Below are positions 1 to 64,000 of a DNA stretch of 64,000 bases, one piece after another. The stretch covers positions 19,008 to 83,007 of the forward strand of contig DATCIQ010000327.1 in NCBI GenBank assembly GCA_036507635.1, in the 5' to 3' direction. The notes under the pieces are model-generated. The model made no database searches and was not told the DNA's origin. It worked only from the letters and a program-made list of their open reading frames with translations. Origin of the DNA: Gammaproteobacteria bacterium (GTDB lineage Bacteria; Pseudomonadota; Gammaproteobacteria; Steroidobacterales; Rariloculaceae). The translations under genes and the position numbers were made by a program. Positions within the stretch are counted from its first letter, which is position 1; every line of letters begins with the position of its first letter.

Positions 1-106
1 TTTAACTAACCGTGCGCGGGATGCCCGCGCAAATCACCGCCCTATTTGTGGACGTATACCAGATTCTGGGAACTACTCGCAAGTCCCTGTGGGGAATCGT
101 GGATTT

Positions 107-1924
107 CTAGGCGGCGCCCCCGCGCGGACGGGAGATGCCGAACTTCTTGAGGCGATCCGTCAGTGTGGTGGCTTTGATACCGAGCAAGTGCGCGGCGCCG
201 TTCGGGCCCGATACACGCCAGTCTGCGATACGCAGAGCATTCAACATGTTCGTTCTTTCGAGATCGCGGAGCCGATCTTCCGTCATCACGACGGACTCGG
301 ACGGCTTCACGCCATCCGACGGGCGCTCCCCAGCACCGTCATCGAGAATGTTCGCCATCGCGAGATCGAGCCGCAGCACTTTACCCTGCGACAAAATTAC
401 GGCGCGTTCGATCACGTTCTTGAGCTCGCGGACATTTCCCGGCCAGTCATACCGTTTGAGAAGCGCGGCCTGCTGGCGCGACAACGTGAGCGGTCGATTG
501 CCGAAGTCCTTGCAGGTGCGCTCGAGAAAATGACTGGCGAGCTGGACGACGTCGTCACTGCGGTCTCGTAGAGGCGGCACGTCGATGGGGAAAACGCTGA
601 GACGGTAGTACAGATCCTCGCGAAACCGGCCTTCTGCGACAGCCTTCTCGAGGTCGCGGTTCGTGGCAGCGATGACGCGCACGTCGACACGGTGCGTCGC
701 CTCGTCCCCGACCCGTTCGTACTCGCTCTCTTGTAGCACGCGCAGCAGCTTGCTCTGCAGCGAAAGTGGGATTTCGCCGACTTCATCGAGAAAGATGGTC
801 CCTCCATCGGCAAGCTGGAAGCGCCCCACGCGGTCGCGATGAGCTCCCGTGAATGCGCCCCTGACGTGACCGAAGAACTCGCTCTCGAAAAGCTCATGCG
901 GGATCGATGCGCAGTTGACCTTGACCAGCGGGCCGTTGCTTCGAGGGCTCCGCGCGTGGATCACGTGCGCGACGAGCTCTTTGCCGACCCCCGACTCGCC
1001 TTGTATCAGCACGCTCGCGCCGGTCTGAGCAACCGCTTCGAGCCGCGCGAGCATTTTCTTGAGCGCCGGGCTCTCGCCGATGATGCGTCCGAAGTTCATC
1101 GACACTTGCACTTCCTCACGCAAGTAGTCGCGTTCCCTCTCGAGCTCCTCGCGTAAGCGCGCGTTCTCCTCGAAGGCCGCGCGCAAGCGCCGCTCCGCCT
1201 CGTTGCGCTCCGTGACGTCCTTGCTCGCAACCAACAAAGCAATGAGCTCGCCGTCGGGTCCGCGCTCGGCCGCCGATGACACGAGCACTTCGACGACATC
1301 GCCGGCCTTGGTCACAAAACGCCGCGGCTCGTTGTTGAGCTCGCCTTGGCCGAGTAGACCGTCACGGCGACGTTGATCCAGCGTTGCGCGCATATCCTCG
1401 GTCATGAAATCGGTAATGTGCCGGCCGATGACCTCCTCGTGCCGGTAGCCGAGCTTGGCCAACCAATGATTGCTGACGTGCACGATGCGCCCTTGCTTGT
1501 CCACGGTGTGCAACATTGCGGGCGTGGCGCGATACAGGTCGCGGTAATGCTGCTCTAGCCGCGCCTTGCCTGACACTTCCGCATAGACGGCAACAGTGCG
1601 CAGGTAATCGCCTTCGGCCCCGCGCTCCACGATCGCGCTCGCGAGGCAATCGACACGGTCGCCGCTGCTGGTTGCCAAGTCGACCGGCACGTTATCGAGC
1701 CGGCCAGTCCGCCGCAGCAGCGGTAGATATTCCTCCTCGATGCGCAGTGCCGATTCCGGACTGGCAATGTCCTGCGGCCGGAGCTCGCGGATTTCCTCGC
1801 GCGTATAACCGAAGCGGCCGAGCCATGCCTCGCTCGCATCGAGAAAGTACCCATCCTCGTCCAGCGAAACCGTGAGCGCCGGGCTCTTACGGAACAGCCA
1901 TTGATATCGATCGGCAAGCGACAT
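107..1924 (-). CDS. Sigma-54-dependent transcriptional activator (two PAS sensor domains, AAA+ domain, Fis-type HTH)
   Basis: 605-aa ORF. The N-terminal half has two PAS-like repeats. Walker A is GESGVGKE, the GAFTGA sigma-54 contact motif is present (HVRGAFTGA), ESEFFGH is present, and a C-terminal HTH reads [21 protein letters not shown]. Confidence 0.9.
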
Positions 1925-1932
1925 CGGCCAAT

Positions 1933-1988
1933 GTTACGGAATTCCGTTGTCCGACTCAACGATAATTCGTAAATTTACGAAATTCCGT
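1933..1988. promoter_or_regulatory. Candidate upstream activator sequences (repeated palindromic sites) for the adjacent sigma-54 activator
   Basis: TTACGGAATTCCGT sits at 1933-1946 and contains the perfect palindrome ACGGAATTCCGT. TTACGAAAATTCCGT sits at 1974-1988, and the perfect palindrome CGTAAATTTACG at 1967-1978. All lie in an AT-rich divergent intergenic region, starting 9 nt from the activator start codon and about 50-100 nt upstream of the -24/-12 promoter. Confidence 0.45.
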
Positions 1989-2033
1989 GGTCAAGCCTTT
2001 TCATAACATATTGTTTTACAAAGGGCTTGAATC

Positions 2034-2049
2034 TGGCACGGACGATGCA
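2034..2049 (+). promoter_or_regulatory. Sigma-54 (-24/-12) promoter
   Basis: TGGCACGGACGATGCA matches TGGCAC-N5-TTGCA at all but one position, with correct GG/GC spacing. It lies about 66 nt upstream of ATG 2115 and next to a divergent sigma-54 activator gene. Confidence 0.6.
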
Positions 2050-2114
2050 TATATGTTGCCTACGAACGAACTTATCCGGTTTATGGTCTATCGGAGTTTC
2101 GTAAAGGACGAGAG

Positions 2115-2393
2115 ATGTTGACGAGCAAACTGAACAAGCCCATGACGGCCCTCATCGCGGGGCTCGTCGCGGGTCTCTTGAGCCAGACCGCGGCAGCCAC
2201 CGAAGAGGTTGTGGTTTACGGCACTGCGGCCGCGGAGCCGGCGCAAAGGCGCGAAGCGGAGTTTCAATCCGAAATCAAGGCATACGCGCAGTCGCTCAAC
2301 GAAGACCTCAAGGCTACGCTCGACAAGGAGCTCAAGAGCTTGCCGGCGCCCAAGCTCGAGCTTGCACTCAGTGAGATTGAGACGCGCGGCTAA
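2115..2393 (+). CDS. Small secreted protein of unknown function (92 aa)
   Basis: ATG preceded by AAGGACGAGAG. The N-terminal signal peptide reads ALIAGLVAGLLSQTAAATEE. The mature part is charged and amphipathic, with no family I recognise. It sits between a sigma-54 promoter and a hairpin followed by a U-tract. Confidence 0.6.
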   Translation: MLTSKLNKPMTALIAGLVAGLLSQTAAATEEVVVYGTAAAEPAQRREAEFQSEIKAYAQSLNEDLKATLDKELKSLPAPKLELALSEIETRG

Positions 2394-2462
2394 GCGTTAA
2401 AGGGGCGCCCCCGTTACCTCCCCCCAACGCGGGCGCCTGCCGAAGCCGGTAGGCGAATCATT

Positions 2463-2543
2463 GGGGACCGGGTTTCCCGGCATCGAACTTGGGATATTGC
2501 TTGCAAAGAATATGGAAGTTCGGCCCTGGTCCCCTTCTTTTTT
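2463..2543 (+). terminator. Extended imperfect hairpin followed by a U-tract (rho-independent terminator or structured RNA)
   Basis: The outer stem pairs GGGGACCGGG with CCUGGUCCCC. Inner helices are CGAACUU/AAGUUCG, AUAUU/AAUAU and CUU/AAG. TTCTTTTTT follows at 2535-2543. The core is AT-rich in a GC-rich genome. Confidence 0.5.
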
Positions 2544-2544
2544 G

Positions 2545-3420
2545 TCACAGGCTCATTCTTAGGAACTCGATCGTCCTCGCCCAGGCATCCTCGGCCGCTT
2601 CGGCGTCGTAGGTCAAGCCGCTCGGATTTGCAAAGGCATGGCCGACATCGGAATAGATGTAGACAGTCGATTGCTTGCCGAGCTCCATCAAGCGCGTGCG
2701 AAACAACCGGGCGTCGCGAACAGGAATCGATTCATCGAGCTCCGCGAATAACCCGAGGATCGGCATGTTGAGGCGCTCGAGTTGTGCCGGCTCCGTGACG
2801 GCCTGGCCGTAATACATGACCATCGCATCCAACTGTTCGGGGAGCGCCAGCGCCGTGCGCAGCGACCAGGTGCCGCCGAGGCACCATCCCAGGGTTGCGA
2901 TCGACGGCGCGAACGCGTATTTGTCGAGGTAGTCGTAGGCTTGGCGGAGGTTGCCGAGCGTCGCGTCCGGCGCGTCCATGACCCCGGCCATGAGCCGCTC
3001 CGCGTCTTCGGGTGTGGTCGCAATTGCACCGCCGTAGAGGTCGACCGCAAGCGCGACGAAGCCTTCGGCCGCCAGCCGCCGAGTCATGGCCCTGATGTTG
3101 TCGTTCAAGCCCCACCACTCGTGAATCACGATGACCCCGGGCAGGGGCTCGAGCGCGTCCGCGGGCATCGCCAGATATCCCACGAGGTTGTGGTCGCCCG
3201 CCTCGCCGTAGGCCAGTTCCTGCTCGAGCAGCTCACGCGTAACGGGCTCGGACGTTATCGGTGTAGCCGCCGGCGCATCTTCGCCATGCGCATGCGCCGT
3301 CTCTGCGACGTACGCCTCGTCGCTCGTCGTGCCGGTTGCCGCATCTTCGTCCGATTGGCAAGCGGCGAGCCCGAGCACCACCGCGAGCCAGAAGCCCAGA
3401 GCCGCTTTGGCGTTCATCAT
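2545..3420 (-). CDS. Dienelactone hydrolase family lipoprotein
   Basis: 291 aa with the lipobox LGLAAC. The DLH-type core reads PGVIVIHEWWGLNDNIRAMTRRLAAEGFVALAVDLYGG, and a C-terminal HAF motif is present. Confidence 0.85.
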   Translation of the reverse strand: MMNAKAALGFWLAVVLGLAACQSDEDAATGTTSDEAYVAETAHAHGEDAPAATPITSEPVTRELLEQELAYGEAGDHNLVGYLAMPADALEPLPGVIVIHEWWGLNDNIRAMTRRLAAEGFVALAVDLYGGAIATTPEDAERLMAGVMDAPDATLGNLRQAYDYLDKYAFAPSIATLGWCLGGTWSLRTALALPEQLDAMVMYYGQAVTEPAQLERLNMPILGLFAELDESIPVRDARLFRTRLMELGKQSTVYIYSDVGHAFANPSGLTYDAEAAEDAWARTIEFLRMSL

Positions 3421-3510
3421 CGAGCCTCGTCGTAATTCCGACTCAAGCGCCGGCAGTGCACCACATTGCGGTTCTTATTGGCAAGAACGGTTTCGAGCGC
3501 TCGCAGCCCA

Positions 3511-5861
<2,351 letters not shown>

Positions 5862-5953
5862 CTATGGACTTGAATCGCTATTGAGGGCTATGCAGAATTG
5901 AGCGCCGATCCGGCGCCGCTGTCGCGCCCATCGTCACGGAACGGAATGCTCGC

Positions 5954-6889
5954 ATGATCGACTGTCAAGGGTTGACCAAACAGTATGGTCCGCTGCGCGC
6001 CGTAGATAATTTGACCTTCAAGGTGCAAGCGGGCGAGGTGCTCGGATTCCTCGGCCCGAACGGCGCCGGCAAGACGACGACGATGCGCATCATCGCGGGC
6101 TTCCTCGACGCAACCGCCGGCCGCGTCTCCGTCTGCGGCCACGACGTCGAGTCGGAGCCGACTGCCGCCAAGCGTTGCATCGGCTACTTGCCCGAAGGGG
6201 CGCCGACATATCCCGAGATGACGCCGCGGTCTTTTCTCGAGTTCGTGGCAGAAGCCCGAGGCATACCACCGGCCCGGCGGCGGCAGCGCTTGCAGGAGGT
6301 TTTCGGGCTGTTGCATCTCGAGCACGTCCTCGATCAGAGCATCGAGACTCTATCGAAGGGCTATCGCCGCCGTGTCGGGTTGGCGCAAGCCATCGTCCAC
6401 GATCCGGAAGTCTTGATTCTCGACGAGCCGACGGACGGCTTGGACCCGAATCAGAAGCATGAAGTCCGGCAGCTCATCGGCAACATGGCCAAATCCAAGC
6501 TCGTGGTGATTTCGACTCACATGCTCGAGGAAGTCGATGCTGTGTGCAACCGCGCGATCATCATTGCGCACGGCAAAATTTGCGTCGACGACACTCCGGC
6601 GGCGCTCGAAGCGCGTTCCCGTTTTCACAATGCCGTCTCGATGAAGCCCGCCGACGCGACGAAGCTCGCCTCGATTCGCAACGCCGTTGCAAAGCTTGCC
6701 GAGGTGGCAAGCACGGAGATCGATTCGGTTTCCGGACGCCTCACGGCGTTTCCGGCGCAGGGCAAGCTGCCGCTGCGCCCGATCAGCGCCCTTGCGGAGC
6801 AGAACGGTTGGGAGCTCGCAGAATTGCACCTGGAATCCGGGCGCCTCGACGAAGTGTTCCGCACGGTCACCGGAGGTGCGAGCGCATGA
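5954..6889 (+). CDS. ABC transporter ATP-binding protein (GldA-like)
   Basis: Walker A GPNGAGKTT, signature LSKGYRRR and Walker B LILDEP. The stop overlaps the next start (ATGA). Confidence 0.9.
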   Translation: MIDCQGLTKQYGPLRAVDNLTFKVQAGEVLGFLGPNGAGKTTTMRIIAGFLDATAGRVSVCGHDVESEPTAAKRCIGYLPEGAPTYPEMTPRSFLEFVAEARGIPPARRRQRLQEVFGLLHLEHVLDQSIETLSKGYRRRVGLAQAIVHDPEVLILDEPTDGLDPNQKHEVRQLIGNMAKSKLVVISTHMLEEVDAVCNRAIIIAHGKICVDDTPAALEARSRFHNAVSMKPADATKLASIRNAVAKLAEVASTEIDSVSGRLTAFPAQGKLPLRPISALAEQNGWELAELHLESGRLDEVFRTVTGGASA

Positions 6890-7620
6890 ACCTGGTCTCC
6901 GCGGTATTCAAGCGCGAGCTCCGGAGCTACTTCGTAACGCCCGTTGCTTACGTGTTCATCGTCGTTTTCCTGCTGCTCTCGGGTTGGGTCACGTTCTTCC
7001 CGGGTGGCTTCTACGAGAGAGGCCAAGCGGACTTGAGCGCCTTCTTCAGTTTCCATCCCTGGCTCTACCTGTTCCTCGTTCCGCCCTTGAGCATGCGTTT
7101 ATGGGCGGAGGAGCGCCGCCAAGGAAGCATCGAGCTCCTCATGACGCTGCCGCTCGAGCTGTGGCATGCGGTCCTAGGCAAGTTTCTCGCCGCGTGGGCG
7201 TTTACGGGTATAGCGTTGGCATTGACGTTCCCGATCTGGCTCACGGTCAACTATTTGGGAGATCCCGACAACGGCGCGATCTTTACGGCCTATGTCGGCA
7301 GCCTGCTGCTCGCGGGGGGATTCCTCGCCATCGGCGCTTGCGTTTCCGCGCTGACCAAAAACCAGATCATCGCCTTCATCATCACGATCGTCGCCTGCTT
7401 GCTGCTCGTGCTCGCGGGCACGCCCTTCGTTCTCGACTTCTTCTCGGGCTGGGTTCCGTCCGCGATCATCGATGCCATTGCGAGTTTGAGCTTTTATACG
7501 CATTTCAACAGCTTGAGCCGCGGCGTCATAGATTTGCGCGACGTCGCATTTTTCGCGCTGCTCATCGGCGCCACGCTGTACGCCAACACGATCATCTTGC
7601 GTCTCACGAAGGCGGACTGA
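6886..7620 (+). CDS. ABC-2 type permease (GldF-like)
   Basis: The in-frame ATG at 6886 overlaps the stop of the ATPase gene. The 244-aa product is a polytopic membrane protein starting MNLVSAVFKRELRSYFVTPVAY. The upstream part of the 358-aa track ORF is Arg-rich and looks non-coding. Confidence 0.85.
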   Translation: MNLVSAVFKRELRSYFVTPVAYVFIVVFLLLSGWVTFFPGGFYERGQADLSAFFSFHPWLYLFLVPPLSMRLWAEERRQGSIELLMTLPLELWHAVLGKFLAAWAFTGIALALTFPIWLTVNYLGDPDNGAIFTAYVGSLLLAGGFLAIGACVSALTKNQIIAFIITIVACLLLVLAGTPFVLDFFSGWVPSAIIDAIASLSFYTHFNSLSRGVIDLRDVAFFALLIGATLYANTIILRLTKAD

Positions 7621-7624
7621 ATCG

Positions 7625-9571
7625 ATGAGCGCCGAGCAGAAAAAGCGATTCGGCTACCTGACTCTCGTGCTGGTCGCCGTCGCGTTCATCGCTGCCGTGA
7701 CGGCGAGCAACAGGTTGTTGCGCGGCATCAAGCTGGACTTCACCGAGGACAACCTTTACACGCTTTCACCGGGCGCCAGAGCGTTCCTGGAAAAGATGGC
7801 GGAGCCGATCAACGTCTATCTGTTTTTCTCGGACCGCGTGACGGCGGACAACAACAACCTTCAGGGCCTGCGTCTCTACATGACGCGCGTCCGGGAGCTG
7901 CTCGAGGAATTCGAAACCGCGGCCGCGGGCTCCCTGAGCCTGCAGATCATCGATCCGTTGCCGTTCTCCGAAGACGAGGATCGCGCCGCCCAGTACGGGC
8001 TCACGGACCTCGCCGGCGGGGCGCTCGCCGATAGCATCTACTTCGGCTTGGCGGCCACCAATTCCGTCGGCGAGGAGGCGGTCATCGAAGTCTTCGATCC
8101 CGCCAAAGAGAGCACGCTCGAATACGACGTGGCCCGGTTGCTCTTCAGTCTCGCAAGCCCGGACAAGAACGTGATCGGTCTCGTGAGCGGTGTGCCGATG
8201 AGCGGCGGGTTCGACCCGCAGACGCAGCAACCGCTGCCGCCGTGGATGATGAGCCAGCAAGCGCGCCAGCTGTTCGAGGTCCGCACGCTCGCGCCGGCTT
8301 TCAGCGCAATCGAGGCAGACGTCGACATGCTGTGGATCGTGCACCCGCCCGTCCTTGACGAGGCGACGGTGTATGCGATCGACCAGTATCTGCTGCGCGG
8401 AGGCCGCGCTCTGATCTTCGTCGATCCGCTCGCCGAAATCGCGAGCGTCGGGGCCGATCCGAGCGGCTTCGGGGGCTCGCAAAGCTCGAACCTCGAGCGC
8501 CTGTTCGACGCGTGGGGTCTCAGTTTCGACGTCAACAAAGTCGTCGCCGACAATCGCTACGGCCTCAGCGTCGACACGGGCTCCGGCGCGCCCCTACGGC
8601 ACATCGGCCTCGTCGGCCTCGATGCAACCGCGATGAACCCAACGGATCTCGTGACCGCGGGCCTGGAAACCGTGAACGTCGGCACGGCGGGCAGCCTCGC
8701 GATCGCGGATGGATCCGCGCTGACGTTGACGCCGCTCCTGACGTCGAGCACGGAAGCTGCGCTCATCGATAGCGCCCGATTTCAATTCCTCACCGACCCC
8801 GAGGATCTGCTCGACGCTTTCGCGCCGAGCGGCTTAAGTTACGTGATCGCCGCACGCCTCGGCGGTACTTTGACCACGGCGTTCCCCGACGGGCCGCCCG
8901 CGCCCGATGCCGCACCCGATGCCGCACCAGACGCGGCGCCCGAGCCGCCGGACCCGGACAGTTCCGGTGACGCCGGGGCCTCCGACTCCCCCGCGCCGGC
9001 CACGACCACGGACAATCCGAACGTGATCGTTGTCGCCGACGTCGATGTGCTCAGCGATCGTTTGTGGGTGCAGGTGAGGCGTAGTCTATTCGGCCAGCAA
9101 GTGGCGACAGCGTTTGCGAGCAACGGCGATTTCGTCACCAATGCCTTGGCCAATCTTTCCGGCAGCGCCGATTTGATCGGACTGCAGAGTCGCGCGACTT
9201 TCTCCCGCCCGTTCGACCGCGTCGAGGCCTTGCGCCGCGAGGCCGATGCGCGCTTCCGCGCCACCGAGCAGGACCTCCAAGCGGAGCTGGCCGAAACTGA
9301 GCGACGGCTCGGTGAATTGCAGTCGGCGCGCGAGGATACGAGCTCGTTGCTCATGAGCCCCGAGCAACAGGCCGAGGTCAGGCGCTTTCAAGAGCAGCAA
9401 CTGCGCATACGCCGCGACCTGCGCGCCGTACAGCGCGAGCTCGACAGCAGCATCGAGCGGCTCGGCACCGTGCTTACCGTCGTCAACATCCTTGCCGTAC
9501 CGCTCGTCTTGCTCCTCGTCGGGCTCATCGCCCTTTTTCTCAAGCGCGACAGATCGAGTACACGAGCATGA
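7625..9571 (+). CDS. GldG-like ABC-system auxiliary protein
   Basis: 648 aa with an N-terminal TM anchor, a large periplasmic domain, an (APDA)x3 low-complexity linker, a C-terminal coiled coil and a final TM helix. It follows the ATPase and permease genes, as in gldAFG-type clusters. Confidence 0.8.
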   Translation: MSAEQKKRFGYLTLVLVAVAFIAAVTASNRLLRGIKLDFTEDNLYTLSPGARAFLEKMAEPINVYLFFSDRVTADNNNLQGLRLYMTRVRELLEEFETAAAGSLSLQIIDPLPFSEDEDRAAQYGLTDLAGGALADSIYFGLAATNSVGEEAVIEVFDPAKESTLEYDVARLLFSLASPDKNVIGLVSGVPMSGGFDPQTQQPLPPWMMSQQARQLFEVRTLAPAFSAIEADVDMLWIVHPPVLDEATVYAIDQYLLRGGRALIFVDPLAEIASVGADPSGFGGSQSSNLERLFDAWGLSFDVNKVVADNRYGLSVDTGSGAPLRHIGLVGLDATAMNPTDLVTAGLETVNVGTAGSLAIADGSALTLTPLLTSSTEAALIDSARFQFLTDPEDLLDAFAPSGLSYVIAARLGGTLTTAFPDGPPAPDAAPDAAPDAAPEPPDPDSSGDAGASDSPAPATTTDNPNVIVVADVDVLSDRLWVQVRRSLFGQQVATAFASNGDFVTNALANLSGSADLIGLQSRATFSRPFDRVEALRREADARFRATEQDLQAELAETERRLGELQSAREDTSSLLMSPEQQAEVRRFQEQQLRIRRDLRAVQRELDSSIERLGTVLTVVNILAVPLVLLLVGLIALFLKRDRSSTRA

Positions 9572-10647
9572 ATCGCCGTTCGCTGCTCGTCGTTGCCGCT
9601 ATCGCCGTGGTTGCCGTACTTCTCGCAATCGTCGGTCGCAGGCAGTCCACTCCCGAGACGGATGCCGGCGCGCTGTTGCTGCCGGGGCTTACGGAATTGC
9701 TGAACGATGTCGAGCGCGTCGTGATCAGCAAGGCGCAAGGGGAAATAGTTGCGACTCTCGCGCGCGGCTCGGCCGGCTGGAGCGTCGCGGAGAAGGACGA
9801 CTATTCCGCGGACGTCGCGAAGATTCGTCAGGCGCTGGTCGCGCTCGGTGAAGCCCGAATCGTCGAGGAGAAAACCGCCGATCCGGCGTTCTATGACCGG
9901 CTCGGCGTCGAATCGGTCGAATTGCCGACGGCGAGCGGCACGGCGGTCGCGATCGATGCGGCAGAGGCCGAGTTTCCCGTGCTGATCCTGGGCGACGAGG
10001 CGAACAGCGGGAGCCGCTATGCGCGACGCGCCGACGAAGCACGCAGCTTTCTCATCGACCGCAATCCGGACGTCCCGCGCAGCACGGCGCAGTGGTTGAT
10101 TCCCGACATCGTGGACGTGCGCGGCACACGCGTGCAAAGCGTCACGATCACGCACGCCGACGGCGAACGCCTGGCGATCAGCAAGGACGACGAGACTGAA
10201 GCCAATTTCTCGGTGGCCGACATACCCGAGGGCAGGGAATTGTCGTATCCCGCCGTCGCGAACGTCATCGGCAACGCCTTGCGCGAGCTCAAGCTCGACG
10301 ACGTCGCGCGCGTCGCGGGCACAGCAGGGGAGCCCGCCGTCGTCACGGAGCTCAGCACCTTCGACGGCCTCGTGGTCACGATGACCGGCACGATGATCGG
10401 CGACGAGGCATGGGTGACCTTCGCCGCGAGCGCCGCGCCGCAGCCGGCGGTCGAGACTGTTCCGGCAGAAGCTCAAGTCGAAGCCGAAGCTCAAGATGCC
10501 GCGGCGAGCGCTGCGGAACCTCCCGATCCGGCCGCCGAAGCGGAAGCGATCAATGCGCGCGGCGGCGGATGGCGCTATCGCATCCCCGAGTACCAGTATG
10601 ACCAACTGACGAGGCGCTTGGCGGACCTGCTCAAGGCCCCGGACTGA
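9568..10647 (+). CDS. DUF4340-like membrane-anchored protein
   Basis: 359 aa. The ATGA overlap with the GldG-like gene indicates coupling. It has an N-terminal TM anchor, and its position and size are typical of DUF4340 partners of GldG-type systems. The family assignment is from memory of this synteny. Confidence 0.65.
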   Translation: MNRRSLLVVAAIAVVAVLLAIVGRRQSTPETDAGALLLPGLTELLNDVERVVISKAQGEIVATLARGSAGWSVAEKDDYSADVAKIRQALVALGEARIVEEKTADPAFYDRLGVESVELPTASGTAVAIDAAEAEFPVLILGDEANSGSRYARRADEARSFLIDRNPDVPRSTAQWLIPDIVDVRGTRVQSVTITHADGERLAISKDDETEANFSVADIPEGRELSYPAVANVIGNALRELKLDDVARVAGTAGEPAVVTELSTFDGLVVTMTGTMIGDEAWVTFAASAAPQPAVETVPAEAQVEAEAQDAAASAAEPPDPAAEAEAINARGGGWRYRIPEYQYDQLTRRLADLLKAPD

Positions 10648-10732
10648 CGCCGGGGCTGGTAACATAGCCCACGCCCCACCCGTGGGCTTAAGCCAAGCGA
10701 GTCGACCGCGGAACCACCCGCCCCGCGACGCC

Positions 10733-12283
10733 ATGAACCATCGTATCTCACGTTCCTTGTTGTCGGAGTACGTCGAACGTATCGCCCGGGCGCAGGTTTA
10801 CGACGTCGCCGCAGAAACCCCGCTCGATCATGCACCGCGCCTTTCAGAACGCCTCGGCAATCACGTCTACCTCAAGCGCGAAGATCTGCAGCCGGTTTTC
10901 TCGTTCAAGTTGCGCGGAGCACATAACAAGATCGCGCATCTACCGGCGGCAACGCTGCAACGCGGCGTGATCTGCAGCTCCGCGGGCAATCACGCGCAAG
11001 GCGTCGCATTGGCGGCGCAGCGCCGCGGCATACGCGCCGTTATCGTAATGCCCGAGAACACGGCTTCGATCAAAGTCGAAGCCGTGCGCGCGTTGGGCGG
11101 AGAGGTCGTGTTGCACGGCGCTCAGTACGACGACGCGAATGCGCGCGCTCTCGAGCTCGCAAGCGCGGAGAACCTCGAGCTCGTCCACCCGTTTGCCGAT
11201 CCCGACGTCATTGCCGGTCAAGGGACCATCGCCGTCGAGCTCGCGCGGCAATGGAGCGAAGTGCCGGTCGCCGTGTTCGTGCCCATCGGCGGCGGCGGAC
11301 TCGTGGGCGGGATCGGCGCCTATATCAAGTACTTTTTCCCGACAGTCAAAGTCATCGGTGTCGAGCCGATCGATGCCGCCAGCATGCATGATGCTTTGCT
11401 GCATGGAGGGCCCGTCACGTTGGACCGCGTAGGTGTTTTCGCCGACGGTGTCGCCGTACGCCGCGTCAGCGACGAGACTTTTCGCATCGCTCGCGAGGTC
11501 GTCGAAACCGTCGTCCTCGTCGACACGGACGAGATCTGCGCAGCCATCAAGGACATTTTCGAGGACAGCCGCACGGTCGTGGAACCATCGGGGGCGCTCG
11601 CCGTTGCCGGACTCAAACGCTACCTCGAGCAACATCCGACAAGCGGCGCAACTTACATCGCAATCAACAGCGGCGCCAATATGAATTTCGACCGCCTGCG
11701 CCACATCAGCGAGCGGGCCGAGCTCGGCGAGCATCGCGAAGCATTGCTGGCCGTGGAGATCCCCGAGCGCCCCGGCGCTTTCTTGCGCTTCTGCGAGGCG
11801 ATCGGCGCGCGCAACATCACGGAGTTCAACTACCGCTATGCGCCGTCCGAGCAGGCGCAAATCTTCGTCGGCGTCGGACTGCATGGCGCCAAGAACGAGA
11901 CGCACGAGCTCATGCGACAGCTATCGGCGAGCGGCTATCGAGTGCTCGACTTGAGCGACAACGAGCTTGCGAAGCTGCACTTACGGCACATGATCGGCGG
12001 TCACGTACCCTCGCTCAAGAACGAATCGATCTATCGCTTCGAGTTTCCCGAGCGGCCCGGCGCGTTGCTCAAGTTCTTGCAGGCAATCGGCAATACCTGG
12101 AACATCAGCCTGTTTCACTATCGCAACCACGGCTCGGACTACGGTCGGGTTCTCGCCGGCGTGCAGGTGCCGGCTGCCGACCGCGCGCGCTTCACGGCCC
12201 ATCTCGACACGCTCGGCTATCCCTATCGCGAGGAAACCGCCAACCCCGCGTACCGATTGTTCTTGGGCTCGGACGGCGGCTGA
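10733..12283 (+). CDS. ilvA: Biosynthetic threonine dehydratase
   Basis: Homology starts at MNHRISRSLLSEYVERI. The PLP-lysine motif is FSFKLRGA. GGGGL is present, followed by two C-terminal ACT-like regulatory repeats. Confidence 0.93.
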   Translation: MNHRISRSLLSEYVERIARAQVYDVAAETPLDHAPRLSERLGNHVYLKREDLQPVFSFKLRGAHNKIAHLPAATLQRGVICSSAGNHAQGVALAAQRRGIRAVIVMPENTASIKVEAVRALGGEVVLHGAQYDDANARALELASAENLELVHPFADPDVIAGQGTIAVELARQWSEVPVAVFVPIGGGGLVGGIGAYIKYFFPTVKVIGVEPIDAASMHDALLHGGPVTLDRVGVFADGVAVRRVSDETFRIAREVVETVVLVDTDEICAAIKDIFEDSRTVVEPSGALAVAGLKRYLEQHPTSGATYIAINSGANMNFDRLRHISERAELGEHREALLAVEIPERPGAFLRFCEAIGARNITEFNYRYAPSEQAQIFVGVGLHGAKNETHELMRQLSASGYRVLDLSDNELAKLHLRHMIGGHVPSLKNESIYRFEFPERPGALLKFLQAIGNTWNISLFHYRNHGSDYGRVLAGVQVPAADRARFTAHLDTLGYPYREETANPAYRLFLGSDGG

Positions 12284-12306
12284 ACCGTGCCGTTCCGCGG
12301 CGCGTT

Positions 12307-12948
12307 TCAACCGGTTTCGATATGGTCGATCTTGGCGCCGCGGGTCAAGCGGTAGAAGTATCTGAGCTCGCGTTGCAGCTCGTTCCAGCCGACCCCGCTC
12401 GACAGCTGCGGCCAGAGCTTCCGACAGTACTTACCGGCGTAGTGATTGGCGCGCTCATAGCGCTCCTGCTCGCCGGCCGAGAGCTCGTCGACGAGTCGCG
12501 TCTGCTCGAACAGCCAATGGTGCAACGCTGCGGGTGGCCGCTCGCCCTGGTCGCGTAAGAGCGCCGTGGTCGCTACGAACTTGTCGACTTCCGCTTGCAG
12601 CTCCATTTCGAGAAGTGTCACGGAACGATCATGCGTCGCGCGAAACGCGTAATAGGTGAAGTGGCTGACGCCCTCGAGCGCCGTCCAGAAATCCGCGAGA
12701 TTGCGTTCGTCGAGGCGCGCGGTGGGATCGTTCAGAGCCAGCCTCTCGATGAGCTCGCGCTTGAGATACAAGGAGACCTCCGCCTCGCCGTTGTGCTCCG
12801 CGATGAGCAGCTTCTCGTCATTGTCGCGTCCGTCGCGGTCGAGCGCCAACGCGAGGCACCGGTCCGTGATCAGGAAGTCCTGGATCGGATAGGCGATTTC
12901 AAGCGCGTAGAAGTCCGTCAACCACGCTTGCAAATTGCCGATCAGCAT
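12307..12948 (-). CDS. Hypothetical protein (213 aa, soluble, helical)
   Basis: Long ORF with GC3-rich codon usage and no overlapping better-supported frame. It starts 6 nt after the stop of the upstream ORF. I recognise no motif. Confidence 0.6.
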   Translation of the reverse strand: MLIGNLQAWLTDFYALEIAYPIQDFLITDRCLALALDRDGRDNDEKLLIAEHNGEAEVSLYLKRELIERLALNDPTARLDERNLADFWTALEGVSHFTYYAFRATHDRSVTLLEMELQAEVDKFVATTALLRDQGERPPAALHHWLFEQTRLVDELSAGEQERYERANHYAGKYCRKLWPQLSSGVGWNELQRELRYFYRLTRGAKIDHIETG

Positions 12949-12954
12949 GACGCC

Positions 12955-13581
12955 TCAATGCCGCGTCTGTAAGACCAAAGTTCGTTGCGGCTCGATTCCC
13001 TGCTTGCGCAACAAACGAGCCGCTCTTTCGCTGCCGGTGCGTAGCCAAATCTCGTACGTGCGCAAGACGTCGATGGCCTTGCTGTTGGCCTCGGCTCGGA
13101 CTTCGTTCAACACGTCGACGAAGACTTGGAACTTGTCCGCAAGCTCCGCAAAGACCGCGCCGAATGCACGCCCGCGCGAAGATCCGCGCACGCTTTCCGA
13201 CAGCGCGCCGTAGGCTGAGCCGCCCATTTGCACGTAGTAGTCGACGTCGACGAGCTTGGCCGCGAGCCCGTCGGCGAGAAAGCCCGCGACGAACAGCGAT
13301 ACGTCGCCGACGCGTTGCAGCGCGTGGCGGCGCTCCTCGGCGAGTTCCGCCGCGATGGATTCGGCCAGGACCTTGGCGAGCGGTTTGAGCTCGATGCCGT
13401 TCTCCGTCCGGTCGAAAAGGGCTTCGGAGCGCGCGAACAACGTCAGTAGATTGACGACGTAGTAAGCGGTGTGATCGTCGGCCGTGACTCGTTGTCGAGC
13501 CATCGCCGAAGCCACGGAGTCTTTGAAGAACTCCTGTAAGCTGGCCACAGGTCGAATTCGGTCGAATTGCTCCGTCGCCAT
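12955..13581 (-). CDS. Hypothetical protein (208 aa, soluble, helical)
   Basis: Long ORF with GC3-rich codon usage. It appears co-transcribed with 12307-12948. I recognise no motif. Confidence 0.6.
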   Translation of the reverse strand: MATEQFDRIRPVASLQEFFKDSVASAMARQRVTADDHTAYYVVNLLTLFARSEALFDRTENGIELKPLAKVLAESIAAELAEERRHALQRVGDVSLFVAGFLADGLAAKLVDVDYYVQMGGSAYGALSESVRGSSRGRAFGAVFAELADKFQVFVDVLNEVRAEANSKAIDVLRTYEIWLRTGSERAARLLRKQGIEPQRTLVLQTRH

Positions 13582-13650
13582 CTCGCTGCCTCGTCTCAGC
13601 GACCCAATCCTCAGTATAGGAATGGTACCGACTCACGCTCGTGAGGCAAA

Positions 13651-14127
13651 TCACGTTTCCCGAGATTGTGCGGTCTCGAGCCCGCTCGATGGCGCCGCTG
13701 GCGGCCGCTCGAGATCCGTGGAGACGAACTCGAGCATGCGCACGCAGTGGGCGCGCAGACGATCGTGCCAATGCCGTTGCCGCAGCGAGGCCGCTCCGTT
13801 GAGCTGGTAGCAGAGCGTCAAATGCAGCAGCGATCCCGATTCAATGGGATGCAGCCGCCAGCGCAATTGCAGGCGCACGCGACAAGGTGGGTCGTGCAAG
13901 GTCTCGTAGAGCGTCAGAGAGACCGGCCGAATGACCTCGAGCACGCGACCGCGGCGCAGCACGGATCGGCTCTGGCGCGCGTAGCGGCAACCGACCTTCG
14001 GCTGCGCTTGCTCCTCGCCGAGCCGTCCCAGCACGCCCCAACGGTGCTTGGCCAAGACTCGATTGAGCGCCGTGAACACGGCAATCATCGGCTGCGCGTA
14101 ACGCGCTTCGTGCTGTTGGCGCGGCAC
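13651..14127 (-). CDS. Hypothetical protein, possibly SRPBCC/START-like
   Basis: 158-aa ORF. The weak beta-rich pattern (VLEVIRPVSLTLYETL...LQLRWRLHPIESGSLLHLTLCYQL) is reminiscent of SRPBCC ligand-binding folds. The assignment is tentative. Confidence 0.4.
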   Translation of the reverse strand: MPRQQHEARYAQPMIAVFTALNRVLAKHRWGVLGRLGEEQAQPKVGCRYARQSRSVLRRGRVLEVIRPVSLTLYETLHDPPCRVRLQLRWRLHPIESGSLLHLTLCYQLNGAASLRQRHWHDRLRAHCVRMLEFVSTDLERPPAAPSSGLETAQSRET

Positions 14128-14257
14128 GTCGCTCTCCCGGACAGCGCCTTGGGACGCTCACGTTATGCGCGAGCGGCGCCGCGATCGAGTCGGGAATCCG
14201 TCGGAATTGCAGAGTAATCGCCGCCGTGCAAATCGCCGCGTCCGGCCGAACGATACG

Positions 14258-15238
14258 TCACGCGGGAATCAGCACCGTGCAACCCGTCGTCCTGCGCTGC
14301 TCGAGGTCGGCATGCGCCGACGCGACGTCGTGCAGTGCATACTCCTGATGAATCTCGATACGAAGGCGCCCGCGGACGACAAGCTCGATGAGCTCGGCGG
14401 CGCCGGCTTCGAGATCCGCGCGCACGCGAATGAAATCGAACAGAGTCGGCCGTGTGACGTACAGCGAGCCGCGCTTCTGCAGCTCCACGGGCGCAAATGG
14501 CGGGACCTGTCCCGAGGAATTACCGAAGCTGACCATGATGCCGTGCGTCCGCAGGCAATCGAGCGATTGCAGGAAGGTATCCTTGCCGACCGAGTCGTAA
14601 ACCGCGGCAACGCCCGCGCCGCCCGTAAGCTCGCGAACGCGCGCGACGACATCGTCCGTGCGCGACACCAAGACCTGCTCGCATCCGTGCTCGAGCGCGA
14701 GACGACGCTTCTCATCCGTGCCCACGATGCCGATGATGCGCGCGCCGAGCTGCTTGGCCCATTGCGCGGCGATGAGCCCGACGCCGCCCGCCGCGGCATA
14801 GAGCAGCACCCAATCGCCGGGACGCACGGGATAGCTGCGTTTGAGCAGATACCAGCTCGTGAGACCCTTCAGCATCATCGCCGCGGCGGTCTTGTCGTCG
14901 ATGTCTGCGGGCAGCTTCACGAGCCACTTGGCATCGATGAGCCGTTCGTCTGCATACGCATCGAGCGGCGCGGGGCTCGCGTAAGCGACGCGCTGACCCA
15001 GCTCGAAGTCTTGAACGCCGTTGCCGACCGCGGTCACCACGCCGCTCGCTTCGGCACCGAGGCCGCTCGGCAGGGCGAGGGGATAGACGCCGTTGCGATA
15101 ATACGTGTCGACCATATTGAGCCCGACGGCGCGATGCGCAACGCGGACCTGGCCGGGACCGGGAGTGCCGACCTGCACATCCTCGATGCAAAGCACGTCC
15201 GGCCCGCCGAACTCGTGAATACGGATTGCACGTGTCAT
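14258..15238 (-). CDS. qor: NADPH:quinone oxidoreductase (zeta-crystallin family MDR)
   Basis: Homology begins at MTRAIRIHEFGGPDVLCIEDVQVGTPGPGQVRV. The Rossmann motif is AAAGGVG. The upstream 50 codons of the track ORF were discarded. Confidence 0.88.
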   Translation of the reverse strand: MTRAIRIHEFGGPDVLCIEDVQVGTPGPGQVRVAHRAVGLNMVDTYYRNGVYPLALPSGLGAEASGVVTAVGNGVQDFELGQRVAYASPAPLDAYADERLIDAKWLVKLPADIDDKTAAAMMLKGLTSWYLLKRSYPVRPGDWVLLYAAAGGVGLIAAQWAKQLGARIIGIVGTDEKRRLALEHGCEQVLVSRTDDVVARVRELTGGAGVAAVYDSVGKDTFLQSLDCLRTHGIMVSFGNSSGQVPPFAPVELQKRGSLYVTRPTLFDFIRVRADLEAGAAELIELVVRGRLRIEIHQEYALHDVASAHADLEQRRTTGCTVLIPA

Positions 15239-15262
15239 GGCGATGGCGAAATATAGCACCTC

Positions 15263-16480
15263 ATGCACGAGCAATTGGCGATCATCGGCGCCGGTCAGGC
15301 GGCGGTTCAAGCCGCGCAAACGGTCAGGCAGAGCGGCTTCGAGGGCAAGATCACGCTGATCGGCGAAGAACGTTTCACACCGTATCAACGTCCGCCTCTT
15401 TCCAAGAAGTATCTCGCGGGCGCGCTGCCGCGCGAGCGATTACACCTGAAAGCGGATGCTTTCTATGCGAGCCGCGGGATCGATCTCCATCTTGGCGTTC
15501 GCGCGGAGGAGCTCGACGCGGCGACGCGCCGCATCCGTCTCTCCGACGGCCGAACGTTGATATACGATCGCTTGTTGCTGGCCACGGGCAGCCGGGTTCG
15601 CCGCCTCGACGTGCCGGGCGTCGGTCTTCGCGGTGTCCACTATTTACGCTCGATCGACGACGTCGATGCGATCGCCCCGGGCCTTCATCCGGGCGCGCGC
15701 CTCGTCATCGTCGGTGCCGGATACATCGGTCTCGAGGTCGCCGCCGTTGCACGCGAGCTCGGCGTCGACGTGACCGTGCTCGAAGCGGCGGATCGTGTCA
15801 TGAGCCGCGTCGTATGCGCGCAAATGTCCGACTTCTACGCAAAGTATCATACCGCCGCCGGCGTCCGCATTCGCTGCAACACGCAGGTCGCCGAGTTTCG
15901 CGGCACCGGGGCCGTAAGCGCAGTCGCGAGCGCGGCGGGCGAGACATTCGATTGCGACCTTGTAATCATCGGGATCGGCGTCGTGCCCAACGTCGAGATT
16001 GCGGCGCGCGCCGGCCTCCATTGCGACAACGGCATCCGCGTCGACACATGCGCCCGCACCGCCGACCCGCGCATCGCCGCGGCGGGCGACTGCACGAACC
16101 ATCCGCATCCGTTCGCGGCGCGCAATGTGAGACTGGAATCCGTGCACAACGCCGTCGAGCAAGCCAAGAGCGCCGCGGCGAGTCTGCTCGGTCAAGAACG
16201 TCCGTTTACCGAAGTTCCTTGGTTTTGGTCCGATCAATACGATCTCAAGCTGCAAATCGTCGGGCTCGCGCTCGAGTACGACGAGGTCGTGCCGCGCGGC
16301 GACATGGGCGGCAAGCAATTCGCGATGTACTACCTTGCCGAGGGACGGCCGATCGCGATCGACGCGGTGAACAGTCCGCGGGATTTCATGCACGGCAAGA
16401 AGTTGCTCGCGGCGCGCCCGAGGATACCGGCCGCGGCGATCGCCGATCCGGCGATGGATCTCACGCGATTCTGCGAGTGA
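15263..16480 (+). CDS. FAD-dependent ferredoxin/rubredoxin reductase (pyridine nucleotide-disulfide oxidoreductase)
   Basis: 405 aa with an FAD motif (LAIIGAGQAA), an NAD motif (LVIVGAGYIGLEVA) and GDC, plus the C-terminal reductase dimerisation region typical of putidaredoxin-reductase-like enzymes. Confidence 0.88.
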   Translation: MHEQLAIIGAGQAAVQAAQTVRQSGFEGKITLIGEERFTPYQRPPLSKKYLAGALPRERLHLKADAFYASRGIDLHLGVRAEELDAATRRIRLSDGRTLIYDRLLLATGSRVRRLDVPGVGLRGVHYLRSIDDVDAIAPGLHPGARLVIVGAGYIGLEVAAVARELGVDVTVLEAADRVMSRVVCAQMSDFYAKYHTAAGVRIRCNTQVAEFRGTGAVSAVASAAGETFDCDLVIIGIGVVPNVEIAARAGLHCDNGIRVDTCARTADPRIAAAGDCTNHPHPFAARNVRLESVHNAVEQAKSAAASLLGQERPFTEVPWFWSDQYDLKLQIVGLALEYDEVVPRGDMGGKQFAMYYLAEGRPIAIDAVNSPRDFMHGKKLLAARPRIPAAAIADPAMDLTRFCE

Positions 16481-16483
16481 CGC

Positions 16484-17188
16484 TTACTCGGCGAGTCCGA
16501 CGATCGCTTCGCCGGAGTCTGCATCGACGGTCTCGTCGAGTGCAATCGCCAGTGCGCCGCGCATGGCCTCGATGCCTCGCGACGAGCTGAATTTCTCGAG
16601 GTTGTAAGTCTCGTGGGCGACGCCGCTCATTCCTTCGAATGTGCCGCTTACACCAACGACCTCCGCCGTCCCGCGCGGGCCGGGTCCCGCGGTCACGGCG
16701 TAGCTCGCCGGTCCTCGCCACTCGCGCTGCAAATAGGTTACCGGGATGAAAGTGTCCTTGAGCAGTGGCCACACGTTGTTATGCCCCTCGACATAGAGCG
16801 TCCCTTGTCCCGGCACGGTGACGAGCCAGTGATCCGCGACGATGACGCCGCGCAACAGCAAATCGGTATCAGTCGAGGGAACGCTCACGCGCGTGGCGAG
16901 CGCCTGCGGCGTACCAGCGGGATCCTCGAGCACGAGAACGTTCAGGATCATGCTGTTGATGCCGGTTTCCCAGAGCGCGGCGATCTCTCGGGGAATGCTC
17001 GGCAAATCGAGCTGTCCGCCGTGCGTCAAAGCGATCGCGCTGTCCCCCGGGAAATCGTACTCGAGCGTCCATCCATCGTTGGACGTCGTCGCGGCTTGCG
17101 GCGCGTTCAGTGGATTGAAGTAAAGCGCGAGGAGAGCCGCAGCCATACCGAGCAGCACTCCGCCGAGCGTTGCGAATAGATATTTCAT
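16484..17188 (-). CDS. Membrane-anchored protein of unknown function (paralog A)
   Basis: Starts at MKYLFATLGGVLLGMAAALLALYF, a single N-terminal TM helix. The start ATG overlaps the upstream stop (ATGA). It shares sequence blocks with the upstream ORF. Confidence 0.6.
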   Translation of the reverse strand: MKYLFATLGGVLLGMAAALLALYFNPLNAPQAATTSNDGWTLEYDFPGDSAIALTHGGQLDLPSIPREIAALWETGINSMILNVLVLEDPAGTPQALATRVSVPSTDTDLLLRGVIVADHWLVTVPGQGTLYVEGHNNVWPLLKDTFIPVTYLQREWRGPASYAVTAGPGPRGTAEVVGVSGTFEGMSGVAHETYNLEKFSSSRGIEAMRGALAIALDETVDADSGEAIVGLAE

Positions 17189-17835
17189 CCGCCGCGCCGA
17201 CTCACGGTATCGAGCTCGATGGTGCCGCGGATCTCGCCGCTCTCGCCGATTCCGGTGATGTTCCAAGTTTCCGTGTACGCGACGTCGAGACCTGCGAATT
17301 CGCGGCTGCCCACCACGCTCTCGGCCGTCGCGCCGTCGCCGACCATGGCCAGGCTGAGCTCACCGCTCCACGGGGAGCCGCTCGTATAGCCGCGGTCCGT
17401 CAAGGCCGCGTCGACCACGCCGGGCGCCTCGCCGGGCGCAGCCAATACCAGGGACCCGCGGCTCGGAATCGTCAGCGTCCAGGAGGTCCTCGGACCCGAG
17501 GGTGTCGCGGTCCAATGGCGCGCGGCGATGCCGATGACGTTGCCGGCGCTGTCGCGCACCTTGAAATGCTCGAGTAACGGAAGAGCCGTCGCGTCTTCAC
17601 CGGGGATCGTCGCCGGCGCGGGGAATCCGCGGCTCCTGAGCCCCGCCGTGGCGGAACCCAACGCGTGGATGCGATCCGCGGGCAAGCGAATCACGAAGCG
17701 CTCCGCGCGGCCGCCGTTGGCGACGACAGACGTCTGGGAGGGCAGGCGCACGTGGCTCACCCAGGGCACGAAATGCGCCGCGGCCAAGAGGCCCGCAAAT
17801 CCCACGAGCAGTCCGATGATGAAAAGTCGCTTCAT
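17185..17835 (-). CDS. Membrane-anchored protein of unknown function (paralog B)
   Basis: Starts at MKRLFIIGLLVGFAGLLAAAHF, a single N-terminal TM helix. Its roughly 190-aa extracytoplasmic domain aligns by eye with paralog A. Confidence 0.6.
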   Translation of the reverse strand: MKRLFIIGLLVGFAGLLAAAHFVPWVSHVRLPSQTSVVANGGRAERFVIRLPADRIHALGSATAGLRSRGFPAPATIPGEDATALPLLEHFKVRDSAGNVIGIAARHWTATPSGPRTSWTLTIPSRGSLVLAAPGEAPGVVDAALTDRGYTSGSPWSGELSLAMVGDGATAESVVGSREFAGLDVAYTETWNITGIGESGEIRGTIELDTVSRRGG

Positions 17836-17861
17836 TCCCGGCTCCGCCAAGCCCTAGTCAT

Positions 17862-17889
17862 GCGTCGACACAATATTAAGTGTCGACGC
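17862..17889. promoter_or_regulatory. Perfect 10-bp inverted repeat (hairpin or operator)
   Basis: GCGTCGACAC-AATATTAA-GTGTCGACGC lies between the gshA stop (17917) and the start of paralog B (17835). No U-tract follows it. Confidence 0.3.
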
Positions 17890-17916
17890 GATGGGGCTTC
17901 CGCGCGGTTAACAGAA

Positions 17917-19512
17917 TCACAGATTTGCAACGCTACCCTTCCCGGCCGAGCCCTCGGGCCCGCCAAGGGTCTCGGCGTAGCGCTTGAGATACTCGGCAAA
18001 CGGCACGTCTGCTCGAGCCTCGAGCGCCTTGGTCTCCCCCAGGGAGCTCGTGGCCGTGGCATCCAGCATGGTTTCCTTGGCGGGGTCGAGCGGCAGCGAC
18101 AGAAAGTATTGGTGGTGGCTACGCGCGAGCTCGAGCCCATACTCGAAAAAGCTCGCGTCAGTGCTCCTGAGCTCGGCGACCAGCTTCGCCGAGGGTGTCA
18201 ATTCGGGATCCTCCACGGCCGCGCGGGCCGCGTCGACGGCGGCCGAATAGTCGCGTGAATCGCCGTCGAGCAGCGACGCGATCGAAGCCACATCACGCAA
18301 CAACGCAAGCGCCGTAGCACGCAGGCCGGCGGGCCGTCCGTTTATCGAGAGCTGCAAACCCGGTCGTCGGCCCTCTCTCGCAACCCGCACGTCGCGCGCG
18401 TCGATCTCGACCTGCTCCGCTTGGGATATCGGCGGGCTGTCGGCAAGCAAGCAGTAGAGCAACAGCGCTTCAAGCACGCGCATCTGCGCTTGATTGACGC
18501 CGACGGGGTCCAAAGCGTTGAGGTCAAGCGTGCGTATTTCGACGTACTCGACGCCGTCTCGTCTCAATGCCGCGATGGCGCGGATCGTTCGATCTCGCGG
18601 CTTGGGCCGCACCGAGCTGTAGTACTCATTTTCAATTTGCAGAACATTGGCGTTCAGTTGCCGGAACTCGCCATCCACGAAGACGCCGATGTCCGCGTAG
18701 CGTGGGTCTGCCGTCGTGACGGCCGCGGTCAATCCGGCGACGTAGTCTCGCAGGGAATTCGCCGAGATGCTGAGCCTTGCCTGCGTCGAGTTTCTGTAGC
18801 CGATGTCGCTCATACGCAGCGAAGTGGCATAAGGACCGAACCATGTCGCTCTGTCGAGCTCCTGCAAGAGCTCGTGCCGCTCGGGTCGAAACGACTTGCA
18901 GAACGCCGGCGAGGCACCGAACAGGTAGACGACGAGCCACGCGCAGCGCCGGTAATTGCGCACCAGGCTCATCATTTGCTCCGACTTGAACGCCGCGAGC
19001 GGCGCGTCGGCGCGGCAGTACCCCCGGTATGCCTCCCAAAATTCCTGCGGCAGCGAGAAATTGAAGTGGGCCCCGGCAATGGCCTGCATGGCCCGGCCGT
19101 AACGAAACCCCAGTCCGCGCCGATAGATCGTGCGCATCTGCCCGGCGTTACTCGGCCCATAAGCCGCGATCGGGATCTCCTCGTTCGGGTTGATGACGCA
19201 CGGCATGCTCGCGGGCCACAACAGCTCGCCGTCGAGACGGCGATGCACAAAGCCATGCAGGTCGCAGAGAAACTGTAATGTTTGCCAATTCGATGTGTAC
19301 GGCGGAGTCACGAATTCGAGCAGCGCTTCCGAATAGTCCGTCGTCAGGTACGGGTGTGTCAGCGCCGATCCGATTGTCGGCGGATGGGGCGTCTTGGCGA
19401 GCTGCCCGTTCACGTCGACGCGTAGACTTTCTTTCTCGATCCCCCTCGAGCCGCGTCGCACTCGATCGGTATTGCCGGGCTGGCTCAGCCAACCGACATT
19501 TGCTTCCAGCAA
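17917..19512 (-). CDS. gshA: Glutamate--cysteine ligase
   Basis: GshA-type sequence from LEANVGWLSQ...GIEKESLRV...IGSALTHPYLTTDYSEALLEFVTPP onward. The TTG at 19512 is in frame and preceded by GAGAGGAG with a 6-nt spacer. The 176-codon upstream extension of the track ORF has no homology and is Arg-rich. Confidence 0.9.
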   Translation of the reverse strand: MLEANVGWLSQPGNTDRVRRGSRGIEKESLRVDVNGQLAKTPHPPTIGSALTHPYLTTDYSEALLEFVTPPYTSNWQTLQFLCDLHGFVHRRLDGELLWPASMPCVINPNEEIPIAAYGPSNAGQMRTIYRRGLGFRYGRAMQAIAGAHFNFSLPQEFWEAYRGYCRADAPLAAFKSEQMMSLVRNYRRCAWLVVYLFGASPAFCKSFRPERHELLQELDRATWFGPYATSLRMSDIGYRNSTQARLSISANSLRDYVAGLTAAVTTADPRYADIGVFVDGEFRQLNANVLQIENEYYSSVRPKPRDRTIRAIAALRRDGVEYVEIRTLDLNALDPVGVNQAQMRVLEALLLYCLLADSPPISQAEQVEIDARDVRVAREGRRPGLQLSINGRPAGLRATALALLRDVASIASLLDGDSRDYSAAVDAARAAVEDPELTPSAKLVAELRSTDASFFEYGLELARSHHQYFLSLPLDPAKETMLDATATSSLGETKALEARADVPFAEYLKRYAETLGGPEGSAGKGSVANL

Positions 19513-19670
19513 GCTTGGCTCCTCTCTCGTGGGCGGTGCCGCGCAATGGCGTGCGCACGTCGTCCCGCTCGCCGGCATTATAGGCGCGTTGCTGGCGGGC
19601 GCGGCCCCGAGGTCGCGCCCATCGGGAGGCTCGTCGGCCCGAGGCGCGCGGTGCCGTTCCGGTATTCGAA

Positions 19671-19949
19671 TTAGATGCGGACGGCCGCAGGCAAGACCGA
19701 GATCTGCTCCATCTCGTAGCCGATGATCTCGCGCGAGACGGGATCGCGAATCGCCTTGCCCCGTCTGAAACATCCCGTCGTGCGCGCGGTGCGCTCGAAC
19801 TCTTCCGCGGATTCGATCGACTCGAGACTCACCCGACCATCCGCACTGCGGACGAGCCGCTTCGCGCCGCGCATGCATTCGCGGGAATTCCACCGGCGGC
19901 CGAGCGCCGCCTCGAGCACCAATGCGATCACCTCGCTCTTGTCTTCCAT
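19671..19949 (-). CDS. Hypothetical small protein (92 aa)
   Basis: The ATG at 19949 is preceded by GGAG 7 nt upstream. Third-position GC bias is good across the ORF. It fills an otherwise empty 660-bp gap. I recognise no family. Confidence 0.4.
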   Translation of the reverse strand: MEDKSEVIALVLEAALGRRWNSRECMRGAKRLVRSADGRVSLESIESAEEFERTARTTGCFRRGKAIRDPVSREIIGYEMEQISVLPAAVRI

Positions 19950-20178
19950 GCCCGAGCTCCGCACTGACTGCCTCGACATAAGCAATCTCCGTGCCACGCG
20001 TCCAACGGCGCCGACGCCGCCCCGCCGCGCTTGGCGCTCGCACTCTCGTGTGAAACGGCGCACAGTGACGAGGCGGGTCAGTTACCGACTCTGTGCGGCC
20101 ATTCGCACTTCTTGATCACGCGGATCGCAGGTCCCCCCAAGTTCGGCTACCTTTGTCGCTCGCTGTCGGGAGAAGACA

Positions 20179-20571
20179 ATGATGAATCCCTTGAAGAGAC
20201 GCATTCAGGATTCCACGAGCGGTCCGACGACCTTCATCGCGGCATCCACCAAGATCGTCGGCACGATCAGCGGCAACGGCCCGTATGTGATCTGCGGCAC
20301 CGTCGAGGGGGATTGTGACATCGACGGACCGTTGACGCTTGCCGTCGGCGGCAGCTGGCAGGGCACGTTGCGCGCGACGGATATCGTCGTCGCGGGTACG
20401 GTGCGAGGCGACGTCATTGCCAGCCAGCGCGTCGAGATTGCGGGAACGGCGCGCGTGACCGGGAGCTTATCGGGTCATTCGATCGCGGTCGCCGAGGGTG
20501 CCATCATCGAAGGCGAAATCAAGGTCACGAACGGCACGCCGCTCAAGTTCGAAGAGAAGCGGCGCGGATAG
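20179..20571 (+). CDS. Bactofilin family cytoskeletal protein
   Basis: 130 aa with repetitive beta-helix windings typical of bactofilins: GTVEGDCDIDGPLTLAVGG...ATDIVVAGTVRGDVIASQRVEIAGTARVTGSL...IAVAEGAIIEGEIKV. Confidence 0.85.
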   Translation: MMNPLKRRIQDSTSGPTTFIAASTKIVGTISGNGPYVICGTVEGDCDIDGPLTLAVGGSWQGTLRATDIVVAGTVRGDVIASQRVEIAGTARVTGSLSGHSIAVAEGAIIEGEIKVTNGTPLKFEEKRRG

Positions 20572-21562
20572 AGTTCTCGATCTCGGCCGCGATCCAACCG
20601 TCGATCCAGCTGCGGAGCCCCCAGCTATCTACGAATCCACAGTGTCCGCCCGAAGGCAGCAGCGTGACAGTCAGCGCCTCGCTCTTGGCGAGACGCTTAA
20701 GATCGTGGCTTGGATTCACCGGGTCGTCCTCTGCCGCAATCAAGCTCGCGCGAATTGCGAGTCCTTCGAGCGCCGACCCCGTGATCGCATAGCCCTCCAA
20801 GTAGCTTTCGAGATCCGGAAACTCCGTGTAACGGCGCACGAAAAAATCCGTCGTCTCGGTCAGAGTACGAAAACGCTCGAGGCTGCCGAAATCATACCGG
20901 TGTGGAAATGCGGCCGCCTTTGCACGCAGCGACCGCCGCCAGCGCCGCAGGAAGTAGTGACGGTAGAGCCACAAGCCTTGCTCGAGGGCGAGCATCGTGC
21001 TTTGCGGGTGCAGCACCGGGCACACGGCGACGACGCCGTCGAGCGCTATGCCCGCCTGCGGGGCGCGGGCGCCGACGCGCAGCGCAAAATTCCCGCCCAA
21101 GGACTGGCCGACCACGAACAGTCGCCGTGCCGCGTGGCGCTCGTGGATCGCCTTGACGGCGCTCACGACTTCCGCAATCCGGCACGAATGGAAGAGGTCC
21201 TCGTTGAGCGCATACGTATCGCCGTGATCACGAAAATTGAGGCGAAAAACCTCGAAACCGGCCTCGAAAAGCCGCGTGCCCGCAGAAAGCATATAACTCG
21301 AGTCGGCGCAGCCTTCCCAGCCGTGCAGCAGCACCACGAGACCGAGGCTGTCTGCGGCAGGGCGGCTGTAATACCCCAGTAAGCGCACGCCGTCGCCGCA
21401 GTCGATGAGCTCGGCCTTGGCCGCGGCGAGGAAGCCCGCGGCCCGCGCCTGGACCGCGCGGCGGCGCCACGGGAGCTTGCAAGCGACCGATTGGACGTGA
21501 CAGTGGCGCAAGCCCGGTGGGGGGCGGAACTCCGCCGGCATTAGCCGCCGGTCGAGGCTCAT
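20543..21562 (-). CDS. YheT/ABHD-type alpha/beta hydrolase
   Basis: Starts at MSLDRRLMPAEFRPPPGLRHCHVQS. It has VLLHGWEGC and the nucleophile elbow GQSLGGN. There is a 29-nt convergent overlap with the bactofilin gene. Confidence 0.8.
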   Translation of the reverse strand: MSLDRRLMPAEFRPPPGLRHCHVQSVACKLPWRRRAVQARAAGFLAAAKAELIDCGDGVRLLGYYSRPAADSLGLVVLLHGWEGCADSSYMLSAGTRLFEAGFEVFRLNFRDHGDTYALNEDLFHSCRIAEVVSAVKAIHERHAARRLFVVGQSLGGNFALRVGARAPQAGIALDGVVAVCPVLHPQSTMLALEQGLWLYRHYFLRRWRRSLRAKAAAFPHRYDFGSLERFRTLTETTDFFVRRYTEFPDLESYLEGYAITGSALEGLAIRASLIAAEDDPVNPSHDLKRLAKSEALTVTLLPSGGHCGFVDSWGLRSWIDGWIAAEIENSIRAASLRT

Positions 21563-21631
21563 AGTAAACTCCCGGAGTGCAGACTGGTCACCATTGCGAC
21601 AATAACAAAAACACAAGACTACCGACTCCGG

Positions 21632-23671
21632 ATGAGCATGTTCGGAACGTCTCTTAGGGTCTGGCTTGCGGTCTTAGGCGTCGTCGCGGGAATCGCGACG
21701 CTGCTCGCGCTCGCGCTCGCTATGCTCTCCGGCGCGACGCTCGGCCTGCCTCTCGTATGGCTGTTGATCGCCGCTGGGGTGGCGTTTCCGGCCCTAAGCC
21801 TCGCAGTGTTGTGGCGGCACTCGCAATCATTGCGCCGGCCCTTGAGCCGCGTCGTCACAGCCTTGAATCGCACTGCACAAGGCGACCTCGATTCCGACCC
21901 CAAGCTCGGGAACCTACCGGAGTCGCACGCACTGCGCACCGCCCTCGATTCCGTGCGGATGAGCCTCAAAGAGAGCCAGGTTTCACGCGACTACCTCGAC
22001 GGGCTGTTGACGGGCATGAGCGAGGCCATTCTCGTCGTCGATGGCGACGGTCGCATCGAGCGAGTCAATGCCGCCGCCACGGCCATGCTCGACTACGCTA
22101 CCGAAGCACTGCTCGGCATGAGCATCGACGCGATCATGCTCGATGCGGAGGATCAGCCGCCGGGGGCCGACGCCGTCTCGCGCCCGCGCGAGGGCGTATT
22201 CCGGCGCCGCGACGGCACGCACACGTGCGTCTCTTACACGGTCAGCGCGATTCGCAACGATCGCGGGCCGGGCCTATCTCTGCTTTACGCGGCCCAGAAC
22301 ATCGATGACCGCAAAAAAGTCGAGCAGCGCATTCGCTACCTTGCCCGCACCGATGCTTTGACCAAGATCGCGAATCGCATGCAGTTTCAACATCTGCTGC
22401 AGCAGTCCATCGCGCGGGCGAAGCGTAGCCGTCAGTATCTCGGGCTTCTTTACCTCGACGTCGATCGCTTCAAAGACATCAACGACACATTCGGGCATGC
22501 CGCCGGAGATACGAGCCTCGAGGTTTTCTCGCGCCGCATCACCGATGTGATGCCGGAAGGCGCGATTCCGGGACGATTGGCCGGCGACGAATTCTCCATC
22601 CTTTTGAGTCCGTGCGACAACCTCGAGAAAGTCATCGAGCAGGCGGCCGACGTCGGGGGCAGGATTTTGCGCGCCGTGGGCAAATCGTTCGAGGTCCAGG
22701 GCGAAGAGATATTCATGACCACGAGCGTCGGTATCGCCATATATCCGCGCGACGGCGACAACGTCGTGGACCTGTTACGCAAAGCAGATGCGGCGCTCTA
22801 CCAGGCGAAGAAAGCGGGCGGAAACTGCATCGAGTTCTACTCCCATCACATGAATACCGCCGCCGAAGAGCGCCTCATGCTCAAGAACAAGCTGCGTCGA
22901 GCGTTCGAGCGCGACGAGTTGCGGCTGCACTATCAGCCCAAGTACGACCTGCGCAGCGGCCGCATCTCCGGGGCCGAAGCGTTGGTAAGGTGGGACTTGC
23001 CGAAGCGCGGTCTCGTATTTCCCTCGGATTTCATTCCGCTCGCCGAGGAAACGAACCTGATCCTGCAGATCGGGGACTGGGTTTTGAACCGCGTTTGCTC
23101 GGACTATCGCGACTGGCAGCGATTCGTTCCATCGCCGTGCCGCGTGTCCGTGAATCTCTCGTTGCGGCAATTGCAGCAGCAGAAATTCCTCGAGGGCGTT
23201 CGCAGCGCGTTTCGCACGCACGGCATCTCGCCGACCTGCCTCGAGCTCGAGATTACCGAAACGACGCTCATGGAAGACACCGACCGGACGATTCGCATCC
23301 TGGACGCGCTCTACGGCATGGGGCTGCACTTGGCGATAGACGACTTCGGTACCGGTTACTCATCGCTAAGCGCGCTGCAGCAGTTTCCAATCAGCACGCT
23401 CAAAATCGACCAGTCGTTTATCCGCGATGTCACGGTCGATCGCGACAATGCCGCGATCGTCAAGACGATCATTCAAATGGCGCATAGCCTCAAGCTCGAG
23501 GTCGTCGCCGAGGGCGTCGAATCCCAGGACCAGCTCATGTTCCTCCGCAACCAGCGCTGCGATATGGCGCAGGGGCACCTGTTCGGCGATCCGATGACTG
23601 CCGACGACTTCTGCGCGCTCCTGGTGGCGGAGGCCGAAGGCAGCGGGCGTTATCAGGCCCTGTTCGGCTGA
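21632..23671 (+). CDS. Membrane sensor with HAMP, PAS, GGDEF and EAL domains (c-di-GMP turnover)
   Basis: 679 aa with two N-terminal TM helices and a PAS domain. The GGDEF domain carries an A-site variant (RLAGDEFSI). The EAL domain has EALVRW, DDFGTGYSSL and EGVE. Confidence 0.9.
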   Translation: MSMFGTSLRVWLAVLGVVAGIATLLALALAMLSGATLGLPLVWLLIAAGVAFPALSLAVLWRHSQSLRRPLSRVVTALNRTAQGDLDSDPKLGNLPESHALRTALDSVRMSLKESQVSRDYLDGLLTGMSEAILVVDGDGRIERVNAAATAMLDYATEALLGMSIDAIMLDAEDQPPGADAVSRPREGVFRRRDGTHTCVSYTVSAIRNDRGPGLSLLYAAQNIDDRKKVEQRIRYLARTDALTKIANRMQFQHLLQQSIARAKRSRQYLGLLYLDVDRFKDINDTFGHAAGDTSLEVFSRRITDVMPEGAIPGRLAGDEFSILLSPCDNLEKVIEQAADVGGRILRAVGKSFEVQGEEIFMTTSVGIAIYPRDGDNVVDLLRKADAALYQAKKAGGNCIEFYSHHMNTAAEERLMLKNKLRRAFERDELRLHYQPKYDLRSGRISGAEALVRWDLPKRGLVFPSDFIPLAEETNLILQIGDWVLNRVCSDYRDWQRFVPSPCRVSVNLSLRQLQQQKFLEGVRSAFRTHGISPTCLELEITETTLMEDTDRTIRILDALYGMGLHLAIDDFGTGYSSLSALQQFPISTLKIDQSFIRDVTVDRDNAAIVKTIIQMAHSLKLEVVAEGVESQDQLMFLRNQRCDMAQGHLFGDPMTADDFCALLVAEAEGSGRYQALFG

Positions 23672-23760
23672 GCCGAAGTGCTTGCAGCAAACACCGCTTG
23701 GCTTCCGCGCAAACGCTTGGGTATATTCAGCGCCAAATTACATAACAGGGGACTCATTAA

Positions 23761-24114
23761 ATGAAAGTTTTCGCACTCGGTGCCGCAGCTGCCGTGAGCT
23801 TGCTCTCTCCGTCTGCCTTCGCCGCATGCGAACAACCGAGCATGGTTGCCGTTCCGGACGGCGCGACCGCGACGATGGAGGAATTGCTGGCCGCTCAGGG
23901 CAGCGTCAAGTCCTACATGGCGGAGATGGAAATCTATCTCGCGTGCTTGAACGAAGAGTTGGAGACGGCGGGCGAAGATGCCCCGGCGGAGTTCAAGTCG
24001 CTCATGGTGAATCGGCATAACGCCGCCGTCACTGAAATGGAAACGGTCGCGGCAGCTTTCAATCAAGAGGTCCAAGCCCACCGGAGCGCGCATCCCGAGC
24101 CCGCTGCGCAGTGA
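23761..24114 (+). CDS. Exported small protein of unknown function (117 aa)
   Basis: The signal peptide MKVFALGAAAAVSLLSPSAFAAC is followed by a helical mature part with two Cys. It is preceded by AGGGGA. Confidence 0.55.
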   Translation: MKVFALGAAAAVSLLSPSAFAACEQPSMVAVPDGATATMEELLAAQGSVKSYMAEMEIYLACLNEELETAGEDAPAEFKSLMVNRHNAAVTEMETVAAAFNQEVQAHRSAHPEPAAQ

Positions 24115-24146
24115 GCGCGTACGCTGCGCAGCGCCAACATCGTTAC

Positions 24147-24389
24147 TCAGAGCTCTCGGAACTGTCGGTGTAGCTCGGAGCGCTCGTCGGTGACGATGCG
24201 CTCGAGGACCTTGACGCGGTCTTCGAGCTCGGCAAGACGCGCGGACATCTCGTCGCGAACCGACTGATCTATCGCTTCTTTCTCGCGGCCCCTTTGCTTC
24301 ATTCGAGTCAAGGCCAGCGGAAACCCGAAGATCGACCCGAAGATGATGGTCAAGATCGCCAACACGAACAGCATTTCTAGGATCTGCAT
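24147..24389 (-). CDS. Small membrane protein with a PspB/PspC-type C-terminal zipper (fourth psp-cluster gene)
   Basis: 80 aa with one N-terminal TM helix. The C-terminus RLAELEDRVKVLERIVTDERSELHRQFREL aligns with the C-terminus of the adjacent PspC, RFRDLDGRLQRLEKYVTSERFRLDREFAGL. It starts 37 nt downstream of pspC on the same strand. Confidence 0.6.
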   Translation of the reverse strand: MQILEMLFVLAILTIIFGSIFGFPLALTRMKQRGREKEAIDQSVRDEMSARLAELEDRVKVLERIVTDERSELHRQFREL

Positions 24390-24426
24390 GCCCGGTACCC
24401 TCCGCCCCGTCGATTGATAAGCTTTG

Positions 24427-24837
24427 CTAGTCTTTGAGTCCGGCGAATTCCCGATCGAGACGGAACCGTTCGGAGGTCACGTACTTTTCGAGGCGCTGCA
24501 ATCTGCCGTCCAGGTCGCGGAAACGGTGACGCACGCTGTCTAAGGTTGAATGCGGTTCGGCGCGCACGCGTCGGCCGAGAACGTCCACGGGTTCGCCGAT
24601 CGGGCGCCGCGGGCCCGGCTTGAGCACGAGCGCGAGCACGAAGTACACGATGATCAACGTCGGGAAAATGAACGCCGCGATGGCGACGACGACGCGTGTC
24701 ATCCCGAGGTCGAAGCCGAAGTAGTCCGCGAAGCCGGCGCAGACGCCGGCAATCATGCCGTCGCTCTTGTTTCGATAGAGCTTGCTGCGGCGCGGCTCTT
24801 GCGGATCGAAACCCGTGTTCCTGTTCATCCAACCCAC
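24427..24837 (-). CDS. pspC: Phage shock protein C
   Basis: The PspC domain reads KLYRNKSDGMIAGVCAGFADYFGFDLGMTRVVVAIAAF. A TM helix and a C-terminal leucine zipper follow. Confidence 0.85.
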   Translation of the reverse strand: MGWMNRNTGFDPQEPRRSKLYRNKSDGMIAGVCAGFADYFGFDLGMTRVVVAIAAFIFPTLIIVYFVLALVLKPGPRRPIGEPVDVLGRRVRAEPHSTLDSVRHRFRDLDGRLQRLEKYVTSERFRLDREFAGLKD

Positions 24838-24844
24838 TCCTCGG

Positions 24845-25084
24845 TTACAGCTTCTTGCGCCAATCAGGTATCTCGTCGTCGAGAATCGTTTCGAGCGCGT
24901 TCAACCGGCTGTCCATGCGCATACTGTCCTGCCACAGAGCCTCGAGAGTCTTCTGCTCCTCGTCGGTCAGTCCCTTCGTGGCCTTCCACTTAGTCGAGTA
25001 ATGCATGATGACCATGAGCGGGAACACGATGACCATGAAAAGGATCGTGAGGACAAAAATTTGATCGCCGCCCATGTCGGTCAC
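24845..25084 (-). CDS. pspB: Phage shock protein B
   Basis: 79 aa with one TM helix, then YSTKWKATKGLTDEEQKTLEALWQDSMRMDSRLNALETILDDE, a typical PspB sequence. It lies directly downstream of pspA. Confidence 0.85.
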   Translation of the reverse strand: MTDMGGDQIFVLTILFMVIVFPLMVIMHYSTKWKATKGLTDEEQKTLEALWQDSMRMDSRLNALETILDDEIPDWRKKL

Positions 25085-25093
25085 CCCGCCGTA

Positions 25094-25774
25094 TTATTCT
25101 TGTGCACCGCTGCTTTTTTTGGCGCGTTTCGCTTTGAGAGCGCGCAGCTCCTGCTCGACGGCCTCGGTCGACTCGAGATCCGAGATCTCCTGCGCGAGGT
25201 CCTTCCGCCCGCCCATGTCGTAGGCCTCGACCCGCCCCTCGAGATCGTCCATACGCCGCTCATATTGCTCGAAGCGGATGAGCGCGTCGTCGATCCGATA
25301 GTCGTGCAACCGCTTGCGAACCTCAAGACGCCCGCTTGCCGTTTGGTGCCGGACGATGAGTGCCTGCTGCCGCGACTTCGCGTAGGCGAGCTTCTCTTCC
25401 AACGAGCTGATGTCGCCGTTGAGCTTGTCGAGGCCTTCGGCGACGGCTTTGAGTTGCTGCGAGAGGGCTTCGGCCGCCTTGGCGACCAGCGATTTCTCGG
25501 CCAGAGCCGCCTTGGCGAGATCTTCGCGGCTCTTGTCGAGCGCGAGCTCCGCCTTGCTCTGCCAATCCCGCGATTCCTGCTCGAGCGCCTGGAGCTTGCG
25601 CGTGATTTCCTTCTTGTCGGCGATGGCGCGAGCCGCCGCCGAGCGGACCTCGACGAGCGTATCCTCCATCTCCTGAATCATGAGGCGAACGATCTTCTCC
25701 GGCTCCTCGGCCTTGTCGAGGATGGCGTTGATATTCGAGTTCACGATGTCCGTGAAGCGCGAAAAGATACCCAT
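25094..25774 (-). CDS. pspA: Phage shock protein A
   Basis: MGIFSRFTDIVNSNINAILDKAEEPEKIVRLMIQEMEDTLVEVRS is the near-canonical PspA N-terminus. The 226-aa product is a coiled-coil protein. Confidence 0.95.
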   Translation of the reverse strand: MGIFSRFTDIVNSNINAILDKAEEPEKIVRLMIQEMEDTLVEVRSAAARAIADKKEITRKLQALEQESRDWQSKAELALDKSREDLAKAALAEKSLVAKAAEALSQQLKAVAEGLDKLNGDISSLEEKLAYAKSRQQALIVRHQTASGRLEVRKRLHDYRIDDALIRFEQYERRMDDLEGRVEAYDMGGRKDLAQEISDLESTEAVEQELRALKAKRAKKSSGAQE

Positions 25775-25814
25775 GGCTGACCACCTTTTGCGTAAGTTTG
25801 ATCCGGTTCACCCA

Positions 25815-25831
25815 AAGCACCTTTCGTGCCA
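25815..25831 (-). promoter_or_regulatory. Sigma-54 promoter of pspA
   Basis: The minus strand reads TGGCACGAAAGGTGCTT (TGGCAC-N5-gTGC). It lies about 40 nt upstream of the pspA ATG, with pspF divergent, as in the classical psp regulon. Confidence 0.65.
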
Positions 25832-25847
25832 AACGTGCCGACCTCCC

Positions 25848-25860
25848 TAAGTAATTGATT
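25848..25860 (-). promoter_or_regulatory. Candidate IHF site
   Basis: The minus strand reads AATCAATTACTTA, which fits WATCAANNNNTTR at every defined position. It sits just upstream of the -24 element, where IHF acts at the E. coli pspA promoter. Confidence 0.4.
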
Positions 25861-25964
25861 CGGGTCTGATTACAGCGCCAATGCAAGGTCTGCGCTCGAG
25901 CTCGAATTGGTGAAACCAGCCAAGTAATGGCGCAACTGCTCAACCGGTGGTAAAAAACGTCGCC

Positions 25965-27005
25965 ATGAGTCCCGTGAGACCCGAAGGCTTGATCGGCGAA
26001 GCGCCGGCGTTTGTCGCGATGCTCGAGCATGTCTCGCAAGCCGCCGGGCTACCGAAGCCCGTGCTCGTCATCGGCGAGCGGGGCACCGGCAAGGAGCTCA
26101 TTGCTTCCAGGCTGCACTATCTGTCGGCACGTTGGGATCAGAAGCTCGTCAAGGTCAACTGCGCCGCGCTGACCGAAAGCCTGCTCGAATCCGAGCTGTT
26201 CGGTCATGAAGCCGGGGCCTTCACGGGAGCTACTCGCCGGCACATCGGCTGCTTCGAGCAAGCCGACAACGGCACGCTCGTGCTCGACGAGCTCGGCACG
26301 ATCCCGCTGCGCATGCAGGAAAAGATACTCCGCGTCATCGAGTACGGTGAGCTCCAGCGGGTCGGGGGCAGCGACACGGTTTCGACGGATGTTCGCGTCG
26401 TCGGCGTGACCAACGAGGACCTGCTGAACCTTGCCGCCACCGGCCGGTTTCGGCAAGACCTTTTGGACCGCCTAGCGTTCGACGTCATTCATGTGCCGCC
26501 GCTGCGCGCGCGCCCCGAGGACATCGAAACGCTCGCTTACCATTTCGCGGTCAACGTCACGAGCGACTTGAAGCGCGCGGTTTTCCCGGGCTTCAGTCCC
26601 ATGGCGCTGGCGGCGCTCAAGAGCCACAACTGGCCCGGCAACGTTCGCGAGCTCAAGAACACGGTGGAGCGCAGCGTTTATCGCGCCGCGGATCCGAGCC
26701 TGCCGGTCGACCGCATCCTCTTCGATCCCTTTGCCTCGCCCTACTCGTCACGCCTCGCCGAGGCTCGCAACGAGATTCCGCACGCCGCGCCGACACCAGC
26801 GCCGGCAAAACCCGCTCTGCATCTACCGAACGATTTTCGCACCGCCGTTCGCACCTACGAGCGGGACCTTCTCAACTCGGCCTTGGCGCGCGCGCAGTTC
26901 AAACAGACGGCTGCGGCCGAGCTCCTGGGCTTGAGCTACCATCAGTTGCGCGGCTTACTCAAAAAGCACTCGCTGCCCGAGAGACAAGAGTCCGAGCAAC
27001 CCTAG
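25965..27005 (+). CDS. pspF: Psp operon transcriptional activator (sigma-54 enhancer-binding protein without receiver domain)
   Basis: MSPVRPEGLIGEAPAFVAMLEHVSQAAGLPKPVLVIGERGTGKELIASRLHYLS aligns with the PspF N-terminus. GAFTGA and a C-terminal HTH are present. It is divergent from pspA. Confidence 0.9.
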   Translation: MSPVRPEGLIGEAPAFVAMLEHVSQAAGLPKPVLVIGERGTGKELIASRLHYLSARWDQKLVKVNCAALTESLLESELFGHEAGAFTGATRRHIGCFEQADNGTLVLDELGTIPLRMQEKILRVIEYGELQRVGGSDTVSTDVRVVGVTNEDLLNLAATGRFRQDLLDRLAFDVIHVPPLRARPEDIETLAYHFAVNVTSDLKRAVFPGFSPMALAALKSHNWPGNVRELKNTVERSVYRAADPSLPVDRILFDPFASPYSSRLAEARNEIPHAAPTPAPAKPALHLPNDFRTAVRTYERDLLNSALARAQFKQTAAAELLGLSYHQLRGLLKKHSLPERQESEQP

Positions 27006-27039
27006 AGGCTCAAGGGCCTCGTGCTAACATTTTGAGACG

Positions 27040-28029
27040 ATGACTACGGGAACGAAACCACCGCTGCGGGTCGCCATAACCGGCGCCGCGGGCCAAATCG
27101 GTTATCAGCTGGCCTTTCGCATCGCTTCCGGGCAAATGCTCGGGCGCGACCAGCCCGTGGCACTGCAGCTGCTCGAGATCACGCCGGCACTCGGCGCTCT
27201 CCAAGGCGTCGCGATGGAGCTCGAGGATTGTGCATTCGACACGCTGCAGGCCGTCGTGGTCACCGACCGGGCCGAAGTTGCATTTCGCGATGCCGATTTT
27301 GCGCTGCTCGTCGGCGCGCGGCCGCGCGGCCCCGGCATGGAGCGCAAGGATCTGTTGCTTGCAAACGCGCAAATTTTCTCGGCCCAAGGTAAGGCGCTCA
27401 ATGCAGTGGCAATGCGCCGGGTCAAGGTGCTCGTGGTCGGCAATCCGGCCAATACCAACGCTCTCATCGCGCGGGAGAGTGCGCCGGATCTCGACCCGCG
27501 GAGCTTTACCGCGATGATGCGGCTCGATCACAACCGCGCCAAAGCGCAACTTGCCGCGAAGACGGGAATGCGCGTTACCGACGTGAGCAAGGTGACCATC
27601 TGGGGAAATCATTCGTCGACGCAGTTTCCGGATCTCAGCCATGCCGAGGTCGCAGGCAAGCCGGCGCTCGCGCGCGTGCCGCGCGAATGGTACGAGAAGG
27701 AGTTCATCCCCAACGTTCAGCAACGCGGCGCGGCGATCATCAAAGCGCGCGGTGCCTCGTCCGCGGCGTCCGCGGCCTCCGCGGCAATCGACCACGTGCG
27801 CGACTGGGTGGTGGGCACGCCCGGTCAAGACTGGGTCAGCATGGGCGTTGCGTCCGACGGAAGCTACGGTATCAAAGAGGGCGTGGTCTATTCGTATCCC
27901 GTGAGGTGTGCCGGTGGCGGCTACGAAATCGTCCGGGGACTTGCCATCGACGCGTTCGGCCGCACCAAGCTCGACGCGACGGACGCGGAGCTCCGCGAAG
28001 AGCGCGCCCAAGTCGCCGAGCTTCTTTAG
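27040..28029 (+). CDS. mdh: Malate dehydrogenase
   Basis: [27 protein letters not shown]...LQLLEI, followed by [15 protein letters not shown] and a catalytic MRLDHNRA. Confidence 0.95.
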
Positions 28030-28059
28030 GGCGGCCATTCGAGTCGCCGGGACACTCAA

Positions 28060-30582
28060 GTGGATACATTGATCTGGCTGCTCGTTCTCGTCGGCGCCCC
28101 GATTGCGCTCGCGTACCGTCGCACGGACTTGAAGAGCGCGACACTGATCTTGGGTCTCGTGCTTTTCATCTACAGTTGGCTCGGCGACGGCGGCTTTCTG
28201 TGGACGACGTTCCTGTGGGTCTTGTTCGCCAGTCTCGTCGCGCTGAACTTGATCGACTTTCGGCGGCGCTCCGTGAGCCTACCGCTGCTCGGGGTCTTTC
28301 GACGCATGCTGCCGACGATGTCGAAGACCGAGCAGGATGCGCTCGAAGCCGGCAATGTGTGGTGGGAAGGCGAGCTATTCTCCGGCATGCCGCACTGGCA
28401 AAAGTTGCTGCGCCTGCCGCTGCCGCGGCTCAGCAACGAGGAGCAAGCTTTCCTCGACGGCCCCGTCGAGGAGCTGTGCCGCATGCTCGACGACTGGCAG
28501 ATTACGCACGAGCTCGCGGACATGCCCGCCGAAGTCTGGGATTACCTCAAGAAGAAACGCTTCTTCGCGATGATCATCCCGAAGGAGTACGGCGGGTTGG
28601 GTTTCTCGCCGCTCGCCTGCTCGATGGTATTGACCAAAGTGTCGTCGCGAAATGCGACCGCATCGTCGACGATCGGCGTGCCGAATTCGCTCGGTCCCGC
28701 GGAGCTCTTGCTCCACTACGGCACCGAAGACCAGAAGCAGCGTTGGCTGCCGGGACTTGCGAGCGGCGACGAGGTGCCGTGCTTTGCGCTGACCTCGCCG
28801 CGCGTCGGCTCCGATGCGACCGCGATCGTCGACACGGGCGTGGTTTGTCGCGGCACGTTTGAAGATAAGGACGTCGTCGGCATTCGCTTGAACTGGGAGA
28901 AGCGCTACATCACGCTGGCGCCGATCGCGACGGTACTAGGGCTTGCCTTCAAGCTCTCCGACCCCGAGCACTTGATCGGCGACCGTGACGAGTACGGGAT
29001 CACTGCGGCGCTCGTCCCGACCACACTGCCCGGCATCGAGATCGGCCGCCGGCATTTCCCCATCAATATCCCGTTCCAGAACGGCCCGACGCGCGGCAAG
29101 GATGTCTTCATCCCGGTGGAATACATCATCGGCGGGCCGAAGATGGCGGGCGAGGGCTGGCGCATGCTGGTCCAGCAGCTTGCCGTCGGCCGCGGCATCG
29201 TGTTGCCGAGTAACGCGTTGGGTGGGGCGCTCGCGAGCGTTTATGCGGCCGGCGCCTACGCGCGCATACGCCGCCAGTTCGGTTTGCCGATCGGTAAGTT
29301 TCACGGCGTCGGTGAGGCGCTCGCGCGAATGGCGGGCTACGTCTATACGATGACGGCCGCGTCGCGCGTGACTTGCACGGCCTTGAGCACGGGCGAGCGG
29401 CCGGCGGTGCCCTCGGCCATTCTCAAGTACCACAATACCGAAATGGCGCGCGTCGTCGCCAACGACGCCATGGACGTGCATGGCGGCAAAGCGATCATGT
29501 TGGGGCCGAAGAACTATCTTGCGCGCAACTACGAATCGGTTCCGATCGCGATCACCGTCGAAGGCGCCAACATTCTGACGCGCAACCTCATCATATTCGG
29601 CCAAGGTGCAATTCGCTGCCATCCGTTCGTGCGCGCCGAGATGGATGCCGCACGCGACACGGATGCCGCGCGCGGCTTGGCGAGGTTCGACGAGCTCCTC
29701 TTCAAGCACGTCGGCTATGCGCTCTCGAACGCGGCGCGCTCGCTGGTATTGGCGCTGACGCTCGCGAGGTTTACCGACGTTCCCGCGGGAGGACGCACGC
29801 GGCGCTTCTATCAGCAGATCAATCGCTTCAGCGCTTCGTTCGCGCTCGCCGCGGATGCGGCGATGCTGACGCTCGGCGGCGAGTTGAAGCGCAAAGAGCT
29901 CCTGTCGGCGCGCCTCGGCGATGTTTTGAGCTATTTGTACCTGGCTTCGATGGTGCTCAAGCACTATCGCGATCAAGGCGAGCCCGAGGACGATTTTCCG
30001 TTGGTCGAATGGTCGTGCCGGACTCTGTTGTACAAAACGCAAGAACAGTTGCACGGACTGCTGCGGAATTTCCCGAACCGCATCGTCTCGGGACTGCTGC
30101 GATTCGCCGTGTTTCCTCGCGGCCGTACCTTTTCGGCGCCGTCCGACGAGCTCGGTCAACGTCTCGTCGAGCTCGTCATCAACCCGACGCCGACGCGCGG
30201 CCGGCTCGCCGATTGCGCGTACACGACGCTCGAGCCCGGTAACCCGCTGGGCCAACTTCAGCAGGCCCTGGAAATGGCCGAGCAAGTCAAGCCCCTCGAA
30301 CGCCGCGTCTTCGACGCCAAGCGCGCCGGCGAGATCGAGAGTGAGGACACGCCCGGTCAAATCGATGAGGCCGAGCGCAAAGGCCTCATTACGCGCGAAG
30401 AAGCGGCCGCTATTCGCGCCTTCGACGCACGCGTCATGGAGCTCACGGGCGTCGACGACTTCGATCCCCGTGAGCTCGCACGCGAGCCTCCCGGGGGCGC
30501 CGTCAAATCGCGGGCGTCGCGCGGCAAGAAGAAGACTGGCCGCGCAGATACCGCCGGCGACGCAGGTGACGGTGCCGCGTGA
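28060..30582 (+). CDS. fadE: Acyl-CoA dehydrogenase, FadE type
   Basis: 840 aa with a GTG start, N-terminal TM helices, the ACAD core (FFAMIIPKEYGGLGFS, CFALTSPRVGSDA) and the long FadE-specific C-terminal domain. Confidence 0.9.
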   Translation: MDTLIWLLVLVGAPIALAYRRTDLKSATLILGLVLFIYSWLGDGGFLWTTFLWVLFASLVALNLIDFRRRSVSLPLLGVFRRMLPTMSKTEQDALEAGNVWWEGELFSGMPHWQKLLRLPLPRLSNEEQAFLDGPVEELCRMLDDWQITHELADMPAEVWDYLKKKRFFAMIIPKEYGGLGFSPLACSMVLTKVSSRNATASSTIGVPNSLGPAELLLHYGTEDQKQRWLPGLASGDEVPCFALTSPRVGSDATAIVDTGVVCRGTFEDKDVVGIRLNWEKRYITLAPIATVLGLAFKLSDPEHLIGDRDEYGITAALVPTTLPGIEIGRRHFPINIPFQNGPTRGKDVFIPVEYIIGGPKMAGEGWRMLVQQLAVGRGIVLPSNALGGALASVYAAGAYARIRRQFGLPIGKFHGVGEALARMAGYVYTMTAASRVTCTALSTGERPAVPSAILKYHNTEMARVVANDAMDVHGGKAIMLGPKNYLARNYESVPIAITVEGANILTRNLIIFGQGAIRCHPFVRAEMDAARDTDAARGLARFDELLFKHVGYALSNAARSLVLALTLARFTDVPAGGRTRRFYQQINRFSASFALAADAAMLTLGGELKRKELLSARLGDVLSYLYLASMVLKHYRDQGEPEDDFPLVEWSCRTLLYKTQEQLHGLLRNFPNRIVSGLLRFAVFPRGRTFSAPSDELGQRLVELVINPTPTRGRLADCAYTTLEPGNPLGQLQQALEMAEQVKPLERRVFDAKRAGEIESEDTPGQIDEAERKGLITREEAAAIRAFDARVMELTGVDDFDPRELAREPPGGAVKSRASRGKKKTGRADTAGDAGDGAA

Positions 30583-30652
30583 CCTTGGGGCGCGTCACCG
30601 ACTCTGTGCTAGAGTGACGCGGACAATCGCAAGATTCTCGAGGAGACGTTCC

Positions 30653-31156
30653 ATGTCGACGCGCTCGAGCCTGCTCACGTGCCTCGCGCTGCTGCTCACG
30701 GCCTGCGCTCCGCCGGAGGGCGAAACCGAATCGAGCGCCGTCGGGCCGCCGGCCGCGACGCCAGGTCCCGCTGCCTCACAACCCGCGGCAACCGGCTTGA
30801 CCCGCAAGCCCGCTCCGGCCGGTGCACGCGCCTACATCATCTCGCCCGAGAACGGCGCGACCCTGTCGAACCCCGTCCGCGTCGTATTCGGCCTCTCCGG
30901 CGCCGGCATTGCGCCGGCCGGCATCGTCAAAGCCGACACGGGGCATCATCATTTGCTCGTCGATACGCCGGTGCCGCCGCTCGACCTGCCGATTCCGGCC
31001 GACGAGCGGCACGTGCATTTCGGCGGCGGGCAGACGGAAACGACCGTGACGCTCACGCCCGGCACGCACACGTTACAGATCCTGCTCGGCGATGAGCTCC
31101 ATGTGCCGCACGATCCCCCGTTGCTGTCGGAGGTCGTGACCATCGAGGTGCAGTAG
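30653..31156 (+). CDS. DUF4399-like lipoprotein
   Basis: The ATG at 30653 follows AGGAG. The lipobox is LLLTAC. The conserved core reads GHHHLLVD...HFGGGQTE...LTPGTHTLQILLGD. The upstream part of the track ORF was discarded. Confidence 0.75.
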   Translation: MSTRSSLLTCLALLLTACAPPEGETESSAVGPPAATPGPAASQPAATGLTRKPAPAGARAYIISPENGATLSNPVRVVFGLSGAGIAPAGIVKADTGHHHLLVDTPVPPLDLPIPADERHVHFGGGQTETTVTLTPGTHTLQILLGDELHVPHDPPLLSEVVTIEVQ

Positions 31157-31186
31157 GGCAGTCGCCCGCGCCGCGAGATCCGCATC

Positions 31187-32860
31187 GTGTACACGGAATT
31201 CTTCGGGCTCAACGAGAAGCCCTTTTCCATCAGTCCCGATCCGAGATACCTCTATCTGAGCCGGCGACATGCCGACGCGCTCGCGCACTTGATTTACGGC
31301 ATCTCCGAGAGCGGCGGCTTCATACAGCTCACGGGTGAGGTCGGTACAGGCAAGACGACGCTGATCCGGAGCCTCCTCGAGCAACTCCCTGCGAAGGCCG
31401 AGATCGCCCTGATTCTGAATCCGCAGCTGTCGAAGCAAGAGTTCCTGGAATCGATCTGCCAAGAGCTCAGGATTCCGCTGCCCGCGGAGCGCTCGACGAA
31501 AGCGCTCATCGACAGCTTGAACGTTCAACTGCTCCGCGCCAACGCGCAAGATCGGCGCATCGTCTTGATCGTCGACGAAGCGCAAACCCTGAGCCCCGAG
31601 TTGCTCGAGCAGGTGAGGCTGCTCACGAATCTAGAGACGGCCAAGAAAAAGCTGCTGCAAATTATCCTGATCGGCCAACCCGAGCTTCGCGAGATTCTCG
31701 AACGGCCCGAGATGCGTCAGGTCGCGCAGCGCATCACGGGTCGCTATCACCTGGAACCGCTCAGCGCTCAAGAGACTGCGGTTTACATCAAGCATCGTAT
31801 GCGCGTCGCCGGCGCTCACAGAAACGTGTTCACACCCGCGGCTGTGCGGCGCATTTTCGGCGATTCCAACGGCATCCCACGTCTCATCAACGTGGTCGCC
31901 GACCGCGCCTTGTTGGCCGCGTACACGCAGGAGCGCTCGCAGATCGATCGCCGCCTCGCGCGTCAAGCCGCGTACGAGGTATTCGGCAAGCGCGCAACCC
32001 GCCGCTGGTGGCCGTGGGCCGCGGTCGCGGCCGGCGTCGCCGGGCTAGCGCTGACCACGGCGACGCAATACGACTTGCCGCGCGGCGATCTCGAGCTCCC
32101 CGCAGAGGTCGTGCAAAGCACGGCGGCTGCAGCGGCCGCGCCCAATTCCGCGGTCGACGTCGCGCTTCCGTCGCCTACGAGTGCCGAGGCGGCAGAGACG
32201 ACCGCTACGCCGGCCGTCTCGTCGGTGCCGCGCCGGCGCCTGGCGACCCTGCTCGTCGACGCGGCTTTTCCGACCGACAGCATCAGCGCAACGCGAGCGC
32301 TATTTCAGCTTTGGAATGCGACTTACGAGCCGAGCCGCGGCACGGCGTGCTCGCAGGCCGTCATGCAGGATCTGCAATGCCTTTTCTTGAGCCGCGGCTC
32401 GCTCGGTGAATTGCGCACGCTCAACCGGCCCTCTATTTTGACGCTCGTCGACGCCAACGGCGATAAGCATCAAGTCGTCGTGAGCCGCCTCGACTACGAC
32501 ACGGCTGACCTCGCTACGGAAAATGGCAACGAGCGCGTCGACATCGTCGATCTCACTCACTATTGGTACGGCGAAACTTTGCTGCTGTGGAAGCCGCTTT
32601 TGGCGAGCCCGGAAGATCTTGCGCCAGGCTCGCGCAGCGAGAGCGTGCCGTGGTTGCGCGACGCCCTGCAACGCATCTTCGGCGCGACGATCTTAGGTGA
32701 CGACCCCTTGTACTATGACGAGCAGCTCGCCGAGCGCGTCCGCGAGTTCCAGCGTGGGAATAGACTCACAATCGACGGCGTCGTCGGCGCACAGACGCAG
32801 ATGGCCATGCAAACGGCGCTCGGCGAGCCGGGTATCCCCTTGTTGAGCGAGGCCGACTGA
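31187..32860 (+). CDS. gspA: ExeA/GspA-type AAA ATPase with C-terminal peptidoglycan-binding domain
   Basis: MYTEFFGLNEKPFSISPDPRYLY is followed by Walker A GEVGTGKTT, a central TM helix, and a C-terminal PG-binding repeat (VREFQRGNRLTIDGVVGAQTQMAM). Confidence 0.85.
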   Translation: MYTEFFGLNEKPFSISPDPRYLYLSRRHADALAHLIYGISESGGFIQLTGEVGTGKTTLIRSLLEQLPAKAEIALILNPQLSKQEFLESICQELRIPLPAERSTKALIDSLNVQLLRANAQDRRIVLIVDEAQTLSPELLEQVRLLTNLETAKKKLLQIILIGQPELREILERPEMRQVAQRITGRYHLEPLSAQETAVYIKHRMRVAGAHRNVFTPAAVRRIFGDSNGIPRLINVVADRALLAAYTQERSQIDRRLARQAAYEVFGKRATRRWWPWAAVAAGVAGLALTTATQYDLPRGDLELPAEVVQSTAAAAAAPNSAVDVALPSPTSAEAAETTATPAVSSVPRRRLATLLVDAAFPTDSISATRALFQLWNATYEPSRGTACSQAVMQDLQCLFLSRGSLGELRTLNRPSILTLVDANGDKHQVVVSRLDYDTADLATENGNERVDIVDLTHYWYGETLLLWKPLLASPEDLAPGSRSESVPWLRDALQRIFGATILGDDPLYYDEQLAERVREFQRGNRLTIDGVVGAQTQMAMQTALGEPGIPLLSEAD

Positions 32861-32861
32861 C

Positions 32862-33437
32862 GTGTCCTTCATTCTCGACGCCCTGCGCAAGTCCGAAAGC
32901 GAGCGTCAACGCGAGGCGGCCCCCAGTCTGTCGCAGATTCCGATGGCCGTACCGCGCAGCGGTATGCCGCCCTGGGCATGGGCCGTCATCGCGGCTCTGG
33001 GGTTCTGCGTATTCGTGCTCGCCGCAGCCTGGTGGCAGAGCGCCGCGAACGCGCCCGAGGTCGAGGCCGCGGCGAGCCGTACCGAAGCCGCGCGCGGTAC
33101 TTTGCCGGGCGCCGACTCACAGCAGAGCGCGCCCCCGGCGGGCGCGCTTGAACCTGCGCGCCCACCCGCGCAAGGAGCCTCGGGATCTTCCAGCGACGCG
33201 ACAGGACGCACATTGCCGAGCATTGCGGAAGTGCTCGCCGAAGGCATGGCGCTGCCGCCGCTCGAGCTCCAATTGCTCTCCTACAGCGAAGACTCGGCCG
33301 AGCGGTTCGTGTTCATCAATGGCTTTCAGTATCGCCAGGGTCAGCGTGTCCAGAACGGCCCGCTGATCGTGAACATTTACTCCGAGGGCGTCGTTCTACG
33401 CCACGAGGGGCGGGATTTCGTGTTGCTGCCCGACTGA
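32862..33437 (+). CDS. gspB: General secretion pathway protein B (ExeB-like)
   Basis: MSFILDALRKSESERQ is the typical GspB N-terminus, followed by a TM helix. The gene starts 1 nt after the gspA stop. Confidence 0.7.
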   Translation: MSFILDALRKSESERQREAAPSLSQIPMAVPRSGMPPWAWAVIAALGFCVFVLAAAWWQSAANAPEVEAAASRTEAARGTLPGADSQQSAPPAGALEPARPPAQGASGSSSDATGRTLPSIAEVLAEGMALPPLELQLLSYSEDSAERFVFINGFQYRQGQRVQNGPLIVNIYSEGVVLRHEGRDFVLLPD

Positions 33438-33466
33438 GGGCGGGACTTACGCCGGGTTCCGCCGCC

Positions 33467-34303
33467 TCACGAGCGCAGGCATGTTCCGCGGTGCAACAGC
33501 ACCAATGCGAGCGCGAACAACCCGATGAACGCCGCGAGGATGACTACCAACGCGACTCCCAGCTGCACGTCCGCCGTGCCCAGCATGCCATAGCGGAACG
33601 CGTTGACCATGTAGAGAATCGGGTTCGCCAAAGCGACCTTCTGCCAAAACGTCGGCAGCTCCGCGATCGAGAAAAACACACCGCCCAAATAGGTCAACGG
33701 CGTGAGGACGAACGTCGGAATGATCGAGATATCGTCGAAGTTCTTCGCGAACAGCGCATTGATGAGTCCGCCGAGTGAAAACACCATCGCCGTCAGCAGG
33801 ATCACGGCGAGCGTCACAACCGGATGCTCGACGTGCAGATCGCTAAAGAACAGCGCAACCACGGTCACGAGCGCCGCGACGAGCGCGCCGCGCGCCACGC
33901 CGCCGACCATGTACCCGACGACGATCGTCGCAGAGGACAGCGGCGCCACGAGCATCTCCTCGAGGTGCAGCTGCAGCTTCCCCGAGAAGAACGACGAGAC
34001 GACGTTGCCGAACGAGTTAGTGATGACGGCCATCATGATGAGCCCCGGCGCAATGAACGTCGTATACGGCAGGCCGTCCATCTCGCCGATGCGGCGGCCG
34101 ACCAGGCTCCCGAAGATGATGAAGTACAGTGTCATCGTGATGGCCGGCGGCACGACCGTCTGCACCCAAATCCTGACGACGCGCCGGACTTCCTTGCGGA
34201 CGATCGTCGCCAGGCCGATCACGTTGGTCTTGAGCAAGCTCGGCGCGCTGGCGCGCGATGCAGACGAGAAGGCCGCGGGCGGAAACTCCTCGATCGCGCT
34301 CAC
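33467..34303 (-). CDS. ABC-2 type exporter permease (YadH-like)
   Basis: 278-aa six-TM ABC-2 membrane protein. There is a 4-nt overlap with the upstream ATPase gene. Confidence 0.85.
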   Translation of the reverse strand: MSAIEEFPPAAFSSASRASAPSLLKTNVIGLATIVRKEVRRVVRIWVQTVVPPAITMTLYFIIFGSLVGRRIGEMDGLPYTTFIAPGLIMMAVITNSFGNVVSSFFSGKLQLHLEEMLVAPLSSATIVVGYMVGGVARGALVAALVTVVALFFSDLHVEHPVVTLAVILLTAMVFSLGGLINALFAKNFDDISIIPTFVLTPLTYLGGVFFSIAELPTFWQKVALANPILYMVNAFRYGMLGTADVQLGVALVVILAAFIGLFALALVLLHRGTCLRS

Positions 34304-35259
34304 GCTGCGGCGTCCTCGTGCTTATTCTCGACCAAGCGGATGAACAGCTCCTCGAGACGATTGGTCTTGGTACGCATGCTGACCACGTCGATGGCCATGG
34401 CGTCGAGCTCGGCGAACAGCCGGTTGAGCCCCTGATTCTTGGCGACCTCGACTTCGATCTCGTGCTCGTTGCGCAGCCTGACCGTGTAGCCATGGAGCAC
34501 GGGCGCCTCCGCAACTCGGTCGCACAAGCTCAGCACGAACACCTCGCGCTGCAGCTTTCTGACGACGTTCGCCATCGTGTCGTTCTCGATGATTCGCCCC
34601 TCGTCGATGATGCCGATGTTGCGGCACAAGCTTTCCGCCTCCTCGAGATAGTGCGTAGTCAGTATGATCGTGACGCCTGCCGCGTTGATCTCCCGCATGA
34701 GATCCCACATGGAGCGGCGGATCTCGATATCCACGCCCGCTGTCGGCTCGTCGAGGATCAAAAGTCTCGGCTCATGAACGAGCGCCCGCGCAATCATGAG
34801 GCGGCGCTTCATGCCGCCGGAGAGCGTGCGCGCGATGTCGTCACGCCGGTCCCACAGATGCAGGGCCCGCAAATACTTCTCGGCGCGCTCCTTCGCCACG
34901 CGGGGCGGGATGCCGTAATAACCCGCTTGATTGACGAGCGTGTCGAAGTTGCGCTCGAACATGTTGAGGTTGACTTCCTGCGGCACGACGCCGATGCACG
35001 CCTTGACCGCTTCGCGGCGCCTGTCGAGATCGTGGCCGAAAACCTCGACCGTGCCGCTCGTCTTATTGACGAGCGAGGTCATGATGCCGATCACGGTCGT
35101 CTTGCCGGCGCCGTTAGGCCCGAGCAACGCGTAGAAGTCGCCTTCCTTGACGGTGAGGTCGATGCCTTTGAGGGCGGCCGTGCCGTTGCGGTAGACCTTG
35201 TGCAGGTCCCTGATGTTCAGTGCATCCATGTCGCGCGCGTGGGCCATACGGTCCGTCAA
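34300..35259 (-). CDS. ABC exporter ATP-binding protein (YadG-like)
   Basis: Walker A GPNGAGKTT, signature LSGGMKRR and Walker B LILDEPTAG. The exact start is uncertain, with several in-frame ATGs within the first 11 codons. Confidence 0.9.
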   Translation of the reverse strand: MTDRMAHARDMDALNIRDLHKVYRNGTAALKGIDLTVKEGDFYALLGPNGAGKTTVIGIMTSLVNKTSGTVEVFGHDLDRRREAVKACIGVVPQEVNLNMFERNFDTLVNQAGYYGIPPRVAKERAEKYLRALHLWDRRDDIARTLSGGMKRRLMIARALVHEPRLLILDEPTAGVDIEIRRSMWDLMREINAAGVTIILTTHYLEEAESLCRNIGIIDEGRIIENDTMANVVRKLQREVFVLSLCDRVAEAPVLHGYTVRLRNEHEIEVEVAKNQGLNRLFAELDAMAIDVVSMRTKTNRLEELFIRLVENKHEDAAA

Positions 35260-35295
35260 CGGCGCGTATTCTACGCCCCGTTACCCCCGAAGAGA

Positions 35296-35883
35296 TCAGG
35301 CCGAGGTTTGCTGCCCGAGCGCGTGCGGCAACGGGATCGGCGTCTGGAGCCGCGGTTGCAGGCCGATTAGCAGCAGTTGGCGGCGCGACTCCGGCCGCGT
35401 TTCGGTCAACAATTTCTGCCAAAGCCGTACGGAGTCCGGGAAAGCGCAGGTCACGAGCTGTCCGGACGCGGACAGGCGCGGCAGATCGGACAGCGTCGTC
35501 GCGCGCAAGGCGCGGAGATCTTGTTCCTCGAGGCCGAGAAACAGCCGGGCTGCGTATGGGCTGTGCCGGCTCATGCTCCAGGCGCTGTGCAGAATCGTCA
35601 GCTGCAACGCCTGCCGCGACGGATGGCCCCCGGAGCGCACATCGGGATCCATGACGCGCAGCGATCTCGCGGACGAGAGGCACAGTTGAAACAAAGCTCG
35701 CGGGAAGGCGGCGAGCATCTCGAGGCAAGCCGGTGGCGCCGCGGAGAGCAGCACGACGGCGGCCCGCCCGAGGCCGAGGCATTCCTCCCCGACGCGAGCT
35801 CGCGTTTGTAAGGAATCGAGAAACAAACGATTGAGCGCGCGGATTTCTTCGACGTGGTCAGTGCTCGCGAGGAATGGAGGCAT
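35296..35883 (-). CDS. Protein with two tandem FlhD-like helical domains (putative fused FlhD pseudo-dimer)
   Basis: 195 aa. Residues about 115-150, RLFLGLEEQDLRALRATTLSDLPRLSASGQLVTCAF, align by eye with E. coli FlhD [37 protein letters not shown]. A weaker first copy sits at about residues 11-68 (IRALNRLFLDSLQ...LGLGRAAVVLLSAAPPACLEMLAAFPRALFQLCL). The gene is divergent from an FlhC-like gene. Confidence 0.5.
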   Translation of the reverse strand: MPPFLASTDHVEEIRALNRLFLDSLQTRARVGEECLGLGRAAVVLLSAAPPACLEMLAAFPRALFQLCLSSARSLRVMDPDVRSGGHPSRQALQLTILHSAWSMSRHSPYAARLFLGLEEQDLRALRATTLSDLPRLSASGQLVTCAFPDSVRLWQKLLTETRPESRRQLLLIGLQPRLQTPIPLPHALGQQTSA

Positions 35884-35903
35884 GGAAGGACCTTTTTTTG
35901 AGT

Positions 35904-35942
35904 GTAGTTACCATATATGGTCCTAAATTACCATTAGTAGTT
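35904..35942. promoter_or_regulatory. AT-rich repeat/palindrome cluster in the divergent FlhD-like/FlhC-like intergenic region
   Basis: The perfect palindrome ACCATATATGGT is at 35910-35921. TTACCAT occurs twice (35908-35914 and 35928-35934), as does GTAGTT (35904-35909 and 35937-35942). The 109-bp spacer is conspicuously AT-rich. Confidence 0.35.
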
Positions 35943-35992
35943 GATATAGGCTAAGGTCACGAATATCGCGGGTTAGGGGGGAAACGAGAGCC

Positions 35993-36535
35993 ATGCGTGC
36001 GACCGACGATCGATATCGAGGAGAACAGGCTAAGTTCGAGCTTGCCGTGCGAATGATCAACCTCGAGGCACGAACCGGCACCATCCGCTACTGGACAGGC
36101 TTGAGCGACGACCGCATCCGTAAGCTCTACGCGTCCTATTTCAAGTTCGGCGGGCAACCCGTGCGCCGGCGCCGCGGCCGGTCGCCGACGCAAATCGGCC
36201 CGCTCGTGCGCAATACGGGCAGGGCGCTAGAATCCGGTGTGCTCGCGAACTTGCTGCTCGCCAACGGGCTCATCGATTGGGAGCGTCCCGGGTACCCGCC
36301 ACTCAAGAATAACGTCGACCTCGGGCATAGATTTTGCGAGTGCTTCGAGACTTACTGCTTGCTCGTGCCGCGGCCCTTGTTGTCGTTCGAATGGAGCTGG
36401 AATTTGCTCGTCAGCATGCGCCGCGGGGAAGAGCTCGGGGTCGTGCGCTGCGCCGATTGCGCTATCTGCTACATTACCGACTTGCTGTCGCTGCCGAAGA
36501 GCGCCTGTCCGGGTTGCGCCATCATCGCGCAGTAA
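35993..36535 (+). CDS. FlhC-like Cys4 zinc transcriptional regulator
   Basis: 180 aa. The N-terminus AKFELAVRMINLEARTGTIRYWTGLSDDRIRKLY matches FlhC [32 protein letters not shown]. The C-terminus LSFEWSWNLLVSMRRGEELGVVRCADCAICYIT...SACPGC matches FlhC [32 protein letters not shown]...FACSLC, with nearly the same CxxC-N15/16-CxxC spacing. Confidence 0.7.
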   Translation: MRATDDRYRGEQAKFELAVRMINLEARTGTIRYWTGLSDDRIRKLYASYFKFGGQPVRRRRGRSPTQIGPLVRNTGRALESGVLANLLLANGLIDWERPGYPPLKNNVDLGHRFCECFETYCLLVPRPLLSFEWSWNLLVSMRRGEELGVVRCADCAICYITDLLSLPKSACPGCAIIAQ

Positions 36536-36577
36536 CGCGCCCCGTCATGCGACCGGTGGCGCAAGGGTCTCGACGCT

Positions 36578-37348
36578 ATGTGTCTCATTGCACTTGGCCT
36601 TCACGCTGCGCGCGACTACTCGTTCGTGCTCGCGGCGAACCGTGACGAGAGACACGCGCGTCCGACGGCAGCCGCCGATTGGTGGCCGAATCGACCGTCG
36701 ATACTCGGGGGCCGCGACCTCGTGGCCGGCGGCAGCTGGCTCGCGGTCGATCGGCGCGCTCGCGTGGCCGCGGTCACGAACTACTTCGAAGCCGGGGCCG
36801 CGCCGGGCGTCGAGTCGCGCGGGCTGCTCGTAGCCCGCTTTCTGCGCGAAGGGACGGAAGCGCATCACTTCAGCGCAGAGCTCAAGCCCGCGCTCCAGCG
36901 TTTCGGCGGCTTCAATTTGTTGCTGTTCGACGGCCGGCGCCTGCAATACGCGAGCAATCGCGCGCCCGCCCGCGAGCTCGGCAACGGCATCCACGCGTTC
37001 GGCAACGCCGCTCCCGGCGCCGACTGGCCGAAGATTCGCCGCGCGCGCGCAGGCCTCGCGGAATGGCTTGCAAGCGGTGCCGCAATGGAAACACTGTTCG
37101 ACTTATTGGCGGAGCAGACGCACGGCACGGCGGGTGCGGAAGCGCATCGCCGCTCCTTGTTCATTCGCGGCAATGAGTTCGGCACGCGCAGCTCCACGGT
37201 GCTGCTGGTGCGTCGCGACGGCACGGCGGTTTTCGTCGAGCGGCGATTCGACTGCGCGGGCGAATGGGATGGCGAAAGCCGCTACGAGTTCGAGCTTGAG
37301 AGTGCGCCCGACATCACCCGCGACGCGCTCACTGCAGACGCCCCTTGA
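36578..37348 (+). CDS. NRDE family protein (TANGO2/DUF833-like)
   Basis: MCLIALGLHAARDYSFVLAANRDERHARPT shows the N-terminal Cys and the NRDE motif. GGSWLAV follows. Confidence 0.8.
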   Translation: MCLIALGLHAARDYSFVLAANRDERHARPTAAADWWPNRPSILGGRDLVAGGSWLAVDRRARVAAVTNYFEAGAAPGVESRGLLVARFLREGTEAHHFSAELKPALQRFGGFNLLLFDGRRLQYASNRAPARELGNGIHAFGNAAPGADWPKIRRARAGLAEWLASGAAMETLFDLLAEQTHGTAGAEAHRRSLFIRGNEFGTRSSTVLLVRRDGTAVFVERRFDCAGEWDGESRYEFELESAPDITRDALTADAP

Positions 37349-37982
37349 GCCACACGCGGAAGTCGCGGATCTCAGCCGCACACAGCGAGTGCCCCATGTC
37401 GTAGGCCTTGAAAGTCACGTCGTAACCCAAGCTCGTGAGCCCGTCATACGAGGCGGCGGCGAGCGCCAACGGAATGACGGGGTCGGCGCTGCCGTGCGCC
37501 ATCCAGATCGGCGTGCCGCGATTAGCCGGGGCTCGTTCGGTCGCAAGCGTCTCGGCCAGCGGCAAGTAAGTGGACAGCGCAAGCACTCCGGCAAGCGGGC
37601 GCGTCTCGCGCAGCGCGGTAAAAAGCGCAATCGCTCCGCCTTGCGAGAAACCCGCAAGCACGAGACGCTGCGAGGCAATTCCGCGCGCCTCCTCGCGGTC
37701 GATGAGCTCGGCGACGGCGGTGGCGCTGGCGCGAATGCCTGGCCCGTCTTCCGGGCCCGCTCGTCCGAGCGCCAACAGGTCATACCAGGCGCGCATCGCC
37801 AAGCCGCCATTGATCGTGACCGGGCGCACCGGCGCATGCGGAAAGACGAAACGCACGGCGAACGGCAACTCGAGCTCCGGAACGAGCGGCTCGAAGTCGT
37901 GGCCGTCCGCACCGAGGCCGTGCAACCAAATGACCGCGGCTCGAGCATTGCGGCCCGTTTCGACTTCAACCGTAGCCAACAT
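37329..37982 (-). CDS. Carboxylesterase/phospholipase family alpha/beta hydrolase
   Basis: 217 aa with VIWLHGLGADGHDF, the nucleophile elbow GFSQGG, and Asp/His later (HGSADPVIP, MGHS). Confidence 0.85.
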   Translation of the reverse strand: MLATVEVETGRNARAAVIWLHGLGADGHDFEPLVPELELPFAVRFVFPHAPVRPVTINGGLAMRAWYDLLALGRAGPEDGPGIRASATAVAELIDREEARGIASQRLVLAGFSQGGAIALFTALRETRPLAGVLALSTYLPLAETLATERAPANRGTPIWMAHGSADPVIPLALAAASYDGLTSLGYDVTFKAYDMGHSLCAAEIRDFRVWLKGRLQ

Positions 37983-37996
37983 ATGCCCTTGTGTTC

Positions 37997-38035
37997 TTGC
38001 GCATACTGTGTATTATATGCGCAACTTTATGCAGC
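37997..38035. promoter_or_regulatory. Candidate ArgR operator (ARG-box-like inverted repeats)
   Basis: TTGCGCATA-N10-TATGCGCAA is a perfect 9-bp inverted repeat at 37997-38024. A third half-site-like TTTATGCAG lies at 38027-38035. The region is AT-rich and sits immediately upstream of argR and the arg operon. Confidence 0.45.
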
Positions 38036-38043
38036 TCTAACCG

Positions 38044-38511
38044 ATGCCGACCGCCACTGCCGAACAACAGCACGAGCGCCGCAAGGCGATCGCGCGCTTG
38101 CTGCACGAGCATGCCGTCACGCGGCAGTCCGAGCTCGTCGAGTTGCTGCGTGCGGCGGGTTTCCCCGCGACGCAATCGAGCGTGAGCCGTGACCTCAAAG
38201 ACTTGGGTGCCGCGAAGCTCAAAGACGGCTACAGCTTGCCGGACGACGGCGACGACGGCAATGCCAAATCGTTGCTCAACGTCGCTGAGTTCATTCGCGA
38301 CATTCGCGCGGCCGGCCCTAATTTGCTCGTCGTTACGACGGTCGTCGGCGCAGCGCAGCGCGTCGCCGTAACGCTCGATCGCATCAATTGGCCCGAAGTC
38401 GTCGGCACGCTGTCCGGCGACGACACGATTTTCATTGCGACGTCGAGCTCCACGCAGCAACGACGGCTGCGCGGGCGCCTCCGACAGAGTCTGAAAGGGA
38501 CCACGACATGA
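38044..38511 (+). CDS. argR: Arginine repressor
   Basis: The winged-helix N-terminus reads RKAIARLLHEHAVTRQSELVELLRAAGFPATQSSVSRDLKDLG. The C-terminal oligomerisation/arginine-binding domain reads GTLSGDDTIFI. Confidence 0.9.
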   Translation: MPTATAEQQHERRKAIARLLHEHAVTRQSELVELLRAAGFPATQSSVSRDLKDLGAAKLKDGYSLPDDGDDGNAKSLLNVAEFIRDIRAAGPNLLVVTTVVGAAQRVAVTLDRINWPEVVGTLSGDDTIFIATSSSTQQRRLRGRLRQSLKGTTT

Positions 38512-39719
38512 GCACAACTACCGATAATCCGATCGTCCTCGCTTTCTCGGGGGGGCTCGATACGTCCTTTTGCGTGCCCTGGCTCACGGAGACCTACCGG
38601 CGCCCCGTCGTCACGGCCACGGTCAATACGGGCGGGCTCGATGCCGCCGCGGAGCGCTCCTTGGACGAGCGAGCGCGCAAGCTCGGCGCCGTCGATCACC
38701 TCATCGTCGACGCGCGCGACGAGTTCTTCGATAGCGTGCTCAAGTTTCTCATCATGGGCAACGTGCGGCGCGGTCAGATGTACCCGCTCTGCGTCGGCGC
38801 GGAACGCAGCGTTCAGGCGCAGCACTTGGCGAGAATCGCGCGCCGCCTCGGTGCGAATACCGTCGCGCACGGCTGTACCGCGGCCGGCAACGATCAGATT
38901 CGCTTCGAGGTCATCTTGAAGACGCTCGCGCCGAATCTCGAGATTCTCGCGCCCGTCCGCGATCATGCGTGGGCGCGCGCCGACCAAGTCGCTTTCTTGG
39001 AGAAGCGCGGCCTGCCGATACCCGCACGGGGCTCCGCCTATTCGATCAACCGGGGCCTCTGGGGCGTCACGATCGGCGGCACGGAGACACTCGATTCCGC
39101 GGGCAGCATTCCCGAATCCGCGTGGGTGTTAAGCAGCGGCGCGTTCGACGCGCCGCGCCAACCTTTGGAGATCGAGATCGAGTTCGCTCAAGGAGTACCG
39201 GTTGCCATCGACGGTGAGAAGCTTCCGCCCGTCGCGCTTGTCGAGCGCCTCGAAAGCATCGGCGGAGTGTTCGCCATCGGCCGCGGCATTCATCTCGGCG
39301 ATACGATCCTCGGTACGAAGGGTCGCGTCGCGTTCGAGGCGCCGGCCGCGGAGATCCTGCTCCATGCGCACCGCGAGCTCGAGAAGCTCACGTTGACCGC
39401 CATACAGGCGCGCGTCAAAGAGCAGCTCGGTCATATTTATGGCGACCTCGTGCACGAGGGCAAGCAGCTCGATCCCGCCTGCGCGGACATCGAGGCGCTC
39501 TTGTCCTCTTCGCAACGGCGCGTCACGGGCACCGTGCGCTGCCAGCTTAGGCCCGGGAGTCTCTTCGTGCTCGGCGTGCGTTCGCCGCACTCGCTCATGG
39601 CCGCGAGCCGCGGCAAGTACGGCGAGTCCGCCGGCGAGTGGACGAGCGCGGACGCGATGGGTTTCTCACGCATCCTGTCCTTGCCGGGAATGCTGTATAC
39701 GCGAGCGGGGGGTACCTGA
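38508..39719 (+). CDS. argG: Argininosuccinate synthase
   Basis: The in-frame ATG at 38508 overlaps the argR stop. The product starts IVLAFSGGLDTSFCVPWL, the N-type ATP-PPase motif. Confidence 0.95.
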   Translation: MSTTTDNPIVLAFSGGLDTSFCVPWLTETYRRPVVTATVNTGGLDAAAERSLDERARKLGAVDHLIVDARDEFFDSVLKFLIMGNVRRGQMYPLCVGAERSVQAQHLARIARRLGANTVAHGCTAAGNDQIRFEVILKTLAPNLEILAPVRDHAWARADQVAFLEKRGLPIPARGSAYSINRGLWGVTIGGTETLDSAGSIPESAWVLSSGAFDAPRQPLEIEIEFAQGVPVAIDGEKLPPVALVERLESIGGVFAIGRGIHLGDTILGTKGRVAFEAPAAEILLHAHRELEKLTLTAIQARVKEQLGHIYGDLVHEGKQLDPACADIEALLSSSQRRVTGTVRCQLRPGSLFVLGVRSPHSLMAASRGKYGESAGEWTSADAMGFSRILSLPGMLYTRAGGT

Positions 39720-39720
39720 C

Positions 39721-40794
39721 ATGCGTTCCATCTTGGTCGACAAGATCGCATCCGTTGCGCTCGCGGCTGAGTTGCAGCACGAGATACGCGTGAGCGAGGA
39801 GATTCCGTGCGAGGAAGGCGTGCTCGTGGCCGTCGAGATTCTGACGAGCAAAGCGCACTACAACCAACTCGAGCTCACGAGCGGCCGCATGGCCCAGGTC
39901 AAACGCGGCGACGTCATCGTCGGCGCGCTCGGCCATCGCAAAGCCTTGTTCGGCTACTCGGGCCACTTGCCGGACCACCTCGAGCCGGGCGACGTCGTGC
40001 AGCTTCTGAACTTGGGCGGCGTGATCGGTATCTGCGACTCGATCAACCCGTCGCACGGGCCGCCCTTCGATTGCCGCGTGCTCGGCGTCGTGCTGGATTT
40101 TCCTTACCTCGGCCAGCGGGTCGGCGTGCCGGCGCGCGTCGCCGGGCGCGAGCTCGTCGCGCGCAAGGCGCTCATGTCGACGGGCGTGCCCGTGGTTGCG
40201 ATCGCCGGAACCTGCATGAACTCGGGTAAAACCGCTGCTGCGTGCGCGATCATCAGCCGCTTCCGGCACAACGGCCTCGTCGTGGATGCCTTCAAAGCCA
40301 CGGGCGTGGCGCTCAGGCGCGACATCCTGGCGATGGAGGACGCCGGCGCGCGCAATACGGAAATTTTCACCGACTACGGCGTCGTTGCGACGACGTCCGC
40401 GAACGCGCCTGATCTTGCACGCAATTTGTTGGCGGACGCCATGGGCAAGAAGCCGGATGTGATCGTTTTCGAGCTCGGCGACGGATTGCTCGGCGCTTAC
40501 GGCGTCGAAGCCATCCTGCACGACCCCGACATTCGCGCCCAGCTTCGCGCCGTCGTCTTGTGCGCCAACGATCCCGTAGCCGCCTGGGGCGGCGCGAAGC
40601 TTCTGCGCGAGGAGTTCGACATCGAACCGACGGTCATCGCGGGCCCCGCCACGGATAATCAGGTCGGCATCGATATCATCAAGAAACGCTCGAACCTGCC
40701 CGCCATCAACGCGATCTCGGCGGGTCCCGAGCTCGGCGACTTGCTGCAAACTTGCATCGGGCTCAGCGCGCGAAGCGCGAAGGCGGCCCCATGA
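39721..40794 (+). CDS. Uncharacterised two-domain protein with a BioD/CobQ/DUF1611-style P-loop, embedded in the arg operon
   Basis: 357 aa. It starts 1 nt after the argG stop, and its own stop overlaps the argC start (ATGA). An N-terminal beta-rich domain is followed by VVAIAGTCMNSGKTAAACAII (GTxxxxGKT) and a later VIVFELGDG (Walker-B-like). There is no match to ArgA, ArgJ or ArgE by eye. Confidence 0.65.
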   Translation: MRSILVDKIASVALAAELQHEIRVSEEIPCEEGVLVAVEILTSKAHYNQLELTSGRMAQVKRGDVIVGALGHRKALFGYSGHLPDHLEPGDVVQLLNLGGVIGICDSINPSHGPPFDCRVLGVVLDFPYLGQRVGVPARVAGRELVARKALMSTGVPVVAIAGTCMNSGKTAAACAIISRFRHNGLVVDAFKATGVALRRDILAMEDAGARNTEIFTDYGVVATTSANAPDLARNLLADAMGKKPDVIVFELGDGLLGAYGVEAILHDPDIRAQLRAVVLCANDPVAAWGGAKLLREEFDIEPTVIAGPATDNQVGIDIIKKRSNLPAINAISAGPELGDLLQTCIGLSARSAKAAP

Positions 40795-41852
40795 CCACGG
40801 ACTTTCCCGTCATCGTGCTCGGCGGCTCGGGTTACGTCGCCGGAGAGATGCTGCGGCTCATCGTCCAGCACCCGCGGCTTACGCTCGGAGCGGCCGTGTC
40901 GACGAGCCAAGTGGGCGAGCCCATCGCCGCGGCGTTTCCCCATTTGGCGCCCGTCTATCCGGACGCGAAATTCGTGTCCTTGGACGGCCTGCTCGAGCGG
41001 CTCGGCGATCACGAGCATTGGGTCGCGCTGTCGGCGGCCCCGCACGGTGTTTCCGCGGCGTTGGTCGATCAATTGCTCGAGGCAGCGGAAGGGGCCGGCA
41101 TTCGCCTGACCGTCGTCGACGCTTCGGCCGATTTTCGTTTCGCCGATGCCGCCCGCTTCGCCGAGGTTTACGGGCAGGCTCATCCTGCGCCGCAGCGGCT
41201 CGCGCAGTTCCGCTGCGCGGTCCCCGAGCACCTCGAACGCTTGGATACGCCGCATGCGGCGCACCCGGGTTGCTTCGCGACGGCGATGCTGCTCGGCATC
41301 GTGCCGCTGGTCCGCGCAGGTATCTGCACCAACACGTTCTACGTAAGCGCGGTGACAGGCAGCACGGGTGCGGGCCGCGCTCCGCGCGATACCACGCATC
41401 ACCCGTTCAGGCACGGCAACTTGTTCGCCTATCAGCCGCTCATACACCGCCACGACCCGGAGGTCCGCGCGCTGACTCGCGCCGCGACGGGCGCCGACGT
41501 GCGCTTGCGCTTCGTACCCCAGTCGGGACCGTTTGCGCGCGGCATTCATGCCACAATTTTTGCGGAGAAGGATTCGCGGTACAGCGCCGACGACGTGGAA
41601 GCGGCGCTCCGCGACTGCTATCGGGACTCGCGCTTCGTGCGCGTGCAGTCGTCGCCGCCGCGCGTGAAGGACGTCGCAGGCAGCAACTACGCGGCGCTCA
41701 GCGCCGACTTGAGCGGCGACACGGTCGTCGTCTGCGCGGTGCTCGACAATTTGCTCAAAGGCGCCGCCGGAGGAAGCATTCAGTGGGTCAATCGATTGCT
41801 CGGCCTGCCCGAAACGACGGGCCTCGAAGCGCCGACTGCGGGGTGGGTGTGA
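40791..41852 (+). CDS. argC: N-acyl-gamma-glutamyl-phosphate reductase
   Basis: MTTDFPVIVLGGSGYVAGEMLRL is followed by the active-site region HPGCFATA and a C-terminal DNLLKGAAG. Confidence 0.92.
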   Translation: MTTDFPVIVLGGSGYVAGEMLRLIVQHPRLTLGAAVSTSQVGEPIAAAFPHLAPVYPDAKFVSLDGLLERLGDHEHWVALSAAPHGVSAALVDQLLEAAEGAGIRLTVVDASADFRFADAARFAEVYGQAHPAPQRLAQFRCAVPEHLERLDTPHAAHPGCFATAMLLGIVPLVRAGICTNTFYVSAVTGSTGAGRAPRDTTHHPFRHGNLFAYQPLIHRHDPEVRALTRAATGADVRLRFVPQSGPFARGIHATIFAEKDSRYSADDVEAALRDCYRDSRFVRVQSSPPRVKDVAGSNYAALSADLSGDTVVVCAVLDNLLKGAAGGSIQWVNRLLGLPETTGLEAPTAGWV

Positions 41853-43018
41853 TGGACCGTCGAAATGGGAAGCTCGGGGCGCATCTAAGCGAGGTCTATT
41901 CGCTCCTGCCGTTCGAGCCTGTGCGCGGCGAGGGCGTGTACCTCTACGACAAGAGCGGACGCCGGGTCCTCGATCTCTACGGGGGGCATGCGGTCGTCGT
42001 GCTCGGCTACGGGCATCCGGAGCTCACGGCGGCCATCGCACGTCAAGCCCGCGAGATGGTGTTTCAAACCAACGCAGTGCCGCTCGCCGTCCGCGACGCG
42101 GCCGCAGAGAAGCTCGCCGATTTCGCGCCCGCCGCGCTCGAGCGCGTGTTCTTCGTCAACAGCGGCGCCGAAGCCAACGAGAACGCGCTGCGCATCGCGC
42201 TCAAGACGACGGGCCGGCCGAAGGTCGTCGCGCTCGAGCATAGCTTCCACGGCCGCACCGCCGCGGCGGCCGCCGCAAGCTGGGGGGCCGCCAAGAGCTG
42301 GTACGGTTTCCCGCGCTCGCCGATGGACGTCGTGTTCGTGCCTCGCGACGATGCCGCCGCGCTCGCCGCCGCCGTCGATCGCGAGACCGCTGCCGTGATC
42401 GTCGAGCCCGTGCAGGGACTCGCCGGCGCGTACGATCTGTCGCCTGCGTTTCTGCGTGGGGCTCTCGACGCGTGCGAGCGCGTCGGCGCGTTGTTGATTC
42501 TCGACGAAGTCCAGACCGGCATGGGGCGCCTCGGGCAACCGTTCGGCGCGCAACTCACCGGCGTCGTGCCGCACATTCTCACGACCGCAAAAGGTCTCGC
42601 GGGCGGATTCCCGGCCGGCGCCGTGCTCATGCGCCGCGAGATCGCCAAGGGCTTGCGCCCCGGCGAGCTCGGCACGACGTTCGGCGGCGGCCCGGTGGCA
42701 TGCGCGGCCATGTGCGCGACCATCGATGCGATTCGGCGCGATGACCTCTTGGCACGCGTTCGCGACGTGTCGGCCTATGTACGCAGCACCTGCGTAGTCG
42801 GTCCCGTCAAGAGCATTCACGGCGCGGGACTCTTGCTCGGCTTGCGCACGCAACCGCGCGCCGCAGCCGTGCGCGATGCTTTGCTCGAGCGCAACATTCT
42901 TACGGGAACGAGCGCGGATCCGAATGTGCTGCGCCTCCTGCCGCCGCTCATACTGGAACGACGACATATCGACGACTTGGCCAGCGCCTTGGGGGACCTT
43001 GCCGATGTATCGCTTTAA
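41852..43018 (+). CDS. argD: N-acyl-ornithine aminotransferase (class III PLP)
   Basis: The ATG at 41852 shares 1 nt with the argC stop (TGATG). Motifs include FVNSGAEANE, LILDEVQTGMGR and TFGG. Confidence 0.9.
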   Translation: MDRRNGKLGAHLSEVYSLLPFEPVRGEGVYLYDKSGRRVLDLYGGHAVVVLGYGHPELTAAIARQAREMVFQTNAVPLAVRDAAAEKLADFAPAALERVFFVNSGAEANENALRIALKTTGRPKVVALEHSFHGRTAAAAAASWGAAKSWYGFPRSPMDVVFVPRDDAAALAAAVDRETAAVIVEPVQGLAGAYDLSPAFLRGALDACERVGALLILDEVQTGMGRLGQPFGAQLTGVVPHILTTAKGLAGGFPAGAVLMRREIAKGLRPGELGTTFGGGPVACAAMCATIDAIRRDDLLARVRDVSAYVRSTCVVGPVKSIHGAGLLLGLRTQPRAAAVRDALLERNILTGTSADPNVLRLLPPLILERRHIDDLASALGDLADVSL

Positions 43019-44006
43019 CGACCTCGCCGATTTTTCCTTCGAAGAGATCACCGCGCTGCTCGACTTGGCGGCGCAGCTCGATCGCCGTCCCGAGCCTAGA
43101 GCGCTCGAGGGCAAGGTGCTCGCGCTGTTGTTTTTGAGCCCGTCGCTGCGCACGTTGTCCTCGTTCCAAGCCGGTATGGCGCGTCTCGGCGGCGGCGCTT
43201 TCGTGATCTCGCCCGACATGTCGATTCACGGGATCGAGACGCGGCCGGGAATCGTCATGGACGGGGCCGCGGCCGAGCACATTCGCGAGGCCGTGCCCGT
43301 GATCGCGTCCTACGGCGACGCGATCGGCATACGCGCGTTTGCGCAGCGGCGCAGCCTCGCCGACGACCTCGCGGACAAGGAGTTCGAGGAGCTCGCCGTG
43401 CTCGCCAACAAACCTCTGATCAACATGGAATCGGCGATCCAGCACCCTTGCCAGAGCCTCGCCGACTGGAAGACGCTCGATGACTTGTTGGTGCCGCGTC
43501 AAGGCGGGCGCTTCGTGTTGTCTTGGGCCTACCATCCGCGTCCGCTGCCGCTCGCGGTGCCCGCGGCCACCCTGCACATGGCGGCGATGCGCGGCATGGA
43601 CGTCGTTCTGCACCGTCCGCCCGGCTTCGAGCTGCCCGAGAGCATCATGCAGAAAGCGCGCCAAGCGGCCGACCTTTCGGGCGGCCAGATCATCGAGACG
43701 GCCGACCACCGCGAAGCGATGGAGGGTGCCCATATCATCTACGCGAAGTCGTGGACGTCGACCAAGTACTATGGCGATCAGCTCGGCGATCATTCACTGC
43801 GCGAGCCGCTCGTCGACTGGTGCGTGGACGAGCCGTGGTTTGCCAACGCGCGACCGGATTGCCGCTTCATGCACTGCTTGCCCGTGCGCCGCGGCGTCGT
43901 CGTCGCCGATCGCATACTCGACGGTCCGCGCAGCGTCGTGATTCACGAGGCGCGTAACCGCATGGTCGTGCAGATGGCCGTGCTTTATCGGATGTTGAAG
44001 GGGTGA
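43005..44006 (+). CDS. argF': N-acyl-L-ornithine carbamoyltransferase (ArgF'), sequence closer to the N-succinylornithine type
   Basis: MYRFNDL is followed by FLSPSLRTLSSF, IVMDGAAAEHI, HPCQSLAD, WAYHPRPLPLAVP and MHCLPVRRG. These are the hallmark blocks of the AOTCase/SOTCase family. Confidence 0.88.
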   Translation: MYRFNDLADFSFEEITALLDLAAQLDRRPEPRALEGKVLALLFLSPSLRTLSSFQAGMARLGGGAFVISPDMSIHGIETRPGIVMDGAAAEHIREAVPVIASYGDAIGIRAFAQRRSLADDLADKEFEELAVLANKPLINMESAIQHPCQSLADWKTLDDLLVPRQGGRFVLSWAYHPRPLPLAVPAATLHMAAMRGMDVVLHRPPGFELPESIMQKARQAADLSGGQIIETADHREAMEGAHIIYAKSWTSTKYYGDQLGDHSLREPLVDWCVDEPWFANARPDCRFMHCLPVRRGVVVADRILDGPRSVVIHEARNRMVVQMAVLYRMLKG

Positions 44007-44953
44007 ACGCGATGTCCCGGCTCACAGGCAACGAACGTGCGATCGTCGTAACGGCCTTGCGGCATGCAGCGCCGTATTTGCGTATGTTCAAGCGCAAGGT
44101 GTTCGTGCTCAAGGCCGGCGGCGAGGCGTTCACGTCGCGCGAGTCGGCGCGATCGCTCGTCGAGCAGATCGGCATCCTGCATCAAGTGGGTATCCGCGTC
44201 GTGCTCGTGCATGGCGGCGGTCCACAGGCGACGGAGCTCGCTGCCCGGCTCGGGCTCAAGACCCAATTCGTCGAGGGGCGGCGAGTGACCGACGAGCAGG
44301 CGTTGCATGTCGCGACGATGGTGCTGAACGGCGAGATCAATACGCGTATCGTTGCCGCCTGTCGCGAATTCGGCGTGCCTGCGGTGGGCTTGAGCGGCGT
44401 CGATGCGGGGTTGATCAGCGCCAAGCGGCGGCCGCCGGTCCCGCGTGATGGGTCAGCTGAGCCTATCGACTATGGGTTTGTCGGCGATATCGAAAGCGTC
44501 GACGCGAGCGTGCTCGTCAAGCAACTCGACAACGATCTCGTGCCGATCGTAAGCCCGCTGTCCGCCGACGACAAAGGCACGCTCCTCAACATCAATGCCG
44601 ACACCGTCGCGGCCGTGATCGCGGGCGCGGTCGGTGCCGAGAAGCTCATCATCGCGACGGGAGCGCCGGGAATCCTCGAGAACGTGGGCGACCCCCGCTC
44701 GCTGATCTCGTATATCGATCGCGCCGGGTTGAAAAGGCTGCGCGAGGAAGGCCGGCTCACGGACGGCATGCTGCCGAAGGTCGCCGCCATCGAGCGGGCG
44801 CTGGCCGCGGGCGTGCCGCGTGTGCACGTGATCTCGTACGCTTTGCCGGACAGTCTCCTGCTCGAGGTGTTTACGAACGAAGGCACGGGCACGCTCGTCG
44901 TCGACGACATCAAGCACTTGAGCCCGGCGGAGCAGCTCGGTCAGGATACCTGA
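44003..44953 (+). CDS. argB: N-acyl-glutamate kinase
   Basis: Motifs include VFVLKAGGEAF, VLVHGGGPQ and NINAD. The GTG at 44003 overlaps the argF' stop, and an alternative ATG lies at 44012. Confidence 0.92.
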   Translation: MNAMSRLTGNERAIVVTALRHAAPYLRMFKRKVFVLKAGGEAFTSRESARSLVEQIGILHQVGIRVVLVHGGGPQATELAARLGLKTQFVEGRRVTDEQALHVATMVLNGEINTRIVAACREFGVPAVGLSGVDAGLISAKRRPPVPRDGSAEPIDYGFVGDIESVDASVLVKQLDNDLVPIVSPLSADDKGTLLNINADTVAAVIAGAVGAEKLIIATGAPGILENVGDPRSLISYIDRAGLKRLREEGRLTDGMLPKVAAIERALAAGVPRVHVISYALPDSLLLEVFTNEGTGTLVVDDIKHLSPAEQLGQDT

Positions 44954-44962
44954 GTCAAAAGC

Positions 44963-46156
44963 ATGGCACGACTGTGGGACAAGGGCCTGCCGCTCGACGA
45001 GCGCATTTTGCGTTTCACGGCGGGAGAAGATCATCTCCTCGACGCGCGCCTCGTCGCTTACGACGTACGCGCATCGATCGCCCATGCCGAGATGCTCGCC
45101 GCGCAGGGGCTCTTGACGGCCGAAGACTCGGCCGCGATCTGCGCGGGTCTCGAGGCGCTCGGCGCGAGCCACACGGCCGGAGAGTGGTCGATCGCTCTCG
45201 ACGACGAAGATGCGCACGGGGCTCTCGAGCGGCGCCTCATGGAACGAATCGGTCCCGCCGGCGGACGCGTGCATCTCGGCCGCTCGCGCAACGACCAAGT
45301 GCTCGCGGCGCTCAGGCTTTACCTCAAAGACGCCGTTCGCGAGCTCGCGGATCTCGCCGGGCACGTCATCGACGCGCTCAACGAGCTCGCCGCGACACAG
45401 GGCGAGGTCCCGCTGCCGGGCTACACGCACATGCAGCCGGCCATGCCGAGCTCCGTCGACCTGTGGGCGTGCGGCTTCGCCGCCGAGATCGCCGACGACC
45501 GCGCCGGCCTCATGGCGGCTGTCCGGCGAGCGGATCTCAACCCGCTCGGCTCCGCGGCCGGCTATGGCGTGCCAGGCCTGCCGTTGGATCGCGAAGCCAC
45601 GCGGCGCGCGCTCGATTTCGCGGCCGTCCAGGAGCCCGTCACGGCCGTGCAGTTGAGTCGCGGCAAAGCCGAAGCGTCGCTGATCTTCGAGCTCGCCCTC
45701 CTCGTCGGCGATCTCGGCCGGTTGTCTTCGGACTTGATTCTCTTTTACACGGCGGAATACGCGTTCGTCTCGCTGCCGGACGAGATGACGACGGGCTCGT
45801 CGATCATGCCGCAAAAAAGAAATCCTGACATTTTCGAGCTGGTTCGCAGCGCACCCGCCACAGTGCATGGGGCGTTGGTGGAATCCCTCGCCATCACCGC
45901 CAAGCTTACTTCGGGATATCACCGCGATTTGCAGCGGCTCAAAGCGCCGTTGTTTCGGAGCATCGATTTGGCCGGCGCCTGCACGACCATCATGGCGCAC
46001 GCGCTCGCAGGCGTGCGGTTTCGTCCCGAGAACATCGAGCTCGGCGACGAGCTCTACGCCGCCGAACGCGCCAACGAGCTCGTGCTCAAAGAAGGTTTGC
46101 CGTTTCGCGAAGCTTACCGGAAGATTGCGGCCGGGCTCGCCAAGAGAAAGCGATGA
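44963..46156 (+). CDS. argH: Argininosuccinate lyase
   Basis: MARLWDKGLPLDERILRFTAGEDHLLDARLVAYDVRASIAHAEML is followed by GYTHMQPAMP and the fumarate-lyase signature GSSIMPQKRNPD. Confidence 0.93.
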   Translation: MARLWDKGLPLDERILRFTAGEDHLLDARLVAYDVRASIAHAEMLAAQGLLTAEDSAAICAGLEALGASHTAGEWSIALDDEDAHGALERRLMERIGPAGGRVHLGRSRNDQVLAALRLYLKDAVRELADLAGHVIDALNELAATQGEVPLPGYTHMQPAMPSSVDLWACGFAAEIADDRAGLMAAVRRADLNPLGSAAGYGVPGLPLDREATRRALDFAAVQEPVTAVQLSRGKAEASLIFELALLVGDLGRLSSDLILFYTAEYAFVSLPDEMTTGSSIMPQKRNPDIFELVRSAPATVHGALVESLAITAKLTSGYHRDLQRLKAPLFRSIDLAGACTTIMAHALAGVRFRPENIELGDELYAAERANELVLKEGLPFREAYRKIAAGLAKRKR

Positions 46157-46362
46157 GGTACCGCACCAACGCTCGCGGGACACGCTCGCGCTCGTCTGCC
46201 GCCGCGTTGAGCCTCGCGGTCGCGGCCGGACTCCTGCTCGTGTCGGGCTGCGGCCAGACAGGTCCGCTGACGCAGAGGGAGTCCGCGTCGGCGCCCCCGC
46301 CCGGCGCCGAGCCCGACGCGGACGACGCGGAAAACCGAGACGCACGGGAAGATGAGCGCTAA
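46153..46362 (+). CDS. Small lipoprotein, LptM/YifL-like
   Basis: 69 aa. The lipobox with conserved following motif, LLVSGCGQTGPL, resembles the GCGxKGPL of YifL-type lipopeptides. The tail is acidic and Pro-rich. The start overlaps the argH stop (ATGA) and the end overlaps the polA start. Confidence 0.55.
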   Translation: MRYRTNARGTRSRSSAAALSLAVAAGLLLVSGCGQTGPLTQRESASAPPPGAEPDADDAENRDAREDER

Positions 46363-49039
46363 GCCGCTCGTCCTCGTCGACGGGTCGTCGTACCTGTATC
46401 GCGCCTTTCACGTACCGAACCTGCAAAAGCTCAGCAACTCCGCCGGAACCCCGACGGGCGCCGTGCATGGGATTCTCAACATGGTCAACCGGCTCCTGAC
46501 CGACTTCGATCCGGAGCGAATTGCCGTGGTATTCGACGCGCCCGGAAAGACGTTTCGCGACGACCTCTACTCCGACTACAAGGCGAACCGCCCTGCCATG
46601 CCGGACGAGCTGCGAGTGCAGATCGAACCCTCCGTCGAGGCCATCGAAGCGTTAGGAATCCCCGTGCTCAGGATCCCCGGTGTCGAGGCCGATGACGTCA
46701 TCGGCACGCTCGCCGCCGAGGCGTGCACACGCGGCTTCAAGACGATCATCTCAACGACCGACAAAGACATGACCCAGCTCGTGAACGAGAAGGTCGAGCT
46801 GCTCAATACCATGGACGACCGGAGCTTGGATACCGATGGCGTGCGCGCGAGATACGGTGTCGGGCCGGAACAGATGGTCGACTTTCTCACGCTCGTCGGC
46901 GACAGCTCGGACAACATTCCGGGAATTCCCGGCGTCGGCCCGAAAACGGCGGCTAAGTGGCTCACCGAATACGGAACGCTCGATAACTTGCTGCTGCATG
47001 CCGGGGAAATCGGCGGCAAAGTCGGCGAAAGCCTGCGCGCGACCGTTCCGGATCTCCCGCTCTACAAAGTTCTCGTGACGATCAAGCGCGACGTCGAGCT
47101 GCCCATCGATCTCGGCGATTTGACGCGCAAGAGCACCGACGAGAATCGCTTGCGTGCCGTGCTCGAGCCTCTCGAGATGTACTCGTTCCTACGGCGGCAT
47201 GCGGCGCGGCCGCCCTCGCAAAAGGAGATCTCGCGCAATTACGAGACCGTGCTGACCGAAGGCCAACTGCGCCGTTGGCTCGAGAGGATAGGGGCCGCCG
47301 AGCTCACGGCCATCGATACCGAGACGACGAGCTTGAACTACATGCAGGCGGAGCTCGTCGGTATCTCTTTGTGCGTCACGCCCGGCGATGCGGCCTACAT
47401 TCCGGTCGCCCACTCCTATCCGGGCGCGCCGGACCAATTGTCGCGCGACGTCGTGCTCGAGCGGCTCAAACCGTGGCTCGAGGACGCGGCCCGTCACAAG
47501 GTTGGCCATCATTTCAAATACGATGCGCATATATTCCGCAATTACGGCATCGTCTTGGCAGGCGTGACCCACGATTCGATGCTCGAGTCGTATGTGCTCA
47601 ATTCGACGGCCAGCCGCCACGACATGGATTCGCTCGCCGCCAAGTATCTCGACTTGCAGACGACCAAATACGAAGACGTCACCGGCAAAGGCTTGAAGCA
47701 ACTGCGCTTCGACGAGGTCGAGGTCGCGACAGCCGCGGCGTATGCGGCCGAGGACGCCGATGTCACGATGCGGCTGCACGCGCGACTTTGGCCAGAGCTC
47801 AACGCCGTACCGGAGCTCGAGCGTCTCTACAACGAGCTCGAGTGCCCGCTCGTCGAGGTGCTGCGCAAGATGGAGTACACGGGCGTTATGGTCGATGCCG
47901 CCATGCTCGCGCGACAAAGTCGCGAGCTGGCCGAGGCGATGCTCGCGGCGGAGCATGCCGCGTACAAGGCGGCGCAAGGTCCCTTCAACATAGGCTCGCC
48001 GAAACAGCTTCAGGAAGTGCTCTACGACCGGCTCGGCTTACCGATGCTCGGCAAGACGCCGAAAGGCCAGCCGTCGACGGCCGAAAACGTGCTTCAAGAG
48101 CTCGCCGAAGACTATGAGTTGCCGCGCGCAGTGCTCGAGTACCGCGCGCTCGCCAAGCTCAAGTCGACGTATACGGACAAGCTGCCGCGCGAGATCAATC
48201 CGCGCACCGGGCGAATCCACACCTCTTATCACCAAGCCGTGGCCGCGACCGGCAGATTGTCGTCGTCGGATCCCAATTTGCAAAACATCCCGATTCGTCG
48301 ACCCGAGGGACGTCGCATCCGGCAGGCTTTCATCGCGGCGCCCGGGTACCGATTGATCGCGGCAGACTACTCGCAGATCGAGCTCAGAATCATGGCGCAT
48401 TTGTCCGAAGACGCGAGTTTGCTGCAAGCATTTCGCGACGAGCTCGACATTCATCGCGCCACGGCGGCGGAGGTTTTCGGCGTCGATCATGACGCGGTCA
48501 CGGCCGACCAGAGGCGCTCGGCGAAGGCCATCAACTTCGGCCTGATCTACGGCATGTCGGCCTTCGGTCTCGCGCGCGAGCTCAAGATCGAGCGCGCCGA
48601 AGCGCAAGCTTACGTCGACCTCTATTTCCAGCGCTATCCCGGCGTCCGGAGCTTCATGGAACGCACACGGCAGCTTGCCCACGAGCAAGGCTATGTCTCG
48701 ACGGTATACGGCCGCAGGCTTTACCTGCCCGAGATCAATGCGCGCAACGCGCAGCGCCGTCAGTACGCCGAGCGCAGCGCCATCAACGCGCCCATGCAGG
48801 GCACGGCAGCCGACATCATCAAGCGCGCGATGCTCGCCGTGGATGCCTGGCTCGCACGCGAGGGAGTCGATGGGCGGCTGATCATGCAGGTGCATGACGA
48901 GCTCGTCCTCGAGATCGAAGCTTCGCAAGCGAGTGTTGCAGCGCGGGAGCTCGCCGCGATCATGGAAAGGTCGGCGGATCTCACGGTGCCGCTCAAAGTG
49001 GAGGCGGGCATCGGCGGCAATTGGGACGAGGCGCATTGA
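46352..49039 (+). CDS. polA: DNA polymerase I
   Basis: 895 aa with a 5'-nuclease domain (LVDGSSYLYRAFH), a 3'-5' exonuclease domain and a polymerase domain (DYSQIELRIMAH, QVHDELV). Confidence 0.97.
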   Translation: MSAKPLVLVDGSSYLYRAFHVPNLQKLSNSAGTPTGAVHGILNMVNRLLTDFDPERIAVVFDAPGKTFRDDLYSDYKANRPAMPDELRVQIEPSVEAIEALGIPVLRIPGVEADDVIGTLAAEACTRGFKTIISTTDKDMTQLVNEKVELLNTMDDRSLDTDGVRARYGVGPEQMVDFLTLVGDSSDNIPGIPGVGPKTAAKWLTEYGTLDNLLLHAGEIGGKVGESLRATVPDLPLYKVLVTIKRDVELPIDLGDLTRKSTDENRLRAVLEPLEMYSFLRRHAARPPSQKEISRNYETVLTEGQLRRWLERIGAAELTAIDTETTSLNYMQAELVGISLCVTPGDAAYIPVAHSYPGAPDQLSRDVVLERLKPWLEDAARHKVGHHFKYDAHIFRNYGIVLAGVTHDSMLESYVLNSTASRHDMDSLAAKYLDLQTTKYEDVTGKGLKQLRFDEVEVATAAAYAAEDADVTMRLHARLWPELNAVPELERLYNELECPLVEVLRKMEYTGVMVDAAMLARQSRELAEAMLAAEHAAYKAAQGPFNIGSPKQLQEVLYDRLGLPMLGKTPKGQPSTAENVLQELAEDYELPRAVLEYRALAKLKSTYTDKLPREINPRTGRIHTSYHQAVAATGRLSSSDPNLQNIPIRRPEGRRIRQAFIAAPGYRLIAADYSQIELRIMAHLSEDASLLQAFRDELDIHRATAAEVFGVDHDAVTADQRRSAKAINFGLIYGMSAFGLARELKIERAEAQAYVDLYFQRYPGVRSFMERTRQLAHEQGYVSTVYGRRLYLPEINARNAQRRQYAERSAINAPMQGTAADIIKRAMLAVDAWLAREGVDGRLIMQVHDELVLEIEASQASVAARELAAIMERSADLTVPLKVEAGIGGNWDEAH

Positions 49040-49043
49040 ATCC

Positions 49044-49071
49044 GGAACTTTTCCGCCGGAAGGCCGCCTAA
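49044..49071 (+). promoter_or_regulatory. Candidate sigma-E/AlgU-type promoter
   Basis: GGAACTT (49044-49050), then N16, then CCTAA (49067-49071). Compare the consensus GGAACTT-N16-TCnAA. It starts 5 nt after the polA stop. Confidence 0.35.
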
Positions 49072-49077
49072 TGCGTC

Positions 49078-49199
49078 AGGTGCCCAGTGATTGGGCACCC
49101 CCGCTATTCCTCCCTGAAGCGGGATGGATCCCGGTTACCCCGCCGGGATTCGCCTGCCCCGGGCGCGTCCCCTAAACCCGCGCCCGGGGTTTCTTTTTT
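49078..49199 (+). ncRNA. Candidate small RNA in the polA-engB spacer (Spot 42/ErsA position)
   Basis: Four consecutive perfect hairpins are present. The first is GGTGCCCA/TGGGCACC (49079-49099). The second is CCCGCT/AGCGGG (49100-49123), with the loop ATTCCTCCCTGA. The third is ATCCCGG/CCGGGAT (49128-49149). The fourth is an 11-bp GC stem followed by a T-run (49157-49199). No ORF is present. The 5' end is inferred from the candidate promoter. Confidence 0.45.
49157..49199 (+). terminator. Rho-independent terminator
   Basis: The stem is CCCCGGGCGCG paired with CGCGCCCGGGG, with an 11-nt loop, followed by TTTCTTTTTT. Confidence 0.8.
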
Positions 49200-49209
49200 C
49201 GCGCACGCT

Positions 49210-49791
49210 TCACGTCGGCTGTAATTGCAGCCAAGCTTCGACGCGCCCCCGCGCTTCGGCGACGCCTTGCTTCGTCAGTGCCGAGAACGCGACGCACTCG
49301 AGACCCGCGAGATCGCGCTCGATGTGCCGTTGGCACGCGGTGGCCGCGCTTCGGCCGAGCTTGTCGATCTTGGTCAACAGCAACAGAATTGGAATGTCGA
49401 GTGCCTGCGCGAACGCGATCATCGCCGCATCGAGATCCCCGGGGCCGCGGCGGATGTCGATCGTGATGACGAGGCCCGCGAGCGACTCCCGCCTGCGAAA
49501 ATAGTCTTCGATGAGGCTTTGCCAATGTCGTTGCGCCGCCCGCGGTGCGCGGGCAAACCCGTAACCCGGCAGATCGACAAGACGCCGGCCCGCGGCCACC
49601 TCAAAAAAATTGATGAGCTGTGTGCGCCCCGGAGTCTTGCTGACACGCGCAAGCTTGAGTCTGCCTGCGATGCAATTGACGGCTGTCGATTTACCCGAAT
49701 TCGAGCGCCCGCTGAATGCGACCTCGAAATCCTCGTCGCGCGGAAAATCGCCGTAGTGCGCTGCGCTCTTGAGGAAAACCGGGGCAAACAC
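49210..49791 (-). CDS. engB: Ribosome biogenesis GTPase EngB/YihA
   Basis: G1 is GRSNSGKST, followed by DLPGYG and TKIDK. Confidence 0.92.
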   Translation of the reverse strand: MFAPVFLKSAAHYGDFPRDEDFEVAFSGRSNSGKSTAVNCIAGRLKLARVSKTPGRTQLINFFEVAAGRRLVDLPGYGFARAPRAAQRHWQSLIEDYFRRRESLAGLVITIDIRRGPGDLDAAMIAFAQALDIPILLLLTKIDKLGRSAATACQRHIERDLAGLECVAFSALTKQGVAEARGRVEAWLQLQPT

Positions 49792-49896
49792 CGCTCTACT
49801 TCGCAGTAGGCATCGCTGCTAAAGGCTGGGGGCTTTAGTGTACAATCGGGCGCGCTTTTGCGTGGAGGAATGTTGGAATTGCGCGTGCACGAGACG

Positions 49897-50532
49897 ATGT
49901 GTTCCCCGACCCGGCTCGACCGGCGTGCACCGGGGCTTTTTGTGCTGTTGCTCGGTATGCTCGCTGCTCCGCTCACGGCGGCCCAGACAGGCTCCGTCGA
50001 GGCGGGCCAAGCGAAGTCGATGATCTGCGGATCGTGCCACGGTGTCGATGGCAACAGCGTCACCCCCGAGTGGCCGAGCCTCGCAGGCCAGCACGCAAGC
50101 TATATCGTCAAGCAGCTCGAAGCCTACCGTGCCGGCGAGCGCGAGGACGTTGGCATGCAGCAATACACATCGATGCTGTCCGAACAGGATATGTACGACC
50201 TCGCTGCCTACTATTCCGCGCAGACGCCGCGCCCCAACGGCGCCGACCCCGAGCTCGTAAGCCTCGGCGAAGACATCTACCGCGGCGGTCTTCCCGACCG
50301 GTCGATACCGGCATGCATCGCGTGCCACGGCCCGAGAGGCTTAGGTAACCCGCTCGCGGCCTATCCGCGCGTCAGCGCGCAACACGCGACGTATACGCTC
50401 AATACGCTGCGAGCTTACAGTGCGGGCGAGCGGCGCTCGGATGGCGAGCCCCAGACTATGCGCAACGTCGCCGAGCTGTTGCAGGAAAACGAGATGCGCG
50501 CGGTCGCAAGCTACGTCCAAGGCTTATACTGA
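49897..50532 (+). CDS. cc4: Di-heme cytochrome c4
   Basis: Two CxxCH motifs are present (CGSCHG and CIACHG), each followed by a Met-ligand region. The signal peptide reads LFVLLLGMLAAPLTAAQ. The start is uncertain: ATG 49870 or TTG 49858 are also possible. Confidence 0.88.
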   Translation: MCSPTRLDRRAPGLFVLLLGMLAAPLTAAQTGSVEAGQAKSMICGSCHGVDGNSVTPEWPSLAGQHASYIVKQLEAYRAGEREDVGMQQYTSMLSEQDMYDLAAYYSAQTPRPNGADPELVSLGEDIYRGGLPDRSIPACIACHGPRGLGNPLAAYPRVSAQHATYTLNTLRAYSAGERRSDGEPQTMRNVAELLQENEMRAVASYVQGLY

Positions 50533-50553
50533 TGGATTAGCGGAGCTGTTGAC

Positions 50554-51360
50554 GTGAAACTACGAATCCTGTTGACGGTCGCAGTGCTTGTTTCAGCCGG
50601 CTGCGGCGACGATCAGTCGACGGCGCCGCCGGCACCGGCCGTCGATGATTCACCCGAGGCGGCGGCTCAGGCGCCCGAGGCAGCTCCGGCCGTTGCTGCA
50701 ACGCAACCCGCCGCGGTACCCCCGCCCGCCACGACGTTGCCCGCAGCCAGCGTGCCTGCACAGCGGGACTCGAGCACCGATGCATTGGCCGCGTTGGGCT
50801 ACCAGGCCGGCGTCCACTACCAACGCCTGTCGCCGACCCAGCCGACGAGCTCCAGTCCGGATCAAGTCGAGGTCGCGGAATTCTTCATGTACAGCTGTGT
50901 ACACTGCTACAACTTCGAGCCGTATGTGCAGCAGTGGCTGACCCGGAAGCCCGCGTACATCAACTTCATTCGCGTGCCGACGGTGTGGAACCCGCTTGTG
51001 CGGCTGCACGGACAAGCATTCTACGCGGCCGAGGCTCTCGGTAAGGGCGCCGAGATGCACACGCCGTTTTTTCGCGAGATGCACGTGACCGGCAATCTCC
51101 TGCAAACGCAGGAAGACATAGCGGAGTTCTTCTCCCGTTTCGACGTCGATGAGCAGGCGTTCGAAGGCGCTTTCAACTCATTCGCCGTGCACACGAAAGT
51201 GCAGCGCGCCGATGAGCTGACGCGACGCTACCGCGTCGAGGCCACTCCTTCCGTCGTCGTCAACGGCAAGTACGTTACGACCGCATCGATGGCCGGCGGC
51301 TTCGAGCAGCTCGTCGAACTCATCGACGCGCTCGCACAATCCGAGCGGCCGCTCAACTAG
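50554..51360 (+). CDS. dsbA: Thiol:disulfide oxidoreductase DsbA, lipoprotein form with long Pro/Ala linker
   Basis: The lipobox LVSAGC is followed by about 60 aa of Pro/Ala-rich sequence, then the DsbA fold with active site FFMYSCVHCYNFEP and a cis-Pro region (VEATPSVVVNGKY). Confidence 0.88.
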   Translation: MKLRILLTVAVLVSAGCGDDQSTAPPAPAVDDSPEAAAQAPEAAPAVAATQPAAVPPPATTLPAASVPAQRDSSTDALAALGYQAGVHYQRLSPTQPTSSSPDQVEVAEFFMYSCVHCYNFEPYVQQWLTRKPAYINFIRVPTVWNPLVRLHGQAFYAAEALGKGAEMHTPFFREMHVTGNLLQTQEDIAEFFSRFDVDEQAFEGAFNSFAVHTKVQRADELTRRYRVEATPSVVVNGKYVTTASMAGGFEQLVELIDALAQSERPLN

Positions 51361-51376
51361 CACACCTCCGCGGCGA

Positions 51377-52525
51377 TCAGAGCGCCTTGAGCTTCGCGCC
51401 CGCAGCGTCGAGCGTCCGCGACTCCTTGGCGAAACAGAACCGCACCAGCCGATCGGCCGGCGGATCCGCATAGAAGACCGAGATCGGGATCGTCGCGACG
51501 CCGTGGGTCGTCGTGAGCCATCTGGCGAACTCGACGTCGCCGCGATCGGAGATCGCCGTAAAGTCGGCTAGCTGGAAGTACGTGCCGCGCGCCGGTAACA
51601 GCTTGAATCTCGAATCGGCCAAGAGCGCTCCGAAGTAATCGCGTCTCTCTTGATAGAACTGCGGCAGCGCACGATAGTGCTCCGGCGCCTCCACAAGGTA
51701 GTCCGCAAAGGCGAATTGCAGCGGAGTGGCCGTCGCGAAGGTCACGTATTGATGGACGCGGCGTAATTCTTGAGATAGGTCCGCGGGTGCCACGCAATAG
51801 CCGACCTTCCAGCCCGTCGCGTGACATGTTTTTCCCAAGGAAAATATCGCGAACGTGCGGCGCGCGAGCTCCGCATGCGCGAGCGCGCTCGCGTGGGCGA
51901 TGCCGTCGAACACGATGTGCTCGTACACTTCGTCGCTCAAGACCAGGCAATCGTGTGGACGCAGGAGCTCCGCGAGCTGATCGAGATCCGCGGCGGAAAG
52001 CACGGTGCCCGTCGGGTTGTGCGGCGAGTTGATGATGAGGAGCCGTGTTTTTGGGCCCAAGTTGCCGGCGATACGTTCCCAATCCATCGCGAACTGAGGC
52101 GCACGCAGCGGCACGTGAATCGTGCGCCCACCGGCCAACGTGATGGACGGCTCATAGGAATCGTAGGCGGGATCGAGCACGATCACGTCGTCGCCGGGCC
52201 TGACCACCGCCTGAATCGCGCAAAAAATCGCTTCCGTGGCGCCGCTCGTGATCGTGATCTCGCTGTCCGGATTGGGGCGCGCGCCGTAAAGCGTCTCGAT
52301 CTTGAGAGCCACGGCCTCGCGCAAGCTGAGCACGCCGGTCATGGGCGCGTATTGGTTGCGGCCGTTACGAAGGTGGTAGCTTACGAGCTCCTGGAGACGC
52401 TCGGGAGGCTGGAAATCCGGGAACCCTTGGGAGAGATTGATGGCCCCGTGCTGCTCCGCAAGCCGGCTCATCACCGTGAAGATGGTCGTGCCTGCATTCG
52501 GCAGCTTGCTTCCGACCGGCTTCAT
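51377..52525 (-). CDS. Class I PLP aminotransferase (YbdL/methionine aminotransferase-like)
   Basis: 382 aa with INLSQGFPDF, NSPHNPTG and SLGKT, which carries the PLP lysine. Confidence 0.88.
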   Translation of the reverse strand: MKPVGSKLPNAGTTIFTVMSRLAEQHGAINLSQGFPDFQPPERLQELVSYHLRNGRNQYAPMTGVLSLREAVALKIETLYGARPNPDSEITITSGATEAIFCAIQAVVRPGDDVIVLDPAYDSYEPSITLAGGRTIHVPLRAPQFAMDWERIAGNLGPKTRLLIINSPHNPTGTVLSAADLDQLAELLRPHDCLVLSDEVYEHIVFDGIAHASALAHAELARRTFAIFSLGKTCHATGWKVGYCVAPADLSQELRRVHQYVTFATATPLQFAFADYLVEAPEHYRALPQFYQERRDYFGALLADSRFKLLPARGTYFQLADFTAISDRGDVEFARWLTTTHGVATIPISVFYADPPADRLVRFCFAKESRTLDAAGAKLKAL

Positions 52526-52543
52526 TGATCGGATACGCTCATC

Positions 52544-52756
52544 ATGCTCGCGAAGACGCTCATTGCCCTAGGAATTGCGCTTGTCGTGCTCGGCGTCGTC
52601 CTCAAGTACGCGCCGGGCTTGCTCGCATGGTTCGGCCGGCTGCCGGGCGACATCGCCATCACGCGCGGCAACTCCAGGGTCTTCATTCCCGTGACGTCCA
52701 TGATCATCGTGAGCTTGCTCCTGACGATCATCGTAAATCTGTTCTTTCGGCGCTGA
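52544..52756 (+). CDS. DUF2905-like small membrane protein
   Basis: 70 aa with two TM helices flanking GRLPGDIAITRGNSRVFIPV, which is characteristic of DUF2905. Confidence 0.7.
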   Translation: MLAKTLIALGIALVVLGVVLKYAPGLLAWFGRLPGDIAITRGNSRVFIPVTSMIIVSLLLTIIVNLFFRR

Positions 52757-52774
52757 TGGGCGCTCGAGTCTGCG

Positions 52775-54697
52775 TCACGGCCTCGAGGCGACGCGGTAGA
52801 TAGCCGCCGCGATCACGGCGATCACGAGCAGCCCGACGACCGCGGGCAAATCGAACGGTAGCGCAATCACGTCCGGGTTCTCGGTGAGGACGATGGGCAC
52901 GGCCATGAAGATGCCGATCAATGCCTCGCCCGCAATCAAGCCGGCCGCGAACAAGACGCCATTGCGCCGCCCGGTCCCGTCGCCGTCCGCGCCACGCCGG
53001 CGCCGTGCGCGCGCGGCAAAATGCGCGACCAAGCCACCCGCGAAAATGGGACCGGCGAGCTCGAGCGGCAGATAGATGCCCACGGCGACAGCCAGCACCG
53101 GCGCACGCCAAGCGGCTCTGGAGATCCTCAAGTACTCGTCGAGCGCGATGATGACGATGCCGATCGCGGCGCCGCAGCCGATCATGAGCCATGGCAGCTC
53201 CGCCCCCAAAACCCCCTGCGCGACCGATGCCATGAGCGCGGCCTGCGGGGCAAGCAGAGCGTCCGGTTGCTCGGGCGTCGGCGTCCCGATGCCGTAAGCC
53301 ATCAACAGCAAATTCAGAATCGGGGCCATAACGGTGACGGCCGCGACGACGCCGAGAACTTGGCCGAGCTGCTGCCGCCATGGCGTCGCGCCGAGCAGGT
53401 AGCCGGCCTTCAAGTCTTGCAGCGTGTCGCCGCCGATCGCGGCAGCGCAGCATACGACCGCACCCACCATGATCGCCGCCGCCGCGCCCGTCGCCTGCTC
53501 CGCGCCGACCAGCAACATGAGGAGCGACGATAACAGGATCGTCGCAATGGCGATCCCCGAAACCGGGTTGTTCGACGAGCCGACGAGCCCGGTCATGTAA
53601 CCGGAGACCGATGAGAACAGGAAACCGGTGATCACCATGACGATCGACAGCGCCAGAGCCACGCCGACCGTGCCGACGATGATGTAGTAGAGCGCAGAGA
53701 TCGGCACGACGAACAGCACGATGCCGGATAGCACGAGACGCATCGGAGCATCGTGGTCAGTATGGTCGTAACCGCGGCTGCCGGCGGCCGGGCGACGCTC
53801 CAAGCCGCTGCGTACCCCCGACCATAGCGTGCCGCGCATCGAGATCAAGGCCCAGACGCCGCCGACGAGCATGGCGCCGACACCGAGGTAGCGAATTTCC
53901 GCGCTCCAGATGGCGAACGCCAGATCCGCGGCCGGGACGCCGGCCGCGAGCTCGGCCGCCAACGCCGGATTTCCGGACAGGAACAGCGTCGAATAGATGG
54001 GTATCGCGACGTGCCAGGAAATGACGCCGCCGAAAAATACCAGGCACGCGATGTTGAGCCCGACGATGTAGCCGACACCGAGCAACGCGGGGGAAAGATT
54101 GGTGCCGACGTACGCGATCGTGCTCTGACCTAGGTATCCAGCCGCTTGCGCGGTACCGCCCCAGAGTCGCAAGCCGGTCTCCGCGAGCTTCGTGACCGAG
54201 CCGACGACGGCCGCCCCGAGGAGCAGCGTGAGGCCGCGACCCGACGAGCCGGCCAACAGCACCTCGGCAGTCGCCGTTCCTTCGGGGAAGGCGAGCTTTT
54301 GCTCGACGATGAGCGAGCGCCGCAATGGGATCGTGAACAGCACGCCGAGAAGTCCGCCGAGCCCCGCGATCAGCGTCACCCAAACGTAGTCAAACATCTC
54401 CCAGTAGTTGAGCATGACGAGCGCGGGCATCGTGAAAATGACGCCCGCCGCGAGCGACTCGCCGGCCGAGGCGGTCGTTTGCACCATGTTGTTCTCGAGA
54501 ATGTTCGAGTCTCTGAAGAGCTTGAGGACCGCCATCGAAACGACGGCCGCCGGGATCGACGCCGCCACCGTGATCCCCGCGAACATGCCGAGATAGGCGT
54601 TCGCTCCGGCGAGAATTGCCGAGAGTATGATCCCGAGCAGCAGCGCTCGGACCGTGAGTTGTGGTGGCGGCACGCCCGAGCCGGAAAACTCGCCCAA
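52775..54697 (-). CDS. OPT family oligopeptide transporter
   Basis: 640-aa polytopic protein. Sequences include TVRALLLGIILSAILAGANAYLGMFAGITVAASIPAAV, TTASAGESLA and GDTLQDLKAGYLLGATP. Confidence 0.9.
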   Translation of the reverse strand: MGEFSGSGVPPPQLTVRALLLGIILSAILAGANAYLGMFAGITVAASIPAAVVSMAVLKLFRDSNILENNMVQTTASAGESLAAGVIFTMPALVMLNYWEMFDYVWVTLIAGLGGLLGVLFTIPLRRSLIVEQKLAFPEGTATAEVLLAGSSGRGLTLLLGAAVVGSVTKLAETGLRLWGGTAQAAGYLGQSTIAYVGTNLSPALLGVGYIVGLNIACLVFFGGVISWHVAIPIYSTLFLSGNPALAAELAAGVPAADLAFAIWSAEIRYLGVGAMLVGGVWALISMRGTLWSGVRSGLERRPAAGSRGYDHTDHDAPMRLVLSGIVLFVVPISALYYIIVGTVGVALALSIVMVITGFLFSSVSGYMTGLVGSSNNPVSGIAIATILLSSLLMLLVGAEQATGAAAAIMVGAVVCCAAAIGGDTLQDLKAGYLLGATPWRQQLGQVLGVVAAVTVMAPILNLLLMAYGIGTPTPEQPDALLAPQAALMASVAQGVLGAELPWLMIGCGAAIGIVIIALDEYLRISRAAWRAPVLAVAVGIYLPLELAGPIFAGGLVAHFAARARRRRGADGDGTGRRNGVLFAAGLIAGEALIGIFMAVPIVLTENPDVIALPFDLPAVVGLLVIAVIAAAIYRVASRP

Positions 54698-54701
54698 GTC
54701 G

Positions 54702-56231
54702 TCAGGCTCCGCCGGCGAGACGCTTCAGAGGTTTGACGAACAGCAACAACACGAGCCCCGATCCGACGGTCGTCAACACGATCTGCCAGTAAAGGCCCGG
54801 CATGTCGCCAACGGCGTCCGCATCGAACTGGCCGGCGAGAAGTCCCGCGATGACGTTGCCGAGCGCCGTGCCCATGAACCACATGCCCATCATCTGCCCC
54901 GTGAAACGGCGCGGCGCAAGCTTGGTCATCGCGCTCAAGCCGACGGGACTCAGCGCGAGCTCGCCCATCGTGTGCAAGAGATATGTCATGACGAGCCACG
55001 TGGGGAATACTTGCCGGCCGCTCGAGACGAGCACCGCGGCGCCGATCATGACCGCGAAGCCCAAGCCCAATATGATCAAGCCGAGAGCGAACTTGGCGGG
55101 CGTCGAGGGCTCCAAGTGACGACGCGCGAGCGCGATCCACAGCACCGAGTAAAACGGCGCGAGCAGAATGATGAATCCCGGGTTCAACGACTGGAACCAG
55201 CTCGCGGGGATCTCGAAGCCGCCGAACTCGCGCAGCGTGTAACGCTCCGCGAACAGATTCAACGATGAGCCCGCCTGCTCGAACCCGGCCCAAAACATCG
55301 CGCAAGCGAACACGAGCACGATGATCACGATGACGCGATTGCGTTCCACGCGCGTGAGGTGGCCGGTCAAGAACACATAAGCGAAATACGCAAGCGTCGC
55401 GACGAGGATCGCGACCGTCGTGCGTTGCGCCAGTTGCGTCGCATCGATCGCAATCGCGCCGCTCAATCCCGTCACGAACAACGCGGCGACCAGCACCAAT
55501 ACGACGGCTCCGACGAGACGCGCGCGGGCGCGTGTTGCCGCGGGCGCGGCGACCTCGGGATGACGGCCGGCCGCCCCGAGATCCGCGCGTGACAAGCGAT
55601 ACTGGATGAGCCCCAACAACATGCCGACTCCGGCCGCCGCGAACCCGATGTGCCAATTAGCCTCCGCCTGCAAACCGCCGATCGACAAGCGCCAGTTGCC
55701 CGCGGCCAGCCAGCCGCACACGAGCGGGCCTAAGAATCCGCCGAGGTTGATGCCGATGTAGAAGATCGTGAATCCCGAGTCGCGCCGCGCGTCGCCGGCG
55801 GCGTAGAGCTCGCCGACAATGGCGCTGATATTCGGCTTCAAGAGTCCCGTGCCGGCAATGACGAGCAGCAGGCCGCCGAAGAAGCTCGCCACTCCCGGGA
55901 TCGCGAGCACGAAGTGGCCGCACATGATGAGAATGCCGCCGACCAACACGGCTCGTTGCGCGCCCCAGAGCCGGTCGGCGATCCAGCCGCCCGGCAGGCA
56001 CACGAGATAGACCGCCGCCGTGTAGAGGCCGTAGATCGCCGTTGCGGTCCGATCCGTCAAGCCCAATCCGCCCGCACCGATTTGCTCGACCATGAACAGG
56101 ACGAGCAGCGCCCGCATGCCGTAGTAGCTGAACCGCTCCCACATCTCCGTGAAGAACAGCGTGCGGAGCCCGCGCGGGTGGCCTACCCATTGCGGCAGGT
56201 CCTCGGCGACGGTTGCAGCGTCGGTGTTCAT
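54702..56231 (-). CDS. POT/PTR2 family proton-dependent di/tripeptide transporter
   Basis: The PTR2 signature reads FFTEMWERFSYYGMRALLVLF...GGWIADR. The MFS topology has about 14 TM helices. Confidence 0.92.
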   Translation of the reverse strand: MNTDAATVAEDLPQWVGHPRGLRTLFFTEMWERFSYYGMRALLVLFMVEQIGAGGLGLTDRTATAIYGLYTAAVYLVCLPGGWIADRLWGAQRAVLVGGILIMCGHFVLAIPGVASFFGGLLLVIAGTGLLKPNISAIVGELYAAGDARRDSGFTIFYIGINLGGFLGPLVCGWLAAGNWRLSIGGLQAEANWHIGFAAAGVGMLLGLIQYRLSRADLGAAGRHPEVAAPAATRARARLVGAVVLVLVAALFVTGLSGAIAIDATQLAQRTTVAILVATLAYFAYVFLTGHLTRVERNRVIVIIVLVFACAMFWAGFEQAGSSLNLFAERYTLREFGGFEIPASWFQSLNPGFIILLAPFYSVLWIALARRHLEPSTPAKFALGLIILGLGFAVMIGAAVLVSSGRQVFPTWLVMTYLLHTMGELALSPVGLSAMTKLAPRRFTGQMMGMWFMGTALGNVIAGLLAGQFDADAVGDMPGLYWQIVLTTVGSGLVLLLFVKPLKRLAGGA

Positions 56232-56264
56232 CGATGCACTCCTGCGATCACGGAAGTCGGCGCG

Positions 56265-57077
56265 TCATTCCGCTTGATCCGCTGCTTGCTCGGCCGCGAC
56301 TTTTTCGGGAAGCATGAGTCGCGCCATGACGAGCCCCGTCTCGTAGAGAGCATACATAGGCAAGGCAAGCAGCGTTTGCGATATCACGTCGGGCGGCGTC
56401 AAGAACATGCCGATCACAAAAGCGCCGAGAAAGATGTAGGGTCGCACCCCGGCGAGCGTCTTGATCGACACCAAGCCGCTCCAAATGAGCATGAACGTTG
56501 CAATGGGCACTTCGAACGCGATGCCGAACGCGAAGAAAATCGTCAGCGCGAAACTCAGGTATTCGTTGATATCCGGCATGTTCGTGACGCTCTCGGGCGT
56601 CACGCTGATGAAGAATACGAACACGAGCCGGAACACCACAAAGTAAGCAAACGCAACGCCGGCATAGAAGAGCACGATGCTCGACGCGAGCAGCGGAATC
56701 GCGAAACGCCTCTCCTTGCGATATAGACCCGGTGCCACGAAGCGCCAGATTTGATACAGCACGATCGGCATTGCGAGGAACAGGGCCACGAACAGCGTCG
56801 TCTTGAACGGCGTGAGAAACGGCGTGGCGATCCCCGTGACGATCATCGTCGAGCCTTCGGGCAATGCTTCGCGCAGCGGCGCCGAGATCATCTCGAAGAT
56901 CTCCTGGGCGAAGGGAACGAGGCACAGGAACACGACGAGGATGCCGAGCGTCGCCTTGACGAGGCGCTGGCGGAGCTCGATCAGATGCGAGATCAGAGTT
57001 CCCTCGGCGAGCTCTTCCTTGTCTTTGGGCTCGGGATCGTTGTTGCCGAGGTTCGGTTTGATCGCAGGCTCGGTCAT
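56265..57077 (-). CDS. tatC: Twin-arginine translocase subunit TatC
   Basis: 270 aa with six TM helices. Sequences include LISHLIELRQRL, FTPFKTTLFVA and PPDVISQ. Confidence 0.95.
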   Translation of the reverse strand: MTEPAIKPNLGNNDPEPKDKEELAEGTLISHLIELRQRLVKATLGILVVFLCLVPFAQEIFEMISAPLREALPEGSTMIVTGIATPFLTPFKTTLFVALFLAMPIVLYQIWRFVAPGLYRKERRFAIPLLASSIVLFYAGVAFAYFVVFRLVFVFFISVTPESVTNMPDINEYLSFALTIFFAFGIAFEVPIATFMLIWSGLVSIKTLAGVRPYIFLGAFVIGMFLTPPDVISQTLLALPMYALYETGLVMARLMLPEKVAAEQAADQAE

Positions 57078-57394
57078 CCTGAAACCGGAGGATCTTGCGG
57101 AGGATCTTTCGGTGGATCGGCGGCCGGACTAGCGGGGCTTTTCGGCGGCTCGGTCGCGGACTTGGATGGACCGGATGCAGGCGGCGGATTCGATTCTTTG
57201 CGTTTCCGGCTCTGCTCGATCTCGCTCAATGCGATCTCGCGCTCGAGTTGATGGCGCAGCTGGCTCGCCGTGCGGCGTGCGCGCCCGACCCAACGGCCGA
57301 GCTGCGTCGCGACCTTGGGAAGGCGCTCTGGACCCAACACGAGCAAGCCGATGACGAACAGCAGCACGAGCTCGCTGAAACCGACATCGAACAT
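57074..57394 (-). CDS. tatB: Twin-arginine translocase subunit TatB
   Basis: The N-terminus reads MFDVGFSELVLLFVIGLLVLGPERLPKVATQLGRWVGRARR. There is a 4-nt overlap with tatC. Confidence 0.9.
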   Translation of the reverse strand: MFDVGFSELVLLFVIGLLVLGPERLPKVATQLGRWVGRARRTASQLRHQLEREIALSEIEQSRKRKESNPPPASGPSKSATEPPKSPASPAADPPKDPPQDPPVSG

Positions 57395-57410
57395 AGCGCG
57401 TCTCGAACGA

Positions 57411-57662
57411 TTACCCGCGCCGTTCCGTATCCTTTTCCTCGGCGAATTCGGCGTCCTTATCGCCGCCGGACTCCAGACGCTTTTGCTCCTCCGCTTTCGC
57501 CGTCGCCTTCTTTTCCTCGTCCTGGTCCATGGCTTTACGGAAGCCCTTGATCGCTCCTCCGAGATCGCCGCCGAGTGTCTTCAGGCGCTTGGTACCGAAA
57601 ACGAGCAGCACGATCACGAGAATGATCAGCAATTGCCAGATACTGATGCCGCCGAATCCCAT
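57411..57662 (-). CDS. tatA: Twin-arginine translocase subunit TatA
   Basis: The N-terminus reads [45 protein letters not shown]. Confidence 0.92.
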
Positions 57663-57728
57663 CTGTTGTCTCCAAAGGTGCGGTCTAAGGAATCATCATA
57701 CGTCAAAGCGAGGGGACGGACGTTTAAG

Positions 57729-58172
57729 CTACGCGTCGACTTTGAGCCAAAACGTGACGGGACCATCGTTGGTGAGCGCCACCTGCATGGCCGCGCCGAA
57801 GCGGCCCACGGCGACTCGGTCGTGGAGGGCTTCGCATTCGACGACGAGCTGCTCGAAGAGGCGTTTGCCGGCCCCGGGATCCGCGCCTCGCGAGAAGCTG
57901 GCCCGGTTTCCCGAGCTCGTATCGGCGACCAACGTGAATTGTGGGACCAGCAGTACTTCGCCGCCGATGTCGAGGACGCTCAAGTTCATCTTGCCGGCGG
58001 CGTCCGGGAATACACGATAGGCGAGGAGGCGTTCCGCAAGGCGCCGCGCTTGGGCCGCGCCATCCGTGCGCTCGACGCCGACGAGCACGAGCAGGCCGCG
58101 CCCGATGGCGGCGATGCGTGCCCCATCGACGGCAACGCTGGCTTTGCTGACGCGTTGCAGCAGACCGATCAC
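57729..58172 (-). CDS. dtd: D-aminoacyl-tRNA deacylase
   Basis: The N-terminus is MIGLLQRVSKASVAVDG, with SQFTL-like PQFTLVADT and a C-terminal NDGPVTF. The GTG start is preceded by GGAGGG. Confidence 0.93.
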   Translation of the reverse strand: MIGLLQRVSKASVAVDGARIAAIGRGLLVLVGVERTDGAAQARRLAERLLAYRVFPDAAGKMNLSVLDIGGEVLLVPQFTLVADTSSGNRASFSRGADPGAGKRLFEQLVVECEALHDRVAVGRFGAAMQVALTNDGPVTFWLKVDA

Positions 58173-58445
58173 TAGAATTCCCTCCTTATCGAGCTATCTG
58201 GTACGTCAATGTCCCACACGGGTGACGATACGCAGAAATATACGCATCGATTCTCCACTCTCCCAGCACTCGAGTACCCTCTGCCCTCCTTTCTGAAAGA
58301 ACCCTGGACCATATTCGGGTTCGTGGGTTTCTTAGAGAGATTTGCCCAATTTCGTCGAGGTAAGTGGGACTTGCGTCTCAGCGCTGGGCGTCAGAGTTGC
58401 AATCTGATATTAGTACGCGCCTCGCTCAAGGAGACTACCCATACC

Positions 58446-59534
58446 ATGAAACGCCGTGAATTTGTCAGCGGCCTCGGGGGAGCAGCGGCGCTCGCCGGCT
58501 GTGCCCGCGAACCGGCCGGCCAGGCAGCCGGCCCGCAGGACCAACAACGGTTCTCGTGGAAGCTCGTGACGACGTGGCCACCGAATTTCCCGGGTTTGGG
58601 CACCGGGGTCAACACGTTGGTTCGCTACATAGAAGAGATGAGTGGCGGCCGCATGCAGATTACCGTGTACGCGGCCAATGAGCTCATCCCGGCGCTCGAT
58701 GTGTTCGATGCCGTATCGCGCGGCACTGCGGAAATGGGACATGGAGCCGCCTACTACTGGCGCGGTAAGACCGAAGCGGCCCAGTTCTTCGCCGCCATTC
58801 CGTTCGGACTCAACGCCCATGAGATGCACGGGTGGCTCTACTATGGCGGCGGCCTCGACCTGTGGCGCGAGGTGTATGCACGGTTCAATCTCATGCCGTT
58901 TCCCGCCGGCAACACCGGCGTGCAGATGGGCGGCTGGTTCAATAAGCGCATCGACACCATGGACGATCTCAAGGGTTTGAAAATGCGCATCCCCGGGATC
59001 GGCGGAGAAGCATTGCGGCTCGCCGGCGGGACACCGGTCACATTGCCTGGATCGGAGATTTTCACGGCGTTGCAGACGGGCAGCATCGACGCGACCGAGT
59101 GGGTCGGTCCATACAACGATATCGCGATCGGCCTGCATCAAGCGGCGCGCTACTACTACTACCCGGGCTGGCAAGAGCCGGGACCGACACTCGAGTGCAT
59201 CATCAACGTCGGCGCTTGGAATCAGCTCCCAGAGGATCTCAAGGCAATCGTTCGCGTCGCCTGCCAGGCCGCGACGCTCGATATGACCTCCGAATATATG
59301 GCGCGCAACGCGAGCTCGCTGCGCCAGCTCGAGGCCGATGCCGCGGTCGAGATTTTGAGCTTCCCGCCGAGCGTGCTCGTGGGTCTCAAGGCATTGACGT
59401 TGCAAGTCATCGAAAAGCTCGCAGCCGCGGACCCGCTCGTGGCGCGAGTCTGGGAGTCTTACCGGCGCTTTCTCGATGAATCGGAGCCCTGGCAACGCAT
59501 CTCGGAGCAAGCATATCTGGCGACGCGTACATAG
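58446..59534 (+). CDS. TRAP-type transporter substrate-binding protein with Tat signal (no adjacent DctQ/DctM)
   Basis: The ATG at 58446 follows AAGGAG. The twin-arginine signal is MKRREFVSGLGGAAALAGCA. The DctP-family (mannitol/chloroaromatic type) core reads WKLVTTWPPNFPGLGTG...GHGAAYYW...GWFNKRI. Confidence 0.85.
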   Translation: MKRREFVSGLGGAAALAGCAREPAGQAAGPQDQQRFSWKLVTTWPPNFPGLGTGVNTLVRYIEEMSGGRMQITVYAANELIPALDVFDAVSRGTAEMGHGAAYYWRGKTEAAQFFAAIPFGLNAHEMHGWLYYGGGLDLWREVYARFNLMPFPAGNTGVQMGGWFNKRIDTMDDLKGLKMRIPGIGGEALRLAGGTPVTLPGSEIFTALQTGSIDATEWVGPYNDIAIGLHQAARYYYYPGWQEPGPTLECIINVGAWNQLPEDLKAIVRVACQAATLDMTSEYMARNASSLRQLEADAAVEILSFPPSVLVGLKALTLQVIEKLAAADPLVARVWESYRRFLDESEPWQRISEQAYLATRT

Positions 59535-59612
59535 CCGCGCCTACTGCCGCTCTGCTAACATTTGCTGGTTAATCACCGGAGTCATTGCTACACAAGGAGT
59601 ATCGGGAAACTC

Positions 59613-60059
59613 ATGAGAAAGAACTTAGCGCCGATTGCCGTTGTCGCCTTTTTGATAGGAAGCCAAGCGTGGGGCCAAGAGTGTTCCCTGACCGTCGAGG
59701 GCAACGACCAGATACAGTTCGTGCAGAAGGAGCTCAAGGTCAGCGGGAGCTGCGAGGAAATTACCGTCACGCTCAAGCATATCGGCCAGCTCGCGGCCAA
59801 CATCATGGGGCACAATTTCGTGCTGAGCAAAACGGAAGATTACATGGCGCTGGCGCAAGCCGGCCAATCGGCCGGGCCGCCGAACTACTTGCCGGCCGGC
59901 GATGCGCGCGTCATTGCCACGACCGACGTCATCGGCGGCGGCCAGGAAACGACGATCACATTTGCCGCGAGCGGATTGGAGCCCGGGGGCGATTACACGT
60001 TTTTTTGCTCCTTCCCGGGGCATTTCGTGCTCATGAACGGCAAGTTCATCGTCGAATAG
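59613..60059 (+). CDS. azu: Azurin (type 1 blue copper protein)
   Basis: The signal peptide is followed by ECSLTVEGNDQIQF. The copper ligands are present in GHNFVL and FFCSFPGHFVLMNG (Cys-His-Met). Confidence 0.9.
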   Translation: MRKNLAPIAVVAFLIGSQAWGQECSLTVEGNDQIQFVQKELKVSGSCEEITVTLKHIGQLAANIMGHNFVLSKTEDYMALAQAGQSAGPPNYLPAGDARVIATTDVIGGGQETTITFAASGLEPGGDYTFFCSFPGHFVLMNGKFIVE

Positions 60060-60123
60060 CTTTGTCGGTCTCTCGGCAATCCGGTGGGCACGCCGCGCCC
60101 GCTGAAAAAACGAAAGGTAGCGT

Positions 60124-61479
60124 ATGGCCTTAGCCGTCGTGTTGGTCTTGTTGGTCATAGGCTCGCTGGTATTTCACTTCGCGAGCCCCTGGTACTTCAC
60201 GCCGTTGGCGTCGAACTGGGACACGATCGATTTCACCGTCGACGTGACGTTCTGGGTCTGCGGCGTCGTTTTCGTCGCCGTCAACCTGTTCAGCGCCTAT
60301 TGCCTCGTCAAGTATCGTCACCGTAAGGGCCACAAAGCCCATTACGAGCCCGAGAGCGGCAAGCTCGAGGGGTGGTTGACCGTCGTGACGTCGGTCGGCG
60401 TCGCGGCGATGTTGACGCCGGGGCTGTTCGTGTGGGCCAATTTCGTTCGTGTGCCGGACGACGCAATGCAGATGGAAGCCGTCGGCAAGCAGTGGCACTG
60501 GGCCTTTCGCTTTCCGGGCGCGGACGGCGCTCTCGGCCACAGCGACGTGCGCTTGATGACGCCCGACAACCCGCTCGGCCTCGATCCCGCGGATCCGGCC
60601 GCGATGGACGACGTCGTCGTCGCAGAACCGATCGTCCACCTTCCCATGGGCTCGCCGGTCGAAGCGCTGCTGCGCTCGAGCGACGTGCTGCACAATTTCA
60701 CGGTCCCGCAGTTTCGCGTGAAGATGGACCTCGTGCCCGGCATGGTCACGTATCAGTGGTTCACGCCGACCGTCGCCGGAACCTACGAGATTCTGTGCGA
60801 GGAGCTTTGCGGCGTGGGGCACTTCGCGATGCGCGGCCGAGTCGTGGTCGATACGCCCGAGGATTTCGAGACGTGGCTCGCGACCAAGCCGACGTTCGCC
60901 GCAACGCTCGAGAGAGCGACGGGCAATGCCGCGGTCGGAGCCGCGACGTACGCGGTGTGCGCCGCCTGTCACGGCCCGCAAGGCGAAGGCAACATGGCGC
61001 TCAACGCGCCGAAGATCGCCGGCCTGGATTCATGGTACATACGCCGTCAGATCGCGAACTACCAGAACGGCATACGCGGCACGGATCCCCGCGACATTTA
61101 CGGGATTCAAATGGCGCCCATGGCGCGAACGCTCGCCGACGCGCAGGCCGTGGAAAACGTGATCGCCCACATTGCGACGCTGCAAGGCGCAGCGCCCGAG
61201 CCGACCGTCATCGGCGACGCAGCACGCGGCCGCAGGATCTATACGACCTGCTCGGTGTGTCACGGTCCCGCGGGGGACGGCCGGTGGAGCACGAACGCGC
61301 CGCAGCTCGCCGGCATGAGCGACTGGTACCTTGAGAGGCAACTGGGCAATTTCCGCGAGCGAATTCGCGGCGGACACGAGGCCGATATCTACGGCGACCA
61401 AATGTACATGCTCGCTTCGATCTTGAGCGGCGAGGAGGCGATCAACGATGTCGTCGCCTACATCAATACGTTGCAGTAA
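60124..61479 (+). CDS. coxB: Cytochrome c oxidase subunit II fused to a di-heme cytochrome c domain (CoxM-like)
   Basis: Two N-terminal TM helices are followed by the CuA site HNFTVP...CEELCGVGHFAMRG. Two CxxCH motifs follow (CAACHG and CSVCHG). Confidence 0.92.
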   Translation: MALAVVLVLLVIGSLVFHFASPWYFTPLASNWDTIDFTVDVTFWVCGVVFVAVNLFSAYCLVKYRHRKGHKAHYEPESGKLEGWLTVVTSVGVAAMLTPGLFVWANFVRVPDDAMQMEAVGKQWHWAFRFPGADGALGHSDVRLMTPDNPLGLDPADPAAMDDVVVAEPIVHLPMGSPVEALLRSSDVLHNFTVPQFRVKMDLVPGMVTYQWFTPTVAGTYEILCEELCGVGHFAMRGRVVVDTPEDFETWLATKPTFAATLERATGNAAVGAATYAVCAACHGPQGEGNMALNAPKIAGLDSWYIRRQIANYQNGIRGTDPRDIYGIQMAPMARTLADAQAVENVIAHIATLQGAAPEPTVIGDAARGRRIYTTCSVCHGPAGDGRWSTNAPQLAGMSDWYLERQLGNFRERIRGGHEADIYGDQMYMLASILSGEEAINDVVAYINTLQ

Positions 61480-61519
61480 TCGAAACGAGACAGCGATCTC
61501 GACTTGAGGAATCTCCGAC

Positions 61520-63262
61520 ATGGCATACGTTGCAATAGCTGACCGCGACCGTCACCTCCACGATCCGGATACCTTCATCACGAGGTACGTCTGGAGCCAG
61601 GACCACAAGGTCATCGCCATCCAGTACGGCAGCGTTGCCATCGGCGCCGGCCTCGTCGCGCTCGTGCTGTCATTGCTCATGCGTTTGCAGATCGGCTTTC
61701 CGGAAACGTTCTCGTTCATAACGCCGTACAACTACTATCAGTTCGTGACCATGCACGGCATGATCATGGTCATCTATCTGCTGACCGCCCTCTTTCTCGG
61801 CGGCTTCGGCAACTACTTGATCCCGCTCATGTGCGGCGCGCGGGACATGGTATTCCCGTATATGAACATGCTGAGCTTCTGGGTCTACTTGCTGTCGGTC
61901 ATCATCTTGATGGCGAGCTTCTTCGTGCCCGGAGGCCCCACGGGCGCCGGTTGGACGCTGTATCCGCCGCAGGCCGTGCTGCAAGGCTCGCCGGGCACCG
62001 ATTGGGGTATCGTCTTGATGCTGCTATCGCTGGTCACTTTCATCGTGGCATTCACGATGGGCGGCTTGAACTACGTGACCACGGTCCTCCAGGCGCGCTG
62101 CAAGGGCATGACGTTGATGCGCCTGCCGTTGTCCGTGTGGGGTATTTTCGTCGCGACGATTCTGGGTCTGCTCGCGTTTCCGGCGCTGCTCGTTGCCGGA
62201 ATCATGATGACGTTGGACCGAGTTGTCGGGACGAGCTTCTTCATGCCCGCCTTGCTCTCGATGGGCGAGGCGTCCGACACGCAGGGCGGCAGCCCGGTCT
62301 TGTTTCAGCACCTCTTCTGGTTCTTCGGCCATCCCGAGGTCTACATCGTCGCGCTCCCGGCTTTCGGCATCGTATCGGATCTATTGAGCACGCACGCGCG
62401 CAAGAACATTTTCGGCTATCGCATGATGGTGTGGGCAATCGTCGCGATCGGTGCGCTGTCTTTCGTCGTGTGGGCGCATCACATGTACGTGAGCGGCATG
62501 AACCCGTATTTCGGCTTCTTCTTCGCGACCACGACGCTCATCATCGCCGTGCCGACGGCCATCAAGGTGTACAACTGGGTCTTGACGCTGTGGCGCGGCG
62601 ACATTCACTTCAACTTGCCGATGCTCTGGGCCACGGGGTTTATCTTCACGTTCATCCACGGCGGATTGACGGGCCTCTTTCTCGGCAACGTGACCGTCGA
62701 TTTGCCCCTTTCGGATACCTATTTCGTCGTCGGCCATTTCCACATGGTCATGGGCGTATCGCCGGTTATGGTGCTGTTCGGCGCCATCTACCATTGGTTC
62801 CCGAAGGTGACGGGCAAGATGGCCAACGAGGTGCTCGGCAAGATCCATTTCTGGATGACGTTCCTCGGCACGTACGCGATCTATCTGCCGATGCATTATC
62901 TCGGGATTCTGGGCATGCCGCGCCGCTACTATGCGTACGGCCAGACCGACTTCATTTCGGAGTCCGCGCACGACGTCAACGCAGGAATCACGATCGCCGC
63001 GATCTTCGTCGCGACGGCGCAGCTCATCTTCCTCGTCAACGTCGTCTACAGCCTGTTGAAAGGCAAGACAGCCGACCCGAATCCGTGGCGCGCGACGACG
63101 CTCGAGTGGCAGACGCCGGATACGCCCCCCGTGCACGGGAATTGGGGGCCGAAGCTCCCCGTCGTCTACCGCTGGGCGTATGACTACAGCGTGCCGGGCG
63201 CGGATCAGGATTTCATTCCGCAAAATCACCCGACCAAGCCAGGCGAGGCGAGCGTCGGTTAG
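61520..63262 (+). CDS. coxA: Cytochrome c oxidase subunit I
   Basis: 580 aa with FFGHPEVYI, WAHHMY and VGHFHMV, plus the canonical heme a / heme a3-CuB histidines. Confidence 0.96.
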   Translation: MAYVAIADRDRHLHDPDTFITRYVWSQDHKVIAIQYGSVAIGAGLVALVLSLLMRLQIGFPETFSFITPYNYYQFVTMHGMIMVIYLLTALFLGGFGNYLIPLMCGARDMVFPYMNMLSFWVYLLSVIILMASFFVPGGPTGAGWTLYPPQAVLQGSPGTDWGIVLMLLSLVTFIVAFTMGGLNYVTTVLQARCKGMTLMRLPLSVWGIFVATILGLLAFPALLVAGIMMTLDRVVGTSFFMPALLSMGEASDTQGGSPVLFQHLFWFFGHPEVYIVALPAFGIVSDLLSTHARKNIFGYRMMVWAIVAIGALSFVVWAHHMYVSGMNPYFGFFFATTTLIIAVPTAIKVYNWVLTLWRGDIHFNLPMLWATGFIFTFIHGGLTGLFLGNVTVDLPLSDTYFVVGHFHMVMGVSPVMVLFGAIYHWFPKVTGKMANEVLGKIHFWMTFLGTYAIYLPMHYLGILGMPRRYYAYGQTDFISESAHDVNAGITIAAIFVATAQLIFLVNVVYSLLKGKTADPNPWRATTLEWQTPDTPPVHGNWGPKLPVVYRWAYDYSVPGADQDFIPQNHPTKPGEASVG

Positions 63263-63278
63263 CCTTGAGTAAGCTCCC

Positions 63279-63968
63279 ATGATGACGGGTCTCGCAATCG
63301 GCCTCTTGCTCGGCGTCACCGTCTGGTGGCTCATCGTGCAACGTCTCCGGGACAAGCCCTGGACCGTGCACGGCGTCATCTCGGGAAGCCAGGATGGCCT
63401 CACGTCGTCGGCGCCGAAAGTCGGCCTATATGTCTTCCTCGGCATGGTGGCGAGCCTGTTCATGATCTTCGCGAGCGCTTACGTCATGCGCATGGGTCAC
63501 GGTCACGGCGAGCTCCAAGAGTGGCACGCCGTCAACGAGCCCGCGTTGCTGTGGCTCAACACCGCCGTGCTGATCTTGGCGAGCTTCGTCATGCAGATCG
63601 CGTACCATCGGGCCGGCCGGAACGAGGTCGAGGGCACAAAGCGCTACTTTTCGGCGGCGGGGATCCTCACCGTCTTGTTTTTGCTCGGACAGGTGCTCGC
63701 GTGGCGGCAACTCAGGGCCGGCGGACACTACGATCACACGAACCCGGCTTTTTCGTTCTTCGTGCTGCTGACGACCGTGCACGGCCTGCATCTCGTCGGC
63801 GGTCTCGTCGTGCTGACGCGCACCGCGGCGCGCCTATGGCACGGCCTCGAGAAGGCGAGCGTCGTCCAAGTGGCCGCCGTTCGCCAAAGTGTGCAGCTGT
63901 GCACGACCTACTGGCACTTCCTGTTGCTAGTCTGGCTCGGCTTGTTCGCGCTGCTTTGGTCCACGTAA
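63279..63968 (+). CDS. Cytochrome c oxidase subunit III-like protein (CoxO-like)
   Basis: 229-aa membrane protein with the TTVHGLHLVGG and TTYWHFLLLVW blocks typical of heme-copper oxidase subunit III. Confidence 0.8.
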   Translation: MMTGLAIGLLLGVTVWWLIVQRLRDKPWTVHGVISGSQDGLTSSAPKVGLYVFLGMVASLFMIFASAYVMRMGHGHGELQEWHAVNEPALLWLNTAVLILASFVMQIAYHRAGRNEVEGTKRYFSAAGILTVLFLLGQVLAWRQLRAGGHYDHTNPAFSFFVLLTTVHGLHLVGGLVVLTRTAARLWHGLEKASVVQVAAVRQSVQLCTTYWHFLLLVWLGLFALLWST

Positions 63969-63986
63969 GGAAAGGAGCTTGAGTTC

Positions 63987-64000
63987 ATGGCACAAGACGG
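63987..64000 (+). CDS. 5' end of the next gene in the oxidase operon (truncated by the window edge)
   Basis: The ATG at 63987 is preceded by AAGGAG 8 nt upstream. Only 4 codons are visible, so the product cannot be determined. Confidence 0.2.

Follow-up and report, generated by a model that had tools for sequence, protein, structure and literature searches.

The DNA analysed here, a stretch of 64,000 nt that we call the window, contains an arginine gene cluster with the order argR-argG-X-argC-argD-argF'-argB-argH. Neighbouring genes overlap at their starts and stops, and the arrangement is conserved across Steroidobacterales-like genomes. The ATG start of argD overlaps the argC stop, its 3' end overlaps argF' by 14 nt, and the GTG start of argB overlaps the argF' stop. 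The matches of argD to the argD-family models of NCBIfam were all under their cut-offs. The argB gene encodes the kinase domain alone, with no fused acetyltransferase. The argF' reading frame is intact, from an ATG start at 43005 to a stop codon at 44004-44006, and its place in an arginine cluster is one of the features by which knotted N-acyl-ornithine transcarbamylases are recognised. No argF' paralogue was found in the window. The coordinates of the genes and of the residues discussed below are collected in Table 1.

Table 1. Genes of the arginine cluster and features of argF' (positions in the window).
Feature	Position	Strand	Description	Evidence
argR	38044..38511	+	arginine repressor, first gene of the cluster	NCBIfam TIGR01529, E = 6e-32; position conserved in related operons
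argG	38508..39719	+	argininosuccinate synthase	NCBIfam TIGR00032, 301.6 vs cut-off 268
gene X	39724..40794	+	356 aa; overlaps argC start (ATGA)	no Pfam/NCBIfam family
argC	40791..41852	+		NCBIfam TIGR01850, 273 vs cut-off 234
argD	41852..43018	+	acetyl/succinyl-ornithine family aminotransferase	Pfam Aminotran_3, E = 1e-89
argF'	43005..44006	+	333 aa; predicted knotted-family N-acyl-ornithine transcarbamylase, SOTCase-type signature	ORF, translation, Pfam, NCBIfam, PDB
S47-L48-R49-T50-L51	43143..43157	+	phosphate-binding SxRT motif, fifth position Leu not Arg	codons tcg ctg cgc acg ttg
His75 codon (cac)	43227..43229	+	80's-loop residue, Trp77*/Trp75* in AOTCase/SOTCase	gapless alignment
Ala90 codon (gcc)	43272..43274	+	acyl-specificity position (Xc Glu92, Bf Pro90)	HMMER and MAFFT alignments
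Y176-H-P-R-P-L-P-L-A-V-P186	43530..43562	+	proline-rich loop; H177, R179 (Bf succinyl anchors), P182 (Xc Asn185 position)	MAFFT mapping
H290-C-L-P-V-R-R-G-V-V299	43872..43901	+	HxLP motif; R295 (Bf R278 succinyl anchor), V299 (Xc Lys302 position)	MAFFT mapping
argB	44003..44953	+	N-acyl-glutamate kinase	NCBIfam TIGR00761, 216 vs cut-off 151
argH	44963..46156	+	argininosuccinate lyase	NCBIfam TIGR00838, 301 vs cut-off 279.5

ArgF' matched the Pfam families OTCace_N (PF02729, E = 4e-28) and OTCace (PF00185, E = 9e-30) and scored 326.9 bits with NCBIfam NF003384 'N-acetylornithine carbamoyltransferase' (cut-off 288). With HMMER it matched PDB sequences of N-acetylornithine transcarbamylase (AOTCase; E = 1.8e-61 over residues 4-329) and of N-succinylornithine transcarbamylase (SOTCase; E = 1.5e-47), the top entry being 3l02, the E92A mutant of the Xanthomonas campestris (Xc) AOTCase. 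The transcarbamylase superfamily motif is defined as SxRT (PMC4581275), and ArgF' carries S47-x-R49-T50 together with H147-P-C-Q150, H290-C-L-P293 and the beta4 arginine R110. Knotted AOTCases and SOTCases are recognised by a proline-rich loop and by extended 80's and 120's loops (PMC4581275, section 8). ArgF' has the former as YHPRPLPLAVP (residues 176-186) and also has the extended loops, which lie within the part of the HMMER alignment with Xc AOTCase that is free of gaps (residues 4-160). The active-site residues conserved in comparison with Table 1 of PMC4581275 were S47, L48, R49, T50, R110, E142, H147, Q150, K248, C291, L292 and R319. All published carbamoyl-phosphate ligands were kept save the 80's-loop Trp, and so were the anchors of the substrate alpha-carboxylate, E142 and K248 (Xc E144/K252, Bacteroides fragilis (Bf) E142/K236). 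With a dN/dS of about 0.1-0.2 against its relatives and a median of 0.23, argF' is under purifying selection. The AlphaFold2 model of ArgF', made from 35 close homologues, had a mean pLDDT of 47.7 and was too poor for reading the trefoil knot.

The published rule for acyl specificity, which was derived from a single AOTCase, a single SOTCase and point mutants, assigns E92/N185/K302 to AOTCase and A/S/P/V/Q, P and V/I/E at the same positions to SOTCase (PMC4581275). A preliminary description of the locus had placed Ala at the Glu92/Pro90 column, and this was confirmed by the gapless HMMER alignment with Xc AOTCase and by a MAFFT alignment with both enzymes. In the MAFFT columns A90 of ArgF' corresponds to Xc E92 and Bf P90, and L51 to Xc R53 and Bf R51. 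The Ala lies in the block IVMDGAAAEHI (residues 83-93, 43251-43283); the corresponding Bf block had been given correctly as VIMDGDKPEHL, and the Bf sequence used for comparison was identical to PDB 1js1 over residues 1-318. Ala90 was found in 54/54 species-level operons, and xAAEH accompanied SLRT[L/M] in all 120 closest homologues and in 52 of the 54 operons. Ala was also the commonest residue at this position (22/72) among family representatives, which were taken as 50%-identity clusters (n = 72, of which 70 cover motif position 5).

At the three discriminating positions ArgF' has A90, P182 and V299, the full SOTCase signature, and none of Glu92, Asn185 and Lys302. The residues described as succinyl-carboxylate anchors in Bf, His176, Arg178 and Arg278 (PMC4581275), are present as H177, R179 and R295, but some close relatives have K, L, Q or M at position 179. 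Of the mutants that had been cited for the specificity switch, E92A, E92S and E92V exist as PDB entries. The single substitution E92A reportedly suffices to turn AOTCase to succinylornithine (PMC4581275; restated in two GapMind papers). A preference of ArgF' for succinyl over acetyl is suggested by these residues. The N-succinyl pathway proposed in the preliminary description agrees with the published rule and with the anchors, and the case for it appears stronger than was argued there. Its statement that single blocks are nearer to Bacteroides was borne out for WAYHPRPLPLAVP and MHCLPVRRG, which resemble Bf WAPHPRPLPQAVP and MHCLPVRRN rather than Xc WTYHPKPLNTAVA and SHCLPLRRN; overall identity, however, favours Xc AOTCase (39%) over Bf SOTCase (33%). 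We consider it probable, as judged from sequence, that ArgF' functions as a transcarbamylase belonging to the knotted AOTCase/SOTCase family, with an N-acyl-L-ornithine as substrate, the acyl group most likely being succinyl.

Gene X always adjoined argC/argB and was present in no fewer than 564 species genomes. A GapMind 2026 preprint predicts that the gene without annotation which stands between argG and argC is the missing N-succinylglutamate synthase (bioRxiv 10.1101/2024.10.14.618325), and we infer that gene X belongs to this predicted family. Its AlphaFold2 model (pLDDT 70, pTM 0.64) gave no Foldseek match in the PDB at E <= 1e-3; SRP-type P-loop GTPases came first (E about 9e-3), with 7XRJ (DgcN) outside the top 50. 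A profile of 22 gene X homologues had no match at E <= 10 among PDB sequences, and Pfam and NCBIfam, searched at the same threshold, yielded no more than weak MobB/CobB/CobQ P-loop hints. Thus neither Foldseek nor the profile search reproduced the remote link to D-glutamate acetyltransferase that has been published. In the predicted pathway, gene X would convert glutamate to N-succinylglutamate, which ArgB would phosphorylate, and ArgC and ArgD would then carry out the reduction and the transamination. ArgF' would carbamoylate the N-acylated L-ornithine at its delta-amino group, with carbamoyl phosphate as the donor. Desuccinylation would follow by an enzyme encoded outside the operon, and ArgG and ArgH would finish the route to arginine. 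It counts against this route that neither the operon nor the ten scanned ORFs of middle size in the window (311-451 aa) contained an ArgE-like N-acylcitrulline deacylase, and that ArgE is also missing in Steroidobacter according to GapMind (bioRxiv 10.1101/2024.10.14.618325).

The carbamoyl-phosphate motif of ArgF' differs from that of most transcarbamylases in its fifth residue. The preliminary description had reported S-L-R-T-L with its five codons, which are real, but had placed them at 43146-43160, 3 nt away from the correct interval. It had also called S-x-R-T-R universally conserved, which does not hold. The fifth position lacked Arg in 19 of the 70 representatives that cover it (L 9, K 3, Q 3, H 2, V 1, N 1), and only S, x, R and T of the motif are listed as carbamoyl-phosphate ligands, the fifth Arg being absent from the list (PMC4581275). 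The active phaseolotoxin-resistant ornithine transcarbamylase (OTCase) ArgK of Pseudomonas syringae has SGRTS (PMC10765591). ArgK differs from ArgF' in being unknotted and using free ornithine, in having Ser and not Leu, and in having a variant motif linked to toxin resistance, of which nothing is suggested here. As Leu51 is a residue state and not a statistical pattern, no chance test was applied and conservation in relatives served as the control. Leu or Met was present in all 120 closest homologues and in 52/54 species-level operons (172/174 relatives together), encoded by CTG, CTC, CTT, CTA and TTG or by ATG. Leu/Met51 is a conserved lineage trait. The sequencing or assembly error that had been considered possible is excluded, because the residue recurs in independent relatives with five Leu codons as well as Met. 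A column-by-column comparison of Leu51 with Arg51 sequences revealed no lost acidic partner of Arg51; the sole other change was a second Arg-to-Ser at position 102. Since nearly all Leu51 sequences belong to a single clade, this comparison is confounded. A literature search on what the fifth Arg of the motif (Arg94 in human OTC) does structurally gave nothing useful. Leu51 appears to be a tolerated or compensated lineage-specific change.

The preliminary description had overlooked another replacement, that of the 80's-loop Trp by His75. This Trp (W77* in Xc, W75 in Bf) comes from the adjacent subunit and is a mark of the family. His75 was present in 120/120 close homologues and in 30-31 of the 54 species-level operons, with Trp in the operons of the Steroidobacteraceae branch. 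Among the 72 representatives Trp was found in 53 and His in none. Since the Trp makes contact with both carbamoyl phosphate and the second substrate (PMC4581275), the pocket of ArgF' may differ. The 80's-loop contact to carbamoyl phosphate is known to vary, and is His in human OTCase (PMC4581275). His75, too, may be a tolerated or compensated change of the lineage. It seems doubtful that the changes at residue 51, from Arg to Leu/Met in the Steroidobacterales-like clade, and then at residue 75, from Trp to His within its Rariloculaceae/Woeseiaceae-like branch, were non-neutral; if they were, they could have altered carbamoyl-phosphate affinity, inter-subunit communication or sensitivity to inhibitors that are transition-state analogues, as for SGRTS in ArgK, or could have accompanied a non-succinyl acyl group supplied by gene X.

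Other readings of argF' were weighed against the succinyl one. That it encodes an N-acetyl-L-ornithine transcarbamylase, with the operon running the Xanthomonas-type acetylcitrulline pathway, is unlikely, although the NF003384 equivalog score is above its cut-off, JGI and NCBI call the homologues N-acetylornithine carbamoyltransferase, and identity is higher to the Xc enzyme. The residues that define AOTCase are A, P and V in ArgF', and the first of these replacements corresponds to the E92A switch. Moreover, the complete E/N/K triad occurred in one of the 72 representatives (P0140), with two others having two of the three residues. Given this rarity, the NF003384 model does not separate acetyl from succinyl activity. 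The same misnaming of a succinyl enzyme as acetyl was documented for BT3717 (GapMind 2020). It is also rather improbable that ArgF' is promiscuous or uses ornithine with another acyl group, the acyl pocket being reshaped by His75 and Ala88-Ala89-Ala90. His75 replaces a residue of second-substrate binding, is invariant in the clade and is unique compared with the 72 representatives; position 179 varies among close relatives (R, K, L, Q, M), and the first-step acyltransferase comes from an uncharacterised family. Against this stand the presence of all three succinyl anchors and a cluster without a candidate alternative acyl-CoA enzyme. Moreover, the sister Steroidobacteraceae branch retains Trp75 but shares both the A/P/(A,V) signature and the operon, so the pathway chemistry is probably common to the two.

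A classical OTCase acting on free ornithine is very unlikely. There are secondary matches to OTCase models, such as NF001986 (E = 8e-51), but the scores are far under the cut-offs (NF001986 173 vs 306, TIGR00658 148 vs 281), and the DxxxSMG ornithine loop is absent, there being no SMG motif in ArgF'. The probability of an error in sequencing or assembly at the Leu51 codon, or of argF' being a decaying, inactive copy, is next to nil. Most transcarbamylases do have the fifth Arg, and some reviews write the motif as SXRTR. However, the homologues with Leu or Met come from independent assemblies, the codon at this position varies among them, and argF' is an intact, selected frame, translationally coupled to its neighbours and with no second copy in the window. 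Both the sequencing-error and the pseudogene reading were rejected on this comparative evidence.

Compared with known systems, the putative succinyl enzyme resembles Bf SOTCase (PDB 1js1, 2fg6, 2fg7) in knotted-family sequence architecture, in the identically numbered S47-L48-R49-T50, in R110, E142, H147, Q150, the block HCLPVRR and the catalytic Arg close to the C-terminus, and in the succinyl anchors His, Arg and Arg. Both also have Pro where Xc has Asn185 and an aliphatic residue where it has Lys302, and both genes lie within an arginine cluster. They differ in sequence, with only 33% of residues identical and with Ala90, Leu51 and His75 in place of Pro90, Arg51 and Trp75; in host, which is proteobacterial here; and in the first-step partner, the unannotated gene X here and a GNAT-type synthase in Bacteroides. 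Xc AOTCase (PDB 3kzc; E92A mutant 3l02) is the closest solved relative, and its E92A form mimics Ala90, but its Glu92, Asn185, Lys302, Arg53 and Trp77 are all absent from ArgF'. Steroidobacter denitrificans and relatives, whose ArgF' is predicted to be a SOTCase from its residue at position 92 (GapMind 2026), have the same operon with a hypothetical gene between argG and argC. In Steroidobacteraceae operons ArgF' is 58-65% identical to the protein studied here and carries SLRTL and AAEH, with Trp75 there and His75 in the present branch of Rariloculaceae/Woeseiaceae-like MAGs.

The prediction of a succinyl pathway for this lineage, made for Steroidobacter and relatives from the same residue position, is already published (bioRxiv 10.1101/2024.10.14.618325); the SLRT[L/M] motif and His75 go unmentioned in that preprint. 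The locus is of value mainly for annotation, in that pipelines give argF' and hundreds of its relatives the name N-acetylornithine carbamoyltransferase, whereas every published specificity marker indicates the succinyl route. It would also add a well-documented case of an arginine pathway with succinylated intermediates, known first from Bacteroidetes, in a large environmental group of Gammaproteobacteria. More interesting than argF' itself may be gene X, as candidate N-succinylglutamate synthase, and the still-missing N-succinylcitrulline desuccinylase. The lineage also offers a natural experiment on two supposed hallmarks of the family, the Arg that ends the motif and the Trp of the 80's loop.

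The product of argF', a 333-aa transcarbamylase, contained both transcarbamylase Pfam domains. Its top NCBIfam model was NF003384 'N-acetylornithine carbamoyltransferase' (326.9 bits vs a cut-off of 288), and it scored far under the cut-offs of the ornithine, aspartate and putrescine transcarbamylase models. The nearest solved structures were chains of the Xanthomonas campestris N-acetylornithine transcarbamylase (AOTCase; E ~1e-61, residues 4-329), followed by the Bacteroides fragilis N-succinylornithine transcarbamylase (SOTCase; E = 1.5e-47). The DxxxSMG ornithine loop was absent from ArgF'. The predicted 3D model had a pLDDT of 47.7, too low for use. ArgF' almost certainly works in arginine biosynthesis as an N-acyl-ornithine transcarbamylase.

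Features of the arg operon and of argF' (window positions)
Feature	Position	Strand	Details
argR	38044-38511	+	
argG	38508-39719	+	
X	39724-40794	+	
argC	40791-41852	+	
argD	41852-43018	+	
argF'	43005-44006	+	ATG 43005, stop 44004-44006; 333 codons
SLRTL motif, S47-L48-R49-T50-L51	43143-43157	+	codons tcg ctg cgc acg ttg
His75 codon of ArgF'	43227-43229	+	cac; aligned with AOTCase W77*, SOTCase W75
IVMDGAAAEHI block of ArgF'	residues 83-93	+	translation
argB	44003-44953	+	
argH	44963-46156	+	
polA			next after argH

A preliminary description had placed Ala at the acetyl/succinyl specificity position and proposed an N-succinyl pathway. The placement was borne out by both alignments: HMMER aligned ArgF' with AOTCase without gaps from residue 4 to about 160, with Ala90 on Glu92, and a MAFFT alignment with both references matched A90 to X. 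campestris E92 and B. fragilis P90. The B. fragilis reference sequence was identical to PDB 1js1. The top PDB match was the AOTCase mutant E92A (3l02), with the E92S and E92V mutants directly below. According to a 2015 family review (PMC4581275), three positions separate the two enzymes, being Glu92, Asn185 and Lys302 in AOTCase and A/S/P/V/Q, P and V/I/E in SOTCase; ArgF' has Ala90, Pro182 and Val299 (MAFFT). [quoted passage not shown] The alpha-carboxylate anchors (E142, K248) and all carbamoyl-phosphate ligands listed in the review except one were kept. Because all published sequence criteria agree, ArgF' is classed as a SOTCase-type enzyme, and it probably prefers N-succinyl-L-ornithine as substrate.

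The SOTCase-type signature is not rare in the family. Among 72 full-length representatives of 50%-identity clusters, Ala was the commonest residue at the Glu92 position (22/72); Glu was found in three and the full Glu/Asn/Lys triad in one. A rough neighbour-joining tree placed the true AOTCases as a small branch within SOTCase-like sequences. The database name AOTCase for ArgF' is a lumped annotation, as recorded for BT3717 (GapMind 2020). NF003384, labelled an equivalog for N-acetylornithine carbamoyltransferase, scores proteins with the SOTCase signature over its cut-off, and the source annotations (JGI, NCBI) call homologues P0002-P0120 AOTCase. The naming of ArgF' and these homologues is likely a systematic misnaming.

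The arg operon is tightly packed and translationally coupled. Neither an argA, argJ or GNAT gene nor an ArgE-type deacylase (N-acylcitrulline deacylase, M20 peptidase) was found in the operon (38044-46156) or among ten other window ORFs scanned (311-451 aa). Just 5' of argR lie a TANGO2-family protein (36578-37348, +; Pfam E = 4.5e-56), syntenic in 41/80 related loci, and an alpha/beta-hydrolase-like ORF (37329-37982, -), syntenic in 30/80. The unannotated gene X encodes 356 aa and overlaps the start of argC (ATGA). It matched no Pfam or NCBIfam family, and showed a P-loop-like motif (GTCMNSGKT) and weak similarity to MobB/CobB/CobQ and SRP-GTPase-like proteins. At least 564 species genomes carried X, and in the best 80 loci it always adjoined argC and argB. 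In 14 of these (L027, L031, L033, L034, L038, L042, L044-L046, L049, L050, L057, L058, L072) the cluster was reduced to (argR)-X-argC-argB, with argF', argG and argH missing in all 14 and argD in 13 (present in L072); X therefore co-occurs with the early, N-acyl-glutamate part of the pathway.

The same situation has been described for Steroidobacter denitrificans and relatives (GapMind 2026, bioRxiv 10.1101/2024.10.14.618325, section 11, Appendix 2), where ArgE is also reported missing. There, a protein family was predicted to be an alternative N-succinylglutamate synthase because of its gene neighbourhood, its anti-correlation with ArgA and its weak similarity in Foldseek to 7XRJ, the structure of a D-glutamate acetyltransferase. 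Position 92 was A, P, S or V in 90% of 70 neighbouring ArgF' proteins, from which the use of succinylated intermediates was concluded. X probably belongs to this family, because its operon position is identical in Steroidobacteraceae genomes; the 7XRJ match was not reproduced with the predicted model of X. The pathway proposed in the preliminary description is sound, therefore, but for this clade it had already been published. Characterisation of X and the desuccinylase, together with an ArgF' assay, would be the most useful directions.

The S-L-R-T-L reading in the carbamoyl-phosphate motif was confirmed 3 nt from where it had first been placed, with L51 aligned to X. campestris R53 and B. 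fragilis R51 (MAFFT). Calling S-x-R-T-R universally conserved went too far. Although a later review gives SXRTR, the superfamily motif is defined as Fx(E/K/N/D/A/Q)xSxRT, and of the S-x-R-T-R residues only the first four are listed as carbamoyl-phosphate ligands in every characterised member (PMC4581275). The fifth position was R in 51 of the 72 representatives, L in 9, K in 3, Q in 3, H in 2 and V and N in one each (two did not cover it), and an active phaseolotoxin-resistant P. syringae OTCase has SGRTS (PMC10765591). The original observation stood, and its interpretation held in part.

Leu51 could have reflected a sequencing or assembly error, or a decaying gene. Error was excluded, as all 120 closest homologues (78-99% identity) had SLRTL (85) or SLRTM (35), and 52 of 54 ArgF' genes from species-representative genomes had L or M, spelled by six codons (CTG, CTC, CTT, CTA, TTG, ATG). 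Decay was excluded by a dN/dS of about 0.1-0.2 against the nearest relatives, indicating purifying selection. A hydrophobic residue 51 is the rule within the ArgF' lineage. In the rough tree the Leu/Met51 sequences formed one clade, with His or Gln in sister lineages and one independent Leu outside. The remaining two genes, from Steroidobacteraceae genomes inside this clade (L052 and L054), had SLRTR (CGC, CGA); they are natural revertants and could act as comparison enzymes. Ser102 (43308-43310), at X. campestris Arg104, was found in 93% of the Leu51 clade and Arg in 25/38 Arg51-type representatives, so that another widespread Arg, close to the core of the carbamoyl-phosphate domain, has been lost besides Arg51. 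With nearly all Leu51 sequences belonging to a single clade, this comparison is confounded.

A further replacement had been missed. The 80's-loop Trp, a listed carbamoyl-phosphate ligand involved in second-substrate binding (PMC4581275), is His75 in ArgF'. His75 was found in 120/120 close homologues and in the genome-set branch at 72-80% identity (Rariloculaceae/Woeseiaceae-like MAGs), and in none of the 72 representatives; the sister Steroidobacteraceae branch (58-65% identity) kept Trp75. No earlier description of SLRT[L/M] or the His75 replacement was found in the literature, and ArgF' represents minor, unreported active-site variants in an otherwise known kind of enzyme. As transcarbamylases differ in the residue at the 80's-loop contact, and human OTCase has His there (PMC4581275), a working carbamoyl-phosphate site with His75 is plausible. 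Leu51 and His75 are likely tolerated lineage-specific substitutions rather than signs of a new function.

Follow-up and report, generated by a model that had tools for sequence, protein, structure and literature searches.

The RNA family listed in Rfam as anti-hemB (RF02837) is also known as 'Burkholderia RNA 7', as ncS04 of B. cenocepacia, and as the hemB/anti-hemB motif of Weinberg (2007). The strand of the hemB motif was left undecided in that study (PMC1950547), and antisense control of hemB has been put forward in a 2026 preprint (10.64898/2026.09.01.748597). In B. cenocepacia, ncS04 is an RNA of 105 nt with a mapped transcription start site (TSS) and a Northern signal that co-purifies with Hfq (PMC4603805; PMC5688073); none of the stresses applied to it, osmotic stress and low pH among them, led to induction (PMC5688073). 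The sRNA sX13 of the Xanthomonadaceae (RF02232) possesses three apical C-rich loops, with which it represses mRNAs carrying G-rich motifs at the ribosome-binding site, and structurally similar sRNAs of S. aureus and H. pylori are mentioned in the same paper (PMC3771888).

In E. coli K-12, spf, the gene of Spot 42, is located at 4049899-4050009 (+), between polA (4046966-4049752, +) and yihA (-). Spot 42 is AU-rich, has single-stranded seeds, and encodes SpfP. In Pseudomonas, the spacer that contains the ErsA gene is presumably also flanked by polA. In P. aeruginosa, ErsA (SPA0122) is reported to adjoin PA5492/engB, in a context conserved with that of E. coli spf (PMC3349714). Repression of spf by cAMP-CRP is cited in PMC3771888. 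Here we describe the polA-engB spacer in a 64-kb stretch of DNA (64,000 nucleotides, referred to as the window) from an uncultured gammaproteobacterium that is known only from metagenome assemblies.

Organization of the polA-engB Spacer

The features of the spacer and its flanking genes are listed in Table 1. A first-pass annotation had placed a promoter motif (GGAACTT-N16-CCTAA), three hairpins, and a terminator on the polA strand, and this is confirmed by the sequence and by RNAfold, which recovered all four hairpins with a minimum free energy of -85 kcal/mol (z = -5.37), whereas none of 200 shuffled sequences folded equally well. The 12-nt loop of the second hairpin was likewise found to expose CCUCCC, as described earlier; this motif is anti-Shine-Dalgarno-like and presumed to be the main seed of the RNA. 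The H2 pattern occurs once in the window, against 0.00 occurrences expected, and the fold contains no unstructured U-rich stretch between 49078 and 49156. The spacer had also been described as free of open reading frames. Taken literally, this does not hold, as several mechanically called ORFs, usual in GC-rich DNA, span it; however, the loops of related copies contain insertions and deletions with lengths that are not multiples of three, so that coding is unsupported.

Table 1. Features of the polA-engB spacer and its flanking genes (positions in the window).
Feature	Position	Strand	Basis and remarks
polA (DNA polymerase I)	46352..49039	+	NCBIfam NF004397, 1182 bits; upstream of and co-directional with the RNA
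polA stop TGA	49037-49039	+	Read from the sequence
polA-engB spacer	49040-49209		170 bp; sequence
-35 element GGAACTT, sigma-E (RpoE/AlgU, ECF)-type	49044..49050	+	Sequence; invariant in lineage relatives L124, L127, and L129
-10 element CCTAA	49067..49071	+	16 nt past the -35; family consensus TCnnA, C/A-CTAA in the lineage of the window
Predicted transcription start (+/-1 nt)	49078	+	Inferred; 6-7 nt past the -10
H1	49079-49099	+	GGTGCCCA/TGGGCACC, 8 perfect pairs, loop GUGAU; fold
H2, family signature	49100-49123	+	CCCGCU-AUUCCUCCCUGA-AGCGGG, 12-nt loop exposing CCUCCC
H3	core 49128-49149; with wobbles 49126-49151	+	7 perfect pairs in the core; C-rich loop UUACCCCG
Rho-independent terminator hairpin	49156-49190	+	11-12 bp GC stem, C-rich loop UCCCCUAAACC
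Terminator U-tail	through 49199	+	TTTCTTTTTT in DNA, UUUCUUUUUU as RNA tail
engB/yihA (YihA/YsxC, ribosome-biogenesis GTPase)	49210..49791	-	TIGR03598, 200 bits; convergent with the RNA; conserved neighbor downstream in the family

Affiliation With the anti-hemB Family

At the gathering thresholds of Rfam, no family matched in the window. In E-value mode, the anti-hemB model (RF02837) matches positions 49098-49197 with 46.5 bits (E 6e-10; model positions 1-81), i.e., 3 bits below its gathering score of 49.5. With this model, nine further gammaproteobacterial copies that share the architecture obtain 39.5-52.3 bits and betaproteobacterial copies 57-84 bits; since the gammaproteobacterial scores straddle 49.5, the threshold cuts through the gammaproteobacterial branch, of which the RNA of the window is a typical representative. 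A family sample was gathered with the H2 pattern; it yielded 120 matches, 14 of which were chance matches (in Streptomyces, Clostridia, archaea, and others) that lacked the family architecture and were dropped by eye, leaving 106 loci. The covariance model built from 98 members (R1) aligns over its full length with the window at 54.4 bits (E 2e-13), and this is its sole match in the 64 kb; a second model (R2) was built from gammaproteobacterial members only.

The RNA of the window shares with anti-hemB the signature hairpin CCCGC-N-CCUCCCUG-N-GCGGG, found here at 49100-49123, and, 3' of it, another hairpin and a terminator hairpin with a U-tail, both supported by covariation. The 5' hairpin H1, which falls outside the Rfam model, is common to both, as are the sigma-E-type promoter motif at equal distance and a convergent engB with a gene for cytochrome c4 next to it. 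Differences concern the upstream gene (polA on the same strand in the window vs. a divergent hemB), the length of the H2 loop (12 vs. 11 nt), and the C-rich loops of H3 and the terminator of the window (ACCCC and UCCCC). Within the family, 97 of 100 members are predicted to display the H2 motif in a hairpin loop, a C-rich terminator loop occurs in 42 of 100, and a C-rich H3 loop, a gammaproteobacterial trait, in only 11 of 100. We regard the spacer as harboring a true sRNA gene, which adds a slightly sub-threshold member to a known family and is not a novel RNA; its function is at present putative.

Conservation of Structure

The sequence and the four-hairpin structure are conserved across Beta- and Gammaproteobacteria, with compensatory changes. 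In a structure-blind MAFFT alignment of the 98 members, 83.7% of the cells are paired vs. 76.3% in shuffled alignments, and the covariation score amounts to 0.277 vs. 0.161, a value reached by none of 500 shuffles; controls in which the structure was slid along the alignment gave only 38-57% paired cells. RNAalifold applied to this alignment found H1, drew H2 incorrectly, and missed H3 and the terminator. This is attributed to the ragged loops, and the structure was, therefore, supplied by hand and the members re-aligned with covariance models. In the two resulting alignments 95 and 94% of the cells are paired, and 19 and 18 of the 25 pairs, respectively, show double changes.

Covariation in the hairpins of relatives, which the first-pass annotation had named as a check, was thus observed in H1, H3, and the terminator. 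The sequence of H1 is variable while its structure is kept, with double compensatory changes in 6/6 modelled pairs of the structure-blind MAFFT alignment, and such changes occur inside the lineage of the window as well. For H3 and the terminator, double compensatory changes were found in 5/5 and 6/6 (+2/2) pairs, respectively, of the family covariance-model alignment and in 5/5 and 4/6 (+2/2) pairs when only gammaproteobacterial members were considered. The invariance of H2 in the family sample is partly circular, as the loci were gathered with the H2 pattern. In locus L127, which was found by protein and not by pattern, the H2 stem has changed in a compensatory manner to CCCGCG/CGCGGG and the loop UCCUCCCU is retained. 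The loci found through EngB (88, 66, and 63% identity) have all kept the promoter, each of the four hairpins, and all three loops rich in C; the H3 loop motif CACCCCA is retained in L127 and L129 and the terminator loop motif UCCCCyAAA in the lineage. For one more relative (L126, 83% EngB identity) the available sequence stops within the RNA and the comparison comprised the 3' half only. The most conserved bases of the family are those of the loops, whereas the stems covary, as would be expected of a trans-acting seed.

Candidate Promoter and Origin of the RNA

The window contains a single GGAACTT-N15-17-NCTAA combination, whereas 0.02 would be expected. Across the family, a score of at least 8/10 for GGAACTT-N15-17-TCnnA was obtained at 66 of 105 loci vs. 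34 of 2120 control windows (1.6%), and 57 of the 64 engB-linked copies carry GGAACTT-N16/17-TCnnA at the same distance from the RNA. Broken down by genomic context, the motif is present in 38/42 copies between hemB and engB and in 14/15 between polA and engB, but in only 2/23 that are not linked to engB and that possess sigma-70-type promoters instead. The sigma-E-like promoter recognized in the first-pass annotation is, therefore, conserved in both position and sequence, also within the lineage of the window itself. The -10 element of the window (CCTAA) departs from the TCnnA of the family. The predicted start agrees with the spacing obtained when the 105-nt length of ncS04 is counted back from the terminator of its Paraburkholderia homologue (L076). 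The lack of induction of ncS04 under stress (see above) speaks against sigma-E control, and its promoter overlaps a good extended -10 (TGGTATATC); control by sigma-E is, consequently, putative for every member of the family. Induction by envelope stress and a functional analogy to ErsA are what we infer from the promoter motif alone.

The RNA could alternatively be a 3'-UTR-derived sRNA that is mainly processed from the polA mRNA, with the sigma-E-like motif being inactive or of minor importance in this lineage. The RNA is co-directional with polA, the sequence between them contains no terminator, the -10 differs from that of the family, and many sRNAs arise from both sources. However, comparison with relatives (EngB identity 63-88%) shows an unchanged -35 and a -10 kept as C/A-CTAA, while the 16-nt interval between them is free to vary, which indicates that the promoter is under selection. 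Processing as the main source of the RNA is, therefore, considered unlikely.

A more radical version of this idea holds that the spacer is no more than the polA 3' UTR with its terminator, without any independent RNA, and that GGAACTT-N16-CCTAA is fortuitous. Transcription of polA indeed enters the element directly and, with no terminator in between, polA read-through would likewise end at the terminator of the RNA, which is a good intrinsic one. Nevertheless, the same RNA and, at equal distance, the promoter motif occur in at least 42 betaproteobacterial loci where polA is absent and hemB is located divergently upstream, so that the RNA there must be transcribed on its own, and ncS04, a homologue, starts at a TSS of its own (PMC4603805). 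Moreover, the promoter motif is rare by chance and conserved in the lineage, and H1-H3 covary although a terminator has no need of them. We regard this explanation as very improbable; the covarying family, the separate promoter behind a divergent hemB, and the data on ncS04 all support the earlier proposal that this is an sRNA gene and not simply the terminator of polA.

It seems, for other reasons, hardly plausible that the element acts in cis on a neighboring gene, either as an antisense or 5'-UTR element of hemB, according to the original anti-hemB idea, or as an antisense RNA to the 3' end of engB. The undecided strand of the hemB motif and the antisense control proposed in the preprint (see above) would fit such a role, as would the convergent position of engB, the stop of which is only 10 nt from the terminator tail. 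However, the RNA stops short of the engB coding sequence, and hemB is absent from the whole 64-kb window and adjoins none of the 13-15 polA-linked gammaproteobacterial members; regulation of hemB in cis is, therefore, rejected for this locus. The association with hemB is a feature of the Betaproteobacteria, not of the RNA; in Paraburkholderia the gene order is <-hemB, RNA->, <-engB, and engB is convergent in 65 of the 106 family loci. The strand is also indicated by the pairs themselves, as GU/UG pairs outnumber AC/CA pairs among family members (122 vs. 25), by the U-tract and promoter, which are present on the + strand only, and by the fold of the opposite strand (z = -2.37), which is less stable relative to shuffles than that of the + strand. 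The concentration of conservation in the loops, finally, fits a trans-acting seed. The tandem GC-rich perfect hairpins in an intergenic spacer could also be thought of as a REP-like or other repeated or mobile palindromic element, but, as R1 matches exactly once in each related 8-kb locus just as it does in the window, the synteny with engB is fixed, and loops are conserved while stems covary, the probability of this is negligible.

Proposed Mode of Action

Taken together, the most plausible interpretation, which we hold to be probable, is that the + strand at ca. 49078-49199 encodes a trans-acting sRNA of ca. 120 nt, the gammaproteobacterial form of anti-hemB/ncS04, with a sigma-E start and pairing through its loops. 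When an envelope-stress sigma factor of the RpoE/AlgU type is active, transcription would start near 49078 and stop at the intrinsic terminator, where polA read-through would end too. The exposed C-rich loops (CCUCCC in H2, ACCCC in H3, and UCCCC in the terminator) would then pair with G-rich or Shine-Dalgarno sequences of mRNAs, and this pairing would block the initiation of translation at the targets. The terminator with its U-tail would probably be bound by Hfq. The mechanism of pairing is proposed by analogy with sX13.

Complements of the H2 loop occur in the 64-kb window at the rate expected by chance, and no convincing target site was found among them. The sole site with one mismatch (35781-35792, -) abuts an ATG without a spacer and is unconvincing.

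Relationship to Other sRNAs

The sX13 model (RF02232) matches the window with 24.4 bits (E 0.004 in a search of 151 nt) vs. a gathering score of 50. Conversely, R1 and R2 score 18-30 bits on sX13, and R2, which has no further matches, detects it at 13 of 14 loci (23-30 bits). Like the RNA of the window, sX13 is located directly 3' of polA and on the same strand, as observed for all 79 metagenomic loci (79/79) with enough upstream sequence, and it consists of ca. 115 nt with three stem-loops that carry C-rich motifs at their apices, the last one forming the terminator. Its loops can be aligned with those of the window (AUCCCCUGG/UCCUCCCUGA, UCCCCAAG/UUACCCCG for loop 2, and CUCCCC/GUCCCC), and its genomic sequence includes an H1-like 5' hairpin. 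On the other hand, the sequence of the H2 stem is unrelated, engB is not found downstream in the Xanthomonadaceae, and sX13 acts independently of Hfq (PMC3771888), unlike the Hfq-binding ncS04. At sX13 the AAC of the -35 is not conserved, and a sigma-E promoter is unsupported there. In our view, the weak, reciprocal, and location-specific matches of the models suggest a distant kinship rather than membership of the same family.

The proposal that the RNA occupies the position of Spot 42 and ErsA was substantiated, since the gene order equals that of E. coli spf and ErsA is located beside engB, whereas the covariance scan revealed no membership of either family. The Rfam model of ErsA (Pseudomon-1, RF01719) scores 16.4 bits on the window vs. 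a gathering score of 50 (E 0.3-0.8); homology to ErsA, compared through this model only, is thus unsupported. Both RNAs are located beside engB, presumably both between it and polA and on the strand of polA, the 3' half of the ErsA consensus consists of a hairpin and a terminator with C-rich loops, and a gammaproteobacterial family member (L003) aligns to this consensus with 26 bits. ErsA is controlled by sigma-22/AlgU (PMC13613067), for which the window has a matching promoter motif only, and its pairing region is an unstructured, U-rich stretch in the 5' part (nt 26-56; PMC5819304), whereas the RNA of the window is almost fully structured. The Spot 42 model (RF00021) does not match the window even at E <= 10, and R1 scores 13 bits on spf, which is not significant against a background of 9 bits; homology with Spot 42 is, therefore, rejected. 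The two share position and orientation (polA, spf, and convergent yihA/engB), a similar size, and a U-tailed terminator, a resemblance that is positional only.

CCUCC(C) is also exposed in hairpin loops of the Betaproteobacteria toxic sRNA (RF02278; ncS03/05/27), ar14 of the Alphaproteobacteria, and alpha-r7 (at polA), and these RNAs are likewise presumed to pair with Shine-Dalgarno or G-rich sites. They represent separate families at other loci, with another number and spacing of motifs, and the weak cross-matches of their covariance models on the window (ar14 27 bits, RF02278 18 bits) are explained by the loop motif and the terminator.

It is conceivable, although we consider it somewhat less than an even chance, that anti-hemB, sX13, probably ErsA, and conceivably the Spot 42 locus descend from one ancient sRNA gene that was driven by sigma-E, possessed C-rich loops, and was located adjacent to engB and polA. 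The RNA of the window and its gammaproteobacterial relatives may then represent the missing intermediates, with the slot being kept throughout the history of the Beta/Gamma clade and the seed and promoter being rewired per lineage.

Implications

In a spacer that lacked annotation, an sRNA gene can now be called with confidence, one that standard Rfam annotation misses by 3 bits. The 'anti-hemB' RNA is associated with engB and not with hemB and extends well into the Gammaproteobacteria, where it resides in the slot of Spot 42 and ErsA; we found no earlier account of this in the literature searched. Nor did we find one of the ECF sigma-E-type promoter on nearly all engB-linked copies, which provides a testable hypothesis for a widespread family, i.e., that of a putative envelope-stress sRNA, or of the likeness between the gammaproteobacterial copies and sX13 in position, architecture, and loop motifs. 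Should these findings be confirmed, results obtained for sX13 and ErsA on virulence, biofilm, and Hfq control could inform studies of Burkholderia, Bordetella, and environmental Beta- and Gammaproteobacteria, and the polA-engB spacer would be a good model for the evolution of sRNA genes in place.

Identity and structure of the spacer RNA

The 170-bp spacer between polA and engB (Table) encodes a conserved, structured and independently promoted RNA that ends in a terminator. It belongs to the known anti-hemB/ncS04 family, as a gammaproteobacterial, polA-linked member that scores below the Rfam threshold. No Rfam family reached its gathering score in the 64-kb window (no tRNA, rRNA or riboswitch). 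In E-value mode, RF02837 (anti-hemB, "Burkholderia RNA 7") aligned with 49098-49197 over the full model length (46.5 bits, E 6e-10), 3 bits under its gathering score. Betaproteobacterial copies scored 57-84 bits, above the threshold, and gammaproteobacterial copies 39-52 bits; since the latter straddle the threshold, the window RNA is a normal member of the gammaproteobacterial branch. The anti-hemB motif was reported from Betaproteobacteria as a probable non-coding RNA with a terminator at its end (Weinberg et al., 2007, PMC1950547). The anti-hemB RNA of B. cenocepacia J2315 is ncS04, a 105-nt RNA between BCAL0264 and BCAL0265 (orientation <- -> <-) that co-purified with Hfq and gave a Northern blot signal (PMC4603805, PMC5688073).

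Elements of the polA-engB spacer and flanking genes (window coordinates)
Feature	Position	Strand	Remarks
polA	46352-49039	+	NCBIfam DNA polymerase I; ORF end 49039
GGAACTT	49044-49050	+	16 nt to CCTAA
CCTAA	49067-49071	+	16 nt past GGAACTT
H1	49079-49099	+	hairpin, 8-bp stem
H2	49100-49123	+	hairpin, 6-bp stem, 12-nt loop AUUCCUCCCUGA
H3	49126-49151	+	hairpin, loop UUACCCCG
Terminator	49156-49190	+	loop UCCCCUAAACC, then UUUCUUUUUU
engB/yihA	49210-49791	-	TIGR03598; gene end at 49210
Dihaem cytochrome c and DsbA-like gene			beyond engB

The first-pass annotation, which had proposed an sRNA with a sigma-E-like promoter here, was right in substance and the finding is real: GGAACTT-N16-CCTAA, three hairpins and the terminator lie on the polA strand as described, and exactly these four hairpins were reproduced by RNAfold (MFE -85 kcal/mol for the + strand; fold z-score -5.4 on + versus -2.4 on -). 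Both the promoter-like motif (0.02 copies expected) and the H2 motif occur once in the 64-kb window. The MFE fold also contains a weak hairpin, UCCGG...CCGGA (49041-49060), directly 3' of the polA stop, that overlaps with the -35 element; its conservation is not obvious in the related loci L124, L127 or L129.

Conservation and covariation

The exact EngB protein of this uncultured gammaproteobacterium was found only in a few ENA metagenome assemblies (ERZ27254795, ERZ27254860, ERZ27254867), and its nearest relatives are 88%, 83%, 66% and 63% identical. The loci of these relatives, located via EngB and not via the RNA pattern, all have the order polA -> spacer <- engB and display the conservation with compensatory change that had been named as a check on the annotation. 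The -35 GGAACTT is unchanged (L124, L127, L129), followed by 16 nt of free sequence and a -10 of the form C/A-CTAA. H1 changes in a compensatory manner from GGTGCCCA/TGGGCACC to GGTGTC/GACACC to GGCGTCCG/CGGATGCC, and H2, the H3 loop CACCCCA and the terminator loop UCCCCyAAA are kept; in L127 the H2 stem is CCCGCG/CGCGGG and the H2 loop CAUCCUCCCUUUGA. These relatives scored 46-54 bits with R1, the covariance model derived from the 98-member MAFFT alignment A1. R1 gave one match in the window (49071-49198, 54.4 bits, E 2e-13) and exactly one in every related locus, and not the REP-like recurrence that the annotation had considered.

Scoring A1 on four helices drawn by hand gave 83.7% paired cells (76.3% in shuffles) and a covariation score of 0.277 (0.161 in shuffles) that none of 500 shuffles reached; slid controls were 38-57% paired. 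An independent RNAalifold run recovered H1 with double compensatory changes in 6/6 pairs. In the covariance-model alignments, which are biased towards structure, 95% of cells were paired for all members and 94% for the gammaproteobacterial ones alone, with double changes in 19/25 and 18/25 pairs, respectively; the invariance of the H2 stem is partly due to selection on the H2 pattern. GU/UG pairs exceed AC/CA pairs (122 versus 25), and the transcribed strand is therefore the polA strand.

Distribution and promoter

Searching one genome per species with the H2 pattern yielded at least 120 loci, and about 106 of the listed matches have the full architecture. Among these listed matches are Betaproteobacteria (Burkholderiales, Rhodocyclales, Methylophilaceae, Gallionellaceae, Hydrogenophilales) and Gammaproteobacteria (Steroidobacteraceae, Ectothiorhodospiraceae, Immundisolibacter, Rudaea, MAGs); engB, followed by cytochrome c4, converges with the hairpin in 65 of the about 106 loci. 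The upstream gene is divergent hemB in Betaproteobacteria (verified in Paraburkholderia, L076) and, as in the window, co-directional polA in 13-15 gammaproteobacterial loci among the matches listed.

GGAACTT-N-TCnnA-type motifs are a hallmark of RpoE/AlgU-type ECF sigma factors. Scored in the 70 nt upstream of H1 (pass, at least 8 out of 10), GGAACTT-N15-17-TCnnA passed in 66/105 loci among the matches listed, versus 34/2120 random windows of the same loci. Likewise among the listed matches, it passed in 57/64 engB-linked copies (hemB/engB, 38/42; polA/engB, 14/15; other engB-linked loci, 5/7) versus 2/23 copies without engB. Judging from this motif, we infer dependence on an RpoE/AlgU-type sigma factor. 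The end of the -10 and H1 are 6-8 nt apart, and projecting the 105-nt length of ncS04 (PMC4603805) onto the Paraburkholderia sequence places the TSS 7 nt past TCATA. In Burkholderia the sigma-E-type motif and a sigma-70 extended -10 overlap, and ncS04 showed no stress induction (PMC5688073). Comamonadaceae-type copies (including L001, L008, L010, L017, L018, L032, L033, L037, L038, L041, L073, L079, L081 and L103) kept divergent hemB, lost the engB neighbor and have TTGAAA-N17-TAAATT, a sigma-70 promoter, where engB-linked copies have the sigma-E-type one; the promoter has clearly been rewired inside one sRNA family.

Relation to sX13, ErsA and Spot 42

The Rfam sX13 model aligned end to end with the window RNA, loop on loop (24.4 bits), and scored 27 bits with the family loci L064 and L042. 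Of 87 metagenomic sX13 loci retrieved, 79 had enough upstream sequence, and in all 79 sX13 lies about 130 nt past co-directional polA; unlike in the window, engB is absent from them. R1 matched sX13 and nothing else in 13/14 loci (18-22 bits), and R2, built from gammaproteobacterial members only, gave 23-30 bits (rough E-values 3e-7 to 3e-5). Because of this reciprocity, the rise in score with the nearer clade and the common position and architecture, distant homology between the family and sX13 is plausible, its chances being slightly better than even; it is not proven, since C-rich loops and a terminator may also arise by convergence.

About 25-45 nt upstream of the sX13 pattern match (L130-L216, e.g., L130) lies a perfect hairpin, ACAGGCG-CAA-CGCCTGT, preceded at 7-8 nt by a -10-like TCTATA/TATAAC. 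The published 5' end of the 115-nt sX13 falls within it, as does the start of the Rfam model. This hairpin is the counterpart of H1 in the anti-hemB family; the primary sX13 transcript may be longer, with the 115-nt species a processed form.

The proposed analogy with ErsA and Spot 42 holds for position (polA -> RNA -> <- engB), with no sequence match of significance. The sigma-22-dependent ErsA (PMC13613067) adjoins PA5492/engB, in surroundings reported to be conserved with E. coli (PMC3349714). Its covariance model gave an insignificant 16.4 bits in the window, and the U-rich unstructured region through which it pairs with targets (PMC5819304) has no equivalent in the window RNA. Its consensus 3' half nevertheless consists of a hairpin (loop CCCCgCCCUAGC) and a terminator (loop CcCCCUCCCCAUA), both with C-rich loops, and the gammaproteobacterial anti-hemB member L003:2777-2850 (-) aligned to the Pseudomon-1/ErsA 3' half (26 bits; E 0.002, searching 221 nt); this 3' half may be common to ErsA and the anti-hemB family. 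Spot 42 shares only the order polA -> spf -> <- yihA, with neither sequence nor structure matching. With filters off, R1 scored highest at spf (L217:3405-3509) within the 6-kb polA-yihA region of E. coli, at a non-significant 13 bits; the runner-up had 9 bits.

Possible mechanism and implications

The most conserved bases of the RNA are located in loops, and the anti-Shine-Dalgarno sequence at the 16S rRNA 3' end has CCUCC as its core. The loops CCUCCC, ACCCC and UCCCC would pair with Shine-Dalgarno or G-rich mRNA sites and so block initiation. Such pairing, proposed here for the window RNA, has been demonstrated for sX13: for repression, sX13 needs its three C-rich apical loops and the target mRNAs need their G-rich motifs (PMC3771888). 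A second conserved C-rich motif lies in the terminator loop (42/100 members; A1 columns about 127-147, window 49168-49178). It reads ACUCCCCUUU in many Betaproteobacteria and UCCCCUAAA in the lineage of the window, and may serve as another seed. The U-tail and, by analogy, the Hfq binding of ncS04 suggest involvement of Hfq.

Loop complements in the 64-kb window occur at chance rate. A single site there, UCGGGGAGGAAU (35781-35792, -), complements the H2 loop with one mismatch and directly abuts the ATG of ORF 35114-35782 (-); it is probably not a target, because matches are at chance level and a spacer between Shine-Dalgarno and start is lacking. A 2026 preprint (10.64898/2026.09.01.748597) proposes cis-antisense control of hemB; at this locus such control is not possible, since hemB was not found in the 64-kb window.

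At the level of the family, the results of interest are the linkage to engB, the conserved sigma-E-type promoter, and a bridge to sX13 and perhaps to ErsA.
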